From Podospora anserina (lineage: Eukaryota), in contig CM030334.1 of assembly GCA_017654855.1 (NCBI GenBank), positions 3,782,001 to 3,846,000 of the forward strand: a stretch of 64,000 nt of DNA, read 5' to 3'. The notes under the pieces are model-generated. The model saw only the letters and a list, made by a program, of their open reading frames with translations. It had not been told where the DNA came from and did not search any database. This document shows positions 1 through 64,000 of this stretch, one piece after another (within the stretch, counting starts at the first letter, position 1; the number at the start of each line of letters is the position of its first letter). A program made the translations under genes and the position numbers.

Positions 1-869
1 GAAGAAGGGCCATTGGTGTCGAATCCTATCCTCAGGAGCCGGTACTCCGTGTGGGTGGTGAACCGCAATTGGAGATGTGAGGTGAGCAGTGGGGGGTGGA
101 ATGGGCTCAACGTCAAAGCTGCGGTTCAAGGTGTCACCCTGCAGTGACCCACTGGTGCCTGCACGCCACATCCAACGCTAAGCCAGAACAAGCACAATCC
201 CTAAAGTCCCTGGAATTCATTGGCTCTGCCCCACGCCAATGGAACAGCAATTGACTTTGACTTTCATCCTTCCTGCCCGCCATTGCTTCTTCTTGCAACA
301 AATCCTTTATTTTTTTGTTGTTGTTTTTTGCTACTTCTCTGTAAATCCCCGTTGCCCTCGGACAATCTCTTCTCCTTTTTCCTCTGACTCATTGTTGCAT
401 CACGGCTGGTCCTGTCTCTCGCTGATCTCGAATACCTCATCGATTGGCCGCTCCGTCGTTCCTCGTTCCTCGTTCCCCGTCTTGCGTCCTTCGTGCCACC
501 GCCATTGTTTCCTAGCCATCGCGACTTGCTCATTCCTCAAAGTTCCGAGACACAGTCGCACCAATCTCACTTTTCCTCATGACTTGAAGGCTTCTTGGGG
601 GTCCAACGGCCGCGATTGCCACCCCTTTGCAAAGAGGTCAGGGGATTCGATAAAGCCTGGTTCTGGTTGTGACGTTGGAAACAGAACACATACCGGCATC
701 ATCCTGGGGACTACTTACCCCTTCCTTTATATCGAACTGACTGGTCACCTTTGTGAGGTACGAAACGCGAGGGCTTCGGCCGTTTGTCGCCCCTCGCACC
801 CAGCTGACATCGGCAATCGACCCACCCCAGCCCTGGTACCCAAAACAGCTTCGTTTGTGTCTGCCCAAC

Positions 870-3692
870 ATGAATGGCCATGGCACACAAGGCCACTTGG
901 ATGATCCAGCTCGGGTCCCTTCTTCTCCTCGTCCCAAGGCAGGCTCCCGAACCAGCTCCAGTTCCTCTTCAACAGCGCAAACAACTTCCACACACTCTCA
1001 CCGATACCACCATAGCCGTTGCGGCGAACGAGCAAAATCGCACTTGTCGCGAGAGCTTTCCGACGGCACGAGTCTTGCCGTAACTCCAATGTCTGCCTTG
1101 TTGCAAGAGAGATTGGAGCGCGAGCGGAGGGTTGAGAGCGAGCGCGCGTCAAGTAGGACAAGCAATGATCTCTTTCGTTCTACCGTCGACAACCGAGCGA
1201 TCCGCAGCCCGTCCCCCGCAGACAGTCGTCCAATCTCGAGCCAAAGCTCAGATTCGGCTAGGAAGAAGGGCCTGGGAGTCAAGGAGATGGAACAGACTCT
1301 TTCGAATCTCCACAAGCAGAACTTTGACCTGAAGCTTGAGCTTTACCATCGGCGGGAAAGGCAGACGGTGTTGGAGGAGAGCTTGGAAAGGTTGGAGCTC
1401 CAAAAGGCCGAGACGGACAAGATGAATGACAGGCTTGTTCACGAGCTGGAGAAAAGGGACAAGGCAGTTGAAGAAGCTGTCAGCATGATTGTGGTTTTGG
1501 AAGCCCGGGTTGAGCAGTTGCTCAGGGAGCGAGAGATGGTCCGCCAAGTCGAGGTCCAAGGATTGCCAGGCGCGGAGGCAACATCAAAACACAAGGTCCT
1601 TCTGCCATCTGGGTCCGACGAGGTTAAGACCCTCAATCGAATGCCCAGTTTTGTCTCTGAGCACAGTGAGAGCACCGAAAACCTTCGAAATGTGTATCTG
1701 GGGGCCCGTGGCAACGTGTCCAGTCTCCCAACCATGCCCGAAGCCACCCCTGAGACAATCCGTGGGAGTTTCAGACTTGACAGTCCAACGTTGAGCATTT
1801 TGAGTGAAAGTTCTTTTGTGAGCGTATATGGTCGGACCAAGTCTCCAGACGCACCATCGCCTAAGGAAGAGAGTCCTTCACTCATGGACACGTCTTGCAT
1901 GCAGCGCATGCTTGCTCTGGAATCACCAACCAGAGTCAGAAGTGCCACCCCCAAGAACCGTCCCAGCACAGCCCGCGCCATCTCGAATGAATATACGCAT
2001 TTCCACACCATTACCGACGTGATCGGGGCCGGAAGTTCGCCTCTTCGTCAGCTGGAGAAGGTGGAAGTCAAACGTCGAGCCCTCCAGGATGCCGCCAGAG
2101 CACAAACCACAGCCAACGACTTCTCCCCCTTTCTTCGCCCACCATCCTCCATGACTAAGCGTAAAACGAAACAGGAAAAGAGGGAGGCTCTGGAAAAGGT
2201 TCTCACGCACGGAAGTTTGACAAGCGAACGCGGGCTTCCTCCAACGCCTGATACCATTTCCACCACAACACTGCGGCTGTACAAAAACTCCAATGACACC
2301 CTATCCCACGAGCCAAACCTGACAAATGAGCAGAGCTATCTGGCACTGTCGGAAACAACGGCCTCGCACCATTCAGTGCCTGACGAGCACGGCACCAGTC
2401 TGGAACCTCGCACACAGACGACGCATACGCAGCCAGCATCAACGACGGCATTTGACAGCCGCAAACTAGCCGGCAAAAATGAAGATATGGACCAGCTCCA
2501 ACGACCCCAATCAACGAGAGATGCTTTGCGTCAATACAAGGGTGCAGATGACGCTGAATCGACCACGTCGAGTGTTGACACTTGGCTCCGAGAGGGCATG
2601 AAGCCACCACGAAAGGCCCCGCTTGATCCCATGAGTTCTGTTTCGCAGGCCCATCCAAACTACAGGGCAGATCGCGCTTCACCAGATCTGTTCTCCTTCC
2701 CATCTTCTACCAAGGGCTGGGCGACCAACGTCATGTTTGGTTCGCTGCAAGGTGCAGGATATATGGGGGCTGGCGGGAACGGTTTGCCGCACCCGCCAAT
2801 GGCTGACACTCTCGATGCAATTAGCAAGTCATTGACCAAACCTGTCTTTAGTTCGGGGGTATTGACACCGACGCTGGACTCGCTCAACTCTGCGCCTCCG
2901 CCGCCGAATCGCAGGTCAAGTCTACAGGCCAAGACGGGGGCCGACCTCTCGGGAGCCGCATCAGCCTCCCCTGCGCGACCATCCCCATCGTCAAAGATAA
3001 AGATGAGTGTTGGAAAGGGAAGTAGAGCAAGAAGCAACAGTATAGATATCAGGCCCCCGTCTCGCCAGCTCGCAGATATGGCTCAAAGTCGAGCAATGAC
3101 AGTGCCACCGAAACAGGCTCATCAACCTCCGCCTCCACCCCGAAAGGTTTCGCAGAGTCATCCGGACACACAGGGCACACCATCACAGTCCGTATCAAAG
3201 CAACACCATTACCCTCCAACCGCAAGCCAGGCCCCCGCTGCTGCCACCCCTGCTCGGCCTAGATCGCGCGGACTGAATCACTTCTTCCGTCGCTCCACCG
3301 GCTCGGCCGACCCACCCGTTGCGACACCATTCGCCGCACCGGCTGCAGACACGACCTCAAAAGACGAACGGCCACTGATCGGAATACCTTCTTGGGGACG
3401 ACGCGCCTCGCTCGTTGATGACGATCGGGCTAATTCCAGTGCCACGCCACCGCCTATCTTGAGGAGTAAGGCTCCAGAAAGAAAGGTTGAATTTGACGAT
3501 GATGGGGGAGGGGTTGAACTAGAATTACAGGGCAATGAAGGCGCGCCGGTGGGACATGTGCACGACAGCGGGGGGGCAGCCGTAGAACGGGGTGGAGGAG
3601 CGCCGATTGCCAGTGGGGGAGCGCCTGTCGTAGGTGGTGGGAAGCGGAAATGGCTTAACCTAGCGAGAGTTGGGAGCCTGAGGAACCGTTGA
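870..3692 (+). CDS. Centrosomin motif 1 (CM1/Cnn_1N) domain protein, Mto1/ApsB-like MTOC-associated coiled-coil protein
   Basis: Intronless ORF, first ATG at 870. It contains LGVKEMEQTLSNLHKQNFDLKLELYHRRERQ, matching the CM1 pattern (L.KENFdLKL.i), followed by a coiled coil and a long S/P-rich disordered region. Confidence 0.75.
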   Translation: MNGHGTQGHLDDPARVPSSPRPKAGSRTSSSSSSTAQTTSTHSHRYHHSRCGERAKSHLSRELSDGTSLAVTPMSALLQERLERERRVESERASSRTSNDLFRSTVDNRAIRSPSPADSRPISSQSSDSARKKGLGVKEMEQTLSNLHKQNFDLKLELYHRRERQTVLEESLERLELQKAETDKMNDRLVHELEKRDKAVEEAVSMIVVLEARVEQLLREREMVRQVEVQGLPGAEATSKHKVLLPSGSDEVKTLNRMPSFVSEHSESTENLRNVYLGARGNVSSLPTMPEATPETIRGSFRLDSPTLSILSESSFVSVYGRTKSPDAPSPKEESPSLMDTSCMQRMLALESPTRVRSATPKNRPSTARAISNEYTHFHTITDVIGAGSSPLRQLEKVEVKRRALQDAARAQTTANDFSPFLRPPSSMTKRKTKQEKREALEKVLTHGSLTSERGLPPTPDTISTTTLRLYKNSNDTLSHEPNLTNEQSYLALSETTASHHSVPDEHGTSLEPRTQTTHTQPASTTAFDSRKLAGKNEDMDQLQRPQSTRDALRQYKGADDAESTTSSVDTWLREGMKPPRKAPLDPMSSVSQAHPNYRADRASPDLFSFPSSTKGWATNVMFGSLQGAGYMGAGGNGLPHPPMADTLDAISKSLTKPVFSSGVLTPTLDSLNSAPPPPNRRSSLQAKTGADLSGAASASPARPSPSSKIKMSVGKGSRARSNSIDIRPPSRQLADMAQSRAMTVPPKQAHQPPPPPRKVSQSHPDTQGTPSQSVSKQHHYPPTASQAPAAATPARPRSRGLNHFFRRSTGSADPPVATPFAAPAADTTSKDERPLIGIPSWGRRASLVDDDRANSSATPPPILRSKAPERKVEFDDDGGGVELELQGNEGAPVGHVHDSGGAAVERGGGAPIASGGAPVVGGGKRKWLNLARVGSLRNR

Positions 3693-4011
3693 AGCTGGTG
3701 ACAGTTGCGAGGAGGGCGGGTGTTGACGAGTGAATAACAAAGGGGAAAAGGCATTGCGTTGTGCGCATCCTGAGCAGGCGTATCTTCGCTTTGAAGTCAA
3801 ACATAGGTTTTTTTGGTATGGTTTATCTGATATCGATGGACGGATGAATATGTTTATTGGTGGGGGAGTGTTACTGTTTCGAGGCTCGGATTCAAGGCCG
3901 TGTGGGTTCAAGTTATTAGCATGATGAATGATGGAAAGACTGAATGAAGAAAAAGATGAAGGTGGCATACCGGCGAGATGGTAGATAGAAGCGGATCGAC
4001 ATGTATGATAC

Positions 4012-4925
4012 CTACCTAACATTGAATTTTGGGATGAGATACCAACGTACACTGTAGGAGAACTCGAAGGATTGGACCCAGCGTGCATCGTCGTGTTCGA
4101 GGCCTTGAATGACCCGGGCATTGACGAGGCAATGGGTGGAGAAGGACTGGTGTTCGGTATCTCTCTTCGGGACAGTGTGTGTAAAAACGGTGTCTGCTGC
4201 TGCCCAGACAATTATGTTATATTGGTGCTTGTTGAGCAACGGGAACACGAGAGTTGCTATTTAGGTAGGGTACCAACCTTTAGTTTAAAACTGGGTTTTT
4301 AATTATAGATCCGAGCTTCTATAGGCCTTTATCCGAACCGTAAGACTTCCTATCCTAGCTTTAGCCGAGCTTTAAAGCGTTCCATCCTAACTTTAGCTAA
4401 ACTAGAAAGTTTCTCAACTTAATTTTATTCGAAACTATAAGTGTTTTTTATTTCGACGTATTTATAATTTCTCTGGGATAGAGCATATAATTAGGTAAAT
4501 ATAGAATACCTAACGATATATTATATACAGAAAAGGCCGGTTTAACGGGCGAAACTTTATATGTTTAAGTTTCAAAGTCCAAAAATATAAGATCACCGTT
4601 ATGGTTTTATACATCGTCGAGGCAGTGCCACCCGAAGCGGCTTTGGGAGGCTCATCACCAGTCATGCAGGTCTGCGAGATCTGGCCACCAGCTTCGTTAA
4701 AAGTATAGGAGGGTCCCTCTGATGAGATGGCCGTAACTTCTTTAGGGAGATGCATAGGGCTGCATCGAAAAATAGTCAAAACACCCTTGAACCAACCCTT
4801 CTTTCGTGCAAAGCTAGGCTGGCTACCTTGTGATAAACAGGCTGCTGGTCTTGCTCAGGCAGTGTTTTTGGGGTTGCTCAACGCCCCTCGGCCTTCCATT
4901 TTCGGTACGCCTGAGCTTCTCATCA
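4012..4925 (-). pseudogene. Degenerate gene relic with a RIP-like AT/TpA-rich core (~4255-4620)
   Basis: Minus-strand coding-like fragments (4510-4779, 4012-4248) are broken by stops. The core is sharply enriched in TA dinucleotides and holds a decayed heptad repeat (..RMERFKAR..ARIGSLTVRIKA..EARI) plus an intron-like GTATTC..CTAAT..CCCAG stretch. Confidence 0.45.
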
Positions 4926-5071
4926 CTGTGCCATAAGTATGAGGGGATGCAAATGAAACAAATGATATGACACCAAAAAGCAACAGTTATGGTGGTGACT
5001 GCTCCTTCGGGCGATTGCCCATAACGCCTGCCAATGCATATATTAATCCTACAGCGTCCGCGCTGGTGTCA

Positions 5072-6367
5072 TCAACCCATCAACTCTACTCCATTCCTTA
5101 CTGCCCCAACGACAGCACCAGTCTGTATGACCTCCGAGGCGCCGCCTGCTACCCGATGCTCCACCTGGGCAAGTAGGTCAAGCCAGGTGATCATAACTTC
5201 TGGCTTTACCTCCAACTTGACCAGCTCCTCCGACAACGCAGTGATGATATCCGCCAACGCCAACCCTTGTGTGACCTTGACGCTGTTGACGGCCGCCAAG
5301 CAGGCCGTCACATCGCTCGTGCTGAGCAGCGTGTTCATGATCTTCTTGATGACATCCGGTGGTGGCGCGGCGACGCACATGTAGATTGTGTCGACCGTGA
5401 TGCTTTCGCGGACGATCTGGTCTTCGGGGATTTTGGGGGCGTCTTTTGGTTGGAGGGGTGTACCTTAGCAGCATCTGTTAGTAACAAGGAAAGACTGAAG
5501 GGCGGAGAGAAAAGGGAACATACTTGACGCATGGCAAGCCTGCAACACGTTCAGCGCTCGTCTCATATCACCTTTGCTGAGCTTCACTAGCGCGTCGGCC
5601 GCTTCAGGCTTGATCTTGATGTGCTCCTCGTCGATAACCTTGTCTACCAGCACCCTGATGTCCCGCTCCTTCAAGGGACTGAACCGAAATCTTGTACACC
5701 GAGACAGCAGCGCCGGGCTAAGCTTGTGGGAGTAGTTGGCAATAATGCAGAACCGGGTGTTGACAGTGTACTTCTCCATGATTCGTCTCAGTGCCATCTG
5801 GGCTGTGCTCGTCATGGCGTCGGCCTCGTCAAGAATGATCAGCTTGAAACCGGCAAGTCCTGTCTTGGAGGTCGATGCTCCAAGACTAAAGATCTGTTTC
5901 GTTGAGGCAAAGGTCTTGATCTGCTCGCGGACCACATCGATACCTCTGTCGTCGGAGGCGTTGAGCTCGAGGACCATCTGGCGCATGTTCTCGGCACCAT
6001 AGATTCGTCGGGCCAGGGCGAGGATGGTGGATGTTTTTCCGGTGCCGGGTGGACCATAGAGAAGGAGATGTGGAAGGCGGTTCGAGTCGACGAACTTGTT
6101 GATGGTAGCGAGGATGTCTTGGTGGCCAGAGACGTCGTCGAGGGAGACTGGGCGATACTTTTCGACCCTGTTTTGATCTTGTCAGAGCTCTGAAACGGGC
6201 TGAATAGAGTAGAAGAAGAAACAATTCTCGTACCATGGAAGGCTGTCTTCGGCTTCAACTGGGAGATTGGCGGCACTGCGCTTGCCCTTGGCTGCATTGC
6301 TGGAGGAAAAGGTGACGTCTTTGGAGACGGGGAGATCAATGTCCATCTCATCTTCGAAGTCGGACAT
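5072..6367 (-). CDS. RFC3: Replication factor C small subunit (yeast Rfc3 / human RFC5)
   Basis: Exons 6367-6234, 6167-5524 and 5463-5072. Motifs [17 protein letters not shown] (Walker A), [17 protein letters not shown] and SRC. Confidence 0.95.
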
Positions 6368-6487
6368 TTTGAGAGTCTTTTCGGGCGAGACTTTCTTTAC
6401 AGGTCGTCGTGGTGAAATGTGGCGAGTTGAGAGAGTTGGTCTGGACTGCGACGGTTCAATTGCTAGAGTTGGTGATGTTCAAGGCTG

Positions 6488-6541
6488 CAGCGCGGGAGAA
6501 CGCGGTCGACGCGTCTTTCCTTAATTGGCTGCTTGGCGCGA
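6488..6541. promoter_or_regulatory. MCB-like (ACGCGT/CGCG) cell-cycle elements upstream of RFC3
   Basis: Perfect ACGCGT at 6509-6514 plus three further CGCG cores, ~120-175 bp upstream of the ATG of a DNA-replication gene. Confidence 0.55.
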
Positions 6542-7757
6542 GTCTCCTCAGTAGCTTGGGTGGGGTGTGGCTTAACAAGCCACATAGCTCCAGTTACCCA
6601 ACTAAATGCCCCCACCTTCCTGAGGCTTAACGCCGCACCGTTGAACACCGTCCCACACGTTTAACGACCGCTCGAGATCTTGTGGTTTTGTGACGTCCCA
6701 CAGCTATCAATAAGCATCATTTCACATGCTCACGATATCATGACAACTCTGGCTCCTGGTTATACAACAGATTCCACGCTTACGATTCTCGGCTACCAGC
6801 CCACCCTCGGATGCCACGGGTTGGCAACTCGCTAAAACCCTGTGCATCTCAAAGTAACTCTGTAGATTCCATGCAGTTTCACCGTCTTTCGCCATTTTTC
6901 CCATTTTACGCAACCGCGCGGGCGTGGTACACATGAAGACTCTTGTTCCCATTCGGACTTCGGAATCCTGTCATCCCGCACCGCATATTGAGGTTTCCAG
7001 TTTGCGAGGCTCGGGGTTAAGCCAGCCAGTCAGATCCCGGAGCTCACACTGACACATGTTCCCTGGCAGCTCATGATGCGAAGATGATAGAAGATGCTGT
7101 GCCACAGTTATATATCGGAGCTAAGTATACCTATGAACTCCGCCGCGGGCGGTGGACTATCATGTCCTGGTGAGGAAAGAGGTGCCGCAAATGTAGGTAA
7201 ACAAACATTACGAGGCTCGATGGGCATCCAATGTAGAAGGCGAGGCAGGCCTTGAGGAACTTGCAGAGGCTCATTCACCATCTTTCTGGCATGTCAACTT
7301 GGGTCTCATCACTGCTATGGTTCCTGTTCCGGCTCGGCAATCATGCCATGCCCGTGTGCGAATCCAACAGGGCTGTATGTGCCCAGCGTGGTCGCCTCCT
7401 TGTCGTTGCAATGCTGCGGGATGTACCGCTGATCCCAGAGCGAGCTCGGTCCACGTTACAACACAATTTGTAGCGTTTGTCAGCCCAACGGATCGTGTTG
7501 GTTGCAAGATTGCAACGGCGAGCTACCCGGAGGGTCTTTCCTGGCGGCTCTCATTGGTAGCCTTTTTCCGATCACTATTGTTGGAAGTTGATCCCCTCCC
7601 TGTTCAGGATGTATATCTGGGGATATGTAGAGGTAACCCGATGGATATAAATCCTCTTTGGTGTCGCCTTCGGGTTCAATCCACTTCTTCCCACCTCGCC
7701 ATTCACTCCCTGCTCTCAACTCAAACAAGCTACATCTTGCTTGATCAAACCACCAAC

Positions 7758-9170
7758 ATGGGAGACGCCCGAGATCTCACCAGCCCCAGCGGCCACCCCC
7801 CTCTCACCTCCCCTGAGAAGCCCGTCCTTCTCTTCATGACCCTAAACGCCTCAGGCCATACCGCCGGCGCGGCCCAGATAGCAAAGCACCTCCACTTTAA
7901 CCGCGGCTACAAAGACATCTACTTCATCACCGGGCCCCGCTTCCAACCCCTCATCGAAAGTACCGGTGCAAAATACATCAAAAACCCCTTCGAGTACGAC
8001 GTCCCCAAAGTCCAAGAAGGCTCCACCGAAGGCGAGGCCTTTTTCGAAGGAATGAAAGCCGTGTTTGGGGAGTCCATCGTCCCGTCGTATCACGTTCTGA
8101 GGAAGACACTCGAGGACATCCGCGTCGCTCATCCTGAGCCACGGAAGATTCTGTTCGTCCACGAGGCGTTGTCTCAGGGTTTGCTGCCGTATCAATACGG
8201 CTGCCCCTTACCCAAGGGTTACACCTCCCTCCCCAAGACCATAAACTGGCACACGAGCATCTACACCAGCTCTGACCCCGATTTTCCTCCCTTTGGTCTT
8301 GGTCTGAAGTACGACCCCACCCCTGAAAACAAGGCAGTCTGGAAGACCATGCACGCAGGAGGCAAGACAATGTGGAAGCCACTGATTGAGCACTACGATC
8401 AAAAACTCCAAGAGCTGGGGTCCACCAAAAGGTTCACCGACCTGCCGCTTGATGTGGCCATGACCGGCGGGGACGTCACCGTCATGGCCACCACCGCCTC
8501 GCTCGAATACCCAAACGTGACCAAGGACCCCAAAAAATTCCGTCTTGTCGGTGGGCTGCCCGTCAGGGCGCTGGACAAGAACCTCGTCTACCCCCCTTGG
8601 TGGGAGGAACTCACGCTCAACAGCGCCCTTTCCGACTCCGACCCGGCAAAGAAAAAGGTCGTCTTCGTCACCCAGGGTACCGTCCACCGCGCCTACCACG
8701 AGCTGATGATCCCGGTCATTCAGGCAATGGCTGACAGGGAGGATGTCTTGGTGGTTGCTACCCTGGGAGAAAAGGGGGAGCCGAATCCCCTACCAGAAGA
8801 GGAAACACCCAGGAATGTCAGAATGGTGGATTACTTCCCTTATGAGGCCATCCTTCCCCATGTAGATGTCTTTGTCTCCAACGCTGGTTACGGCGGGTTC
8901 ATGCACGGGATCATGAACGGGGTGCCGATGGTGCTGGCGGGGTTGATCGCCGACAAGGGGGACGTTTGCCAGCGGGCGGCGAGGGCGGGGGTGGCGGTTA
9001 ATTTGGGGGTGTCCAACCCGTCGGTGGAGCAAGTCAAGGAGGGTATTGACACGGTGTTGGGGGATGAAAAGTATAGACAGAGAGTGAAGGAGATTGAAGA
9101 GGAGAACGTCAAGGCGGATTCCCTGGGGCAGATTGAAAGTATTATTGAGGAGCTGCTGAGCCATGAGTAA
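7758..9170 (+). CDS. UDP-glycosyltransferase (GT1 family)
   Basis: N-terminal ASGH motif, VFVTQGT, and a C-terminal PSPG-like box (YFPYEAILPHVDVFVSNAGYGGFMHGIMNGVPMVLAG..DK). ATG at 7758 in a good context (CCAACATGG). Confidence 0.9.
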   Translation: MGDARDLTSPSGHPPLTSPEKPVLLFMTLNASGHTAGAAQIAKHLHFNRGYKDIYFITGPRFQPLIESTGAKYIKNPFEYDVPKVQEGSTEGEAFFEGMKAVFGESIVPSYHVLRKTLEDIRVAHPEPRKILFVHEALSQGLLPYQYGCPLPKGYTSLPKTINWHTSIYTSSDPDFPPFGLGLKYDPTPENKAVWKTMHAGGKTMWKPLIEHYDQKLQELGSTKRFTDLPLDVAMTGGDVTVMATTASLEYPNVTKDPKKFRLVGGLPVRALDKNLVYPPWWEELTLNSALSDSDPAKKKVVFVTQGTVHRAYHELMIPVIQAMADREDVLVVATLGEKGEPNPLPEEETPRNVRMVDYFPYEAILPHVDVFVSNAGYGGFMHGIMNGVPMVLAGLIADKGDVCQRAARAGVAVNLGVSNPSVEQVKEGIDTVLGDEKYRQRVKEIEEENVKADSLGQIESIIEELLSHE

Positions 9171-9325
9171 ACTGAGCAGCAACAGAGAGTATTAGAAAGA
9201 CAGTTCTTCATTTCCACCATTCCAATAGATTCCAGCTCATATGAGAAAAAATAATCTGCAAAAAGGGGTATCGCAAAGAGAAGTAAAAAAAAGTCCAAAG
9301 TCCAACAACCATCATATCATCATGC

Positions 9326-11018
9326 TCAGTTCCTCAATGGCCAACCCTCCCCATCCCAAGGTCTATTCAAATTCTGTTGCGGCCGAATGATACGCCTCTC
9401 CTCGGCGTTGCCGCCTCCCATTCTTGTATTCTTTAAAAGGAAATCTACTTGTGTAATCCGGTGCTCTTTTCGCTTGATACTCGCCGATTGGTGGAGTGGC
9501 GGTCCAAGTGGTTGTGGCTGTGTCTGGTCGTAATTTGGAAGTTTGGTTTTGCTCTGGCTTTTCTCCTCGATGTCGTAGAAACCCAGAATGTCATCGACAG
9601 TGATGCTATCACCAGTGTCGCCGCTGTGGTCTCTTTTGTGTTGGTCCTTGATATGTGCGTTTGGTGGTCGTGCTATGGCTGCCGCCGTTCTCGAATAGAT
9701 GTGTGGGTAAGAAAGGGGGTGTTGTTCAAGTTCAGGGCTGGCCAGTGTGGAGTCTACCATTGTATGGGATGAGCCTGTTGAGGAAGAGTCTCGGAGGTGG
9801 CCTTGGGTTTCTACTGTGTTATGTGGTGTCAGGCTGGGTGTGGTTTGTTGCTGCTGGGCGAATTCCTGCCGTTGGGGCGATGCCAGCGACTCCAATGTGA
9901 TATGAGAGAGGTGTAGGTTTCGGGGGTCGGGGGTTTCAAAGCCGTTGTGGGATGGATCCGGAAATGGGTCAGGCCTCTTCTTTTGATCGACCATGGTGAA
10001 GCGCGGTAGTTCGGGGTCGCTCTGCTCAGTGTGATGGTGGTTGCCGTAACCGATCGTGCTGATGCCTCGTTGCTTCAGGTAGAGGGGTCGCAGGGTTGGG
10101 ATGCCCAGGCACACCAAGGCGACAGTGATCTCTGCGCCGGCCCAGATGAAATAAGGGGCAAAGTTTACTGGCCAAATGTCAGCTCCCGATCAGGTTGAAC
10201 AACCAGGAAAAAGGCCGCCCACTTACAGGTAAAGTCATCGATTTTTAACCGGGATAGCACCACGGTTCTGACAACACCACAAGCACCAGCACTGCGAGTC
10301 GTTAGCTCATGTCGGCCAACTTGATTGTATCTTTGCTTACATCACACCCAGGCTCATGCCACTGGCCAAAAGGAACTTTTCCCGACGCGGCATCTTCAAG
10401 GACATGATGAAGAGCCAAGGGAAGATGGCGAAGAAGAAATCACAGGCGCTTGACCAACCTGCCTCGGAGTTAGTATGCCGTCATATCCATACTGAGACGG
10501 TCCAACATACCTCCCAACCCAACACTCATGGGTTGAATCTGGATATTCCACTCTCCAGGCGTCCTCAGCACATCCCAACTTGCCTTCCTTGGCGTCGTCT
10601 GGTTCCACAGCATCACCACCAGTGTTACCGATGTGCCGACAGTAACAACAATCAGAAACCAGAGCGCAAGTTTCTGCCACTTCAGCTGCACAACCCGTAA
10701 TAAGAAAAATCCCATGCAGAGCTTGGCGAGTGCGTTTCCCGAGATGGCGAAGCTGTTGGCAACATAGGTCCAGAAGATGGCCCTCGATGACTCGTCCGGA
10801 GAAAGAGTCCAGAAGCTGCGTCCCAACCCAAAATGAACAGCGACTTGAATACACGCAGCAAACACCAGCATGAATATTCCGGTCCATGCGTACATGTGGT
10901 CCTCGATGCCGACAAAGCGAACGATTCGTATGCGGGTGTACAGACGTAGGCCGACGAGTCCAAGAGACAGCGCCGTCATGGCCCACATGGCAATGGCCAG
11001 AGTGTGTCCCGCGTGCAT
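9326..11018 (-). CDS. PTH11-like / fungal rhodopsin-domain integral membrane protein
   Basis: LRLYTR..G.ED, AKLC.GFFLLR, CDFFFAIFPW and WAGAEITVALVCLGIPTLRPL. Three GT-AG introns between ~10512 and ~10168. The start is approximate. Confidence 0.85.
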
Positions 11019-12453
11019 CGTAGAGTCGACATTACTGCATCTGAAAGACTTTTGCCAAAAGGAGAAAAGAAGGATTTCTCAGAAGCACCTAACTCGGGGC
11101 CTGGCCTGGTTTTGAGATGTTGGTAGGTACTGAAAAACAAAATGACGATCAGATGTGATTAATGCCTCTATACTTAACAGGAGATGACATGACACCCCCA
11201 AAATCACAAGAACGATAAAATCCGCTTAATTGACTCGAGTCTGACGAATTGCAGCGGGATGTCATCGATTCGTGGCTGCAAAGAATTGAACCTCCTGGTC
11301 CTTCCTTCCGGATTGGTCAACGGATACGGGCAGTTGGCCAATCAGATGCCAGAAATCCACCACTTACAAGCGCCGCCAACTGCCAAGACCCGACCTCTGA
11401 GATCTCATGGGAGGAAGCTATTTCTTGACCACAAACGTCGGAAGCGCTATCATGTTGCAACATGGGGGCCCCATCAACTTTTTTTATTTATTCTCCAGTT
11501 TAAGTATCGGCAGTGAAATTGAAAATAGGATACACGTACAATCGCGGGGTGGAATGATGTCATATGCTGCAGGTTGAGAACATCTACCCCGAGGTCGGCA
11601 TCATGCTTGTTGCTTGTTGTGAGTCAAACCCGTTCCTTGATCGCGAAAAGTCAGTGCCTGATTCTCGAACACACTCACCAAAACATTCAACAACCCACCT
11701 AGGAAACCTCCATCTCCCCTTGGCATATCTTATCATTTGCCTTACAAACCCCCACCGCCCCCGCCATGCAGCTTGCTCATCAATACAAATATCACACCTC
11801 TGCGATCCTCGCCCTATGCTTATCTGTCGCCCCGCAAAGAAGCATAAATATCGCGCCGCCAGTTGGCCGGTGTGATGTCTTCCACACCCCACGGTCATGT
11901 CTCTGCCTCTTCCCACAACATGAAACACCGACATGTTGAGTCGAAGGAAGAAAGAAAAGTGCGGTAGCAGCCGAGCGGCAAAGAAGGCACCTAAATTCCT
12001 CCCGCCAGCTTCCCGATATTAGGTCTTTGCGGCTGGCTAGGCTGACTACCAGCTTGGCCCACCCAACTACCGGGGGTAATACTCGTCCGATCCGCGTGTG
12101 GTCAAGTAGCAGTCTGATCCTGGACCCCAAAAGAGAACTGCCAGAGATGAGTTGAATGTATTCAAAAGGTTCGACCTGGCATACTTCTTAGTATGCGCCC
12201 CAATACGCGGCGGACCGTGTCTACGTGCCTAGAAAACACGGCACGTCTCGCTTAATGGGCGTGACTTTCAAGAATCCCTCGGCCACAACAACTCTTCCTT
12301 GGATCAACTTCATTCTTGTTCCAATTGCCTTATCTATTTGCCTTATCTATTGTCCCCATATTCTAACAGGGGCCGCCCGCCTAGGTAAGATACCACATGA
12401 TATCCAATATTCCCACCAATAACTCCCCACCCAACCAGCAACACCCGCGGGCC

Positions 12454-14092
12454 TTAATAAACATACCTAAACCCATCAGCCCTGATATCCCCCACAGAGG
12501 AATCCGACACAGCACCCGCTTCAGCATTCTCTGCCCTCTGCCTTTCAGCCTTTTCAAGCTTTGTGTTCTCCCACTTGTGGAAATACCGTAACACAATCGC
12601 CAACAGACCAACAAGCAAACAAATAGCCGAGTTCGCGCTCCCTCCGGGGGTGTATTGCGGTGCCGCCGTTTGAGGGTACATGTACGAGCCGTAGATACTA
12701 GCCGTATTGCCCACCATGTTGGCGATGGCCACCGCTGCGCCGCGCTTGACCATGGGACGGGGGAACGAGTTGGCAATCCATGACAGGATGATTTGATCTG
12801 TTTACAGTTCGCTTAATTTCTTCAGCCTTCTGGGAGATCAGGCAGTGCTCACAAGCAGAAACGGCCCCCATGGGCATCAGAAACATGGCAAAGAACCTTG
12901 CCCCGGTGACTGTCGTACCAGTAGCAATCGCGTTGCCCACCGCTGATACCAGCATCAGACCAAAAATGTGGAGTGATCGATCCTTTGTCCGAGCCGACGT
13001 CCAGGTAACGCATACCGAAATCAAAAATGTGGCGAACCAGACAGGGGCCGTCAGCCAAAGCGTTTCGATCTTTCCGTAGCCTAGTGTTCCAACAATGCTG
13101 GGGAAGAAATACTGGAATGTCTGCGACAGTAAGCTGAGATGCTGCAGCAGGACAAACAGATAGAGCCGGTAGTCTAGTAATGCGAGCTTGGTGCCTTGCC
13201 AGACCGTCTTGGCCCTTTGGTCGTCGGACTCGTTGATGTCGGCCAGAAGTCTCCATGAAGCGTACTCTCGTTCTTGTGGACTCAACCAGCGCGTCGTGCT
13301 TGGGTAGTCGGGCAACACCCACATGGCTATCAGAGCAACCGCGATGGTAATAACACCCTCCTACTCAGCCGTCAGCCATGTTGGAGACACAGTCCGGCGA
13401 ACACTTACGATAATAAACAACCACCTCCACCCAGCAATCCCCTGAGCACCCTCCATCTTTCCCAAAACAGCTGCTCCTATCAGCCCCCCAAACATGTTCG
13501 CCAACGCATTCCCTGAGTAAAAGTACGACATCCTCCTCGTCAATTCAGCCCTCGTATACCAACTGCTCATCAAGAACACGGCCCCCGGGAAAAACGGCGC
13601 CTCGACAAAACCCAGCAAAATCCTCACCACCACCAACTGCGCAAAGCTCTTGGTCGCACCGCTGCAGGCAGAGACGGCCCCCCAGAGGCACATAGCCCCC
13701 GTCAGGTAAATGCTCGGCCTGACTCTTGTTATGAGGAGGTTCGACGGCAGCTGGAAGACGAGGTAGGAGACGAAGAAGATGGACGTGGCGAAGTTGAAGT
13801 CGGTGCCTGACATGCCGAGGTCTGCCTCCAAGGTTCCCTGCCGGGCTTGGGCGAGGTTGGCGCGGTCGAGGAAGTTGAGGAGGTACATGAGGATTAGGCA
13901 GGGGAGGAGGCGGAGGTCGATTTTGCGGACGAGGGTTCGTTCGAAGGAGGCGTGCCATTCTGGGGATTGAGAGCGGAAGTGTTGGATGTCTTCGTTGGGT
14001 GGCGGTGGTTTCTCGGGGTGGCTGGGGGGTTTGCTTGGGGATTCTGCATGGCCGACATGATGATGGTTAAGGGGTGATGATTTGGTGTCCAT
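12454..14092 (-). CDS. MFS transporter, allantoate/nicotinate (Dal5/Tna1-like) family
   Basis: RKIDLRLLP, NFLDRANL, EAPFFPG..FLMSSWYTR.EL and GWRWLFIIEG. Two introns (~13407-13362 and ~12852-12798). Confidence 0.9.
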
Positions 14093-15304
14093 TTTCTAGG
14101 TAGTTCCAAAAGTTGGGATGACGGCAACAGTGACAGACATAGGACCAAAGGATGTGCGGAGACCCCGAGTTCATGAATCCCAGGTTATATCCGGTGACTG
14201 GGTGAGGGTTCTTGCCTTGTGTATTTGTACCAGACATGCTCAAGATTGGAAGGCACGATCTTATGCATGAGACAATCCCGCACAGATAATCTTTGTTCCC
14301 GGATGCCACCGCATATCTGCATATCTGCACCATCTTCCGCTCTTTCAGCTCGCCGTTACTGGTTGTCGCCGTCACCGTCACCTCGTGTGTGATGATGCCA
14401 GTGATGCTGATCGCTTCTTCTCCTCACACCTCCTCCCTCTCCCCTCTCCCCCACTTGACCAATCGCCATCCCTTCTCAGCGCCATTACCCCAGATTTCCA
14501 GGATTCCATTCCGTGGAATTGCTCCACCAAACCGCCCCCCATTCTGCAGAGCTAGCCAAAAGCTTGGTCATCGCCTTACTCCGCTTCCCCGGATCTTGTC
14601 GATTGTCGCTCGACATCCATTCCCTGCTTTGGGGCATTCGAGAAAACTGCCGAAGTCAATTCCCTGCCTCTGGCGAGCACCGCATCAAGTACCACACCAC
14701 GCACATCACGCACACCACCCGCCGAACAAGCAAGCCTACGGCCGGATGCCGGCTCGTCCTCCCCTCCCCCTCGCCCGCTACCCACCACGTAATATCGGCA
14801 TATGCTTCCATTGGAACGAATTCCCCCGCCATCGAGAATAGCATCCGTGCTTCGAAAACCAGAATGCTGAATGGTGCGGTTAGAGAGTGCCATCAAGTTC
14901 CAGTCCCATTTCAACAACCTTTTCCACCTTTGTTCCCCAACCACGGCTGATGCCCAGCCCTGAGGCTCCGTGATAAGCTTCTCCAAGGTCTTGGGTGCAT
15001 CGTGTAGCGCCCCTTTCCAGCAGAGCTTCCCGTGCGCGCCACACGGCCGTTTGTGCTACCTTCTAGACCCAACAGATTGCGGCACGGTGGTTGGCTACTG
15101 GGAAAAGGGACAAAGACAATAGTTCACCAAAAGCCAGCATATTGTCACCCAAAGACGTATGTGCGTGCAACCGCACGTTGGGATGGGTATTTGCAGCAAC
15201 CTCAGTCCCTCGACTCTATGTAGGCCCGGATCGCAACTCTCTGATCTCCGTAGATACACGCATCGAATCCTCTCCACCACCACCACACGCCCTTTTCACG
15301 CCGA

Positions 15305-17018
15305 TCAAGTCCAGTAGCGGAAACGTGGGTGTCTGCTGCCCAGTTCCTCGGCCTCCTCCTCGGTCAGACCCTCCAGACGGTGATCGCGCTTTCCAGCGGC
15401 CCGAACCCTGTTCTCCCGCGCACAGTACAAGACGCCAAACAGGGCGCAGCATACCGTGACGATTTGGCCAACGAGGTTGATGGTGTGGCCAGTGTGGTAC
15501 TTGGGACCGTCGTAGTAGATGTAGGTCCAACTGCGCGGCGTGTTAGTATTTGACAGCGACGAAACCACCTAGGATGACTCACGTTGCGACGATACCACCA
15601 ATGGTTCCAAGCGTGACAACATAGGCGCTGGTAACAGCCCGAACCGAAGGCCCCGCAGAATCTATCCACCAAAGTTAGCTGACGGCTTATGCAGACACCA
15701 ACGGGTATCCGACTCACTGTTCATCGCCCAACTAAGGAAACCAGGGCCGCCCGGGAAAGCACCGATGGTGACAAAAAACACGGCCATGTAGCGAACGTTG
15801 GTGTTCTCGACCCATCGCAGGATGGCGAAGCCAACCACGGCGAGGCAGGCAAACGAACCCAGCCAGACACCACGCTGCCCGGACTTGTCGCTGAGCCACG
15901 CCACGGCGATGGCAACCACGCAGGCGCACACGTAGGGAGGCACAGAGTAGAGCTGAGCTTGGGTGTTGGTCCAGCCGAGGTCGTTGAGGATGGTGGGCAG
16001 GAACACCGAGAGACCCTGGACGGTGATGTTGATGAGGAAGAAGGCCAGGGCGCAGGTGTAGTTGTGGATGCAGAAAACAGCAGCCTTGACATCGGCCCAG
16101 GTGACCTTCCTGGCGGGATCAGACCTGTGCTCACGCAACAAACGCTCAGCGGCGATCTTTCGTTCGCGTTCGTTGAGGAAGTAGGCGGTCGACGGATCAG
16201 TAGGCATCCAAATGGGCGCCAAAAGACCAATGATGACGGTGATGAGACCCTCAAAGAAGAAGATGTTGCGCCACGTGTGGATCTCGGCGCCCGCGGCTCC
16301 CCACGAGGGGATCTGGGACAAGGCGGCGGCCAGGAGACCACCAAAAGCACCGGCGATGGAAGCAGCCGAGACGTAAATACCGATGCGGAACAGGAGCTCG
16401 TTGCGCTTGTAGAAGCAGCTCAGGAAGAAGGCCATACCAGGCATGGCACCACCCTCAAAGACACCCAGGAACGAACGGGCGACCATGAGACCAGCGAAAT
16501 TCTTGACGAAGGCGGTGCACAACGAGACGAGGCCGAAGCCGCAGACGAGAAGTGGGAGGTAGAAACGCGCTCCAATGGCCTTGAGGAGGATGTTGCTGGG
16601 CACCTCGACGAGCAGGTAGATGATGTAGAAGATGGAGAGGGCCCAGTTGAACTTGACGCCTTCCACCATGTCGAGGTCCCTGGCCAATCCTTGGATACGC
16701 GCATTGCCGATGTTGATGCGGTCGAGGAAGCACAGCATGTAGAGGAGCGTCACCAGAGGCACCGTGTGCCAGTCGATCTTGCGGCGGACGATGGCCTCCT
16801 CCTCCTCAGTGTAGTCGAACTCGAGCTCCTCGGAAGAGGTGCCATCCTTGGAGGTTGCCGTGCGCTCCTGCAACGACTGCTGGGCTGCGAGGACGTGTTA
16901 GTTTTCTCATCATTTGGGTCGCTGAGCTCTCTTGGTGAGCGGCTCTCAGCGCGATTCTGAGAGCGACTTGATGAAACAAACCGGGCAACTCACTGACTTC
17001 CTTTTCCACGTCGACCAT
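15305..17018 (-). CDS. MFS transporter, allantoate/nicotinate (Dal5/Tna1-like) family
   Basis: RKIDW, FLDRINIGNA, FYKRNELLFRI, WRNIFFFEG and a C-terminal LGSRHPRFRY. Short first exon MVDVEKEV and three introns. Confidence 0.9.
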
Positions 17019-19238
17019 GGTGATGGGGGTTTTTATTTTATTTTTACCGACCGCAACGGGGCACGTTTGGCACCAGGAAGAATGTTACCAAGGACCGGAG
17101 TAAACAGTGCGGGTTGGCGGGTTGGTGGGTTGGTGGGTTGGTGGTCGAGGTAGTCGATGAACGGGGAGAACACAACAACAGACAAACCCTTCACACTACC
17201 GACGAGGGGGGGCAGGCTGCAGGTGGAGGGTACTTATAAGGGTATCCGTTTGCCTCAGGCCGTGGGCCAGCTGGTTGGGAACGTCGCAGCGCCGTGTGTC
17301 TGGGGGATTGGTGTGTGATCCAGACCAGGGACGCCAGCAGCAAGCACGTAGTAGACGTAGTACTCGACTACTACCCTCACTAAAGGTTTGCTATGTACAT
17401 CCATGATGCTGGCATCGGCTGAGTATAACCGGTTCGGGTACGGTCTTGGTAGTGAAGCTGTTAACGACAGCTTACAAGGGTACCCCAGAGGGACGATGGA
17501 GTTGTCTTCTTAGCTAGCGCAGACTGGGGAAGAGAAACTTCACACGATCCTAGCTGCTGGGCTAGAGGGGGAAGGGGGGGGAAGGCTAAAACGGTACCGA
17601 TGCCGCCTTGGTGCAGATTGGCAGCAACGACAAGACCATCTGCATTTTTCATGGTTTCGGCAGATAGATTTGGGACCGCCTTTTTTAAAGTGAATCTGGG
17701 GAGGGTGGACCGGAAGCATCAGGGCATCAGGGGGCATCAGGGCCAAACTGGGGGGGGTGCCACGGGGCGCCAAGATATGCCGAGACCTTAGTCAATCGGA
17801 GCAAGAACGCGGGGGAGGCAAAGCGGACGAGCCCCGACTGGATGGGGCATGGAGATGCTTGCTTGCAATGCTTGTGGTTTGCGGAAACGGTTCGCCGTTG
17901 AACAAGTTCGGTCGAGCAGCCACCCGCTTCTTGGTCCAGATCATTCTGACGAGCATCTTGGATCTGGGACGCAGGCCAAGCACGCCGGCGTCGACGAGAA
18001 GCTTGAAAATAACAAGACAGACCACAAACAACGCCTTGTCCCTCGGTCTTCCTCAACGGCAATTGATAATTGGACTCTTTCAAGGTGGCGATCAGCAGCT
18101 TGCTACGGAGTATTGACGCGGGGTTGGGGCATGATGGATTGGGATTGGCGAGCTGCCATCCATTGCGGGACCACCAACCACATCCCCATCAGTGAGGAAG
18201 AAAGCGGTTCCCTGTTCCGGTCCCTGTGACTGTAACAAATCCCCTAGTGTTAAGCCCTGTTGAACGACGCTACACTAAACGAAACGGGAAACGTTTTTGT
18301 TTCTTTACCAATTCGTGCCTGGTAATTGGAAGGATTCGCGGGCTTCACCTGATATGGATAAGAAATGCCATGTGTCATTGTCAGGTCAGTCAGGTTCGGG
18401 GTTTTTTTTTGGAGTCGAACAATTTCTTGTTGGTTGGAGAAAAATGGACATGGCAACAGCAGAACACAATCGGCGACTTTTTTTTTCTTTCTTTCGGGCC
18501 TTTTGGGGAACTGGTTACACACTATCTCCAACGACATATGCAACTTTATTCTGCCGTCAATACTTTCACTTAAAAATGATTGTGTGTTGGGTGTGAGATA
18601 AACCAATCACCCCAGGGAAGGGGACCTTTGGTACACCCAGGGGGATTCGGGATTGGGGGAGAGGGGAGGGGGGAAAGCAAAAGGAGTGGTCACTTGATAG
18701 GGTTACAATCAGCCTGTTGGGGGAAGCGAATACTTTTGCCATATTGGCTGACACTTTTCCACTTTCCCCTCACCTCACACAACACACTTCAACTTACCGC
18801 TTCCCCATTCCGTTCCTCCCGCGATGGTTGCAGTAACATCCTTGTTCTGCACTATCAAACCACGCGATTGTGCACCATTGCGGATGACAGCGAAGAGCTT
18901 TTACCACGGATATTCCCAATGCAGCGGGTGTAATTGAGCAGTGGGTGAAGATGAGGTGTAAAAAGATAGGTATTGGTGAAATTGGGGGAGATTTTTTTGG
19001 AGTTTGTCCATCTGGATGTCCATCTGGATCTCTTTCTTGAAGTGGTCCAAAATGGCAAGGTGACATTGCATTCTTTCTTCCCCCGACGACCGATACTTTA
19101 CTTCCGCGCCAGTGATGAGCAGAGTTACTGACGAATAGCATGCGCGCTAGTAGAGAAAGGTAAGGGTATGGTAAGGTATGTACTCCTACCGTGAACAGGG
19201 GGATGGCGTGGCGGGCGTGGCACACCCACACGTACACA

Positions 19239-19240
<2 letters not shown>

Positions 19241-19285
<45 letters not shown>
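19241..19285. repeat. (CA)n microsatellite
   Basis: About 22 uninterrupted CA units in the long intergenic region. Confidence 0.95.
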
Positions 19286-19287
<2 letters not shown>

Positions 19288-19557
19288 GAGGAGGGGGGAT
19301 CTTGGCCGCCCAACCCTTTCCAAGCTTTGGACTGGGCAACCGTGCACATACGGCTTCGGCAACGGGTGACGGTACATGAGGTGGCCCGATGGGTTTGTGT
19401 CTGACAGGTTGGTTGATACCTTCGTCATCGTGGGCGAGATGTCATCTACCGTACCGTCGTCGTGGGTACCTTTACCAGGATCAACCGATTCTCCAACTTC
19501 TTGCCCTTGATGCCTCCACTTTCTTCCACTTGATCATTCACAGAGAGGGGGATCTAG

Positions 19558-19635
19558 GGGAGGTGAGGTGAGGTGAGGTGAGGTGGTAGCATTGCCAATG
19601 TGCCGGGACTGCTGGCTGGCTGGCTGGCTGGCTGG
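19558..19635. repeat. (GTGAG)n and (GGCT)n short tandem repeats
   Basis: gaggtgaggtgaggtgaggtgaggtg, then ctggctggctggctggctggctgg. Confidence 0.8.
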
Positions 19636-21603
19636 ATGACGGGTTCCAGAACGTGGAGAAGATTGGGTAGGTGGATTGAGCCAGCTCCAACACTACCAAC
19701 GTGCCTGCTTATATTGTGGATAAATTACCCGAGTGGGCGGGTTGGTTGGTTTTTGCTGGTTGGGGGAGCGGTAGTGCATATATACTCGGTGATAGGGGGG
19801 TCAAAATGGGTATAAAAATCGCGGTTGACCGTCTCGGACTTGGGGTTCAAGGGTTCGGGATTCGGGACGTGTGTTCTCGCTGGATGTTGTGTTACAACCA
19901 AGACGCTTTGTGTTGCACGAGCTTTTGAGACAGATGGCAATCAAGATTCTAAGATGCAATGCTAATCGGAGTATGGGGGCAATAAGTTTTCACATGAGTC
20001 GGGGAGTGCCCCTGAATGGTATGTGGTGACTGAGGTGGGATAACATCCGATTTGACTATATGGTGCATGCAAATGGTGTTGTTGGTCTGACATCCTGCTT
20101 TTTGTTGGGTACTCTGATATCGCCATGATGACTGTTGGTCTGACTGCATTATGAACCCCCTGATGGGGGATTTTTGGATGAGGGTTGAAAAGTCTAATCA
20201 GCCCGGATTTAGGAGTATGTCCGTAGATGGATGCACTTACATGATGGACACAAATCGATGTTGATATGAATCCAAACCTAATCGGCAGATGCAAGAGGTG
20301 GGCAAAAAGGTGGGCAAAAAAGTGGGCGTTGACTATGAATTCATTGCCACGGTATGTTAGACTTTGTAATGGTCTTTTAGCCATAGCTGCAGACCGAACC
20401 TTATACTCTAAGTCATGTTTTGATAGAGTATGACTTCTCACACCCTTTCAGTTTCATCTAGAGCCCTCTCCACCAAAAGACCGCATGCAATTATAGCTTT
20501 GGGTGGATAATAGCAAGAAAAGGTCATTGTTTATTCATCTGTTCTGATGTTAATGATTATGACAAATACCCTAGGTTCTGCGTTGAGCCACAATAAGGTT
20601 CTATGTCTCTTCGAAGTGGCTGGCATAATGACTTGGCCTTGACTTTCACTCTATCTAATCACAGTCTTTCCTACCTGACTCTACCATACATCCCCATCAG
20701 GTCCCTTTGAATGATTATGTCGTTGTGAGTAGGAGATGACTGGCAGTACACATGATCTGAACGGAAAGGGGATTAAGAGTCTCGTTTCATATCGAAGACT
20801 AGTTCTGCACACAACGGAATCTTGTCAGTGGATCGAAGCTGGTTTATATAAATCCTGCTGGGTTGAAAAATCGTGTTTATATTCGATATGCGTGCTTCTT
20901 TACTCGAGACATGTTTCTTCCTATCATTAACAACAATAGGTATTGCTTCTACTGTGGCAGCATCATCAACTTCCCGGGTGTTACCCAGCCTCGGTGACTG
21001 GCCAACGTGAATGAATACAGCCAAAGCACGTTCATTACATAGACACATGTCTGTCAAGAGGTAAACATATCATAAACACCAGAGTATGTGACAGGTATAG
21101 AAAAGAGCTAACCGTCAAATCCGTTAACCACCAGGACGCCTGGCTTTATGTGTTTATTTCCTCAAAGTCACCCCCTGAAGTGACTTCGCATACTCAAGGG
21201 GGTGGGAAAAACGCCATCAAGGTGCCTGACCTTCTCGGCAATCTTTATTGTACGCCCGACCAAAGGAGACTATCAGACGACACTTGTAGCGAACTTCCTG
21301 CCATTTCCTTCTTATCGAGTCCTCTATCTGACGTCCCCGTCGTCTCCCACCGGAGCAACTCCCCAAGACCTTATCGGTAGAGTCCTATTGCAAGCGACCT
21401 AAACAAAAACAATAGCAGAGCCCCACAGGAGCTCACTTTCTGGCCTGCAGAAAAAGACCTGACATTCGGCTCTTCTCTTCAGACGAATTCTCTCTTCGTC
21501 AGCCGAATTTCATCTCACCACTTCTCTGACCAGCATGACCCGGAACTTCTCACAAACTTCATCTCACCATCGTCTGATTTTCTTCTCGCGATCTGTTACC
21601 AAG

Positions 21604-24600
21604 ATGGAGTCACATGTATCTGAAGGACCCATCATGAGCATCCGTCGTGACACAGGTCGTCCGGCTTGTTTCCGCCTTGTTGTTGGTGGCCCCAAGGAGT
21701 CCTGGCTGAAGTTTGACTGCTTCGATTCTGTAAGTATAACTGCTCTCTCCTCTCTCAAACCTTTCCTCCCCCACCCACCAAACCCCTCCACCAAGAGCCC
21801 GCAACTAACACGTTCCTCCTCTCCAAAAGTCGGAATGGGAGCTCACCTGTCCCGGCGTCAAGGCCTGGATCAGCACCCTTCAGGCCAAGCGTGACGTGCC
21901 GTTCCTCCCTTTCGACCTCCCGGAGTTCCCTTTCTTCGTCTTCGGCCCGACCAAGACCATCCAGCAAATCAGCAACATCGGCCCTGGTGCCATTGAACGT
22001 AAGTTGGATCACGCCTCCCTTCCTCTCAGACCAAACCCCTGACCTCCTGCGACAGATGAATACAAGGCCCTCGCCCAGCAATGCAGATCCTCGGACCCTA
22101 TCGAGAAACTCGCTGCCTCCAACCGCCTCCAGGACCTGGGAACTATCATCAACTGGTTACTTGTCTTCTTGGTCCGCCCTTGCGCTTCCCCGCCCCCTGA
22201 TATCAGGTCGTTCTTTGACCACAAGCTTGAAACCGGCGACCCAGTCGCGGACAGCGAAGCCAGCAAAGTCATCCAGGCGATGGAGCGCAGTCCGCAAATG
22301 AACATCCAGTCATTGGAAAGGTTCATCTGCTCGGCTCACCCCTTGCACGTCGCCTTCAAGGTCCTTGCCGCGGTCATTATCAGGTGTCATCAAGTTCGGC
22401 CCCTGCCTCGTCGGGTTCAGCCTGGCACGACGCAGTTCCTCGAGCATCTCGCTGAGATTGCGACCTCGCCATCTCCAACAATCATGGAGGAGTCGCTCCC
22501 TATGGGCAGGCATCCATACACCCAGGTGTTCATCCCCCATGCGGCGGGTGTGAGGAGTAATCACCCTGGTCTACACCCAGCCGGCATCATGATTGCACTC
22601 AACCTCTATCAATTCAGCAGGCTCAAGGAGTTGGGCACAACAAACGATGTGCGGGGGTGGAGGCACCCTGTGTATGAGCCTCGACTCACCAAGCTTCGGA
22701 ATGATCTTATCCGGTACTTTTTGACCTCGGGGAGAAAGGTGCTGTTTGACGAGCTAGTGAGGGTTCAGTGGAGGGTTGACAAGTGGTTTGACCACATCGA
22801 CAGTCCGAAGCGTCCTATGCCGGGCAGTGACGCCAGGACGATGGACACCTATCGGCTTCTGCGTTCGGGGAAGAGTCACCAGGACCCAGCTAAACGGTTG
22901 GAGTTGCTGTTAACGAATGTCCCTGCTGAACCATCGCCGGTGCCAGCTGAGGTTGAAGAGGAGGAGTCAAGCCCCAGCAGGACTGAAGATGAAGCCTCGT
23001 CCTCTGATGAGATGCCAGACCTTAACGAGACCCAGCGGACAGCCCCTTCCTCCCAAAAAGAGCCACGCCCCACCACCGTTGAAGACGAGCCATCCTGCTC
23101 CCATGAAGATTATGGCGAGGACGAAGAGGACGCCTACGAGGACGCCTACGAGGACGACGAGGACGCCTACGAGGACGAGCTGGTCCTTGATATAACATTC
23201 GGCATGCCAATCTCAGACGCCCACCAGGACTTCCTCCCCCCTCGGGTGTCAAACATGATCACATGCATGAAGGCGGCAAAGAGCCTGCTCCAGGGCAAAG
23301 CAGTCATGAAAAGCATGAAACGGGAGACTCTCGAGGCTCGCCGCGACGAGCTGCAAGCCCAGGCGTGCAAGTTGGCGCTTGTGGAGGGCTCGCCGGTCTA
23401 CGAAACGCTGACCAGCGTCCCGTCGGCAGGCGGCTCGTCCCGCGAGCAGGTGCCGACTAGGCTAGCCGAGCTCGGCATGCTGGAGCTCAGCCTGCTGCCG
23501 CCCGGGATTGCAAGACTGTCCGCCGAGCAGAAGGTAGAGCACTTTAAGAGTCTCTGCCACCGACAGGAATTGGAATTAGCCGATATTGTCAAGAAGAAAA
23601 AGGCTGGCCTCGAGGCAAGAGCTCTTCCCCAACCGCCCCAGCCCTCCACATCCCGCCAGGCACAGTTGATGCCGCCGCCTCTGTTGCCCTCCCGCCTCCC
23701 AGATGCCACCAATGCTGAGATCCTCCGGGCTGTTGGAGAACAAGCCGTCCAACATGGAGAACAGCTGAAGGCTGAGCCGAGAGAAGCCAACAATGAGCTT
23801 CTCAGGATACGAATGGCCGAGCTGGAGCCGGGGCGTTCAAGACTGGAAGACGAAGAACTCGAGCGGGCAAGACAAAAGGCCAAAACGATCGAGGTTGAAT
23901 TAGACGCAGCCCAGCAGCAAGAGAGGAAGAGGCAAAGAAAGAACTTGGCCAAGAAAGAGAGACGTCAGGCAAGAAAGCAACTGGAGAAGCAGGCTCTTCA
24001 AGTTGAGCCACAGCCAGCTGAGACGCGAAAGCCTGAGGAGGGGGAACCATCATCGTCCCAGCTTGCATTGATATCGTCGCACTTGCAAGCGGAAGAGGAA
24101 AATTTGTCAGAGGCCGTAACAATCCTGGCGCTGTCCGAGCCTGAGCAGCAAGATGGTGAGCAGGCGGTGGCCACACCGTCTGAGCTTGCCCAAACTCAAG
24201 AAGTCTCGCTTCCAGAGTCAGAATCGAAGGAAGATGGGGAGGGGGCGGCAGGGCCCCCTAAAAGAAACCTTACCGGATGGGACCGCCGAAGGTTGAAAAA
24301 GAGGGAGAGAAAGGATAGAGAGGCCGAGGAGAAACGACGGAGGGAGGAAGAGAAAGCCCGGCAACGCGAGGCGGCCAAGGCGAAAGCCGAAGCCAAAATG
24401 GCCAAGCGACTTGCCGAGGACAAGAAACGCTGGGACGAAGAAAAGAGACAGAGGGAAGAGGAGGAACGTCTCCGGATCGAGAGGGAGGCAGAGCAGTTGG
24501 CGCGAGCGACGGAAGAGTCGCTGCGTCAAGCCAAAGAGGACGAGACCCTTCGCAAGGCAGAAGAGGTTCGGAAGGTGAAGGAGCTGGCAAAGGCCCAGTC

Positions 24601-25186
24601 CGAGGTCAAACCCAAGACCCGGCGTGCCGATGTCAAGTCTCTGGAAACCTGGAGAGCCAAGTCGGTTCCTGCAGAATCCGCAGGACCGGCAACTTCTGTC
24701 TTGCCTGTCCCATCGTCGTCGCCATCGTCTGCCGGCCCTGTTCCCGCCCTGCCGCCCTCGCCCGTCCGAGCTCCGGTGCCTGTGGTCTCGCCCGCTCACC
24801 CTGCTGTTGCTGTGTCCCCGCGCGTGCTCGTGGCTCCGTCTCCGCGTTCGCCCGTGCTTTCGCCCGCTCGGAAGCCCCTGCTTCGGCTTGGGGACGTGAC
24901 TCTTCCAGAGGAGGACTTCGCCAAGACAGGAGAGTCGTTGCTGTTTTCGTCGCACCGGCCTGTGATATCCATACCACAGCGGACAACAACTCCTCTGGCG
25001 ATGAACGTCCCTTCGTCCCCTGTGGTGTTGGCGCCAGTCACACCACCAGTCCCGGAGCCCACGCCGCCACCCTCACCACCACCCGCACCCGCACCCGCAC
25101 CCGCACCCGCACCAGCCCCGGCGCCGGTGATAGACGACGACCCGTTTATCACCAGTGGAGCAGCAGTCGCCGGAAGCTCAGCTTAG
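21604..25186 (+). CDS. Large lineage-specific protein (~1141 aa): acidic, coiled-coil and Pro-rich regions; an in-frame extension to 26032 follows its UAG
   Basis: Exons 21604-21729, 21830-21998 and 22056-25186, with GTAAGT donors, splice into one frame. An alternative in-frame ATG lies at 21535. No domain recognised. Confidence 0.7.
25081..25123 (+). repeat. (CCCGCA)n coding repeat encoding (PA)n
   Basis: Tandem hexamers encoding PAPAPAPAPAPAP. Confidence 0.85.
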
Positions 25187-26032
25187 AAGGCTGAGCAGGC
25201 ATTCAGGCAAGCAGCCGAAGCACGTACCCGTATTGATGGCAGCAGTGCTCACTCTCAGCTCCGAAGTTCTCCTCCCAGAGTGGCTCAGGAAATCGTCGAC
25301 GATGCAGTTCACCGCAGTGTTGAGAGGGCGCGCCTTGTCCACACCCTTGCACTCAGTGGTCGGGAACGTGATGTAGCTCGCCGGGAAGAGGCTGTCGGGC
25401 AGCGGGAATATGCGGTCTGGGATCAGGAACAGGAGCTTTGGCGCGAACAAAAGAAGCTGAAGCAACAGCGGGAAGCATTCCGTCAACAACAGAGAGCGCT
25501 CGATCTCCGTGAGGTTGCCATACGTGGCCGCGAAAATAACCTTGACGCGCTGTTTCATGCCCGGGAACTCCGTCTAGAGGCTCGTGAGGCCGAGGTGGTA
25601 CGACGCGAAAAGGCAGCAAACGAGCGGGACACGGGGGTATATCACCGCATCAGACAGGTTGGTTTGCGAGAAGAGGAGGTGTACCGGCGAGAGATGGCTG
25701 TCTATGAGCTGGAGCAGCATGGCTCTTCATCTTCACCGGATATCACTCCTTTGCCAGAGAGCAACTCCTCTTCACTGGAGATCAACTCCTCGTCATTGGA
25801 GATCAGCTCTTCGCCCATTCGTGGTATCTTCACTTCTTCGGCCGACACCACATGGTCCACAGAGCCGACTGAGAATCAGACAAGTGTAGACATGGAGGAT
25901 CCGGAAAGCAGATATAACTGCAGATTTCACGGTAGTGGCCGTTCAAGGTCAAGTGAGCCTGTTGAACGGAGAAATGAGGCAGTCCATGGAAGTGGCAATG
26001 TCCGTGAAGCACCTTCCTTCAGGAGACGATGA
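25187..26032 (+). CDS. In-frame coiled-coil C-terminal extension of the 21604 gene (no ATG of its own near the start)
   Basis: Same frame as 22169-25186 and open from 25187 to the TGA at 26030. RE-rich coiled coil (REEAVGQREYAVWDQEQELWREQKKLKQQRE...). Confidence 0.6.
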   Translation, partial: KAEQAFRQAAEARTRIDGSSAHSQLRSSPPRVAQEIVDDAVHRSVERARLVHTLALSGRERDVARREEAVGQREYAVWDQEQELWREQKKLKQQREAFRQQQRALDLREVAIRGRENNLDALFHARELRLEAREAEVVRREKAANERDTGVYHRIRQVGLREEEVYRREMAVYELEQHGSSSSPDITPLPESNSSSLEINSSSLEISSSPIRGIFTSSADTTWSTEPTENQTSVDMEDPESRYNCRFHGSGRSRSSEPVERRNEAVHGSGNVREAPSFRRR

Positions 26033-27525
26033 GTACGCCAAAGAAGGGTCTTCGATTTGTTGAGGGCAAAGCAGAGAGAGGAGGTGGGGTTGATGGTATT
26101 GGGAGTGATAAGGGAGGAAGTAACGGAGAAGGGGGCAGGCGTAGGACGAGCAACGATAGAGACAAATGTAGAGTGGGTATGATTAATGTTGTATATGTTG
26201 TTGATACTTGCTGTTGGTGGACTGTGTGAGTGTGTGACTGAAGTCAAGGTGGGGGGGGGGGGGATCAGGGATTGCCAGCCCCGCGTGGGTGTGTGCACGG
26301 CGTGTCCATCACAGGCGGCTCCACTCTGTGTGAGGGCCTAGACTACCCCACTTGGAAGCATTGGCAGAAACTGGGCGCGCAGAATTGTGAATTGCCTGCA
26401 ATTGCCTGGCGAGCTAGCTCATCATGGTCAGTCATGGCGAAACATGAACCTTCCTGAGGTAGTTCAAGAAGCTAACACAAGATCACAGAAGACGATCCAA
26501 ATCTCGTGCCGCCTACAACACTCCCTCGGACCTACCTCCGAGCACAGGTGGAGAAACATCTCCGGTGTCGAGTTATAATTACCTGCCATCATCAAAACGG
26601 CTCAAACGGGAGTTACGGATATCCAACCTAATTATAACCTTAATCATGGCTGTTACATGCCGCCGACGACGGTATGCAGCAAGTCCATCCAACCACTTTC
26701 CGATAGATGAGTCCTCACTCTTCTTGTTCTTCCCTCGTCTTCTTGTGTGGCAATATACTGTGTTGCTGAGGTAGCATCCGCATCGAAAGAGGTCACCTGC
26801 ACCTGCATATGCATCTCTAGAAGAACGTTGAGCTCGGTTGAACAAGAAGATCCCCTCGTCTTATCTGCGATATCATCTTGTCTTTTTCCCCGCCTCAATT
26901 TCCACGGTGAGATTTTAACACCAAGATCGTCACTCTATCTCGCAAACACTGCCCGTCTCCTCCTTCCCGCCCGCCCGGACACCACGCCGGCGCCGAGTGG
27001 TTCAAGAGTGCGGCCCGCAAACACGAAAAGGTGAGTTTCCACACGGCTAGCTCCCCCGGCGTTTTCCTTTCCCCATCCCGGCTAGATTAGCCCGTCGTGA
27101 TACCCCCGTCGCCGAACCTTGGTGCCACTGGTCGCTCAGCACCCGCAAGTGGACCTCTCTCGCGATGGCTTGAAAAGAAAGGGGCCCTGCCCTTGTTTGT
27201 TTTGCCAGAGGGCGGGCGCTCTCTTTCTCGCTCATTGCTGACGAGACTACTCCTCCCCACTACACTCAAAACATCTCAACCCTTGTTGACATCATTTTAA
27301 CTCTTTTTTTTTTCTTAATAGAACTCCAAGAAGTAATATCTTTGACCTTCTTCCCGGCTTCCAATTCACGGCTGGCACCACCTACTTCTGTTTTGCTTTT
27401 TTCTCGGGCACGGCAAACGAGACGGCGGGGAAAACGACATCTTCAACGACAGACGAACCAAGACCCCCTAATAAACCCAATTCAGGCTCAAAACTAAAAT
27501 AATTTGTAATACATCACGCACCAAC

Positions 27526-28110
27526 ATGTGCCGCAAAGTAGTCTTCGCCGGCATGTGCTCCCACTGCAACGGCGGCCCCTTCGAATGGACCCTCCTCTCC
27601 CGCGAGCTCCCCTGCCTCGATGCGAAAAACAGCGGCCTCTTTGGCGGCTGCCCGACCGGCGTCGAGAGGGACGAGAAGCAACACGAGCAAGAATGCGCCG
27701 CCTGCGAGGCGCTGCTGGGCGCGGACGAGGGCTACGGGCCCGGCATGGAGGACGAAGAGACACTCGGGTTTGTGGGTTACTACACCGGCGACTTTGGCGC
27801 CATCCCCCCCCCCACCACCACCACCACCGCCAGCAATCCCACCGGTAGTGGTGATGGCCATCCCAGTCACATCACGCATCATCATCATCATCACGTCAAG
27901 AAGGGGAGCGGGGAGTACCACGACTGGAACGTGGTGGCTGTTGGTGCTGCTGCTGCTGCTGCTGCGGATCATGACTATCATCACAAGAAAGCATACAGTG
28001 CTGACAAGAGTGTTGCTGGTGGGCAGGCGTCAGGGATGAGGCGATCGTCAGAGAGGAGGGGGAGCGGGGGGGATGAGTCGAGGAGGAAGAAGAAGCAGCG
28101 CAAGACTTGA
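27526..28110 (+). CDS. Small hypothetical protein with an N-terminal Cys cluster (possible zinc binding), His/Ala tracts and a basic NLS-like tail
   Basis: MCRKVVFAGMCSHC..LPCL.AKN.G.FG.C..EC.AC. ATG in a CCAACATG context; C-terminal RRKKKQRK. Confidence 0.7.
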   Translation: MCRKVVFAGMCSHCNGGPFEWTLLSRELPCLDAKNSGLFGGCPTGVERDEKQHEQECAACEALLGADEGYGPGMEDEETLGFVGYYTGDFGAIPPPTTTTTASNPTGSGDGHPSHITHHHHHHVKKGSGEYHDWNVVAVGAAAAAAADHDYHHKKAYSADKSVAGGQASGMRRSSERRGSGGDESRRKKKQRKT

Positions 28111-28755
28111 GAGGGCGACAAAGAAAAGGGAGGGAAAATAAATACGAGAAACGATCGAGCCGCGGAAACAAGCGTTGCGGGGAACCCGGCAGCCGGAGGG
28201 AGATATTCCACGCCACCACGATTTACAGACATACTCGTATCACGCTGCGATATCACCACCAAGATATAGGCCGAGATTACGGGCACAAACTACCAAACAC
28301 CGTGCCAGTCCTACGATAGCCCTGCGGGAAACGAGTCGAAACAAGCGCATAGGAACGACGAGGACTGTCAACAGGAAATGTGCAGGCCGACAAAGCTACC
28401 TGGTTTTGGCTTCGGATACGATGCGGAGTTTTGTGGATGTCCAAACGGTGGCCAGGAGAATCGAAGCATGGCGCATGGAGTACGGACGGATGAGGAAAAG
28501 TTAACACGATACCCCGGGCACGGATTTGAGCGTGGAAGCACAGGACAGCAAAGTATATTTGAGCGAGCATTGCTGGAGCATATTTATCTGAGAACTTGAG
28601 AGCATACCAAAAATACAACCATCTAAACACACCTCTCTCCAGACCCATATCTTCTCCGTCAAGATATGTACCACATATTGGAGACTGCTTCCTGAACAAA
28701 GGCCTCGGCTAGTGCTGATTAAGCCTTGCCTCTTTGAACCCTAATTCTACCCATT

Positions 28756-28780
28756 CAACAACAACAACAACAACAACAAC
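28756..28780. repeat. (CAA)n microsatellite
   Basis: About 8 CAA units downstream of the DUF829-like gene. Confidence 0.85.
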
Positions 28781-28822
28781 ACCCCCCCCCATCTAGTCTA
28801 CCAGACGCCATCTCTCCTCCAT

Positions 28823-29707
28823 CTACTCCAACCTCCCCTCCCACAACCCCCTAACAACCCCCCAATACCTCTCCTGATTCCCCTCCCCCCTCCCATGCGC
28901 CACATGCCCCGTCCCCCTAAACTTTTCCAACCTCACGACCGCAAACCCGTTCCTGCTTGCCTCCTCGGCATGGCTCTCCACATCCCTCCAATGCACCAGC
29001 TCATCCCCCTCGCTGTAGATATACCCCCTCCTCACCTCCCTCCCCCCCAGCTTCCCCCAGTCATTGTGCCCCCTGTTCAAATACGCCAACGGTCCCGTCT
29101 TGTTCCTCCCAATAAAAACATGCCAGAACCACCCCCACGCACAGAAGAGGTGGAGCATCGGCGCGACTAACCAGTACACCACCCCCTTTGACCCAGCAGA
29201 GAAGGCTTTGAACGCAGACAAGTACCTGTACTGGCCGGGACAAGAGTCGTAGATGATGACATATCTGGGCAGGGCCTCGGGGGTTAGGGCCTGGCGGAGG
29301 TGGTGCAGCATTAAACTGCCGCCGTTGGACCAGAGGTGGATCAGCACTTCTGGCTTGGTCTTGTCACCTGGGGTTGGTGACCCGACAAAAAGGGATTTAA
29401 CAAAGGGCACCACGGGAGCGACGTCGTTCGGCGCCGAGGTTTTGGAGAAGAAGTGGCGTGGTTCGGAACGTAGCAGGACGATGGAGGAGGAGGGGTAGAG
29501 GGACTGATAGGGGAGGAGGTATTTGGCTATATGGACGTCACGGGCACCCATCCAGGTGGCTAGGAGAAGGAGTTTTGGGTCGTTGTTCTGGGAGGTGCTG
29601 TTGGTAGATGTGGGAGGGGTGTAAACGTAGGCTGAGGGTGAGACTTTGGTCATGAAGTCGAGGGGGTTGTTGGGTTTGGTGAGAGGGGTGGGGGTGTTGG
29701 AGGCCAT
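28823..29707 (-). CDS. DUF829/TMEM53/PaxU-like alpha/beta-hydrolase-fold protein
   Basis: WMGA...HIAKY, IHLWSNGG, IYDSCPG, YIYSEGDELVHWRDVESHA and F.GT.HVAH.R....YW. Confidence 0.85.
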   Translation of the reverse strand: MASNTPTPLTKPNNPLDFMTKVSPSAYVYTPPTSTNSTSQNNDPKLLLLATWMGARDVHIAKYLLPYQSLYPSSSIVLLRSEPRHFFSKTSAPNDVAPVVPFVKSLFVGSPTPGDKTKPEVLIHLWSNGGSLMLHHLRQALTPEALPRYVIIYDSCPGQYRYLSAFKAFSAGSKGVVYWLVAPMLHLFCAWGWFWHVFIGRNKTGPLAYLNRGHNDWGKLGGREVRRGYIYSEGDELVHWRDVESHAEEASRNGFAVVRLEKFRGTGHVAHGRGEGNQERYWGVVRGLWEGRLE

Positions 29708-31390
29708 TGTCGCGATGGGGTGTGTTGAAGACTACCTAGACTTGGGAAATACTGGAAAATAAAAATCCGACGTGAGAAGGTGAGGCGCCTGATATAAAAA
29801 CAAAAGCCAAAAGTGGTTGGGGCGTCGACAAAAAGTCCTGGCCGCGGCACCCCTGTCTCTCAACACATTGCCAAGGCGTCATCCCGCACTCACTTTGAAA
29901 GGCGCCCCACCAGCAAACTGGTGGGGCCGGCGTCAAAAGATTCCATTTTCGGACTTATTATATGCTCTCTCACAAGACGAGACGAACAACAGGTGGCTGT
30001 GTTAATTTACCTGTGGCTAGCTACTATCTCATCCGCCATATGCAGCTCATAGACCAACGGCTTACAAATTGGAAAACTTGTTGAGAAAACAGTATGAAGG
30101 AAACAGCCCCGAACCGTTGGATCACATATCACGGAGCCGAGGCATTTCCCTTTTGAGATATCCTCAGCCTCAAGACGACATCTCGGTGAGCCAGCCGCAA
30201 AGAGCTCTGCCACCAAGATGGGTCTGATACATACACAGCATGTCACAGTCATGGCTACAAACCGCTTCGCACAGTTCAATATACACTAGCTAATCAGGTA
30301 TCAATTCCTCCCTCCCGTTATCCTCACTTGCCCTACCCATTCCCCGTTTTTATTGTCGCCTCACCGAAAGGCTTCCCCGAGGCCTGCTAATATACACCCA
30401 GACCCATTAGATAGTTCAGATCGGTCAAACGCATATCCCGTAGGTAGTATCGCTATGCAGTCACGATATGCATGTCGAGCGAAGAACAAGAGATGCTCTT
30501 GTGAACCGGTAGAAATGACGCATAACCGCTGCAAACAAGCATCAAGACGAAAACCGCATGAATGTTGCCAGGAGATGCAAGCTGCTGAAAAGAAAAAGAG
30601 ACGAGATAAGAAAAGGCGCTTCGGGGAAAACCGCCCAGAATAAAATATATCCGCTGTTTGCGGATGCAGAAAGAGGCGTGCTTGGCTGGAGCTCACCCAT
30701 ATCCATGGATTCAATGTGGCGGGAACGGATCCAATACCATACCGAGCCTCCTGGGTTGTGTGTGGCCAAAGAAGAGATCAATGTCTGGCTGTGTGAGGCT
30801 CCATACAGACCTGACACCTGCGCTGTCAAAGCAGCCCTCGGCCACCTGCTGTCGCATAGCATCATTGCATCGACAAGCGAACAGCAACAGACGTGCGCCG
30901 AAAGGCCAGGTGAAGCAGGACTATCCTGTGATGGTCAAGTTGTCTCAGTCATCATCAATGACAATGCATCAGATGGCATCCGGGCAACAAGGCGCAATGC
31001 AGGGCGAGAGAAACAGCACGGCCGTCAACATCATGTCCAAACCGCGGAGGGAGACTCCGAAGTGAGTCCTGGCCCACCGTGGTACGCGGCCAAAGATATC
31101 GAATAAGAAATGTCCGTGGCAGGCGGCCGGAAGCCTGCGAAAAAAGCGCGCTGGAATGAAATGTTCGTACTCGTACAGTCATCAGAAAACAACAGTCCGG
31201 TAGGGGGCTGAATGCATGAGCTTGTTTCATGCCTTGGTATCATGAATATGTGAGTGCCGCAAAGAAAGAGAGTTCATGGTGCAGGGTCAAGACGGCAGCA
31301 ATGCAGCAGCGAAAATGTCATGACGTGTCAGTCGGATGAGCGGGCCTTTTCATCAACAATCGCATCAAAGAATCTCAGATCATGGCGCAA

Positions 31391-33357
31391 TCAGGAGGAG
31401 CCGGCGCCAGGAGGCTGGGGAGCCCCGGTCTGGCCACCGAGTTGAGCACCATATTGGGACTGCCACCAGAGCGCGACATAAGCATCATAACCGCCATCTG
31501 GGAAGCCATGTCAGTCAAGGTACAGCGCTGGTTGTATGGGGACAAGAACACTTACAAGCAGCATAGGGATCAGCTTCGCCTCCCGCGCCGGCAGCAGGAG
31601 CTGCACTGCTAGCGGGCATGGACTGGGGAGCGTTCTGTTGGTTAGATGCGTGGCCATAGTTCGGGTTGTCATAGTCACGGTGATGACCACGGGCACCACC
31701 ACCGTCACGATGACCACCACGACCACCTCCACCGGACTTGTTCTGCTGTGGTCTGTGTTAGCAAGACAGGCCCAAAGACCACGGGGAAGATTCTGTTACT
31801 TACAGCAGCTTCAACCTTCTCACGGATGGCAACCTTGGCACGCTCGATGCTATCGCGGCTGCCGACTAGCCCAATCTCGCGTTCCGTCTCGCCACTTCCA
31901 GAGGACTGGGACACATTGATCTTGCAGCCCGTGGTGTTCTGCATCTCCCGGATGGTCTCGCCGCCTTTGCCAATGATCATACCAACGGCATCCGAGGGCA
32001 CATAGATGGAATCATTGATTTTGTCTTGGCCACCGCCGCCATAGCCACCGTCGTTCCGAGGAGCGCGCGCGTTACCGCCAGTGGCCGTATTGCGGCTGTC
32101 ACTGTCCACAATTTCTAGGATGAGCTCCTTGGCATTCTTGGTGGCAGCTGGAGTGCCGATGAGGTTGACGGGACGAAGTCCGTTCACACTCTTGTTCTCC
32201 GAGACGATGTTGATGTGGCAGCCACTGCGTTCCTGAAGATCACGAATCGTCTCACCGCCACGACCGATAATAAGGCCCACGGTTCTATCAGGGACCATAA
32301 TCACAAGCGTATCTTCACCTTCTTTCGGGATGGGGGGAGCGTTGCGATCGGGACGGGGAGCATCACGGCCACCTCTGTCTCCGCCAAGATGGCCACCACC
32401 GCCGCCAGCAGGGGGTCCGCTGCGCATGCCGCTGTCCGCAATGATGCGATTGATCATGGCTTTGGCCTCTTCGCGTTGGGCGCGGGCGCCAGTGATTCTG
32501 CATACGCGATACGGCTCGGCCTCGTTCTCGGCGTTGATGAACTGGACGCGGCAACGGCTCTCACTCTCGACACGTCGAAGGTTCTCGCCCTGGCGGCCAA
32601 TAATGAGCCCTACCAAGCTCTTCTCCACTTGCATCGTTTCGACATTGTCTCCGCTGCCTCGAAGGGGAGACCGATCTCTGTCACGACCGCCACCACCATG
32701 GTGACCACGGGGGGAGAAACCCTGACGGCGGGGGGAAAAGGAGCGGTCGCGCCCATAGTCGCGACTCGGGGCGCCGTAGTCCCGGCGCTCGTCTCGGTAA
32801 GGGTTGCTGTCACGAAAACCTTCACGGCCTCGGGGACTTCTGGACCGGGATCTCTGTTGGTATCCGCGAGAGTCGGAACCTCGATCACCGGGATACCCAG
32901 CATTGTGTCGGTCATAAGGGGTCAAGCCAGCCTGGGTGGCAGAAGCTTTAGCTCGCTCGATGGCCTCCTGGAACGATAGAGCCCCTGTAGAGTCGGGTCT
33001 GATTGAGCTCAAATCGATATTGCCGCTCGAAGTAGGCTGAGGGTAAGAGTAGGCCGCAGGAGGTGGGGGCTGGTAAGCAGGCGGTGCGACTTGAGGGGGA
33101 TATGGGTTATGCGCCGGAGGAGCACCATAAGGCGCCTGGGGCAGAGAGGGAGGAGGGCCAGGCTGGCCAGGCTGGGCGACAGGAGGAGTCGCATTGGCAG
33201 GTCTCTGGGAATCTGCGAGTAATTGACATTAGATCTCAACTGCCACCACCACCACCACCACCACCACCACCACCACAAGTGAAGCGCGCGCTCAGAAGAT
33301 GATCTTACCCTGGAGCAGCTGAAGGATGGAGCTGAGGTCAGCGGTGGGATTAGCCAT
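31391..33357 (-). CDS. KH-domain RNA-binding protein (FUBP/KHSRP-like, three KH domains)
   Basis: Three VG.IIG(R/K)xGE KH motifs, an SR-rich region and a C-terminal ADPYAAYGGYDAYVALW motif. Start MANPTADLSSILQLL at 33357; three introns. Confidence 0.9.
33243..33276. repeat. (CCA)n/(TGG)n microsatellite within intron 1 of the KH gene
   Basis: About 11 CCA units between the GTAAGA donor and the CTAAT branch site. Confidence 0.85.
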
Positions 33358-34944
33358 CTTGACGAATTATCGCGACGACTTGAGGGTCGAAAATAGGGAG
33401 AGACCGAGAGATTGATTGGGTATAGCACTTTGCAATGATGATACTGAGAGATGAATTGGTATCGATGCGGGCAAAGACAACGCAAAGCGCAGCGGCAAAA
33501 GCGAGGTTGGTCTAGTGTCGCAAGCGATGGCGACAGAGACGGGATAAGGAAAAGCAACGCTGAGGCGAGTCGCAGTCTCTCCAAGAGATGCCGCACGACG
33601 GAAGGATGCAGCAGCAGCTGGTTGAGCCTCAGTTGCGTGGGATTCAAGGTCGAGATGCCGAAGACTGTTGAGATGGCGGAAGCCAGAGGGAGAGGCAGAG
33701 AACAAAGGGCTGGCGTCACAATGATTGCGATTGGTGGTTTGTGGCTGCAGGAAAGTCTCTGGGCCAGCCACTTGTAGCAAGAGTTTTCAGAGGCGCCACA
33801 TCTTTCAAGCCTGGTTGTTTTGTGGGTATACTGACTTGTGGCTTGCCATTCACCTACGCACAGACGTGATCGGACCAACCGATAGAGTCGATAAGGCAAT
33901 CAGGCCGATAACGATAACATTGATAAGACCAAGTGAATGCCTGAAGTGTAAGGTTCAACAGCGTGGAGGGGGACGATGGCCTACAGGAGCATAAAATTGT
34001 GTAGATATCCATGATAAGATGGACTAGCCATAGTCAAGACTTTGTATGTGGACAGAGTCATTCAAACTAAACGTACAATGGCTGTTTAGGCTCCATTGAC
34101 ACATTCACCAGCATGAACTGTCGAGAAAGAACCCAGACAGGCAGGCAGTTGGAGTTGACCACCTCAGACCCATTGGCGTTGATTCAAAAGACAGCCGCAG
34201 AACAGACTCACTGCTATAGAACAGGAGATCTGTGTGTACAGTCTCTGTGACAGGAAGCCAAGGGAGAAACAGTGCACAGCTTACGGTTTGAGCAACACAA
34301 ACCACCTTGGACCGTTCTTGACAACGGGACCTTGCGCATCTTGTAACACTGAACTGAAATCTACTGCTCAGTCACGACCTCTCCAACTCTCTGGGGGCCC
34401 TTGGGTAAAGACTGGGGACGCCCTTTTTATCCTTCACATGGAAATCAATATAACTTCACTCACAATCCTGAGTTATATCAACGTGCCAGCTACCAGATAT
34501 GCCATTTCCATTTCATGGGCACCCATTCTTGCCTTCGTAGTGGAACTAGAAGGCCAATGCAACGTTTCAAGATCGCCCTCTTGCCGTTCCTATCCGCTTC
34601 TACTTCCTGCCGTTCCTGCTTTTCACCTGGACTTTCAACCTCTCATGTTCCCACTCGGTGCCGCCTGATGCCCATGTCGACTCCATGTCCCGAGTCCTCC
34701 AGGCAACCTTGTGCAATCCTCGGGGCCTTGATTCTGGAAGCCAATTCGGGCCCGGTACCTTGCCTTCACAATCAGGAGTACAAGACAATTTCCGTTGGGG
34801 ACACAGGACAAGAGGGTAGCCTGTTTTCCTACTTCTTTCCGATGTTCCCTCAGTCTCTTCGTTCTTTTCTCCTATTCATTCATTCTTTTCAGCAGAAGTC
34901 CGTCCTCTCATTAGCTTCGTCCTCTTAACCACAGTCGAAACACC

Positions 34945-36425
34945 ATGATGATCTCTGCTTGGTGGTGGGCTCTTGCCTGCTACATCTCTGCCGTAGAAGG
35001 CCGGGTAACCAGTCATCTTTACCGGCAGCTCAACAGCAATGCTCCCCCGGGCATCACATACACGCTGCCCAAAGGCTCCAATGCTCTGATTTCTGTCAAG
35101 AGCACCACCTCTTCATCAAAGCCATACATCCAGAAGCTTGAGCCAATCCGGAGCGGTTCTCTCACCAACAAACGATCTGTGGCCGCCCTCTTGGGCACCC
35201 ATCAACGCAGTGTCGGAGGTGTTGGCTACAGCAATGTTACGACAACAAATGCTTATGGAACACAATACGCCACCGAATCCTTTTGGGATGGTATCAAGGT
35301 CAAGCTCCTCCTCGACACTGGCAGCTCCGACACATGGGCCGTGGCCAAAAGCTTTCAATGCATCGACTATGCCGGCGGGTTTATTCCCCAGGATGCTTGC
35401 AGCTTCGGACCCTCTGCTGTCGAAAAGTTCCAGTATGGTCGGACTGAGCCTGTCTCCCACATGTACATCCAATACGGTGACGGCGAGACTGTGTCGGGGC
35501 CCATGGGATTCTCGGATATCAGTGTCGGCAACCTCACTGTTAACAGGCAACAGGTTTGTCTGGCGAATAGCACATACTGGCTCGGCAACAATGTTACCAG
35601 TGGGCTGCTGGGTATGGCGTTTCCTTCCTTGACCAATGCCTACCTCGGTGATGGCGACGATCACGAGATGGGGAGTGCCATTCAATACTCGCCGTTCTTT
35701 ACTTCGTTGGTAGAACAGGGAAAGATTGATCCCATTTTCAGTCTCACGATCGACCGCAACTCTTCGTCCGGGATTTTGGCTCTGGGGGGTATCGCGCCTG
35801 CCACTGGGCTGGATTTCACCAGGGAGGTGTCTATGGACATGATCATTGTGAGTCGTCGGCTTTGGCATGCAATGAGTGAGCAAGATCTGACTGCTGGGGT
35901 TTGCAGACAAACCTCATCGGAGTTCCGGCAGCATCCTACTCATATTCCTTCTACACAATCATTCCTGACGGCTGGTACTATGACCACACCACCAGCACCA
36001 AGAAGATCCCGTACATTGTTGACAGTGGGACCACATTGTGCTATCTCCCTCCCAGTAAGCGTTTGCTCGGCCGTCATTGCGGTATCGTCTGAATCTAATA
36101 TGCCATTACAGATCTTGCCGAAGCCATCAATTCCGCCTACTCCCCTCCGGCCGTCTACATGTGGATGTACGGTGCTTATTTCACCGACTGCAACGCAGTT
36201 TCGCCCCTGGTCGCCGTCATTCTCAACGGCATCAAGTACTGGATCAATCCGCAAGATATGATTTATCGGAACATGGTTGACCCCATCTCTGGCCTGTGCA
36301 TGACGGGAATCGCCAGTGGTGGTGCCGGGCCATATATCCTGGGTGATGTGTTTATGCAGAACGCCCTCTCCATTTTTGATATTGGACAGGCCAAAATGAG
36401 GTTTATCCCGAGAGATAAGTACTGA
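34945..36425 (+). CDS. Secreted pepsin-like aspartic protease (A1)
   Basis: Signal peptide, catalytic LLDTGSSDTW and IVDSGTT, flap YGDG, and ILGDVF. Two introns (~35848-35907 and ~36055-36111). Confidence 0.92.
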
Positions 36426-36877
36426 TCGGTTGAGATTTGAGTGCTGTATTTTGCAGACAGAGCAGGCAGTTGGGGAGATTTAGGGGACATGGTGATGGAC
36501 AAATGTACAACATCTCGCTGAGGGTTTTGGGCTGGCAGGTCGAACGTAATGAATGTCACAGTGCCATCTGTGTTGACCTTGATTTTATCATGCAGATTCT
36601 TTCTTGCAAAGAACAAGACATGTCCTCCAAAGCAACTTTATTTGACCCCCGAAGTCGTCGTCACCAGCCGTCGTCCCAGCTGCTACCATCTCTCCAGATC
36701 AAACCCGCCAGTCCCATGACCTCCCAACAGTCAGAATTGTTTACATCCATCCACCAATGACCCACCTTCTCTGCAAGTGTACCTACCTACAAGTACCTTT
36801 TCCCAATTCTTTACCCCCCCCCTTTCTTCCATACCTACCTACCCCCAGACCATCAACCACCAATCCAACCTCAAGCA

Positions 36878-37481
36878 ATGTCAACCCCCCAACAACGACC
36901 ACCCCCCAACAACGACCACCCCCCACCCCACCCAAAGCCATCATCTTCCGAAACTGAGGCTTCAAACTCTTCTACAGCTTCCCAGTAACCATCCACTTCC
37001 TCTACATAACCCTCGACTTCTGCCCCGACGTGGGGCCCCATCCCTACCGGTACTGGCCCCGGCACTCCTCCACCGAGCTCTTGACGTTCTTCACGAGGGC
37101 AGACCCCATCCTCAACGATGTCGACTTTTTGGTCGCGCAGCTGAGGTGGAACCTGATCGAGTTTGACGAGCGGAATCTGCCCGCTGATCGGGAGCATAGG
37201 GCGGGGAGGTTGAGGGAGATATTGAGGGACGCGGTGCTGGATGGGAAGGTGGGTTGTTTCTTTCGATGCTTAGCTAAAAGGGGTGGGTGGTGGCTGACGA
37301 GACGAAAAAGACTAGGGAGGATATCCATCCAACTGTTGAGGATATCATAAGTGATATTGAAAGGGAGCATGCCGAGGAGATGGAGAGGTGGAAGTGGGAG
37401 TATGATGGCTGTAGGGCAGAGGTGCTCAGGTGGCAGGCGGAGACGGGGAGAAGGTTGGCGGTGCTGGGGCGAGAAAAGTAA
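36878..37481 (+). pseudogene. Probable pseudogene of a small hypothetical protein
   Basis: The ATG at 36878 is put out of frame by a 17-bp tandem duplication (36885-36918). An in-frame TGA at 36955 interrupts an otherwise coding-like frame that continues through a GTGGGT..CTGAC..AAG intron to the TAA ending at 37481. Confidence 0.5.
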
Positions 37482-38098
37482 AGAGAGCAAGCAGGTTTGA
37501 TCCTCGCAGCAGTTGAATTCTCTACAGCAGGTCAACCAGAATCATCAAGGACAAAAGAAAATCAAACCACCATTCAATCCTCCTGGCCAACTTATTTGTT
37601 CAAGATCATGACCTCCAAATTCCCAAAACATCTAGTAATACAAGTAACGTTCGTCCATCCGTCCAACGCTACAGTCTGAGAAGAACCAAAACAGACAGGG
37701 AGGGAGAGTGTGCTCATATGCACATGATTACATATCATTTCGCTGTGTAGAAGAACGTTTCATTTACACCTTTGCCCCAACCAACCAACCAACCAACCAA
37801 ACCAAGCGTCACAACCCCCTTTTACCTCTCTCTATAGTGAGTGAGAATGAAAAGCCTTGTCCTAGCAGTTCCGCTAGTCCATTTTGAACCGCCCTCCTAT
37901 GACTCTGGGTAAAGTGATCGCTATGTGGGTTTGAAACCATGTCGTGGTTTTATCTTTCCGACCCTAGGGGAATCCTGCCCAAAAAGAAGTTTGATGATAC
38001 CTCCGCTATGAACACCAGAAGAAAAAAAAGAAAAATTATGTAGTCAAGAAATATGCGGGAACATGACCCAAGAAGAATGCATCTCCAAAACAAGACAA

Positions 38099-39666
38099 TC
38101 ATACGCCACCCTCCGGCTTGGGATCCTCGTGCTTAGCGGTGCTGCCCTTGCCACGCCACGTGCTGACGGCCTTGACTTCAGCCTTGTAGATTTGTACCTC
38201 GGTGCCGTAGGCCCGCGGCGTGAGCTTCATGAGCGTGTGAAGCGGTACTGGTACCCAGGGGCTTTCTTCTTGTGTCTTTTGCATAAAGTAGGCATAGATG
38301 CAACGAATGACGGCTTGGTGAGAAATGATGAGAATGTCCTCGCTGCGCTCCAGTTCCATGATGATGGGCTCGAGGCGGATCACTACATCCCGGTAGCTCT
38401 CACCGCCGCGGTAGCGGTAGTTGTACTTGTCTTCGTCGCGAGCCTGGAAATCTTCAGGGTACATGTCGGCGATCTCCTGGTACGTCATGCCGTCGCAGAC
38501 ACCAGCGTCGAGCTCGTCGAGCGCCTTCCATTGTAATTGGTTGTAGTGTTTTGGCAAGTGACGGGCCGTCGCAATGGTGCGTTTCAGGGTCGATGTCCAG
38601 ACCGTCAACGGCCGGTCGCTCTGCATGTGTGTGTTAGTTGAGTCAGGTCATATTCTTGGGGAACGGCACATAAAACTGCGTCGCTGCGGCGGAAAAACAG
38701 GTGCGAGTCCCCGCCTTGGCGCACGCGATTTCGGGTCCGACTTACACCTACAGATTCGAGAACCAGCTCGGGGAGCTTGAGCGCATATTCTTCACCGCGG
38801 TGAGACAAATCGGCATCACCACCGATGCGGCCCTCCAGGTTGAGCATAGACTCGCCGTGCTGCCAATAGAGTTAGTTTTCGGGCCTTGCAACCGTTCGAG
38901 TCAGATGAAGACTTACCCGAGAGAGCCAGACTGATCTGGGCCGGATGTGAAGGTTCATAAGATAATACACTATACGACTTTGAAGGTAATCCTGGATGCG
39001 GTTGATGATGACCTGTCGTCCCACGTTCATGATCTTGAGGTAGGTCAGATGATCCTCGTCCCCGTCGGCGTTGATGGTCTTGTACACCTTTTCGTAGTTG
39101 CGGATGCGGTTTCGGAAGTCGAGCGCGGCTTGCTCTGGGTCCTGGCCCTGGTAGTCCGGACTAGTAGTCTTGACATCCCGAATGTTGGCCATGATGAGCT
39201 CCTCTTCGTCACATTTGGACTCGACAAATATGACGTCGACACCTTCTTGGTTGATTCGGTCGAGCACCCATTTCCGGCGCTCCTTGGTGCTGTTTGTCGC
39301 ATCGAGAATACCAACCACTCCACCGCTCTTGAACCACTTCATCATGTCTGCCACGGCAGCCTCGGCCGCAGCCCGTCGCTTGCGCTCGCCTTCGGCATTG
39401 TTGGTGTCGAAGAAGTCAGCTGAGGGATGGGGGGCGTCGTTGCGCCGGTAATTGCCCACATTGAAGGTCGCCGCGGGGATCGAGAGCCACTTGAGGTATC
39501 GCTGAGCTACGAGGCTGTCAGTTTTTGGTCTTTTGCACAGGAATCAAGAAAACAACGCACCTTTTTGGGCAATATAACTTTTCCCGCGAGCTGGAAGCCC
39601 AACCATCACCACGCAGATGCGGGTTTCCTCGGGCCGAATCCCGACGCCGTTAGTCCTTGGAGCCAT
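38099..39666 (-). CDS. FBP26: 6-phosphofructo-2-kinase / fructose-2,6-bisphosphatase
   Basis: MVGLPARGKS, FNVGNYRR, LDATNST, SRHGES, LDELDAG and YRYRGGESY. Three introns. Confidence 0.93.
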
Positions 39667-39910
39667 TTTTGCTGCTGCTTGTGCAGTATTTGTGTGATGG
39701 AATGGAAAATGGCACCGGTAATCGCGGAGACATGTATCGGCCTAAATTGATGTGTCCCAGCTGCGTTCTTATAGAAGGGGTGGGTGGTCGCGTGAGGCTA
39801 GGTCGTCGGGCGTCTTGGCTAAAAGCACGGAAGACTGGAAATCGAAGGCCGTCTGCCGTAGAAAAGGTACCTGACGGATGGACTGATTGTGACTCTTCCG
39901 CGTGCGTGCG

Positions 39911-39913
<3 letters not shown>

Positions 39914-39948
<35 letters not shown>

Positions 39949-39952
39949 GTGT
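39914..39952. repeat. (GT)n microsatellite upstream of FBP26
   Basis: Near-perfect TG run. Confidence 0.9.
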
Positions 39953-41480
39953 GGTAGATTGGTAGATAGCGAAGCCGAGGGCTCTCCGATCTCGACGTCA
40001 CCCTGGGCCGATAAAGAATGCGACGGGGCGGGATGTGTTCAACGGCTGCCGGTCAAGGGCCAAAATAACACCTCGGTGGGCTGGTGGGAGGTGGGCAGGT
40101 TGTGTCGGGTTCGAGCGGATGGATGGCTAAAAGGCTACGAGAGAGAGAGAAAATGAAAGCTCGGGCAGCAGATGGAGGGGAGCACGATTCAATTTGTTGC
40201 AGAATTGGACCAAAGAAAAGGATGCTGTCACATCGGAATTCCCAGGGCACAAGGCTTGGGGCTTTGGGAAGCGCAGGGGCGTGGGCAGGGGGCGCGCTTC
40301 CGGCTAACAGTTCCAGGCCCTTTTAGGGAGGGAAAGGCCAAGCACGGGACCCCGCCGGATGGGCCCGACCTGGCAGATGGATGCTGGTCCACAGCGACTA
40401 CAGCAGGTGTCCGGGCAGCAGCAGGTGGGCTGAGGATGTTTCGTTTTTTCAATTACAGACCGCTCTATGGCTGGACCCTAGCTGAAGGTGGCCAGTGGCC
40501 ATTAAGTGACGTGATACCTCAAGGTATCCTCCTGGTAGATATCCGTAGCAAGCCGGTTGTCCGAGAGAGAGCACCTGGAACCTGGAAGCTCTCACTGGAC
40601 GGTTGTCTCTACTTTACGGATAGGTAGGCATGTTTCAATCAATGCTGTCTCTCTCTCTTCAAAATTCGACATCTGCTGTGCACCCTTGTGTCCCGTTTCC
40701 GCCGGCTGAAGTCGGAATGGCTCCAGGGATGTCGACGAAGATCCGCTCGCAGTTACCGTTGTCTCCGCTGCGTTTCCGGGACTCAAGGCATTTGAAGATG
40801 TCTAAAGTTTCACCCCGCCAAATGCCAAGCTGCGCCAAAACGCCGCCAGCTGACCAGCCAGTAGCATGCATCCCCCTTCCGTAAGAACGTGGACAGAAGA
40901 ATTGGCTTTCTCTCTGTTCGACAGTCTCGTGATGGGTTCGAAAACTTCGCTGTGAATAATGGCGTGGACACAACCAACGGGTGGTGGGGCATGTACTCTG
41001 GAAAGGCCAACTCGGGAAAGCCGGTTATTATGTCAGCCCAATCCAGAAATAAGGTGAAAACTTCTCTTTTTGCTCGGCTGAAGAGAAAAAAATAGGCCTT
41101 CGTCTCGTGACCATCGACATTGGCAATGGAGAAAAAAATAGCTGATCATCAGGCTCGGCGCCGCACCCCTCCATACACCGCCGTGTTGGTGTGGGGGTTT
41201 GTTTGGCTGAAGCTCAGCTGTGGGGTTGCTGGTTGTTTCCCAGCATTAATACACTGTAAAAAAAAAGTAGAATGAAAACAGTGCGTTGGCAGTGATGCCA
41301 TCACGAGTTCGACCGGTCATCTGATCCTTTCCCCTGAATTGATTGGAGACAGAGTGACAATTGTTGTGCCTTGCAGGTTGCATTTATTGGCCTCGGTGAG
41401 ATCAAGATAAGCTACCTAATCGATAACACTTATCGCTGCCCCTCCATTAACCGTCCATCAAGGTAACAGAGCTATCATCA

Positions 41481-43025
41481 TCAATGAGAGGCATGTCGCA
41501 TCCTCACAACCACGGGCTTCCTCTCAACCAACATGAAAGTCTTTAGGCTCTCCCACTCGAGCCTTTTCCCGTCGACCGCTTCAAAATCAAACGCCCTCAG
41601 CAGCTTGGTTGTGATCAACCGCATCTCGGCCCAAGCCAGGTGAATCCCGAGACAGATTCTCGGTCCCATGCTGAACGGTTGGAATGCCTCTCTCTTGTCT
41701 GTAAAGAATTCCGACTCCGGCTTGGAGGCATCAGGTAACCATCTCTCGGGCAAGAACTCATCAGCCCTGCGCCAGTAATTGGGATCCCGTTGCATAGCAT
41801 ACGCCTGGATCGACACCAACGTCTGACCCGGCAGTGTCACTCCCGCAACCACCCCACCCGCATCTGGCACCCGTCTCGGCAAGATCCAAGGTATAGGCGT
41901 GCACAACCTCAACGCCTCGGTTAGCACTGCATTCAGCCACTTCAGCTCCCGTAGCGAGTCCAGCGTGATCCCCTTCCCATCGTCGCCGAGCCCTCTGACT
42001 TCGTCCGTTACTTTCCTCAAATACTGCGGGTTCTGGACCAGATAATTCATCATACCCGTCAACGCCGTCGCAGTAGTCTCGCTGCCAGCAATCACAAGCG
42101 CCATAAACGACCCGTTGATATCATCTAGCGACATCTCGTTCTTGGTGTTTCCTCGCAGAATGGGGCTCATAATATCCTCCCTCTCCACCTCATAATTCAT
42201 CCTCCTGGCCACCCTCTCCACCACCTGCCCCCAGTGATCCCGTTGCATCTTCCTGAGCGATGGAGGTATGAGCTTGAACAAAGCAGACTCCAGCCAGGGG
42301 TAGAACCTCGCCGCAGCAACCTTGGTTGCCATTGCGGGCGTGTGGAAGAGAATGGCCACCCAGGGGTGATATTTGCTGTTCTCCAGGCAGTGGAAGCTCT
42401 CACCAAAAGCAAGATCGCCAAAGATGTCAAAAGTCACAAAGTTGAACCAGGGGCTTATATCTACCTCCGCCTTGGCCACACCTTTGTTGTCCTTTTCGCC
42501 TGGGGATGGGGAGTCGATCATTTCGGAAAGACGCTCGACAAGCAAGTTGACGTAGCGTTGGATGATTGGTTCCTGAGACCGCAGAGCGCGGGTGGTGAAG
42601 CCCGGGGTCAAGGCCTTTCTCATGCGGGCGTGCGTCTCGTGGTTGAGAGCTGTGAGCAAGCCCTCGGTGTGGACACGCTGCGCAGTCCACCAAGTCGGAT
42701 CTTTGGGAAACGGCGGCCTTCCGTGATGGGATTGCAGTATGTCGTTCCAGGCAGATGGGTGCGTGAATGTCAACTCATTGGGTGCGATTCTCAAGATTGG
42801 GCCGTATTTGCGGTGGAGCTTCTGGATATCATGGACGAAGGTCCCGCGAAGGAGAGCCCAGATGTAGGGCAGGCGAGTGGCGGACCATGATTTGGGACCG
42901 GGGATGTCTTTGAGGGGGTGGAAGTAGAGGTTGTAGATGGCGCGAAGGAGGAAGTAACCAACCAAAGAAAGGAGGACGGCGCCAGCCATGGTTGGCCAGG
43001 TGGATTTGAGTAATGCAGCTTCCAT
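41481..43025 (-). CDS. Cytochrome P450 monooxygenase (CYP65/Tri11-like)
   Basis: Intronless. AGSETTA (I-helix), EALR, PERW, heme motif FSMGPRICLG and TFDIFGDLAFGESF.CL. Confidence 0.93.
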   Translation of the reverse strand: MEAALLKSTWPTMAGAVLLSLVGYFLLRAIYNLYFHPLKDIPGPKSWSATRLPYIWALLRGTFVHDIQKLHRKYGPILRIAPNELTFTHPSAWNDILQSHHGRPPFPKDPTWWTAQRVHTEGLLTALNHETHARMRKALTPGFTTRALRSQEPIIQRYVNLLVERLSEMIDSPSPGEKDNKGVAKAEVDISPWFNFVTFDIFGDLAFGESFHCLENSKYHPWVAILFHTPAMATKVAAARFYPWLESALFKLIPPSLRKMQRDHWGQVVERVARRMNYEVEREDIMSPILRGNTKNEMSLDDINGSFMALVIAGSETTATALTGMMNYLVQNPQYLRKVTDEVRGLGDDGKGITLDSLRELKWLNAVLTEALRLCTPIPWILPRRVPDAGGVVAGVTLPGQTLVSIQAYAMQRDPNYWRRADEFLPERWLPDASKPESEFFTDKREAFQPFSMGPRICLGIHLAWAEMRLITTKLLRAFDFEAVDGKRLEWESLKTFMLVERKPVVVRMRHASH

Positions 43026-44306
43026 TGTGACGCTGGAGTGTAGTGGACGAAAGAAAGGTGGGAATCAGGGGATTCTGAAGGCATATAGACCACCACTCGA
43101 CCTACCTCGAAGGATCTAGTCTAGACACTTCCGGACAGCAGCCCGCGCTTTCCCCATCCATCCAAACATGGAGTATTGCATATGCGCTTTTTGATACGAT
43201 ACACACAAAATCAGGATGGACTCATCACCTGCCGGCCGGTGGAGGAAGCCATATATTGAACCATCTGTCCTATCAAATCCCATGGCAGTCACACACCAAG
43301 GTGGGGATATGCGGATGTCGACGTCTGTGCAAGCCACAGTTGAGGGTGAAATCCCCTCATTTGCATCGATCAGGGTAACACAAGTCGCCGAGGCGGTCTC
43401 GGTGATAAAAGGAATGCCCAATGGAAGGAATGGAACTTTTTCAGATGCTGGTTCAGTGGCGCTAAATAGGGCACAGGAACATCGTCTGAATAGGCAGTCG
43501 TCATGACTCCGTGATTTCAAGTATTTCCTGGGAATCATCTGTAAACTACTTACCTTAGGTATCTAGGTAGTCCGTTGATACAACTATTTGGACCTAGGTG
43601 TTTCTCCCGTCACTGATTAGAATCAATGTCTGATCAGGAAAAGACTGACCACTTCTCTTGCTTCCCGACATGGGCTCTCAAGTTCATCATTTGTCCCTGG
43701 CCGCCTTATCTTGCTACTGACTCCAGCAGGAGGATCGGATTGAAGCTTAACCCCATCTGAATAGGCCATGGGATCAAGGCGAACACCACATGATCTCTCA
43801 GCTGTCACCCGCGCAGGTATATAGATAAGGCTTTTCATTTTCCGAGCTCAATGCATAGTCCGAGTCCCTGTTAGAAGTTTGAAATGTCCGTTTTGATTCC
43901 TCTTGGAGTCTTGTCATGACAGACTGTCTGGGTTTGTTTGATTTTCAAAGGTGTATTGGGTTAGAGGGTGAGGTATTGGCGCTTCATCGAAGAGGAATAT
44001 ATGAAATCATACCTAGTCTGAGGGGTAGGGTAGAACAGGTAGATAGTGTTCGGAAATTCTATTGGAGACACCCGGAGCATGACACAACTATTTCAGCCTA
44101 CATGCTCAACACAAATTTCTTCCTCATTGTCTAACGTGCTACCAAAGCTACAGAGGTACCTCATATACCGGAAATGACTGACCAACACCACCATATAGAG
44201 ATCTAAATAGCACAAAACCTTGAAAAAAATATTCAAACGTCTCACCCAAAGGCAGCACGGGACCCCCTAAATCACAATCTTACACGATCCCGAGTCCACC
44301 GCCAAC

Positions 44307-44964
44307 TCAGCAAACATCATAAAAAGGCAACCCAGCCCCAGCATAAGTAAACCCGGCATCCCACTGAGGGGCATCCTCGCCCACAATCGATCCCGTCTGC
44401 CCGCCCTCGACACACAGCGCATCAACAATATCGAGCTGATCGGCGATAAAGTTGGTGTCTGTCGTCAGGGTGGTGCACAAGCTGCAGAAGAAGGCCTGGC
44501 AGGTGCCAAAAGAGAAGACAAGACACGAGCTGGCCGAGACGATGAGCAGGTCGTTGGAGCTGGAGACTTGGTCGACGATTACGTCGCAGTCTTGGGGTCG
44601 GGGGGCGGGGTTCTGAGGGGGATGTTAGTACAGAGTGTGTTGCACGGGCAGGGGGGGTGAGGGAGCATACGGCATTGTAGCATTCAAAGAAGTCACTGGC
44701 AGAAACTTGACGGGTCTCCACCTGGTCCTCCCTGCGGCGGAGGGTGGCAGGAGTGAGTGAGTCGGTTGACAGCTTAACGTTGGCTGTGGCTACGCTTGTC
44801 TTGTAGCCGGCGGGAGCGCTGGAGGGGACTTTGGCAGCACGAGGAGGGGGAGCGGCGCCGTTGAATTTGCGAAGGGTGCCTGCATGTGCCCGTCTTTCGA
44901 GAACAGGAGTCTCGAGAGCGAGGGCGACGGCCAGGAAGAGAGTGGTGAGGAAAGAGACCTTCAT
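44307..44964 (-). CDS. Small secreted Cys-rich protein with propeptide (Ecp2/KP4-like fold possible)
   Basis: Signal peptide MKVSFLTTLFLAVALA and basic processing-like sites (LERR, LRRR, ETR). One intron (~44670-44614). The mature part has 8 Cys: ECYNANPAPRPQDC..SC..GTC..FCSLC..LC..VC. Confidence 0.75.
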
Positions 44965-47197
44965 GTTGTATGAGATGAAGTGACACAAGAGAGATGATGT
45001 GATACTGAAATCAAAGACGAGGTTGGAGGATGCTTCCGTTGAAAGTTTGGATCTGAGAGAGCCGCTGTCGATCAAGTCCCAGAGGAACGGAAAACCTGGG
45101 ACTCTTTATAGTTACCAGTTTCCAGACTTGAAGCCAACCTCAAAGAACAACACCTGCCTTTCCTGGTCCCATCACCCAACAGATTGGGCAGACTACGACG
45201 CCGATATTGCCGTCGACCGCCTTCTGCAGAACATAATGACGCCGATATTGCCCCCTGATAAGTTCGAGGAAGGTAGGAACCCTGGGATATGAATTGGTAT
45301 CCAGAAACAGACCATGCTCACTTTCTGCGCATCCTTTCCCCACAAAGACCATGACATGCAGCTACTTGCCGTGCTGCCAACCATCTCCCAAAAGTGTCAC
45401 TCGTGACGCCGACGATGCTACATGGCTCGGGTTGGGCCGTGTCTGTCTGACTGTCTGAGCCCCCCCGTACGACTGTACAACGCCGCTCAGACGCACGAAT
45501 GAGGGACAGGTTCTGCCAGCCAGCATGGAGACCTTTTGTTTTGGACGCCCCCAGAGAACCCCCCAGGTCGAAGTGATCGTATTCCCACCTACCCCTTCGG
45601 TCCGCAAGCTAGTCTGTAAAGGTTGGCCGAGAAGGGGGGTTGAGTGGGTTGGCAAAGCAGGAATTTTCAGCTTGCAGAGCCATCAGTCATCAGCCCCTGA
45701 CAGCCACGGCAGGCTTGGTGACGTCTACCCCCGTGTTTCTTGCGGCTTCTCCGGTAGCTTTCTCCGTCTGTGGCGTCTGGTTGGGTTGAATTCTTCGTGC
45801 TCCATGCCGTCGGTCCATGATGCCAAACCCAGAGGTTGCCGACTTTTGCCCGCATTGGAGGCATGTGTAAGTATAGGTTGGGGAGCTAAGGTTGGCTGGT
45901 ATGGATGTATGTGGATAGGTAGCGTAGTAGAGACCCAGTGTTCCAGTCAGACCATAGCAGCCAGACTACTGGCAATGTGTATGTAACCCCAAGATATCTG
46001 CTGTTTATTTTTAACAGTGGATAAATTGAAAATGATACGCAAAGAGCGAGCAAGTTGTAAAGACAAAGCAGACGTCGTGAACCCCAGACGGCCGAGTCTG
46101 GATCCGAAGAGCGAAACCCGGAACGAGGTCATAGACAAGACCACACTTGAGATACAAAGACCGATAGTCCCCGAAGTAAATGCTGCCCTGCGTTGACGAG
46201 GTGAGTTAGGCTGGCCACTTGGCGAGGTGAGAAAGACGGCATGAAATTGACTGGCACTCCAAGACGAGAGCTTGGATCCAAATCCCAGCACCCAAAGGAC
46301 CCCTTCAGGGCACCAGTGCCTCTCTGTGCCTCGCTGGGTAATATAAGAAAAGCAACCTCGCGCTGCAGGAGAAGAGGTTGAGGAAGCTGGTAACGAGACA
46401 ATCATTACTTGTTCTGAGAGGCATCGGTAGTAGCCTGGACAAGCGACGCAAGCGATATTGGGGGAGTTCCCCCGTTCCCGGTCGGCGGGCGTCCCCAGTT
46501 TCTGTCAGTCAGTTTCTGTCAGTGTCTCTGCTTCTCTGCTCCTTTGACGTTGTGTTCGGGCATTTTCCGTAGCCGAAGAAGTCGATCATTTGCCGGATCG
46601 AAGTCATTGGAAGACTCAACCCCACACACGGCACCCAGATTAAGGTTGCAGTGACGTGCTGACATAAGGGCATCACTTGTGGACAAAATAACTGGCACTG
46701 CAAAAAACACTGAACTGTTCCTCGAAGGATGGCTGATAGGCCTTGAAAATTCTTCATAGACCTTAAGTGATGGTTGAGAGACATTTAAAGATAGTCAAGA
46801 TGCCTATTTTGTATATAAAAAGGTGTAAATTGAATCATTGTAGGTTTTACTGACTTGCAGTGCCAGTTATTTTGTTTACTGTATGGCATCCCAGGAAAGC
46901 CTGAGCGCACGGTCCAGCGCGGCACCCGACCCCGCCGGCTACCGGTGAAATGATTGACCGAGCCATCCCATGTGAGCGGGAGACGCAGCTGAGGCGGGGC
47001 TTGTGCTGAGTGGCACGTGCCACAGCCCAGGTCAATGTGCAGGGATTGGGCCTGGGCCAGCCCGCTATCAGTTGACGAGATAAGCTCAAAGGCAGAAAAA
47101 AAATCGGCCAGCAACAATTGAACGGAACCCTGTGAGCGACCAGCTGTTGATTGCGATTACCTGCATCACCAATCGTCAACCCGCAAACACCGCAACC

Positions 47198-49023
47198 ATG
47201 GCCTCCGATCCCACCAGCAAGAAGCGCAAGCTCAAGTCCGAGAAGACTTCGGTCATCAAGAAGGTCAAGAAAGCCAAGAGAGACCCGACCCCCGAGGAAA
47301 GCGAAGATGCTGAGATCGAGGATGCCCCCGTTGCGCCCGAGTCTGTTGCAGACGAGGAAGTCGAGGCTGCTTCCACCAAAGACGACTCCGAGGACGAGGA
47401 CGATGACCAGAATGGCAGCACCGACCTGGCACCCCCCAAGGCCGATGCACCCCTGATTGCCCCCGGGCTCGACACCAACGCGACCGACTTCGCCCAGCTC
47501 AACCTCTCCGAAAGGACGATGAAGGCGATCGAGGAGATGGGTTTCACAAAGATGACCGAGATTCAGAGACGGGGCATCCCGCCACTTCTCGCCGGCAAGG
47601 ATGTTCTGGGAGCGGCCAAGACAGGTTCCGGAAAGACTCTTGCTTTCTTGATTCCCGCCATTGAGATGCTGCACTCGTTGCGCTTCAAGCCAAGAAACGG
47701 AACTGGTGTCATTGTGGTGACCCCCACTCGCGAGCTGGCCCTGCAGATCTTTGGTGTCGCGCGCGAGTTGATGAAGCACCACTCTCAGACCTGTACGTCC
47801 ACTAACAAAGACCGAGATTTTTTCTTGTGGGAGGAGACTAACCAAATCTCCAGATGGTGTGTGTATTGGTGGCGCAAACCGCAGGGCTGAGGCCGACAAG
47901 CTCGGAAAGGGTGTCAATCTGCTCATTGCTACCCCCGGTAGACTGCTCGATCATCTCCAGAACACCCCCTTCGTCTTCAAGAACCTCAAGTCCCTGATTA
48001 TCGACGAGGCCGACCGTATTCTCGAGATTGGTTTCGAGGATGAAATGCGCCAGATTGTCAAGATTCTCCCCAAGGATGAGCGCCAGACTATGCTCTTCTC
48101 CGCCACACAAACAACCAAGGTCGAGGATCTTGCCAGGATATCTCTCCGGCCCGGACCCCTCTACATCAACGTTGACGAGGAGAAGCAGTACAGCACAGTG
48201 GAGGGCGTCGACCAAGGCTACGTCATTGTCGATGCCGACAAGCGTTTCCTCCTCTTGTTCTCTTTCCTCAAGAAGATGTCCAAGAAGAAGGTTATCGTTT
48301 TCTTCTCGTCTTGCAACTCGGTCAAGTACTACAGCGAACTTTTGCAGTACATTGACCTGCCGGTCCTTGATCTCCACGGCAAGCAGAAGCAGCAGAAGCG
48401 CACCAACACCTTCTTTGAGTTCTGCAACGCCACACAGGGTACCCTGATCTGCACGGACGTTGCTGCTCGTGGTCTCGATATCCCCGCTGTTGACTGGATC
48501 GTCCAGTTCGACCCTCCTGATGATCCTCGCGACTACATTCACCGTGTCGGCCGTACAGCCCGTGGCAACAACACCAAGGGTCGGTCGCTCCTCTTCTTGC
48601 AGCCCTGCGAGCTTGGTTTCTTGGCCCATCTCAAGGCTGCCAAGGTCCCCGTCGTCGAGTACGATTTCCCCAAGAATAAGATCCTCAACGTGCAGTCTCA
48701 GCTGGAGAAGCTCATTGGCAGCAACTACTACCTCAACCAGAGCGCCAAGGACGGTTACCGGTCGTATCTCCATGCTTATGCCTCGCACAGTCTGCGCAGT
48801 GTATTTGACATCCACAAGTTGGATCTCGTCAAGGTGGCCAAGGTAAGTTCTTGTCGTGACATTTTCGCGCCCTTTGGGTCATAAGCTGACAAATATTGAA
48901 CAGAGCTTCGGTTTTGCTACGCCACCAAGGGTTGACATTACTCTCTCAGCCAGCATGAGCAGGGATAAGAAGCCACAAGGGAGAAGGCCGTACGGCAGCC
49001 AACCTAAGCAGGAGCGGAGGTAA
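47198..49023 (+). CDS. HAS1: ATP-dependent DEAD-box RNA helicase Has1 (DDX18)
   Basis: [44 protein letters not shown] and [10 protein letters not shown]. Introns 47793-47853 and 48843-48903. Confidence 0.96.
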
Positions 49024-49718
49024 TGGATGAAGGAAAGGGGGCGGATTGGTGTTGCTGCATTGTCTCGTGTCTTGTCTATGGCGTTGGGTGTCAAAAGAAG
49101 GGTCTACCACATACCAATTGAGCACATTTTTATTTTATTTACATTACAGTTTCTTATTGCGTTTGGTGTTGACCGTTGTCAAGACGGCGCCGGGGGAGGT
49201 GAGCCAAGATGAGGAGATCTCGGTGACGTCTCGGTATCTGCGAGGCTCTAGCGAATTGCGTGATCTTTGGTCACCGCAGCGCGAGAGTTTTGCCGGGGAG
49301 GAGGAGGGTGTTGCAATTAGAATACCGTACACGGCAGGAGAATGGAAGGTTACGCATGGGCGGGGGGACAAGGCAGAAAAGGGGTTTGAGGGGACCGAGT
49401 TGTTGGGGTAAAAGGGGCAGAGAGATAAGCGGCCAGGGACGGGAGGCAACACAACTTCAAGCCATGCATCAGGGGGGATAAGGAGGTTGCGTGGTGAGCT
49501 TTTGCGCCCTGCCGGATAATTCGGTCCTGGATCTGAAGGGGATGTTCGGTGTTTCGGTAGTTGAACTATGGCCGTTTCTTTTTGATGTCCTGGCAGCGTG
49601 CATGGTAACTATAAAGACGGGGTTGTTGCCCGTTTGTTTTCAAGTTGGGATATCATCCTCTCTCAGCACCAGCTTAACCTGTGAACAACAATTATCAACA
49701 TCAACATCACCAGATAAA

Positions 49719-50291
49719 ATGGTCTCCCTACACCCCCTCCTCGACAACGGCATCACCCCCGGCTCGGACTCGTTCCCCGGCGGCACCCTCAAATGCCTCT
49801 GCCCCTCCTTCCCCGTCGAGATCACCCTCACCACCAACGTCGCTCACAACCACGCCTGCGGCTGCTCCAAATGCTGGAAGCCCGCCGGCGCCCTCTTCTC
49901 CATCGTCGGCGTCGTGCCCCGCGACGAGCTCTCCGTCACCGCCAACGGGGACAAACTAGCCATTGTGGACGAGTCGGCCGTCATTCAGCGGTACGCCTGC
50001 AAGGAATGCGGGACTCATCTGTACGGGAGGATTGAGAAGGAGCATCCGTTCTACGGACTGGACTTTGTGCATGCCGAGTTGAGCGAGGAGGAGGGGTGGC
50101 AGGAGCCGCAGTTTGCGGCTTTTGTGAGCAGTGTTATTGAGCAGGGGTTTGATCCGGCCAAGATTGGGGAGGTGAGAGCGAGGTTTAGGGAGTTGGGGTT
50201 GGAGACGTATGATAGTTTGAGTCCGCCGTTGATGGATGCGATTGCTGCTTGGACGGGGAGGAAGAATGGGAAGTTGCCTGCGGCGGCTTGA
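49719..50291 (+). CDS. gfa: Glutathione-dependent formaldehyde-activating enzyme (GFA)
   Basis: [34 protein letters not shown] and [14 protein letters not shown]. Confidence 0.92.
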
Positions 50292-50677
50292 CTTGAGAGG
50301 AGGAAAGGGGGCAACCGGGGGTGTAGTCTGTAGATTATGAACGGGGCGGTGGTGTTGTGGTAGAGAGGAAAAGATATGACGTTTGAAACCAAGCTTTGCT
50401 TTTTTGTCTTCCACAGCGGGCAGGGCCACTGTCGAGCTTATCTTGCGTGTCTTTGGCTTTCGTTTTCGTTTTTCCTTTTTCGTTTTTCTTTTTCCTTTTC
50501 CTTTTCTTCTTCCTTTTCTTTTCCTTACATTATGACATGTCCACTGCCCGATTCAAAACTTGTAAAGATGTAAAGTGCCATTTAACGCCTATAAAAATCA
50601 TGGTCTACCGTGTGTACTAGTACTAAATGCAAAAAAGACGGGGGTCGAGGTCGGAGTGTTAGAGGAAGCGAAGAAAA

Positions 50678-51256
50678 TCAAAGACGCTTGCCAGTCTGCG
50701 AGACGCTCTTCACATCCCAAAAGTCCTTGTGCAAGAACCTCGCAGTGGCCTTCCCAAGGGCCGCAGCCTCAGAAATCGGATTGCCGTTCTTGTCCTTCTT
50801 CATGTTCTTCTCCACATCATCCGTCAACGCATCCTTCTGTTGGTTGATCTGCAGTTCCGTATCTGTCTTGGGGATAGAAGGGGCGATGAAGGCGAACTTG
50901 TCGTTGCCTTTGGAGACATTGATGTGAGGTCCCTTGTTTTCATCCCAGTCCACACGAATGGTCCCCTTGGCAACCGTTCTTCTATTCTTGTCAACGATGT
51001 CGACATAGACACCGGCATACCGTTTCCGAGGCTTCTTGTTCTCTGGCTGCCCGGCCATTGCGTCACGACGACGAGCTTGAGCGTCGAACTTTGACTCCTG
51101 GACATTTGCACTGTTAGTGTCAAGAATCCAAGACTAGCAAGGTGAAAGCGGGCTCACAATCAGGCTGGTTGCGACAAGAGTGTTGACTCCATTGTCCGTC
51201 AACTTATTGATGGCATCCTTCTTGGCGTTGGCAGACTTGATGATTGTCTCAGGCAT
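50678..51256 (-). CDS. Small basic orphan protein with an RVDWDxxKGPHIN motif (toxin-like)
   Basis: ATG at 51256 (CCACCATG) and a GTGAGC..CTAAC..CAG intron 51157-51098 joining to the 50678 ORF. TATA-like element near 51400. Confidence 0.7.
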
Positions 51257-51939
51257 GGTGGAAGTTGGGGGTGGAAGTTTGGGGACCGAAGATGAGTGGT
51301 AAGCAATTAAAGACTTTTTGGTTGGTTGTTATGGCGATTGATGAAGTTGTTTTGATGACGTAGAAATTTATCACAGCAATATCGAGTAGAGGCAGCCCTT
51401 ATATAGGTATCTATCCCCCAGCTAAGGTACTATTCCTGGGTCTCTCACATGCCTCAGTCCATCACTGTGCCACTATTCAGACTTTGTCCAAGGCGGCGGC
51501 GAAATTCTCCCTCGCGGCCATCAACAGGGCACAAGACCGTCACTGCAGCCAGACTTGTAACGACCACTCCTCAAGTTTCCTTCGGAGTTTTCAGCTGCGA
51601 CCTGCTTGTGAGGCGTGGTATGGCTGGCCACTCGGGGAGTATTGAGCAATTCCCTCCCCTTTTTGGTTGATGGTCCAATTACGAGTTTCCAGCTGCGGCG
51701 TAGCAGCCTACCACATCTTGCTTGGAACTATCCAGTATGTGGTAAGAGGTGTGAGCCAAGGATATTCCTGCATAAGCGAATGAAAAATGACAATAGCCCC
51801 CTCGGTGTTTGTTTCGTCTATTTCAGTGTCAAACAATGAGACGGCCGACTGGGCTCGCTTTAGAAGTGTACCCAAAGTAGCCTGTGCCTTTCACCGAGGA
51901 GGTCTTAGTTACCTGGGTATTCAGGTTTTGCGGACAGGT

Positions 51940-53044
51940 TCAAGGCTCCGGTTTGTGATCCACCTCGAAAGGCCTAAAGTCTCCAACCGCCTGCTGCATC
52001 CTTACCATCCTCACATTCTCCTTTCCCAGCCACCACCCTCTCAGATCAGCCAGTCCCTCCTCGACCTCTGTGTACGCCATGGGGGATGTCCCTGTTGTGA
52101 AGACGACTCTCCCATTCCACTTCCTGTCCTCCTTCTTCCCAGCAAACAGATCAGAATCCTTCTCCTTTCCGTACACTTCCACCTTCCGTTTTTGTGTCGC
52201 TGTGGCCGAAAAGACAAGTGCAAGGGCAATCTCATCGGCAGTTTTGACGGGAAGCTTCTCCAGCTGAACACCCGGTGTCAAAGGAGGCAACGGTGTCGTT
52301 GATGGCATCGCATCTGAAGTAGACGGAAACGTAGGGCCAACAGCAACCCCATTGATAGCTACCCCGTCTTGAATAGCAACCGTCCTCAGCGAGCGTATCA
52401 TTCCTAGGATCTTCACCTCTTCTTTTCAGCGTTATTTCATTCCCTCGGGAAGGCAAACTCACAGCAGAACCTGCACACCCATCCATCACGCCCTCCCCAG
52501 GCATCCCCACAGGAGGCAGCACATGACAAGACATGTAACCCCCAGCACCACCCGGTACACAAATGACCACACTCCCCCCTTTCCCCTTCTCATCCCCCAG
52601 CCTCCCAACACCCGACCGCGCCATAACCGCCCAACAAACTTTCACAAAGTCCCCCACAGTCCTCACCTCCCTCGCCCAGTCCATCCCCACCCCGTTTTCG
52701 CCTTCCCGATCATCATCACCTTCACCCCCAACCTCGAAGAGAATCCTCTCTGGCCCTGGTACATAAAACGCGTAGTCAACTTCTCCGCATCCTTTTACCG
52801 CAGCTTTTAGCTCCTTCCAATTCCTGACGTCAACTCTCAGAAAAGCCAGGCAAGAAGGTATGCCTGGATCTGGTGTGAGTAAAGAGTCGTTGTGTTCTGG
52901 GTCGAGGATGATGACTTTTGAGCAGCCTTTTTCGGCCAGCAAGAGAGCAGTGGAGAGGGTTATTTCGGAGGAGCCGCCTGTTATGAGGGCTGTTCTTCCC
53001 GTGAGGGGGGGGATGAGGGAGGGGGTTATGGGAAGGGTGGTCAT
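51940..53044 (-). CDS. Short-chain dehydrogenase/reductase-like protein with degenerate motifs
   Basis: LTGRTALITGGSSEIT, VDV..W.EL, GSVV and INGVAVG. Intron 52462-52411. Confidence 0.7.
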
Positions 53045-53399
53045 GCTGAGGTTTTGTCGAGTGGTTCAACATGACTGATGAAAAAGAAGAGAGGTCCCAG
53101 GCAGTCGGTATGGAATAATCAAACGTGTTAAATACTTTGGCAATGATGCTGAGCCGTCGGAGTCGGGAGACGTTGGTGGCTGGAGCGTCAGTGGCCTTCC
53201 GATGTGTGCGGGAAGACAACCCGGGTTTATGGTTCCGAATCATCTTCAAGACTCTCAAAGATGTCAGACTGCAAGACGTTCACCATTCCCGGCTTATTTG
53301 AGATATGGGGATACGAAGTCAGGGGTCAGGGGGTGGTAAAAGTCATTCATAAAGCCTGCGGTGGAACCAACATGCATCATCCAATCGGAACCATCCTCA

Positions 53400-53491
53400 T
53401 CGGGTATGGTGTAGCGGTAACATCGTTGACTCTCACTTCTCAGAAGTGTCTGCTCTCTCAACAGCCCCGGGTTCGACTCCCGGTATCCGAG
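53400..53491 (+). tRNA. tRNA-Glu (CTC), intron-containing
   Basis: Acceptor stem TCGGGTA/TATCCGA, A box TGGTGTAGCGG, anticodon stem GTTGA/TCAAC with CTC at 53432-53434, intron ~53436-53456, T arm CCGGGTTCGACTCCCGG, and a downstream T-run. Confidence 0.85.
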
Positions 53492-53573
53492 TCCCAACAT
53501 TCTTTTTTCCCACTCTGAATTCGACTTCAACCAAGTTCTTGAACCCAATGTCGAACCAGGGCACATATCCCAA

Positions 53574-53671
53574 GGTTGTGTAGTGTAGTGGTTATCACTC
53601 TGGATTTTGACTTGAGCCTTCCCTTCGGTCACTGCCTTCCAGTAACCCCGGTTCGAACCCGGGCACGACCT
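53574..53671 (+). tRNA. tRNA-Gln (TTG), intron-containing
   Basis: Acceptor stem GGTTGTG/CACGACC, TAGTGTAGTGG A box, CTGGA/TCCAG anticodon stem with TTG, an intron, and T arm CCCGGTTCGAACCCGGG. Confidence 0.9.
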
Positions 53672-53840
53672 CAATTCTTTGCACTACCATCTTCCAGATG
53701 GTAGGTATAGTTTTTGGACTCTATCTTCTTGGCTAGAAGCTTGAGCGCTTTTCTTTCTTTACTTTTGCCCCGGCGTTCATTCATCTTGCAGATTCCTGAA
53801 GCGGGACAGTTGGGACAGTTGGGCACCAATTCACCTCGCG

Positions 53841-56553
53841 ATGGACTCACTCGCCGAAGAGATAGGCAAGCCGCCATACTGGATCACAGCCTTGACTAGT
53901 GTTCACCAACATGGGCTTGATCTTCTGCAGCAGATTCAGTCCGGTGCCGCAGTTGACATCCCCACGGCTACCCAAACAATCGACAAGCTCGAGGCGTTGG
54001 CTTCCACATGTTTCAACGCGTACGACAATGAATTCATTCTCTTTGGAACCGGCTCAGACGCGAGTCTTGGTAGTCTTATGACAACCATTTGGGAGCTGAA
54101 GCGCGCCGTGTTTTCTCAGCGGACGACGCCTCGGTCAGAAGTTTCCAATGTGTGTCTGTTTTGCGCTTGGGCTTTGAGGCGGGTTGGGAATGGAATTGTT
54201 GGTATGTGAGAGTGAGTGCCTTGACACCTAAGTTGACTGTTCTCTGACAAGAATCTAGGAAAGTATTCTTGGAGTTCGTGGCAGGGGTCGCAATGGATTG
54301 CTAACAGTTACCTCTGTGCCATTGACAACTGGCCTGACTTTCCCCGCCTTGAAGCGTCGGCTCGGGGGGGCTGTGATTTGTGTCGTTATCTGAAGGACGG
54401 GATAGAGAAAAAGGGGGTGGATTTGAATCCACTTCGTCCTAGATCGGAAAACACTAAAGTTGGGGTCTGGATTGAGTTCCGTTATGTGCCCCGAAAGGCA
54501 ACCGGGAACGACGTTCGACCAGAGCTGACGCATGCTCTTGAATATGGCTCGGTGTTTCTGTCAACTACCTCCCCATGGTATTCGACGCCTGTCTGGCAGT
54601 TTATGGTTGAATCTGGGAATAGTAAGTCAAGCATCACATCTACCAGATTTATCTCTTCGTCTAACTGCCTCCTCTGTTCAAGAGCAAGTCGCAGACGAGT
54701 TACAAATCTTCTCCCCACCACAGCAGGAGCCATGGTCAGCCCCCAACATCAGCTTCACCCGATCCATCCTCAACGCAGCACAACCAGCAACCACGAAATT
54801 CAAACCAACCCGCCTCCTCTCCCTGCCCCCATCCCCCAACTCGGCCATCAAACTCACCACCACCACCCACCTCCCCCATCCCGTCCAATACGCTGCCCTA
54901 AGCTACTGTTGGGGGCCCCCTTCAGACGCGATCCAGCAGACAACCCTCACAACCTCCTCCCTCCCCTCCCGTATGACCAGCATTCCCCTTTCCGATCTCT
55001 CCCCTGTCATGCTTGACGCAGTAAAGGTCTGCCGCTCCCTTGGCATCCCTTACCTCTGGATCGACGCTTTATGTATCATCCAGGACAGCAAGACAGACTG
55101 GGAGTTTGAGTCACAACAAATGGCGCGGATCTATGAACACTCTTACCTTACCATCTGCGCCGCGGGTTCGTCATCCTGTCTGGAGGGGTTCCTGTCCAAG
55201 CGAGCTGTCTACCCTGAATATAGGTACACATCCCCTGCCAAGGGCATAGTTAACGGGGTGTTTACACTCCGATCGGTGCCCAGCAACAGCGATGGGACGC
55301 TGGCAGCAAAGGCATCCTCCCCACCGCTAGAGCAGGATCTATCCGTCACGAGCTGGAGCGAAAGGGGGTGGGTATTCCAGGAACGGGCCATGTCCACCAG
55401 CAAATTATTCTTCGGCAAGTCGATGCTCCACGTCCAAACCAACTCTCTTGTCCTCTCCGAAAACGGCCACCAGTCTGAAGTAAAAGCCAACAACAACCAC
55501 GACGACCGCAACACATCACCCAACACCACCCCCCTTTCCCTCCTCCCCCACCTCCTCCACGGCGACAAGACCAACAACCGCTACGACCTCTGGCTATCCG
55601 TCGTGTTGAAATTCGTGCACTTGAAATGGACAATAGAAGAGGACCTCCTCCCCGGTTTGTCCGGTCCGGCCTCCAGATTCAACGACATCATGCCCCCCAA
55701 CGACGCCTACCTCGCGGGACACTGGCGGTCCGACCTCCACGCCAGCCTCCTCTGGGTCGCCGGCCGCCGTGGTCACCATCCCCGTCCCAACACCCTCCCA
55801 TCGCTGCTGCAATCCCTCCAAAAAGGCAACCCCCTCCACTGCCCCAGCTGGTCCTGGCCAGGCCGCAGGGACGACATCTTCCGCTTCGTGCACGGCCTAC
55901 CCGACGGGAGGAAATGTCGTGTCCGAACCCACCTGCGGCCGGAGTTCAGCCTAATCAAATCAAACGTGCAAGCGGAGGGGGTGGTGAACCCCTTTGGGAG
56001 ACTGAGCCCGAAGGTCAACTCGCTCGTCGTTTCCGGGAAGGTCATTCCCATGTCAAACATCCTCTCCCCTGACAAACCCAAATGGGAGTTCACCACCGAG
56101 AGCGCGGAGTGGCGGTGCGCAAACGCCGAAAGGGGGTACCTCATCATGGTGTCGCATGACTGGGATGATGATGCTGCTGGTGGATCTAACCCAGCGGTGA
56201 CGACAGAGGAGGAGTTGTCAAAGATCAAGCTGCTTCTGCTGTCGAGTTGCTGCTCGTTGTCCGAGCTGCCTGCTGGCAGCATCAAACCAGGTGCAGAAGC
56301 AACGACCAAAATTCTCTTCCCAACAGAACACAGCAAGACATTTCTCGACGACCCGGACTTTCAGTCGGGAGGGGGGGGGACTTGCTCGTTTTGTCAAGAC
56401 CAGAAACACAAGAGAGATGTCTGGGGTCTGTTGCTCTATCCAGCTGACTCGCAAGGGAGGTACTACAGGGTGGGCATCTTTTACTCTCGTGCTCAGCACG
56501 GTGGCTCGGAAGTGTTCAACGAGGCAGAAACGTGCGAGGTTGAACTCATGTAG
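53841..56553 (+). CDS. HET-domain (heterokaryon incompatibility) protein
   Basis: HET motifs YAALSYCWG, YLWIDALCIIQD, W..ES..M..IY..S.LTI.A, RGWVFQER, YLAGHW and PSWSW, plus N-terminal SARGGCDLC. Two introns (~54202-54258 and ~54621-54682). Confidence 0.9.
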
Positions 56554-56816
56554 ACAGAAAGGACATCGCACAAAAGAGAGCCGAGCACGGGGAGAGAACA
56601 TCACATGGAGACCAAGAACAAGTAACGGGCAAAATGCCAATGTATTTCCTCCACGACCCACCCAAACGGTGGCCTGGGACACCCGGCATTCGAGATCAAC
56701 TCCGCTCCATCTATGTAACAGATACGTCCCTCTGCTTGATATTGTTTTTTAAAATCCAAGTCCAAAAAAACTGCATTCACCCCCACCAAGTGAAGGAGCA
56801 AGCAAAAAAAGCAAGC

Positions 56817-59263
56817 TTAGAAGCGCAAGTCCCAGCCAATGACAGGTCCAATCTTGGGCAGCTCATCAGCAACGCTCTGCACGTCCTTGTCGCCACGACC
56901 GCTCAGGCAAATGACAACGTCCTCGCCCTTCTTCATGGTCTTGGCGAGCTCAATGGCGCCCCAGATACCGTGGGAAGACTCAAGGGCGGGAATGATACCC
57001 TCCAGCTGACTCATCAGACGGAAACCAATAAAGGCCTGGGCATCAGTGCAAGCAATGAACTTGGCACGGTCGGTATCCTTCCAGTTGGACAACTCGGGGC
57101 CGACGCCGGGGTAGTCGAGACCGGCGGAGACGGAGTGGGTCTCGTCGATCTGGCCGTGCTCGTTCTGGAGGATGTAGGTCCGGACGCCGTGGAGAACACC
57201 CTTGGAGCCAGCAGTGAGAGTAGCACTGTGGCGAAGGGTATCGACACCGTCACCACCAGCCTCCACGCCCAACATCTTGACGCTCCTGTCCTCGGCGAAG
57301 GGGTAGAACATGCCGACGGCATTGGAGCCGCCACCGACGCAAGCAACGACGGCATCGGGGAGCTTGCCACGCTTCTCGAGCATCTGCTGCTTGGTCTCTC
57401 TGCCAATGACGGACTGGAAGGTGCGGACAATGGTGGGGAAGGGGTGGGGACCGATGGCAGATCCAATGATGTAATGGGTGTCCTCGAGGTTGACGACCCA
57501 AGAGCGGAGAGCCTCGTTGACGGCGTCGCGGAGGGTGCGACTGCCAGCCTCGACGGCAACGACCTTGGCGCCGAGAAGCTTCATGCGGAACACATTAAGA
57601 GCCTGGCGGCGAACATCCTCAGCGCCCATGAAAACGGTGCACTCCATGCCGAACTTAGCACAGACGGTAGCTGTGGCTACACCGTGCTGGCCGGCACCGG
57701 TCTCGGCAATAATCTTGGTCTTGCCCAATCTCCTGGCGAGAAGGAGCTGACCGAGGGCATTGTTGATCTTGTGGGAACCGGTGTGGTTGAGATCCTCTCT
57801 CTTAAGCCAGATGTTCGCACCACCAGCGTGTTCCGTCAGGCGCTCAGCCAGATGGAGGTGACCGGGGCGGCCCATCCAGGGGTAGTGAGAGCGGTACTCC
57901 TCCCAGAAAGCCGGGTCATCTTTGATCTTGTTGAAGCCGTCCTCAAGCTCGGAAAGGCAGTCCATCAGGGACTCCGGGACGTACTGGCCACCAAACTCGC
58001 CGAAACGCTTGGGGAGATCAGAGTTGATCATGTCGAGCTGGGCAACAAGGTCATCCGTCTCCTTGATGACAGCATCCACGGACACATCTCCAGTCTCCTG
58101 AGCACCGTTGATGGCCTCGAGAATGCCAACCTCGCGGGTGGCCTCCTCCTCGGGGGAGGTGGTGCGACCGCAAAGGTAACCGCAGTACTCCTGGACAGCC
58201 TTGTTGATCTCGTTCTCGGCGGCGTTCATAATGGTAGTAACAATCTGACTGCCGACGACAACACCATCTGCAAGCTGAGACACGGACTGGAAGTGATCGC
58301 GAGTGCTGACACCGAAACCGACGGCCGCGGGCTTGTCGCCACTGTACTTCTTCACACGGGCGAGGAGCTCCGGCAAGTGAGCGTTCAGGGTGCCACTAGC
58401 ACCGGTGACGCCCTGGCGAGAGACGACGTAGATGAAGGAGTCGGCGAGCTGGCAGAGGATACGCATGCGGGCATCCGAGGTGGCGGGAGCAATGAGGGGG
58501 ACGTAGGAGAGACCGCCGCGGGTGCAGAGTCTGCGGAAGGAGACGGCCTCCTCGGGGGGCAGATCGACAATGATGAAGCCATTGACACCGGCTTCCTTGC
58601 AGTCCTTGAGGAGACGCTCCTCGCCGTAGCTGAGGAGGGGGTTGTAGTAGCCCATGAGGAGAATGGGAGCCTTGAGGCCACGCTTGCGGGCCACGCGGAC
58701 CATGTCGAGGACGCCCTCGGTGGTCACGCCATGCTGGAGAGCGATCTGTGTGTTTTCTCGTCAGTGGCTTGTTCACCGCTCGTCGAGAAATATGCTGGGC
58801 AAGGTAAGCTTACGGTGTTGGCAGTCTGGATGGTAGGGCCATCGGCAATTGGGTCAGAGAACGGAACGCCGAGCTCAATAACATCTGTTGGAGACAAGTT
58901 AACGGTTTTGTGTCTTTCAGTGGCAGCACAAAAAGGAAGAATATTTGCATACCGGCGCCGCCCTTCTCCATAGCCAGAAGGACATCGGGAGTGGCTGCGG
59001 GGTTGGGGAAACCGGCCGTGACATAGGTGACAAGGGCAGACTGTGGTTGCGAATAGAACAGGTCAGCAATTGGCTCTCTCTTGTTTGTTCTTGAACAGCC
59101 GTTCCCCGTTCTTCCCTGTTCCCCGGATTCCGGAATTCAGGCCGTTGGGATATCCAAAATAAAAAAATAAAAAATAAAAATGGCGGGGTTGTTGAGTGGT
59201 GGGAAAGTTACTGACCCTGTTCTGCGCCTTGCAGCGAGCAAACGTCTGCTTGAGGCCTTCCAT
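56817..59263 (-). CDS. TRP5: Tryptophan synthase (fused alpha-beta)
   Basis: [52 protein letters not shown] and [11 protein letters not shown]. Three 5' introns. Confidence 0.97.
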
Positions 59264-59411
59264 ATTGAATGAATGCGCGTGCTGGCAATCGAGAGACCAA
59301 TTGGGTGGGAAGGAGAAGGAAGGTCGGGATTCAGCAGCAGAAATATGTCAACAAGTTTCTCCCCGGGTTCTGCTTCTGTCTTTGTTTGGAGTTGTGGTTG
59401 AAAGGGGAGGC

Positions 59412-59489
59412 GAGTCATAACCTCATATCAGCGGCACCCCCCCTGTAAAGTGGCAGAAAATTAGCGGAGCCCTTCTGGGGGTTGAGTCA
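59412..59489. promoter_or_regulatory. Two Gcn4/CPC-1 cross-pathway control elements upstream of tryptophan synthase
   Basis: ATGACTC on the minus strand (59412-59418) and TGAGTCA (59483-59489), 150-225 bp upstream of the ATG. Confidence 0.7.
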
Positions 59490-60138
59490 CCGCCCCTCCT
59501 CCAGTGCCCCTCTCAACCGCAGTGCGTGCTGCAGTCTCGCCCCCGTCACCGAACAGGGAATTTTTCTGCCGGCTCGCCACGACCTGGGCCTTCCCCGATT
59601 GCGGAGGCCATGTCCCGCGATGCCTGAAGAGGCCACGGCGCCGGTCATCACGACCCGAGGTGCCGGAGATCGTGGATACTTGCGGACAAGCCCGTCATCA
59701 AAAAGACAACACAATGGGTTTATTCAAGTCCACTTTGGGATCTCACAAAGAAAAAGGCATTTTGATTGCACAGATCCAACTCAAACTGGGCTTCATATAT
59801 ATATGAAGTATCTCATATCCTACCCGTTGGAGTCCCAGCAATCAGGGGATCTCACATAAATCGCAACAACAACAAGTAAATGCATGCCGGATGTCTTTTT
59901 TGATGATCTGGGTCTGTCTGCCAATCTACCGAGGTATATATATTGGAACGCCTCGCTATCCAAACGCCTTACCAACCATGCAAGCAACAAAAGAAACCAA
60001 GAGTGAAACGAAAAGAAAAAAAAGAAAAGAAAAATATTAAATGACCGAGTACATCGGCGGTGGTTGTCCCAGCCCAGCTCCAGAGGACGAGCTCTCCTCA
60101 TAACTGCCCCAATTGATATCCTTCTTCTCCCGCCGTCC

Positions 60139-62370
60139 CTATCGGCCAGAGTACCCGGAATCCTCAACGGTAGGGTAACTGCTCTTTCTCGCATGCGTAT
60201 TCCACTTCTCCGACTCGACCTTCCCCCTCTTGACGCTCCCGGCATAAACCACCTCTTGTCGGTAGTCATGATACGCACTCGGCTCTTCCTGCTCGTCTGC
60301 CTTGACATCTCGTTGGTGTCGTCTGTTGGCGGCTGTGTCGCCAGGAGCAAAACTGTTAGGTCTGCTCCCAAACTTCACGCCCCATCTGTCACCGCCCAGA
60401 CCGCGTGTCTTGTCGTTCTGCGTCATCCTGACCAGCGCGTAGACCACACCCCCAAGAACAATGATGACATAAACCAGAAGAAGTGCCAGCGAGATGAGCG
60501 CCTCTTGAACGATGCCGCTCTGCAGCTTGCTCACGACCTTGGCCACCGCGTCCGTAATCTCATCCGTCGTGACACTAGCAGGCGTAGCCAGGAAGCTGGT
60601 CAGCTCACCGTCGCCATTGACGCTGTCGTTGGCTCCGGCACTGAACATATCATTGCGGAAGAGCGGCAGCGTCACCTTGGCGTGGTCATGCACCCACGTC
60701 AGCCCCTTCTCAACCGTGTCAATCTTTCGCAAAATGACACAGCCAACGATGTCCCTGGCCACGTTGAACAGAACGGTGTCTTTGAAGACGGCCTCGACCG
60801 CCTTGCTGATCTCGTCTTCAAAGGTGTTGAGAGTGTTGTTGACGGCCTTCGTGGCGTTGGTGACGTAACCGAGGACGTCGTTGTTGATGTCGTTCTGCAG
60901 GCCCAGGATCACTCCGTTCGCACCATCCGACCAGTCCGTCGAGACAGCCTGTAATGTGCCAACAACATCTTCGGCAAAGTTGCCGACTTGAGTAGCGAGC
61001 TCCGGAGCCTTATTCTGGACAGCCCTCAGCATCAAGTACTGGCAGAAGCAGCTAAAGAACCCAGCCATGGCCAAGGCAAGAACGAACAGCGCCGGCAGCG
61101 AAGTGGCATAGGCCACCGTCCACCGCGCCAGAAGGTGGTTCCTGCCAGTCATCCTGAACCGCTTCCCAAGCCAGATTCCCGCACCAGCAGTCATCGGCCG
61201 GCCAGCAATATAGACCACATCCATCGGGTCGTAGCCATGCTCGGTAAACACTCTGGCCCTCTCCTTCTCCTTTCTCCAGCGGCGAATCTCAATCCAGCCC
61301 ATGAGGATGATGGCCAGAACGGCCAGAATAGGGATGGCTACCAAGAAGGCAATCTTGGCTTTGGCGATGATCTCGAAGAGCGATTGGAAAAAGTCGTTGA
61401 GGAACGAGTTGGACGAGCAGAATGAAAGAGCCTGCTTCTGCGCAACGGGGAAGACGGTCTTGTCGAACTGGTAGTTGCCAAAGCTGGAGTTGAGCTGCTC
61501 TCTGACGAACTGGAACGGGATGCCAATGGCGTTCTTGGTGAAATTCTCTACCTGGTCGAAGGTAGGCACCTTCTTGTCGAGCTTGACGATGCTATCAACC
61601 ATATCCGTCGAGTTGATGTTGATGTCCTTGAGGTCAGCAAGGGGGCGGCTGATGTCAATCTTAGGAATCGAAATGGGGCCGATCAAGTTGCCTGCGAAAT
61701 TGCCGACTGCATCACCGACGTTCTCGAGAGCTTTCTGTACATCCTCGATAGTCTCTGAAATCTGACCAGTGAGGGTGCCAATGGCATCGTTCATGAACTT
61801 TGTTGCCGCCTCGATGCCCTTAGCGCCAACCTCGAGGGCACCGTGGATAAGAGCTGCAATGAGACAGGCCCATGTGCCAACGTACATGTTGATGACAAAG
61901 TAAACCAGGTTCTCGACCCCAGTGAGGATCAACATCAGGATCTGAACCATGGCAGAAACAGCCTTCTCAATTCCTTCCGCCGCCATCGAGTTGACACCCA
62001 CAGACAAGTAATGAGGCATGGACGCCATGGCACTCCCGACATCTTCGACCTTGGTGCATGCTGAGAGAGCTTTGACTTTGGCATCGCCGATATTGTCGTT
62101 GAGGCTGCCGGTGAGGAGGAGGACGCGGACGAGGACGAGGATGAGGAGAACGGTCCATCGGTTGAACCAGAGCTGAGAGAGCCTGGCGCGGAGGCCGAGG
62201 TAAGGAGTGACGGTGGGATCGGTGTGGGCGTGTGGTTGAAGCTTGGGAGCGGCCTGATTTTGCTGACTTCTATCGAGGTCGATCATCTCCCAGGAGTTGG
62301 CGTTGAGGCTGGCGGGAACAGGCGGCACCGGGGTTGGCCCTCCGGCCCTGCCCTTCTCGTCGTAGGTCAT
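60139..62370 (-). CDS. PRM1: Plasma membrane fusion protein Prm1
   Basis: PYLGLRARLSQLWFNRWT, ALSACTKVEDVGSAMASMPHY, T.ACL, LSFCS, CVILRKI..VEKGLTWVHDHA and several TM segments. Confidence 0.93.
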   Translation of the reverse strand: MTYDEKGRAGGPTPVPPVPASLNANSWEMIDLDRSQQNQAAPKLQPHAHTDPTVTPYLGLRARLSQLWFNRWTVLLILVLVRVLLLTGSLNDNIGDAKVKALSACTKVEDVGSAMASMPHYLSVGVNSMAAEGIEKAVSAMVQILMLILTGVENLVYFVINMYVGTWACLIAALIHGALEVGAKGIEAATKFMNDAIGTLTGQISETIEDVQKALENVGDAVGNFAGNLIGPISIPKIDISRPLADLKDININSTDMVDSIVKLDKKVPTFDQVENFTKNAIGIPFQFVREQLNSSFGNYQFDKTVFPVAQKQALSFCSSNSFLNDFFQSLFEIIAKAKIAFLVAIPILAVLAIILMGWIEIRRWRKEKERARVFTEHGYDPMDVVYIAGRPMTAGAGIWLGKRFRMTGRNHLLARWTVAYATSLPALFVLALAMAGFFSCFCQYLMLRAVQNKAPELATQVGNFAEDVVGTLQAVSTDWSDGANGVILGLQNDINNDVLGYVTNATKAVNNTLNTFEDEISKAVEAVFKDTVLFNVARDIVGCVILRKIDTVEKGLTWVHDHAKVTLPLFRNDMFSAGANDSVNGDGELTSFLATPASVTTDEITDAVAKVVSKLQSGIVQEALISLALLLVYVIIVLGGVVYALVRMTQNDKTRGLGGDRWGVKFGSRPNSFAPGDTAANRRHQRDVKADEQEEPSAYHDYRQEVVYAGSVKRGKVESEKWNTHARKSSYPTVEDSGYSGR

Positions 62371-64000
62371 TTTGTTATAAGGAAACTAGTGAAGGTATCT
62401 TGATCCAGCCAAGAATAATGGATTGTTGTGTGTATCGTGTATCTCGTTGCCGTATGTATGTATGTACCTCGATGATATCGTTGATGAGTATGGAAACCGA
62501 AATAGGAAACTGAGTAGCAAATAAGAAGTCAAGGAAATGGAAAAAGAAAATGACAGAAGAAAAATGACAGACTCAAGCAAGCCAGGTGAGCATGATTGAG
62601 GGTGAACTGCCACGCGAAACAACAGTGGCGATGGACAATGGAGGAAAAGAGACAATGGGACTGTGTCGCGAAACAATGACGAGGGGCAGGTGTTGACAAT
62701 AAGAGAAAGCGAATGAATAGTGAATACACGGCCCGCACATGACCCAGGGCCCCAGACGATAGAGACAGGGCTGCTCTTTGTCGGTGTCGACAAAGCCATA
62801 CAAGGTGAATTGCAACGCCATCTTGAAGCGCTCGCCTTAAGCGCCGGGGGCATGTGAGCCAGTCGTTTCTCCGTCCGGGGTCCTCCGGGGCGGCTGCCGA
62901 AACCACGTCGTCAAACTGCGAGGCGACCTTACATGACGGTCAGTCTCTGTTGATTGAACAGGATAAAAGTGGCTGAACCCGATCTTGCATTCAACGGTCT
63001 TGTCACATCGTGGGAGGAAACTCTGCGAGATCTGGCATCGGCTGTCACCAGGGCACTACCCGTCACGGAACCGGAGGATTTTGAGAGTTGAGTGTCCGCA
63101 TGATTGACTGCTGGTGTTTGTTGTGTTGTGCATATCCATGTGTCGGCTCTGCGTGCCAGCCCAGTCGTCGCTCATGGCTAGGATGATGATGGAACTTGAA
63201 GAAGATGACGATGCGAAACTGGAGGTGAATTATTGGAGTTGCTCAGTTGTGGTTCAAACCGCACCATCGAATGCCAAGCCACACCTGCCTGCTGCCCTGA
63301 GGCCAGCCACCCGCCTCACTTGCTGCCCGTTATTCTGCCTTCCAGCATATCGTACTTCAATACCTTGAAAGCTGATTCTTCCGATGATTCTCCATTCAAC
63401 ATCTCAACTTACTTACACCATTGAGGTGACTCATCAAGTTGACCTCGCAGAGATCCCTTTATGAGCCGTCACTCTCAGAGTTGTGCCAAGAGTCAAGACC
63501 AGACGGACGAGCTTGCCAATTGATTGGTTGACGTTGCTCAGGAACGGCGGCTACCAGCGATCCACTTTGCCGGGGCGGGAGCTGTCAGCCAATCAACCAT
63601 CCAAGATCCCTAGCTTTAATTCTCAAAATAGCTTTCTTGCCATCTCTTTGTTTTCTAAGACCACGCGACAATAACGCCTGGGGAAATTTGGTTTCGTCGG
63701 GGATATTATCTCATTCTGGAGCTACTAGTTTATCTTGGTGGCCGAAGCCAGGACATATCAATGCCATGCGCAACATGAGTGTAGAGAGTCAAAAACAATC
63801 TGCAAGGGAACTCGGTAGCAGAGTATTGATTTGATTAGCTGATGAGAGCAGAGCGAGTGACAGTTTCCAGGTAATGCTTTCTTGTCTTTATGCTCATCAT
63901 AGCTTCGCCATTCTGTTTGGCCTGCTCTTCCAGCCAAGAGAAATCATGTCGATATTCCTAGGGGTAAAGCCGTAAGGCAGCTGGAGCATGTTGAAGAAAA

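What the first reader, a model, noticed from the sequence alone, without database searches (positions are those of the whole stretch)
25176..26032. UAG stop inside a tRNA-anticodon-mimic hairpin splits a ~1420-aa orphan protein: candidate A-to-I editing switch
Seen in the sequence: the long ORF ends at TAG (25184-25186), but the same frame stays open for 281 more sense codons (an RE-rich coiled coil) with no ATG near their start. The stop lies in a perfect hairpin, GCTCAGC-[TTAGAAG]-GCTGAGC (25176-25196), a 7-bp stem with a 7-nt loop. The A at 25185 is the third loop base and follows a U, the geometry of U33-A34 in a tRNA anticodon loop. The loop UUAGAAG closely resembles a tRNA-Ser(AGA) anticodon loop. 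Established: Sordariomycetes (Fusarium, Neurospora, Sordaria) carry out sexual-stage A-to-I mRNA editing using the tRNA A34 deaminase Tad2-Tad3 with the Ame1 cofactor. It favours U at -1, purines at +1/+3 and hairpin loops, and it converts UAG to UGG (Trp) in premature-stop and stop-loss genes. Inference: vegetative cells make a ~1141-aa form, and fruiting bodies make a ~1423-aa form with an added coiled-coil tail.
Basis: partly seen in the sequence, partly recalled or inferred. Interest (0 to 1): 0.85.

Follow-up and report, generated by a model that had tools for sequence, protein, structure and literature searches.

The report
Likely RNA-edited stop in Podospora gene
A Podospora anserina gene of unknown function is cut in two by a UAG stop in the loop of a strong RNA hairpin, a good but unproven candidate for the fungal RNA editing that rewrites UAG to a tryptophan codon during sexual development.

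Summary
An in-frame TAG (25184-25186) sits in the loop of a perfect 7-bp hairpin (25176-25196). It separates a 1141-codon reading frame from 281 further open codons.

The gene is PODANS_3_11440 of Podospora anserina. It is an orphan found only in Podosporaceae and has no Pfam domain.

The TAG is not a sequencing error. It is present in RNA-like contigs of four studies and in two independent Logan ORF calls.

The tail is real coding sequence:
- It is 74% identical to Cercophora samala, against 59% for the N-terminus.
- It is the only stop-free frame of six.
- 0 of 20,000 shuffles stay open.

The reference annotation bridges the stop with a 180-nt "intron" (25027-25206). This intron has a poor donor (GTTGGC) and no branch site, it contains conserved coding sequence, and parts of it are retained in RNA contigs. 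It looks like an annotation device.

The site meets every published cis preference of Tad2-Tad3-Ame1 editing: U at -1, purines at +1 and +3, and a stable hairpin loop.

Direct proof is missing. The four contig sets, of unknown developmental stage, read A at 25185.

Verdict: a probable (about 0.55) premature-stop-correction editing site, a new member of a known kind.

The parts
21605..26032 (+). Whole gene, from ATG to the distal TGA. It is the orthologue/allele of PODANS_3_11440. The product is 1423 aa if the TAG is decoded and 1141 aa if it is not.
   Evidence: sequence and translation. P0032 (CAP61256.1, P. anserina S mat+, 1363 aa) equals the window product minus 60 codons.
21731..21829 (+). 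Intron 1: GTAAGT donor, CTAAC branch, AG acceptor.
   Evidence: sequence. The spliced reading CFDSSEWELTCPG matches P0032 and the C. samala model P0004.
21999..22055 (+). Intron 2: GTAAGT donor, CTGAC branch, CAG acceptor.
   Evidence: The junction ...GAIEHEYKAL is present in all annotated orthologues.
22056..25183 (+). Exon 3 up to the in-frame stop. It holds a conserved helical N-terminal region, acidic and KRE-rich segments and a Pro-rich linker.
   Evidence: No Pfam family. Conservation.
25068..25113 (+). CACCCG x 7.7 tandem repeat, encoding (AP)n.
   Evidence: All RNA contigs break here, at 25063/25131.
25027..25206 (+). The 180-nt 'intron' of the reference and sister-species gene models (SSPVV|QAAEA). 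It is probably spurious.
   Evidence: Deduced from P0032 and P0001-P0003 against the window. Donor GTTGGC and no CTRAY branch. It encodes PEPTPPPSPPPAPAP and DDDPF[IV]T, which are coding in other genera. Positions 25027-25063 and 25131-25206 are retained in RNA contigs.
25176..25196 (+). Hairpin GCUCAGC-UUAGAAG-GCUGAGC.
25184..25186 (+). In-frame TAG. A25185 is the candidate editing target (UAG to UIG, read as Trp).
   Evidence: The TAG is present in RNA contigs of 4 studies and implied by the ORF calls P0005 and P0006, which end ...GSSA.
25187..26029 (+). Conserved 281-codon tail: an R/E-rich helical core followed by a Ser-rich end and the PESRYNxxFxGxGRSRSS motif.
26030..26032 (+). Distal stop codon, TGA.
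26191..26214 (+). Apparent end of the transcript.
   Evidence: contigs of three studies end at 26191, 26213 and 26214, there is an adapter loose end at 26191, and there is no cover over 26256-26400.
21720..21846 (-). Stretch skipped by a CT..AC joint (GT..AG on the minus strand). This is an intron of an antisense RNA that overlaps the 5' end of the gene.
   Evidence: table 5 (run X2). The same joint is used in models P0001-P0003.

Best explanation
This is a premature-stop-correction ('restorative') A-to-I editing site in Podospora anserina gene PODANS_3_11440.

What the DNA shows: it encodes UAG after codon 1141. In the mRNA this codon is displayed in the loop of a stable 7-9-bp hairpin as U-A-G-A-A, the same geometry as U33-A34 of an ADAT-substrate anticodon loop.

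What I infer:
- During sexual development the Tad2-Tad3 deaminase, with its stage-specific cofactor Ame1, deaminates A25185.
- UIG is read as Trp, and the ribosome continues through 281 conserved codons to make a 1423-aa protein.
- Unedited mRNA gives a 1141-aa protein that lacks the R/E-rich tail, or is degraded because of its roughly 1-kb 3' UTR.

The 180-nt intron in the reference annotation is an artefact, drawn to bridge the stop.
For: (1) Taxon. The closest proteins are Podospora spp., and the exact reference gene is PODANS_3_11440. Sexual-stage A-to-I mRNA editing by Tad2-Tad3-Ame1 is described as common to Sordariomycetes (PMC11087585, passages; PMC11156358, section 5 and passages).

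(2) Cis preferences are all met: U at -1, G at +1 and A at +3 (against PMC11156358 section 5). A25185 is unpaired with probability 0.93 in a hairpin whose stem pairs have probability 0.91-0.93. In F. graminearum 62% of sites lie in hairpin loops, more than 70% of highly edited sites do, and stable hairpins are favoured (PMC4817773, section 14 passage).

(3) The stop is TAG, the only stop that a single A-to-I change turns into a sense codon.

(4) The tail must be translated somehow.
- It is 74.4% identical to C. samala and 61.9% to T. setosa, against 58.6% and 54.8% for the first two upstream segments versus C. samala.
- There are 0 stops in its frame, against 4-16 in the other five frames.
- 0 of 20,000 shuffles stay open.
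- It has no Met before tail residue 170.

(5) The stop is real and shared.
- RNA contigs of 4 studies carry it.
- The ORF calls P0005 (P. anserina) and P0006 (a distinct relative, 93% identical to the reference protein over the 62% of it covered) both end ...AAVAGSSA.
- All four Podospora gene models skip the same 60 codons.

(6) No credible intron spans the stop. Of 508 in-frame GT/GC..AG pairs, none has a full GTRNGT donor, and none with a donor score of 4/6 or better has a CTRAY branch.

(7) The annotations disagree across genera, as reported for the conserved PSC site of CHE1 in Fusarium (PMC11169179, passage). A. backusii is truncated in this linker at ...QSSA, and T. setosa has the tail as a separate 189-aa model.
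Against: - No A>G was seen at 25185. Contigs of X1, X2, X4 and X10 all read A. The only differences seen (23411 A>G and 25361 C>T) are strain SNPs shared with the S mat+ reference protein. The stage of the runs is unknown, they are only guessed to be RNA, and contigs drop minority variants, so this is weak evidence against.
- No ORF carrying W at the site appears among the 6 hits or the 1 hit.
- Only about 9% of UAG/UAA triplets are edited in F. graminearum (PMC4817773, passage), so motif fit alone does not prove editing.
- 7-bp hairpins occur at the chance rate in this window (32, against 30.9 in shuffles).
- No orthologue shows Trp at the aligned column. The T. verruculosa model reads through with other residues and the C. 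samala model lacks the segment. PMC10776026 (passage) says that PSC TAGs often derive from non-TGG codons, so this is not a contradiction.
- The same RNA contigs also retain the two bona fide 5' introns, and one shows antisense splicing. Spliced sense mRNA is therefore not what dominates these samples.
- Neither sexual-stage expression of the gene nor the presence of TAD2/TAD3/AME1 in this genome was tested; no genome is held.
Confidence: 0.55

Rival explanations
1. A regulated or weak intron removes the stop. This would be either the annotated 180-nt intron 25027-25206 (GTTGGC...TTCAG) or a 60-nt one, 25127-25186 (GTGATA...TTAG), that would excise exactly VIDDDPFITSGAAVAGSSA*. Under this reading intron retention gives the short protein and splicing gives the long one.
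For: - Both candidates are GT..AG and a multiple of 3 in length.
- The reference and three sister-species annotations use 25027-25206.
- The C. samala model lacks the VIDDDPF...SSA segment.
- Intron retention is the most frequent alternative-splicing event in P. anserina (PMC9801653, passage).
- FgBUD14 has both editing of a PSC site and alternative splicing of the intron that holds it (PMC11156358, passage).
- The RNA contigs also retain the true 5' introns, so they cannot exclude rare splicing.
Against: - Donors GTTGGC and GTGATA match GTRNGT at only 4/6, and neither has a CTRAY branch within 5-50 nt of its acceptor. The gene's two real introns have GTAAGT plus CTAAC or CTGAC.
- 180 nt is more than twice the 80-bp mean intron length (PMC9801653, passage).
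- The 'intron' encodes PEPTPPPSPPPAPAP, which is coding in C. samala, and DDDPF[IV]T, which is coding in T. verruculosa and A. backusii.
- No joint was seen at 25026/25207 or 25126/25187 in contigs of 4 studies, and those contigs run through 25027-25063 and 25131-25207 without a branch.
Confidence: 0.17
2. The TAG is simply the working stop codon. The 1141-aa protein is the only product in Podospora, and the tail is a recently orphaned former coding region that has not yet decayed.
For: - Divergence within the P. anserina complex is small (tail 95-98% identical). An ancestral nonsense mutation could therefore be shared while the frame is still open by inertia.
- RNA contigs show UAG.
- A. backusii is annotated as a 1180-aa protein that ends in this linker.
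- GC3 of the tail (0.52) is lower than that of the upstream part (0.66).
Against: - Within the complex the tail is as well conserved as the upstream coding sequence, or better: 98.1, 95.0 and 98.2% against 92.9-97.9%. No model or contig shows a stop or frameshift in its 281 codons.
- This reading does not explain why the stop is TAG, preceded by U, in the top 1.5% of TAG triplets for hairpin stem length (7 of 462).
- T. setosa, C. samala and T. verruculosa keep the tail, down to the PESRYNxxFxGxGRSRSS motif.
Confidence: 0.17
3. Translational read-through of UAG by a near-cognate tRNA yields a small amount of the long protein without any change to the RNA.
For: The frame is open and conserved after the stop. 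Read-through extensions are known in fungi (recalled, not from a call).
Against: - The context UAG-AAG is not the UGA-CUA or CARYYA type that I recall as read-through-promoting. This is recalled, not tested.
- The hairpin encloses the stop rather than lying downstream of it, so the ribosome would have melted it before decoding (inference).
- A 281-codon tail that is as well conserved as the rest of the protein argues for more than a trace product (inference).
Confidence: 0.05
4. The TAG is a sequencing error or a private nonsense mutation of this strain.
For: None was found.
Against: The TAG is present in contigs of 4 independent studies of the S-type strain, which differs from the window at 23411 and 25361. 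It is also implied in P0005 and P0006. Six probable DNA runs hold 100% of the sampled words of 24000-26100.
Confidence: 0.01

Closest known systems
PSC ('restorative editing') pseudogenes of Fusarium graminearum: PUK1 and about 70 others (PMC4817773; PMC10776026; PMC11156358)
   Same: An in-frame UAG inside an otherwise conserved ORF, with U at -1 and a preference for hairpin loops. The full-length protein needs UAG>UGG. Many of these proteins are disordered or lineage-restricted, and gene models are confused by the stop.
   Different: Editing is not demonstrated here. The host is a Sordariales species for which my searches found no published site catalogue (23 papers hold the three terms and 20 were listed; I opened one of them with those terms, and it mentions editing only generically; 0 papers name Pa_3_11440). 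The stop lies at 80% of the length, so the unedited product would be a large, possibly functional protein rather than a short fragment.
CHE1 conserved PSC site in Fusarium (PMC11169179)
   Same: A PSC TAG in a hairpin loop, conserved among close relatives and causing inconsistent annotation (short or long models).
   Different: CHE1 is edited in vegetative hyphae and encodes a C2H2 transcription factor. Here the stage is unknown and the protein has no recognised domain.
Stop-loss editing, such as FgDBF2 (PMC13123824, abstract only), and Neurospora Sk-2 rfk-1 with an early UAG and a late UAA (10.1101/2020.12.30.424869, abstract only)
   Same: Editing of a UAG gives a C-terminally extended isoform in the sexual phase, so there are two products from one gene.
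   Different: Typical stop-loss extensions are short and unconserved. Here the extension is 281 aa and is among the best-conserved parts of the protein, which makes PSC the better label.
tRNA A34 deamination by Tad2-Tad3 (ADAT2/3) in anticodon stem-loops
   Same: A 7-nt loop on a helical stem, with U before the target A at loop position 3. The loop UAGAA equals positions 33-37 expected for tRNA-Ser(AGA) (recalled, not tested).
   Different: The stem is 7 bp instead of 5. The rest of the tRNA body is absent. The minimum-energy fold can close the loop to 3-5 nt. No Rfam family matches.

Membership tests
Fungal Tad2-Tad3-Ame1 A-to-I mRNA editing site (PSC class) | A in DNA read as G in sexual-stage RNA at the site | tested here: inconclusive
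   contigs of 4 runs (guessed to be RNA, stage unknown) read A at 25185. Contigs drop minority variants. No raw reads and no run on record as perithecial were available.
Fungal Tad2-Tad3-Ame1 A-to-I mRNA editing site (PSC class) | U at -1; A or G at +1 and +3 | tested here: met
   U-A-G-A-A-G. The rule is from PMC11156358, section 5.
Fungal Tad2-Tad3-Ame1 A-to-I mRNA editing site (PSC class) | Target A in the loop of a stable predicted hairpin (+/-30 nt fold) | tested here: met
   P(unpaired) is 0.93, the stem is 7-9 bp, and only 7 of 462 TAGs in the window do as well. The rule is from PMC4817773, section 14.
Fungal Tad2-Tad3-Ame1 A-to-I mRNA editing site (PSC class) | In-frame TAG with a conserved coding frame downstream | tested here: met
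Fungal Tad2-Tad3-Ame1 A-to-I mRNA editing site (PSC class) | The host is a Sordariomycete with TAD2, TAD3 and AME1 | tested here: inconclusive
   The taxon is met (Podospora). The machinery genes could not be searched because no genome is held. A preprint states that ADAT genes are differentially expressed during P. anserina sexual development (10.1101/2024.12.09.627484, passage).
Fungal Tad2-Tad3-Ame1 A-to-I mRNA editing site (PSC class) | Transcript present in perithecia | not testable with these tools
   Runs are coded and their stage is unknown. Paper supplements are closed.
Spliceosomal intron spanning the stop | GT..AG ends with a GTRNGT-like donor and a CTRAY branch | tested here: not met
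   GT..AG pairs exist, but the best donors of plausible length score 4/6 and none has a branch motif.
Spliceosomal intron spanning the stop | A splice joint in RNA | tested here: inconclusive
   no joint near 25027/25206 or 25127/25186. However, the repeat at 25064-25130 breaks all contigs, and the true 5' introns are also unspliced in these contigs.
Programmed stop-codon read-through | A read-through-promoting stop context or a downstream structure | not tested
   The motifs are only recalled. The stop is UAG-A and lies inside the hairpin, not upstream of it.

The most novel reading that the evidence does not exclude
The UAG hairpin is an editing-gated isoform switch maintained across Podosporaceae. 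It is such a close copy of an ADAT anticodon stem-loop (a 7-nt loop UUAGAAG on a 7-bp stem) that it may be edited by the basal tRNA enzyme as well as by the sexual-stage complex. That would set a tunable ratio of a 1141-aa form to a 1423-aa form of a lineage-specific protein, possibly in interplay with the antisense RNA over the gene. It would be the first defined recoding site in Podospora, and a minimal natural substrate for dissecting how Tad2-Tad3 recognises mRNA.
Probability: 0.15. Interest if true: 0.65.

Novelty: new member of a known kind. Interest (0 to 1): 0.45.

Why it matters
If editing is confirmed, four things would follow.

1. The reference model of PODANS_3_11440 and of its orthologues in at least three sister species would be corrected. 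They currently carry an unsupported 180-nt intron and lose 60 codons.

2. P. anserina, a genetic model with easy crosses, would gain a first concrete premature-stop-correction gene.

3. It would provide a compact, near-ideal hairpin substrate for testing what Tad2-Tad3-Ame1 needs in an mRNA.

4. It would add a Sordariales case to the debate on whether restorative editing resolves trade-offs between survival and reproduction.

If editing is refuted, the locus is still a useful example of how gene predictors hide in-frame stops behind invented introns.

Tried and rejected
- RNA evidence. The look-up of sequencing runs listed no holder on record as RNA. X1-X14 are only guessed to be RNA. Shares of words held were 0.94-0.96 in three studies and 0.00-0.04 in four others; I do not use this as evidence of stage-specific expression.
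- Read laying. Only contigs were available. All break at the CACCCG repeat (25064-25130), so nothing bridges the donor of the annotated intron.
- Search for an edited (W-bearing) ORF in the protein collection. One search gave 6 hits and one search gave 1 hit; none carries W at the site.
- Profile search for more orthologues. It returned the same 6 proteins and did not even list P0008 or P0010.
- Representative search. It gave 26 hits. I inspected P0008, P0010 and P0011; P0001 and P0007 were already known. The other 21 were not inspected. Most of their best stretches fall within about query residues 13-200, which includes the Pro-rich linker, and one (P0016) extends to residue 292.
- DNA of relatives. 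Two metagenome scans found no relative. No fungal genome collection is on hand, and no genome is held for the window. Codon identity, stem covariation and dN/dS in orthologues therefore could not be tested.
- Homology of the A. backusii stop. By eye its ...AAITQSSA* matches the window's ...AAVAGSSA*, but MAFFT aligned it to the second GSSA, 21 codons downstream. I treat this as ambiguous.
- Function of the protein. No Pfam family. AlphaFold2 on the first 400 residues of exon 3 with 8 sequences gave pLDDT 41.9, too poor for a fold search, so none was run. The ESM Atlas gave no usable hit.
- Rfam over 24900-25500: 0 matches.
- Paper supplements are closed. The splice and NAT tables of PMC9801653 and the expression tables of 10.1101/2024.12.09.627484 may list this gene, and I could not see them.
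Full report
**1. Observation**

GCTCAGC (25176-25182) and GCTGAGC (25190-25196) are perfectly complementary around the loop TTAGAAG, and the TAG at 25184-25186 has its A as the third loop base, after a T. The frame that ends at this TAG (22043..25186) continues open for 281 codons to a TGA at 26030-26032.

From the 5' sequence I read an ATG at 21605 and two canonical introns:
- 21731-21829, with GTAAGT donor, CTAAC branch and AG acceptor;
- 21999-22055, with GTAAGT donor, CTGAC branch and CAG acceptor.

This gives 1141 codons before the TAG and 1423 codons if it is decoded. The first Met codon of the tail is at its residue 170.

**2. Is it more than chance?**

The hairpin on its own is not remarkable as a class.
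- The window has 32 perfect 7-bp hairpins with loops of 3-9 nt, against 30.9 +/- 4.7 in 30 dinucleotide shuffles.
- The 71-nt fold has z = -1.04.

What is unusual is the coincidence of hairpin and stop.
- Only 0.25% of positions lie in such a loop.
- Of 462 TAG triplets, only 7 have the A in a hairpin loop closed by a stem of 7 bp or more in a +/-30-nt fold.
- This TAG is the one that interrupts the longest ORF of the window.

In the ensemble the seven stem pairs each have probability 0.91-0.93, and A25185 is unpaired with probability 0.93. The loop can also close further, to 5 or 3 nt (-12.1 and -12.3 kcal/mol, against -10.5 for the 7-nt loop). The "7-nt anticodon-like loop" is therefore one of several near-isoenergetic states.

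The open tail is far beyond chance.
- Among 17 ORFs of at least 300 codons, the next open stretch in frame is 281 codons here, against 156, 71, 33 and fewer elsewhere.
- 0 of 20,000 shuffles of the tail are stop-free.
- The other five frames hold 4-16 stops.

**3. What the gene is**

The read-through protein finds Podospora proteins.
- P. pseudocomata QC762_311440, P. bellae-mahoneyi and P. pseudoanserina match at 79-82% identity over the queried region.
- Cercophora samala matches at 68%.
- The exhaustive representative search adds Triangularia verruculosa (P0008) and Apiosordaria backusii (P0010).
- The tail alone finds a 189-aa model of T. setosa.
- The cluster of P0005 contains PODANS_3_11440 of P. 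anserina S mat+ (P0032, 1363 aa).

The window is therefore P. anserina, but not exactly the S mat+ reference. It differs at 23411 (ACC Thr, against Ala) and at 25361 (CGG Arg, against Trp). These are the only two differences shown by the RNA contigs, so they are strain SNPs and not edits. Position 23411 also has G at -1, which is disfavoured for editing.

No Pfam family matches any orthologue. An AlphaFold2 model of the N-terminal 400 residues of exon 3 was unusable, with pLDDT 41.9. The ESM Atlas gave nothing. The function of the protein remains unknown, and all homologues found are Podosporaceae.

The neighbouring genes are ordinary: an MFS transporter, a DUF829 protein and a KH-domain protein.

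**4. How the annotations treat the stop**

The models disagree from genus to genus.
- P0032 and the three sister-species models all read ...MNVPSSPV(V/A)|QAAEARTR.... They skip 60 codons that contain the TAG. In window coordinates the skipped stretch is 25027-25206.
- A. backusii is modelled as 1180 aa, ending ...DPFVTPSCRSYGDDAAITQSSA inside the same linker.
- T. setosa has the tail as a separate gene.
- T. verruculosa is modelled straight through, and C. samala lacks the VIDDDPF...SSA piece.

Such disagreement is what PMC11169179 describes for the conserved PSC site of CHE1 (passage read).

**5. Is the annotated intron real?**

It has GT..AG ends, but several things argue against it.
- The donor is GTTGGC, and there is no CTRAY within 5-50 nt of the acceptor.
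- No in-frame candidate spanning the stop does better at a plausible length: of 508 in-frame pairs, none has a full GTRNGT donor.
- It is 180 nt long, against a mean of 80 bp in P. anserina (PMC9801653, passage).
- It encodes PEPTPPPSPPPAPAP, which is kept as coding in C. samala, and DDDPF[IV]T, which is kept as coding in T. verruculosa and A. backusii.
- Contigs of four studies run from the upstream exon through 25027 to 25063, and from 25131 through 25206/25207 into the tail, without a joint.

A 60-nt alternative, 25127-25186 (GTGATA..TTAG), would remove exactly VIDDDPFITSGAAVAGSSA*, but it is equally weak and was not seen either.

One caveat applies. All contigs break at the CACCCG repeat, and the same contigs keep the two genuine 5' introns unspliced. 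Run X2 even shows a CT..AC joint, which is GT..AG on the minus strand, at 21720-21846. The RNA in these samples is therefore largely unspliced and/or antisense, and a rare spliced sense form cannot be excluded.

**6. Is the stop real and shared?**

Yes.
- It is in contigs of four studies of the S-type strain.
- It is in six probable DNA runs that hold 100% of the sampled words.
- It is implied by two independent ORF calls that end ...AAVAGSSA: P0005, which is P. anserina, and P0006, a distinct relative.

Whether the A. backusii stop is homologous is ambiguous. By eye ...AAITQSSA* matches ...AAVAGSSA*, but MAFFT placed it against the second GSSA, 21 codons downstream.

**7. Is the tail coding?**

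Yes, by conservation.
- Against C. samala it is 74.4% identical, compared with 58.6%, 54.8% and 75.3% for three upstream segments.
- Against T. setosa it is 61.9% identical.
- Within the Podospora complex it is 95.0-98.2% identical, compared with 92.9-97.9% upstream.

Invariant blocks such as REAEV.RRE.AA..RD.G..HR, GLREE.V.RRE and P E.RYN..F.G.GRSRSS span four genera. Something must therefore carry ribosomes past the TAG, or did so until very recently.

**8. Mechanism**

I checked the background in the papers rather than relying on memory.
- Fungal A-to-I mRNA editing is carried out by Tad2-Tad3 with the sexual-stage cofactor Ame1, and is described as common to Sordariomycetes (PMC11087585, abstract and passages).
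- More than 70% of sites have U at -1, and A or G is favoured at +1 and +3 (PMC11156358, section 5).
- 62% of sites, and more than 70% of highly edited sites, lie in hairpin loops, and stable hairpins are favoured (PMC4817773, section 14 passage).
- About 70 F. graminearum genes need UAG>UGG correction of an in-frame stop (PMC11156358; PMC10776026). These TAGs often arose from non-TGG codons (PMC10776026, passage).

The present site (UUAGAAG in a 7-9-bp hairpin) meets every one of these cis criteria. TAG is also the only stop that one A-to-I change can rescue.

I therefore rank premature-stop-correction editing first (0.55). Behind it come a weak or regulated intron (0.17), a recently orphaned tail (0.17), read-through (0.05) and error (0.01).

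What is shown:
- the anatomy of the site;
- conservation of the stop and of the tail;
- the lack of good splice signals;
- the fit to the published motif.

What is inferred:
- the deamination itself;
- its stage specificity;
- the existence of two protein isoforms.

**9. Evidence against, stated plainly**

- The only RNA-like data available read A at 25185 in all four runs.
- No W-bearing ORF exists in the protein collection.
- Only about 9% of UAG/UAA triplets are edited in F. graminearum (PMC4817773).
- I could test neither the expression stage nor the presence of the editing genes in this genome.
- The tRNA-Ser(AGA) likeness rests on recalled features of anticodon loops, because no tRNA-Ser gene was available to compare.

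**10. Novelty and score**

If true, this is a new member of a known kind. It would be a PSC editing site in a model Sordariales species for which my searches found no published site catalogue. It also has an unusually tRNA-like hairpin and an unusually long, conserved extension. Interest is 0.45.

The boldest reading that is not excluded is a conserved, possibly ADAT-autonomous isoform switch across Podosporaceae. I give it probability 0.15 and interest 0.65 if true.

Noticed in passing
window 21720-21846 (minus strand): In run X2 the contig skips 127 nt with ends CT..AC, which is GT..AG on the minus strand (minus-strand donor GTGAGC). This indicates a spliced antisense RNA over the 5' end of the gene. 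The P. pseudocomata, P. bellae-mahoneyi and P. pseudoanserina models use exactly this joint (KFDC|CPGV) in a plus-strand CDS and so lose FDSSEWELT. P. anserina S and C. samala use the canonical intron 21731-21829 instead. The three sister models are probably mis-annotated here.
   Followed up: partly
window 21731-21829 and 21999-22055: Both canonical 5' introns are retained in the contigs of X1, X4 and X10, and intron 2 is also retained in X2. The RNA covering this gene in those samples is therefore mostly unspliced or antisense.
   Followed up: partly
window 23411 and 25361: The window differs from P. anserina S mat+ (P0032), and from contigs of the four laid runs, at two positions. At 23411 the window has A (Thr) and the others G (Ala); X10 does not cover this position. 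At 25361 the window has C (Arg) and the others T (Trp). Sister species have Ala and Arg, so each strain carries one derived allele. These are SNPs, not edits.
   Followed up: yes
window 25068-25113: A CACCCG x 7.7 tandem repeat, encoding (AP)n, breaks every RNA contig. P0005 has one AP pair fewer than the window and P0006 has more. This is either length polymorphism or collapse of the repeat during k-mer assembly.
   Followed up: partly
window ~60952 (+): A 315-codon ORF ending in TAA is followed by 156 more open codons in the same frame. This is the second-longest continuation after a stop in the window. It may be an intron-split gene.
   Followed up: no
window 53400-53491 (+): A tRNA-Glu(CTC) gene of 92 nt, long enough to contain an intron. 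It is the only tRNA gene in the window.
   Followed up: no
window 25238-25249: A second GSSA motif (RIDGSSAHS) lies 21 codons after the one that precedes the TAG. It makes alignment of this linker to distant orthologues ambiguous.
   Followed up: partly

Follow-up and report, generated by a model that had tools for sequence, protein, structure and literature searches.

A UAG stop codon held in a conserved hairpin loop as a probable recoding site in PRM1 of Sordariales-type fungi

The UAG stop codon of the PRM1 gene of Podospora anserina lies in the loop of a small hairpin, and the reading frame behind it continues into a tail that ends in the motif PPxYxx[I/V]. This anatomy is conserved: the type of stop codon, the register of the hairpin and the in-frame motif recur among orthologues far beyond chance. 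We consider it probable (roughly 0.6) that this is a conserved recoding site of Sordariales-type PRM1 genes, most likely one of A-to-I editing in the sexual stage, which adds a C-terminal sorting or turnover motif to the protein. The gene was studied in a window of 64,000 nucleotides (assembly GCA_017654855.1, contig CM030334.1, positions 3,782,001 to 3,846,000), and the features concerned are collected in Table 1.

Table 1. Features at the 3' end of PRM1, in coordinates of the window.
Feature	Position	Strand	Description	Basis
PRM1 coding sequence	60142..62370	-	743 codons, single ORF, intron not seen	ORF list
UAG stop codon	60139..60141	-	candidate editing target is the A at 60140; UAG would become UIG and be decoded like UGG (Trp)	sequence, ORF, translation
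Hairpin	60127..60151	-	5' arm 60151-60143, 7-nt loop AUAGGGA 60142-60136, 3' arm 60135-60127	RNAfold
In-frame extension behind UAG	60040..60138	-	33 codons (GRREKK...PPPMYSVI)	translation; homologous extensions elsewhere
Terminal motif PPMYSVI	60040..60060	-	conserved [PL]PxYxx[IV], readable as a PY motif overlapping YxxPhi	
TAA	60037..60039	-	stop of the extended form	sequence, translation
T-rich 3' UTR	59886..60036	-	to where the contigs of three runs end	

The open reading frame (60139-62370, minus strand) encodes 743 amino acids, the last of them GYSGR, followed by TAG. Its product shares 87-90% identity with sequences of Cercophora samala, Triangularia and Apiosordaria that are annotated at source as plasma membrane fusion protein PRM1. 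Homology to PRM1-named proteins extends over 96% of the query at E = 0, the precomputed Pfam family is PF27758.1, and the 90% cluster of the window protein includes PRM1 proteins from the Podospora anserina species complex. A Pfam profile search with the window protein gave no match, presumably because the PF27758 model is newer than the copy searched. Judged by this homology, the gene is a member of the PRM1 (plasma membrane fusion protein) family. The preliminary description of this locus had treated Prm1 as a fusogen, and this wording has to be corrected, since the available text of PMC3718343 describes PRM1 as a facilitator of fusion and not as a proven fusogen. The same text gives yeast Prm1 a four-pass topology, from which a cytosolic C-terminus can be predicted for PRM1. 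According to the accessible part of a Podospora preprint, PRM1 expression drops after 42 h.

The minus-strand sequence around the stop reads tactctggccgatagggacggcgggagaag. RNAfold of positions 60120-60160 (minus strand) gave exactly the hairpin that had been proposed, with the A of the UAG in the third position of a 7-nt loop closed by a 4-bp GC stem: GCCG pairs with CGGC around the loop AUAGGGA and, past a G.G mismatch, CUCU forms four further pairs with GGAG. The A has U at -1 and G at +1, +2 and +3. Taken by itself the window hairpin is not significant (MFE -14.1, z -1.63), and 10 of 200 shuffles fold equally well. Between 59800 and 60400, Rfam gave no match at E up to 1 and ARAGORN found no gene.

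The comparison with other loci carries far more weight. We assembled 54 distinct PRM1 3' ends, namely the window and 53 metagenome loci, from 80 loci. A locus was dropped if its ORF ran off the contig, if fewer than 63 nt lay downstream, if its longest ORF was shorter than 650 aa or if it duplicated another. The loci compared share 53-64% protein identity with the window and are thus not near-copies of one another. The hairpin alignment took in 14 TAG loci, picked before the tree was available by their '...VED..R'-type C-terminus, and pairing was defined by a rule joining -k with +4+k, counted from the U of UAG. Under this rule 93 of 126 cells were paired in the 14 loci, against 32-61 of 126 in other registers; the same rule paired 133 of 351 cells in the 39 other loci. 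Expressed for the alignment, 73.8% of cells were paired versus 25-41% in slid registers, and the covariation score was 0.505 versus at most 0.16. Eight of the nine pairs were altered on both sides across the 14 loci. This count was matched in 17 of 500 shuffles, and none of the 500 equalled the alignment in percentage paired, in covariation score or in number of cells changed on both sides. The register of the hairpin is therefore conserved with compensatory changes across families. U-A-G itself was invariant and was followed by A in seven of the 14 loci, by G in six and by C in one; in the Chaetomiaceae-like loci the helix is able to close down to a 5-nt loop. L017, a further locus outside this alignment, shows by eye 7 of 10 positions paired in that register.

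With TAG read as tryptophan, the frame continues as W-GRREKKDINWGSYEESSSSGAGLGQPPPMYSVI-stop, that is W plus 33 residues ending in PPPMYSVI. This agrees with the proposal that read-through to the TAA would append a PPxY motif, and T-rich sequence indeed follows the TAA. In 5000 dinucleotide shuffles of the 150 nt downstream of the window stop, PPxY appeared ahead of the first in-frame stop in 0.04%. Homologous in-frame extensions of 13-33 codons were found in 10 further distinct loci, giving 11 motif-bearing loci that represent at least six unalignable lineages. In all 11 extensions [PL]P precedes x-Y and the third residue after the Y is I or V, and in 8 of the 11 the Y stands three residues from the new C-terminus. 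The conserved unit is consequently wider than the PPxY tag of the preliminary description; PPxY does stand in frame, but the whole reads PPxYxx[I/V] and also fits a YxxPhi endocytic signal. Going by these residues, every one of the extensions contains both the [PL]PxY feature of PY-motif ligands, whose cytosolic position is predicted from the yeast topology, and the Y-x-x-bulky hydrophobic feature of a putative sorting signal.

The motif depends on both the frame and the stop codon. Among the 54 ends, [PL]PxYxx[IVL] followed the stop in frame in 11 of the 24 that have TAG, in none of the 25 that have TGA and in none of the 5 that have TAA. In 57 distinct downstream sequences all 12 occurrences were in frame 0, frames +1 and +2 having none, and dinucleotide shuffles produced it at a frequency of 0-0.36% of 5000 per locus. 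The linkers from stop to motif (13-33 codons) are unalignable between families, and the frame is nonetheless kept. In Chaetomiaceae-like loci the indels within the extension measure 3, 6 and 6 nt, while those behind the second stop are mostly not multiples of three. As had been anticipated of orthologues sharing the site, extensions of this type carry no stops and no frame-breaking indels, and the check suggested at the outset came out positively, the UAG, the hairpin and the in-frame PPxY being conserved across Sordariales-type and Coniochaeta-type orthologues.

In the tree, the 15 TAG rows of this type for which DNA is known all fall into a single clade (SH-aLRT 99), which is free of TGA and TAA rows. 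These are the 14 loci of the hairpin alignment and L017, as was seen later in the tree, and 15 of 15 use TAG at the homologous place. Among the named proteins of the clade are those of the Podospora group, Chaetomiaceae, Lasiosphaeriaceae type, Coniochaeta and Phialemonium. The motif is not universal within it: a Phialemonium-like locus (L011) has TAG and a good hairpin yet a six-residue tail, DPLARR, and three others (L022, L023, L025) have tails ending ...PAPAY[IFV]P(P). A Mycothermus model ends in ...LPPLAMYSPL, in which YxxPhi is kept and PPxY is not. Outside the clade, PRM1 ends (25 TGA, 5 TAA and 9 other TAG) have their stop at the homologous place and no such tail, so that the short form looks ancestral and the tail looks added. 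In 127 orthologous proteins, 106 end 7-10 residues past an RKSS[YH]P box and 101 have a terminal R. Eight annotated Sordariaceae proteins continue without a stop into ...EKVPGYFTPI, with VPGY (VPKY in one of the eight) in place of PPxY, suggesting that a related tail is made constitutively in this family. This departs from the preliminary description: a related tail is apparently encoded in the Sordariaceae with no stop in front of it. The tree places the Sordariaceae within Sordariales, and TAG lineages that bear the tail occur in that order as well as beyond it, so the hard-wired form looks derived.

In order to look at transcripts, Logan contigs were taken from four of 24 runs (X1, X2, X14 and X15), chosen for large contig totals and different studies; the kind of all 24 is guessed or unrecorded, and none is listed as RNA. 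In all four, the contigs run colinearly from the UAG through the extension to the TAA, show no other letters and continue for at least 150 nt beyond the TAA. A transcript end upstream of the extension, which would have spoken against the original proposal, was thus not seen, the contigs reaching about 150 nt past the TAA. Base 60140 was A in the contigs of 4 of 4 runs, with no A>G; contigs keep the major variant and drop minor ones, and the stage of the runs is unrecorded, so this observation limits only high-level editing there. The last contig positions are 59885-59887 for X2, X14 and X15, which come from two studies, and 59704 for X1, a weak hint at the end of the 3' UTR given that the runs are only guessed to be RNA. 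An intron that would remove the stop was considered and rejected, as the contigs are colinear and the sole GT...AG around the stop is 16 nt long. At the protein level, exact look-up of the 777-aa W form found no entry among about 15 billion collected proteins, all eight members of the 90% cluster of the window protein having 743 aa, and the C-terminal 78 residues of the W form, used as a query, retrieved among 9 candidates only five known Podospora-group proteins of 743-749 aa.

The features of the site resemble those of known editing sites. According to the available text of PMC4817773 and PMC11156358, edited sites in Fusarium graminearum favour U in position -1 (85.7%), a purine at +1, G at +2 and again a purine at +3 and +4; hairpin loops are favoured as well, the stable ones being edited more. 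The PRM1 site has the make-up of a fungal ADAT-type stop-loss site, namely a UAG with U at -1 and G at +1 and the A in a hairpin loop, and the second in-frame stop, TAA, lies inside contigs that bridge the UAG, as fits a stop-loss editing site. The element also resembles the anticodon stem-loop of a tRNA, the substrate of Tad2/Tad3 at A34, in having a 7-nt loop, a GC-rich stem, U in position 2 and the target A in position 3; unlike a tRNA, it sits within an mRNA and has no tRNA body, in keeping with the ARAGORN and Rfam results. A likeness of edited hairpins to the anticodon loop is noted in the accessible parts of PMC4817773 and PMC11156358. Sexual-stage editing is reported for Neurospora, Sordaria, Chaetomium globosum and Fusarium in what is available of PMC11156358 and PMC13123824. 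For Podospora anserina, the accessible part of the Podospora preprint has the ADAT genes differentially expressed and treats PRM1 and editing separately.

A demonstration of mRNA editing in Podospora was not found in the literature searched. The searchable literature text, to which supplementary editing-site tables do not belong, yielded no earlier report of the PRM1 site, and nothing was found there that links PRM1, NCU09337 or plasma membrane fusion protein to RNA editing or stop-loss editing, or that combines stop-loss editing with PPxY. A direct Prm1-Rsp5 link was found in none of the literature entries listed.

The closest precedent is DBF2. As far as the available text of Du et al. 2026 (PMC13123824) goes, the canonical TAG of DBF2 in F. 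graminearum and other Sordariomycetes is embedded in a conserved hairpin, TAG use is elevated at the terminator, and the short C-terminal extension added by editing lowers protein abundance as a degron, in a manner that is specific to the sexual stage and based on the ADAT machinery. DBF2 is, in that account, a soluble kinase with a poorly conserved extension and no named motif, whereas PRM1 is a multipass membrane protein with a conserved linear motif at the end of its tail; and editing, measured for DBF2, is a prediction for PRM1. PRM1 also recalls restorative editing of the PUK1 type, in which, in the parts available of PMC4817773 and PMC11156358, UAG becomes UGG in perithecia, the full-length protein is confined to the sexual phase and certain relatives carry a sense codon instead of the stop, the counterpart for PRM1 being the Sordariaceae. 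PUK1 differs in that its stops interrupt the kinase domain and leave an unedited product without function; in PRM1 no more than the final 13-34 residues would be gated, and the conserved protein is already complete in its short form.

Based on these observations, we infer a route, a stage and a role for the motif. The UAG of PRM1, exposed in a hairpin loop that recalls the anticodon arm of a tRNA, would be followed by a tail that is translatable yet normally silent. The sexual-stage ADAT (Tad2/Tad3) system would deaminate the A at 60140, and part of the PRM1 mRNA in developing fruiting bodies would then read UGG, so that the protein gains W plus 33 residues. If the C-terminus is cytosolic, the new tail would expose a PY motif, a predicted ligand of NEDD4/Rsp5 WW domains, overlapping a YxxPhi endocytic signal, and the sorting of PRM1 may be altered, or its lifetime at the plasma membrane shortened, after fertilisation.

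The extended PY motif PPxYxxL of the ENaC beta and gamma subunits is bound by Nedd4-2, which uses both of its features, and it sets surface abundance through ubiquitination and endocytosis. The PRM1 tail has the same syntax near a putatively cytosolic C-terminus of a plasma-membrane protein, again overlapping YxxPhi, and a role as ligand is predicted from this; ENaC, unlike PRM1, is an animal channel with a constitutively encoded motif. It is possible, though we doubt it, that the tail acts mainly as a YxxPhi signal for clathrin adaptors (AP-2/AP-1), or for another partner, rather than as an Rsp5/NEDD4 ligand. The I or V three places after the Y in every extension, the YSPL retained in Mycothermus where PPxY is lost, and the position of the Y close to the new C-terminus all fit such a signal. 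Yet [PL]P before x-Y in 11 of 11 would be unneeded for YxxPhi alone, ENaC employs both features for Nedd4 binding, and the Sordariaceae tail matches neither motif, as YFTP has P three places after the Y and VPGY is not a PY motif.

How the stop is passed is a separate question. Fungi are known to hide C-terminal sorting signals behind leaky stops, as in the cryptic peroxisomal targeting signals (PTS1) exposed by read-through at leaky UGA contexts, and in PRM1, too, a sorting signal concealed behind an annotated stop would yield a second isoform with a different fate. Ribosomal read-through, i.e. near-cognate decoding of the UAG at a low level in every stage that expresses PRM1, would fit the lack of an edited base in the contigs of the four runs, and the conservation of the in-frame tail proves translation past the stop and not its mechanism. 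Known leaky contexts, though, are UGA-CUA and UAG-CAR-YYA, and known stimulators lie downstream of the stop. Neither such a context nor a stimulatory downstream structure is found at PRM1: a purine follows the stop in 13 of 14 loci and C in one, and the helix is centred on the stop. As the helix holds the stop in its loop, it must be melted once the ribosome arrives there. The strict TAG of the clade is moreover what UAG-to-UGG editing requires, while read-through would tolerate or prefer UGA; PTS1 signals stand behind leaky UGA, unlike the PY/YxxPhi signal of PRM1 behind a strict UAG in a hairpin loop. We accordingly regard read-through as improbable. At the far end, a chance open frame with a chance hairpin in the 3' UTR is scarcely credible: the window hairpin is not significant as a single sequence and the long form lacks RNA or protein support in the contigs of the four runs and in the protein collection, but the motif recurs in 11 distinct loci and is absent from other frames and behind TGA or TAA, the hairpin covaries, and the indels of the extension come in multiples of three.

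Recoding might also be real and yet a tolerated defect, harm-permitting or restorative, with the tail as the true C-terminus of PRM1, needed in the sexual phase, and the intervening stop persisting since editing restores enough protein. The Sordariaceae, which encode a related tail without a stop, agree with this, and so does the non-adaptive account of Li and Zhang (PMC13684035), who argue that stop-loss editing is generally non-adaptive, that high-level stop editing can be accounted for non-adaptively, and that such cases are recognisable by conservation 3' of the stop. Against it, the tail is lacking in orthologues outside the clade, where the short form looks ancestral, and the hard-wired Sordariaceae form looks derived in the tree. 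The stop and the hairpin are furthermore retained with compensatory changes across families, which suggests selection for a gated arrangement, and we hold this alternative to be rather unlikely. Our preferred reading therefore remains a gated recoding site, and the interpretation given in the preliminary description is partly supported.

A more far-reaching reading, which we offer tentatively and at less than even odds, is that RNA editing gates a short linear motif. Deamination of a single adenosine in an anticodon-like hairpin would, in fruiting bodies of Sordariales and related fungi, append to PRM1 an ENaC-like PPxYxxPhi signal for endocytosis and ubiquitin ligases, and fusion competence would be withdrawn or redirected after fertilisation, e.g. 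around crozier and ascus formation. The arrangement would be an old one, common to Sordariales and Coniochaeta-type fungi, and in the Sordariaceae a modified tail would later have become permanently encoded in the DNA.

Hundreds of stop-loss editing events have been catalogued in fungi, and to our knowledge only the DBF2 extension has a tested function. The function of such extensions is disputed, as the available text of PMC13123824 and the argument of PMC13684035 show. If our reading is true, PRM1 would be a second, independent case beside DBF2, and a clearer one, having a recognisable and deeply conserved motif, compensatory evolution of the hairpin and a natural hard-wired variant in the Sordariaceae, so that adaptation could be tested by means of a few alleles in a model fungus that is both tractable and harmless. 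It would also link RNA editing to the control of the membrane-fusion machinery. A paper on Neurospora PRM1 is said, by its title, to concern post-fertilisation functions, and editing of PRM1 might help to explain these.

The window carries PRM1 as an uninterrupted minus-strand reading frame, and its product is 87-90% identical to the source-named plasma membrane fusion protein PRM1 of Cercophora samala, Triangularia and Apiosordaria. The product shares a 90% cluster with the PRM1 proteins of five named Podospora anserina complex species, all of 743 aa. The box RKSS[YH]P was found near the C-terminus in 124 of 127 orthologous proteins, and since 106 of these 124 stop 7-10 residues past it (101 have a terminal Arg), the position of the stop is itself conserved. 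The box is a basic-Ser-Ser sequence resembling a kinase site; another box, VVYAGSVKRG, is likewise conserved shortly before the stop.

Features of the PRM1 locus in the window
Feature	Position	Strand	Description
PRM1 ORF including stop	60139-62370	minus	single ORF, 743 codons
Low-complexity stretch	62110-62148	minus	PRM1 coding region; GGAGGAGG-type; Leu/Val-rich first membrane segment
VVYAGSVKRG and RKSS[YH]P boxes	about 60142-60240	minus	conserved, right before stop; last ~33 PRM1 codons
UAG stop	60141-60139	minus	after ...GYSGR; ORF end
Hairpin	within 60120-60160	minus	four pairs, G.G mismatch, four GC pairs, loop AUAGGGA
TAA	60039-60037	minus	second stop
AT palindrome	59791-59808		contains 59796

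The preliminary description held that this UAG lies in a hairpin loop and hides an in-frame extension, and every element of that observation (the UAG, the hairpin, the loop A, the extension, the TAA and the T-rich sequence after it) proved correct. With UAG read as Trp, the frame continues with W and 33 further residues, the last of them GQPPPMYSVI. Metagenome contigs, when scanned, yielded 80 PRM1 loci; removal of truncated ORFs, ORFs under 650 aa, duplicates and loci having less than 63 nt of downstream sequence left 54 distinct 3' ends including the window, using TAG (24), TGA (25) or TAA (5). An in-frame [PL]PxYxx[IVL] motif was observed behind TAG in 11/24 distinct ends, and behind TGA (0/25) and TAA (0/5) in none. 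Across 57 distinct downstream sequences, frame 0 had 12 occurrences of it and frames +1 and +2 had none. In dinucleotide shuffles of the downstream 150 nt (5000 per locus), 0-0.36% had it ahead of the first stop by chance. It reads PPMYSVI in the window and, in the metagenome loci, PPKYSPI (L003, L004, L015), PPQYCPI (L001), LPKYSQI (L002), PPSYTPI (L006), PPLYSPV (L007), PPVYSPV (L013), PPVYSRV (L014) and PPSYWDI (L017), behind linkers of 13-33 codons that are unalignable between families.

The extension behaves like coding sequence. Among five Chaetomiaceae-like loci its indels are of 3, 6 and 6 nt and its distal half is conserved to the same degree as the upstream coding sequence, while past the second stop most indel lengths are not divisible by three. 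Conserved 3' UTR blocks (e.g. ATAATTG...GCATGC and a T-rich run) are also seen past the second stop of L001-L004 and L015, despite many indels.

Maximum-likelihood analysis of 72 PRM1 proteins (a quick tree with a midpoint root) gave one clade with an SH-aLRT of 99 that holds 15 rows of known DNA. All 15 have TAG; 11 of them carry the motif, and the others are L011, L022, L023 and L025. The same clade includes named proteins from the Podospora group, Chaetomiaceae, Lasiosphaeriaceae-type fungi, Echria, Coniochaeta, Phialemonium and Pleurostoma. Of the 39 ends that fall elsewhere in the tree, 9 use TAG and none has the tail. The TAG lineages with the tail are the Podospora group, the Chaetomiaceae-like loci, L007 and L013 within Sordariales, and Coniochaeta-like L014 as well as L017 outside that order; Sordariaceae are nested in Sordariales. 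By parsimony on this rooting, we infer that the gated tail predates Sordariales and that the stop-free Sordariaceae form is derived.

That form is found in eight proteins (Neurospora, Sordaria, Pseudoneurospora and three unnamed), which continue 21-28 residues into a conserved ...EKVPGYFTPI; the motif is VPGY in seven and VPKY in the other, and these protein models may include a modelled intron. Within the clade, Phialemonium-like L011 has TAG and the hairpin in the same register, with a tail of merely DPLARR, and L022, L023 and L025 have PAPAY[IFV]P(P) instead of PPxY. Together with L065 these three share TAG, the same hairpin register and a short tail, [VA]PAPAY[IFV]P, conserved within the group. 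The hairpin and UAG may predate the canonical PPxY tail or have been retained for some additional reason. A Mycothermus thermophilus model of 812 aa (P0076) ends LPPLAMYSPL; it diverges from the conspecific P0064 past about residue 665, and its end ...ELSLPPLAMYSPL runs colinearly with ...ALSMPPPPKYSPI, the Chaetomiaceae-like tail. This model probably takes in the hidden tail by accident, as an artefact of gene prediction. PPxY occurs anywhere in only 6 of 120 annotated PRM1 proteins. Constitutive PY motifs were noted in the Chaetomiaceae-type PRM1 proteins P0022, P0024, P0030 and P0075, as PPPY some 60 residues ahead of the C-terminus in a few and as PPTY at -24 in P0075; PY motifs thus recur in the cytosolic tail of the family.

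RNAfold of 60120-60160 gave the fold that had been claimed, with 60140, the A of UAG, as the third loop base. By itself this hairpin is unremarkable (MFE -14.1 kcal/mol, z -1.63, equal folding in 10 of 200 shuffles). To follow its register, we took 14 of the clade's TAG loci, picked before the tree and leaving out L017, and paired base -k with base +4+k, numbered from the U of UAG, for k = 1-9. In this register 93/126 cells were paired, against 32-61/126 in other registers; the 39 other loci gave 133/351 in the first register. A MAFFT alignment of the 14 loci showed 73.8% pairing versus 25-41% with slid partners, a covariation score of 0.505 versus at most 0.16, and both-side changes in 8 of 9 pairs (one is A-U in 7 loci and G-C in 6). 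Shuffles of this alignment never matched the observed pairing, covariation score or number of both-side-changed cells (0/500 each), and 17/500 matched 8 pairs changed on both sides. RNAalifold, run independently, recovered the inner pairs, 4 of 5 showing compensatory changes, and in L017 seven of ten positions pair by eye. The only invariant columns are U-A-G. Comparison of PRM1 3' ends, which the preliminary description had proposed, thus found the UAG, the hairpin register and an in-frame PPxY-type motif conserved in the clade, the motif not universally. As the 5' arm falls within the last PRM1 codons, this overlap may account for the constancy of the final residues and of the stop position. 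There is thus strong support, which we put at about 0.85, for a UAG in a conserved hairpin gating an extension that is both conserved and translated.

Logan contigs of four sequencing runs guessed to be of RNA (X1, X2, X14, X15) were compared with the window; no listed run is on record as RNA. In each run one contig spans the whole gene, UAG, extension and TAA colinearly, with no other letters and no joint, which counters an intron removing the stop. These contigs end at 59885-59887 in three runs (two studies) and at 59704 in one, and 59421-59541 is uncovered in all four. Running about 150 nt past the TAA, they give a weak hint that the PRM1 mRNA extends that far and hence takes in the extension. 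No T>C at 60140 was seen in these contigs, which retain the major variant only and are of unrecorded stage, and it follows only that the unedited form dominates in those samples. At 59796, beyond the end of most contigs, one X2 contig (depth 5) has C against T in the window; on the PRM1 transcript strand this corresponds to A>G after a U at -1, and editing, strain variation or an error could each explain it. The low-complexity stretch draws pieces of several unrelated loose-ended contigs in all four runs.

Since a conserved in-frame motif lies behind it, the stop must be passed, and the manner of passing is what we infer. UAG is the sole stop that editing converts to a sense codon, and its use in 15/15 rows of the clade favours A-to-I editing. 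Ribosomal read-through, with the hairpin as stimulator, would also give the extension, but the helix is badly placed for this because the stop is held in its loop and it has to be unfolded by the time a ribosome terminates there; moreover, a purine follows the stop in 13/14 loci. This placement again favours A-to-I editing, as does the match of the PRM1 site to the published fungal ADAT-based preference of U at -1, A/G at +1, G at +2 and purines at +3 and +4, with anticodon-loop-like hairpin loops favoured and stabler ones edited more (PMC4817773, PMC11156358, PMC11087585). DBF2 gives a close parallel and a further argument: its hairpin-embedded TAG is kept across Sordariomycetes and edited in eight species, and the edited extension is a degron (PMC13123824). 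Both genes have a TAG in a conserved hairpin, but PRM1 is known here from sequence comparison, whereas DBF2 editing is documented. Given recoding, A-to-I editing is thus likely the mechanism. In the literature examined we found no demonstration of mRNA editing in any Podospora; a preprint on Podospora sexual development lists ADAT genes and nothing further on editing, and reports that PRM1 (Pa_3_11320) rises up to 42 h and falls afterwards.

By analogy with the yeast four-pass topology (PMC3718343), the PRM1 C-terminus is predicted to be cytosolic. The I or V three residues past Y is strictly kept, so that the tail also contains a YxxPhi adaptor signal. PPxY is a ligand for WW domains of Rsp5/NEDD4 ligases, and the two signals together share their syntax with the extended PY motif carried by ENaC. 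From its sequence, the tail could plausibly act through Rsp5 or endocytosis, and would plausibly be an endocytosis, vacuolar sorting or turnover signal on a plasma-membrane protein. One may speculate that the weakened motif in the sole constitutive tail, that of Sordariaceae, fits a signal harmful when always present. The full statement of recoding, editing and tail role together we consider somewhat more probable than improbable.

Stop-loss editing is already known at hundreds of sites, with function shown at one, and a 2026 comment holds such sites to be generally non-adaptive (PMC13684035). In the searchable text, PRM1 was nowhere named among edited genes and no PY motif was described as added through stop-loss editing; supplementary tables could list the gene. 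What is unusual in the PRM1 site against known stop-loss editing is a defined conserved motif, covariation of the hairpin and a natural hard-wired relative.
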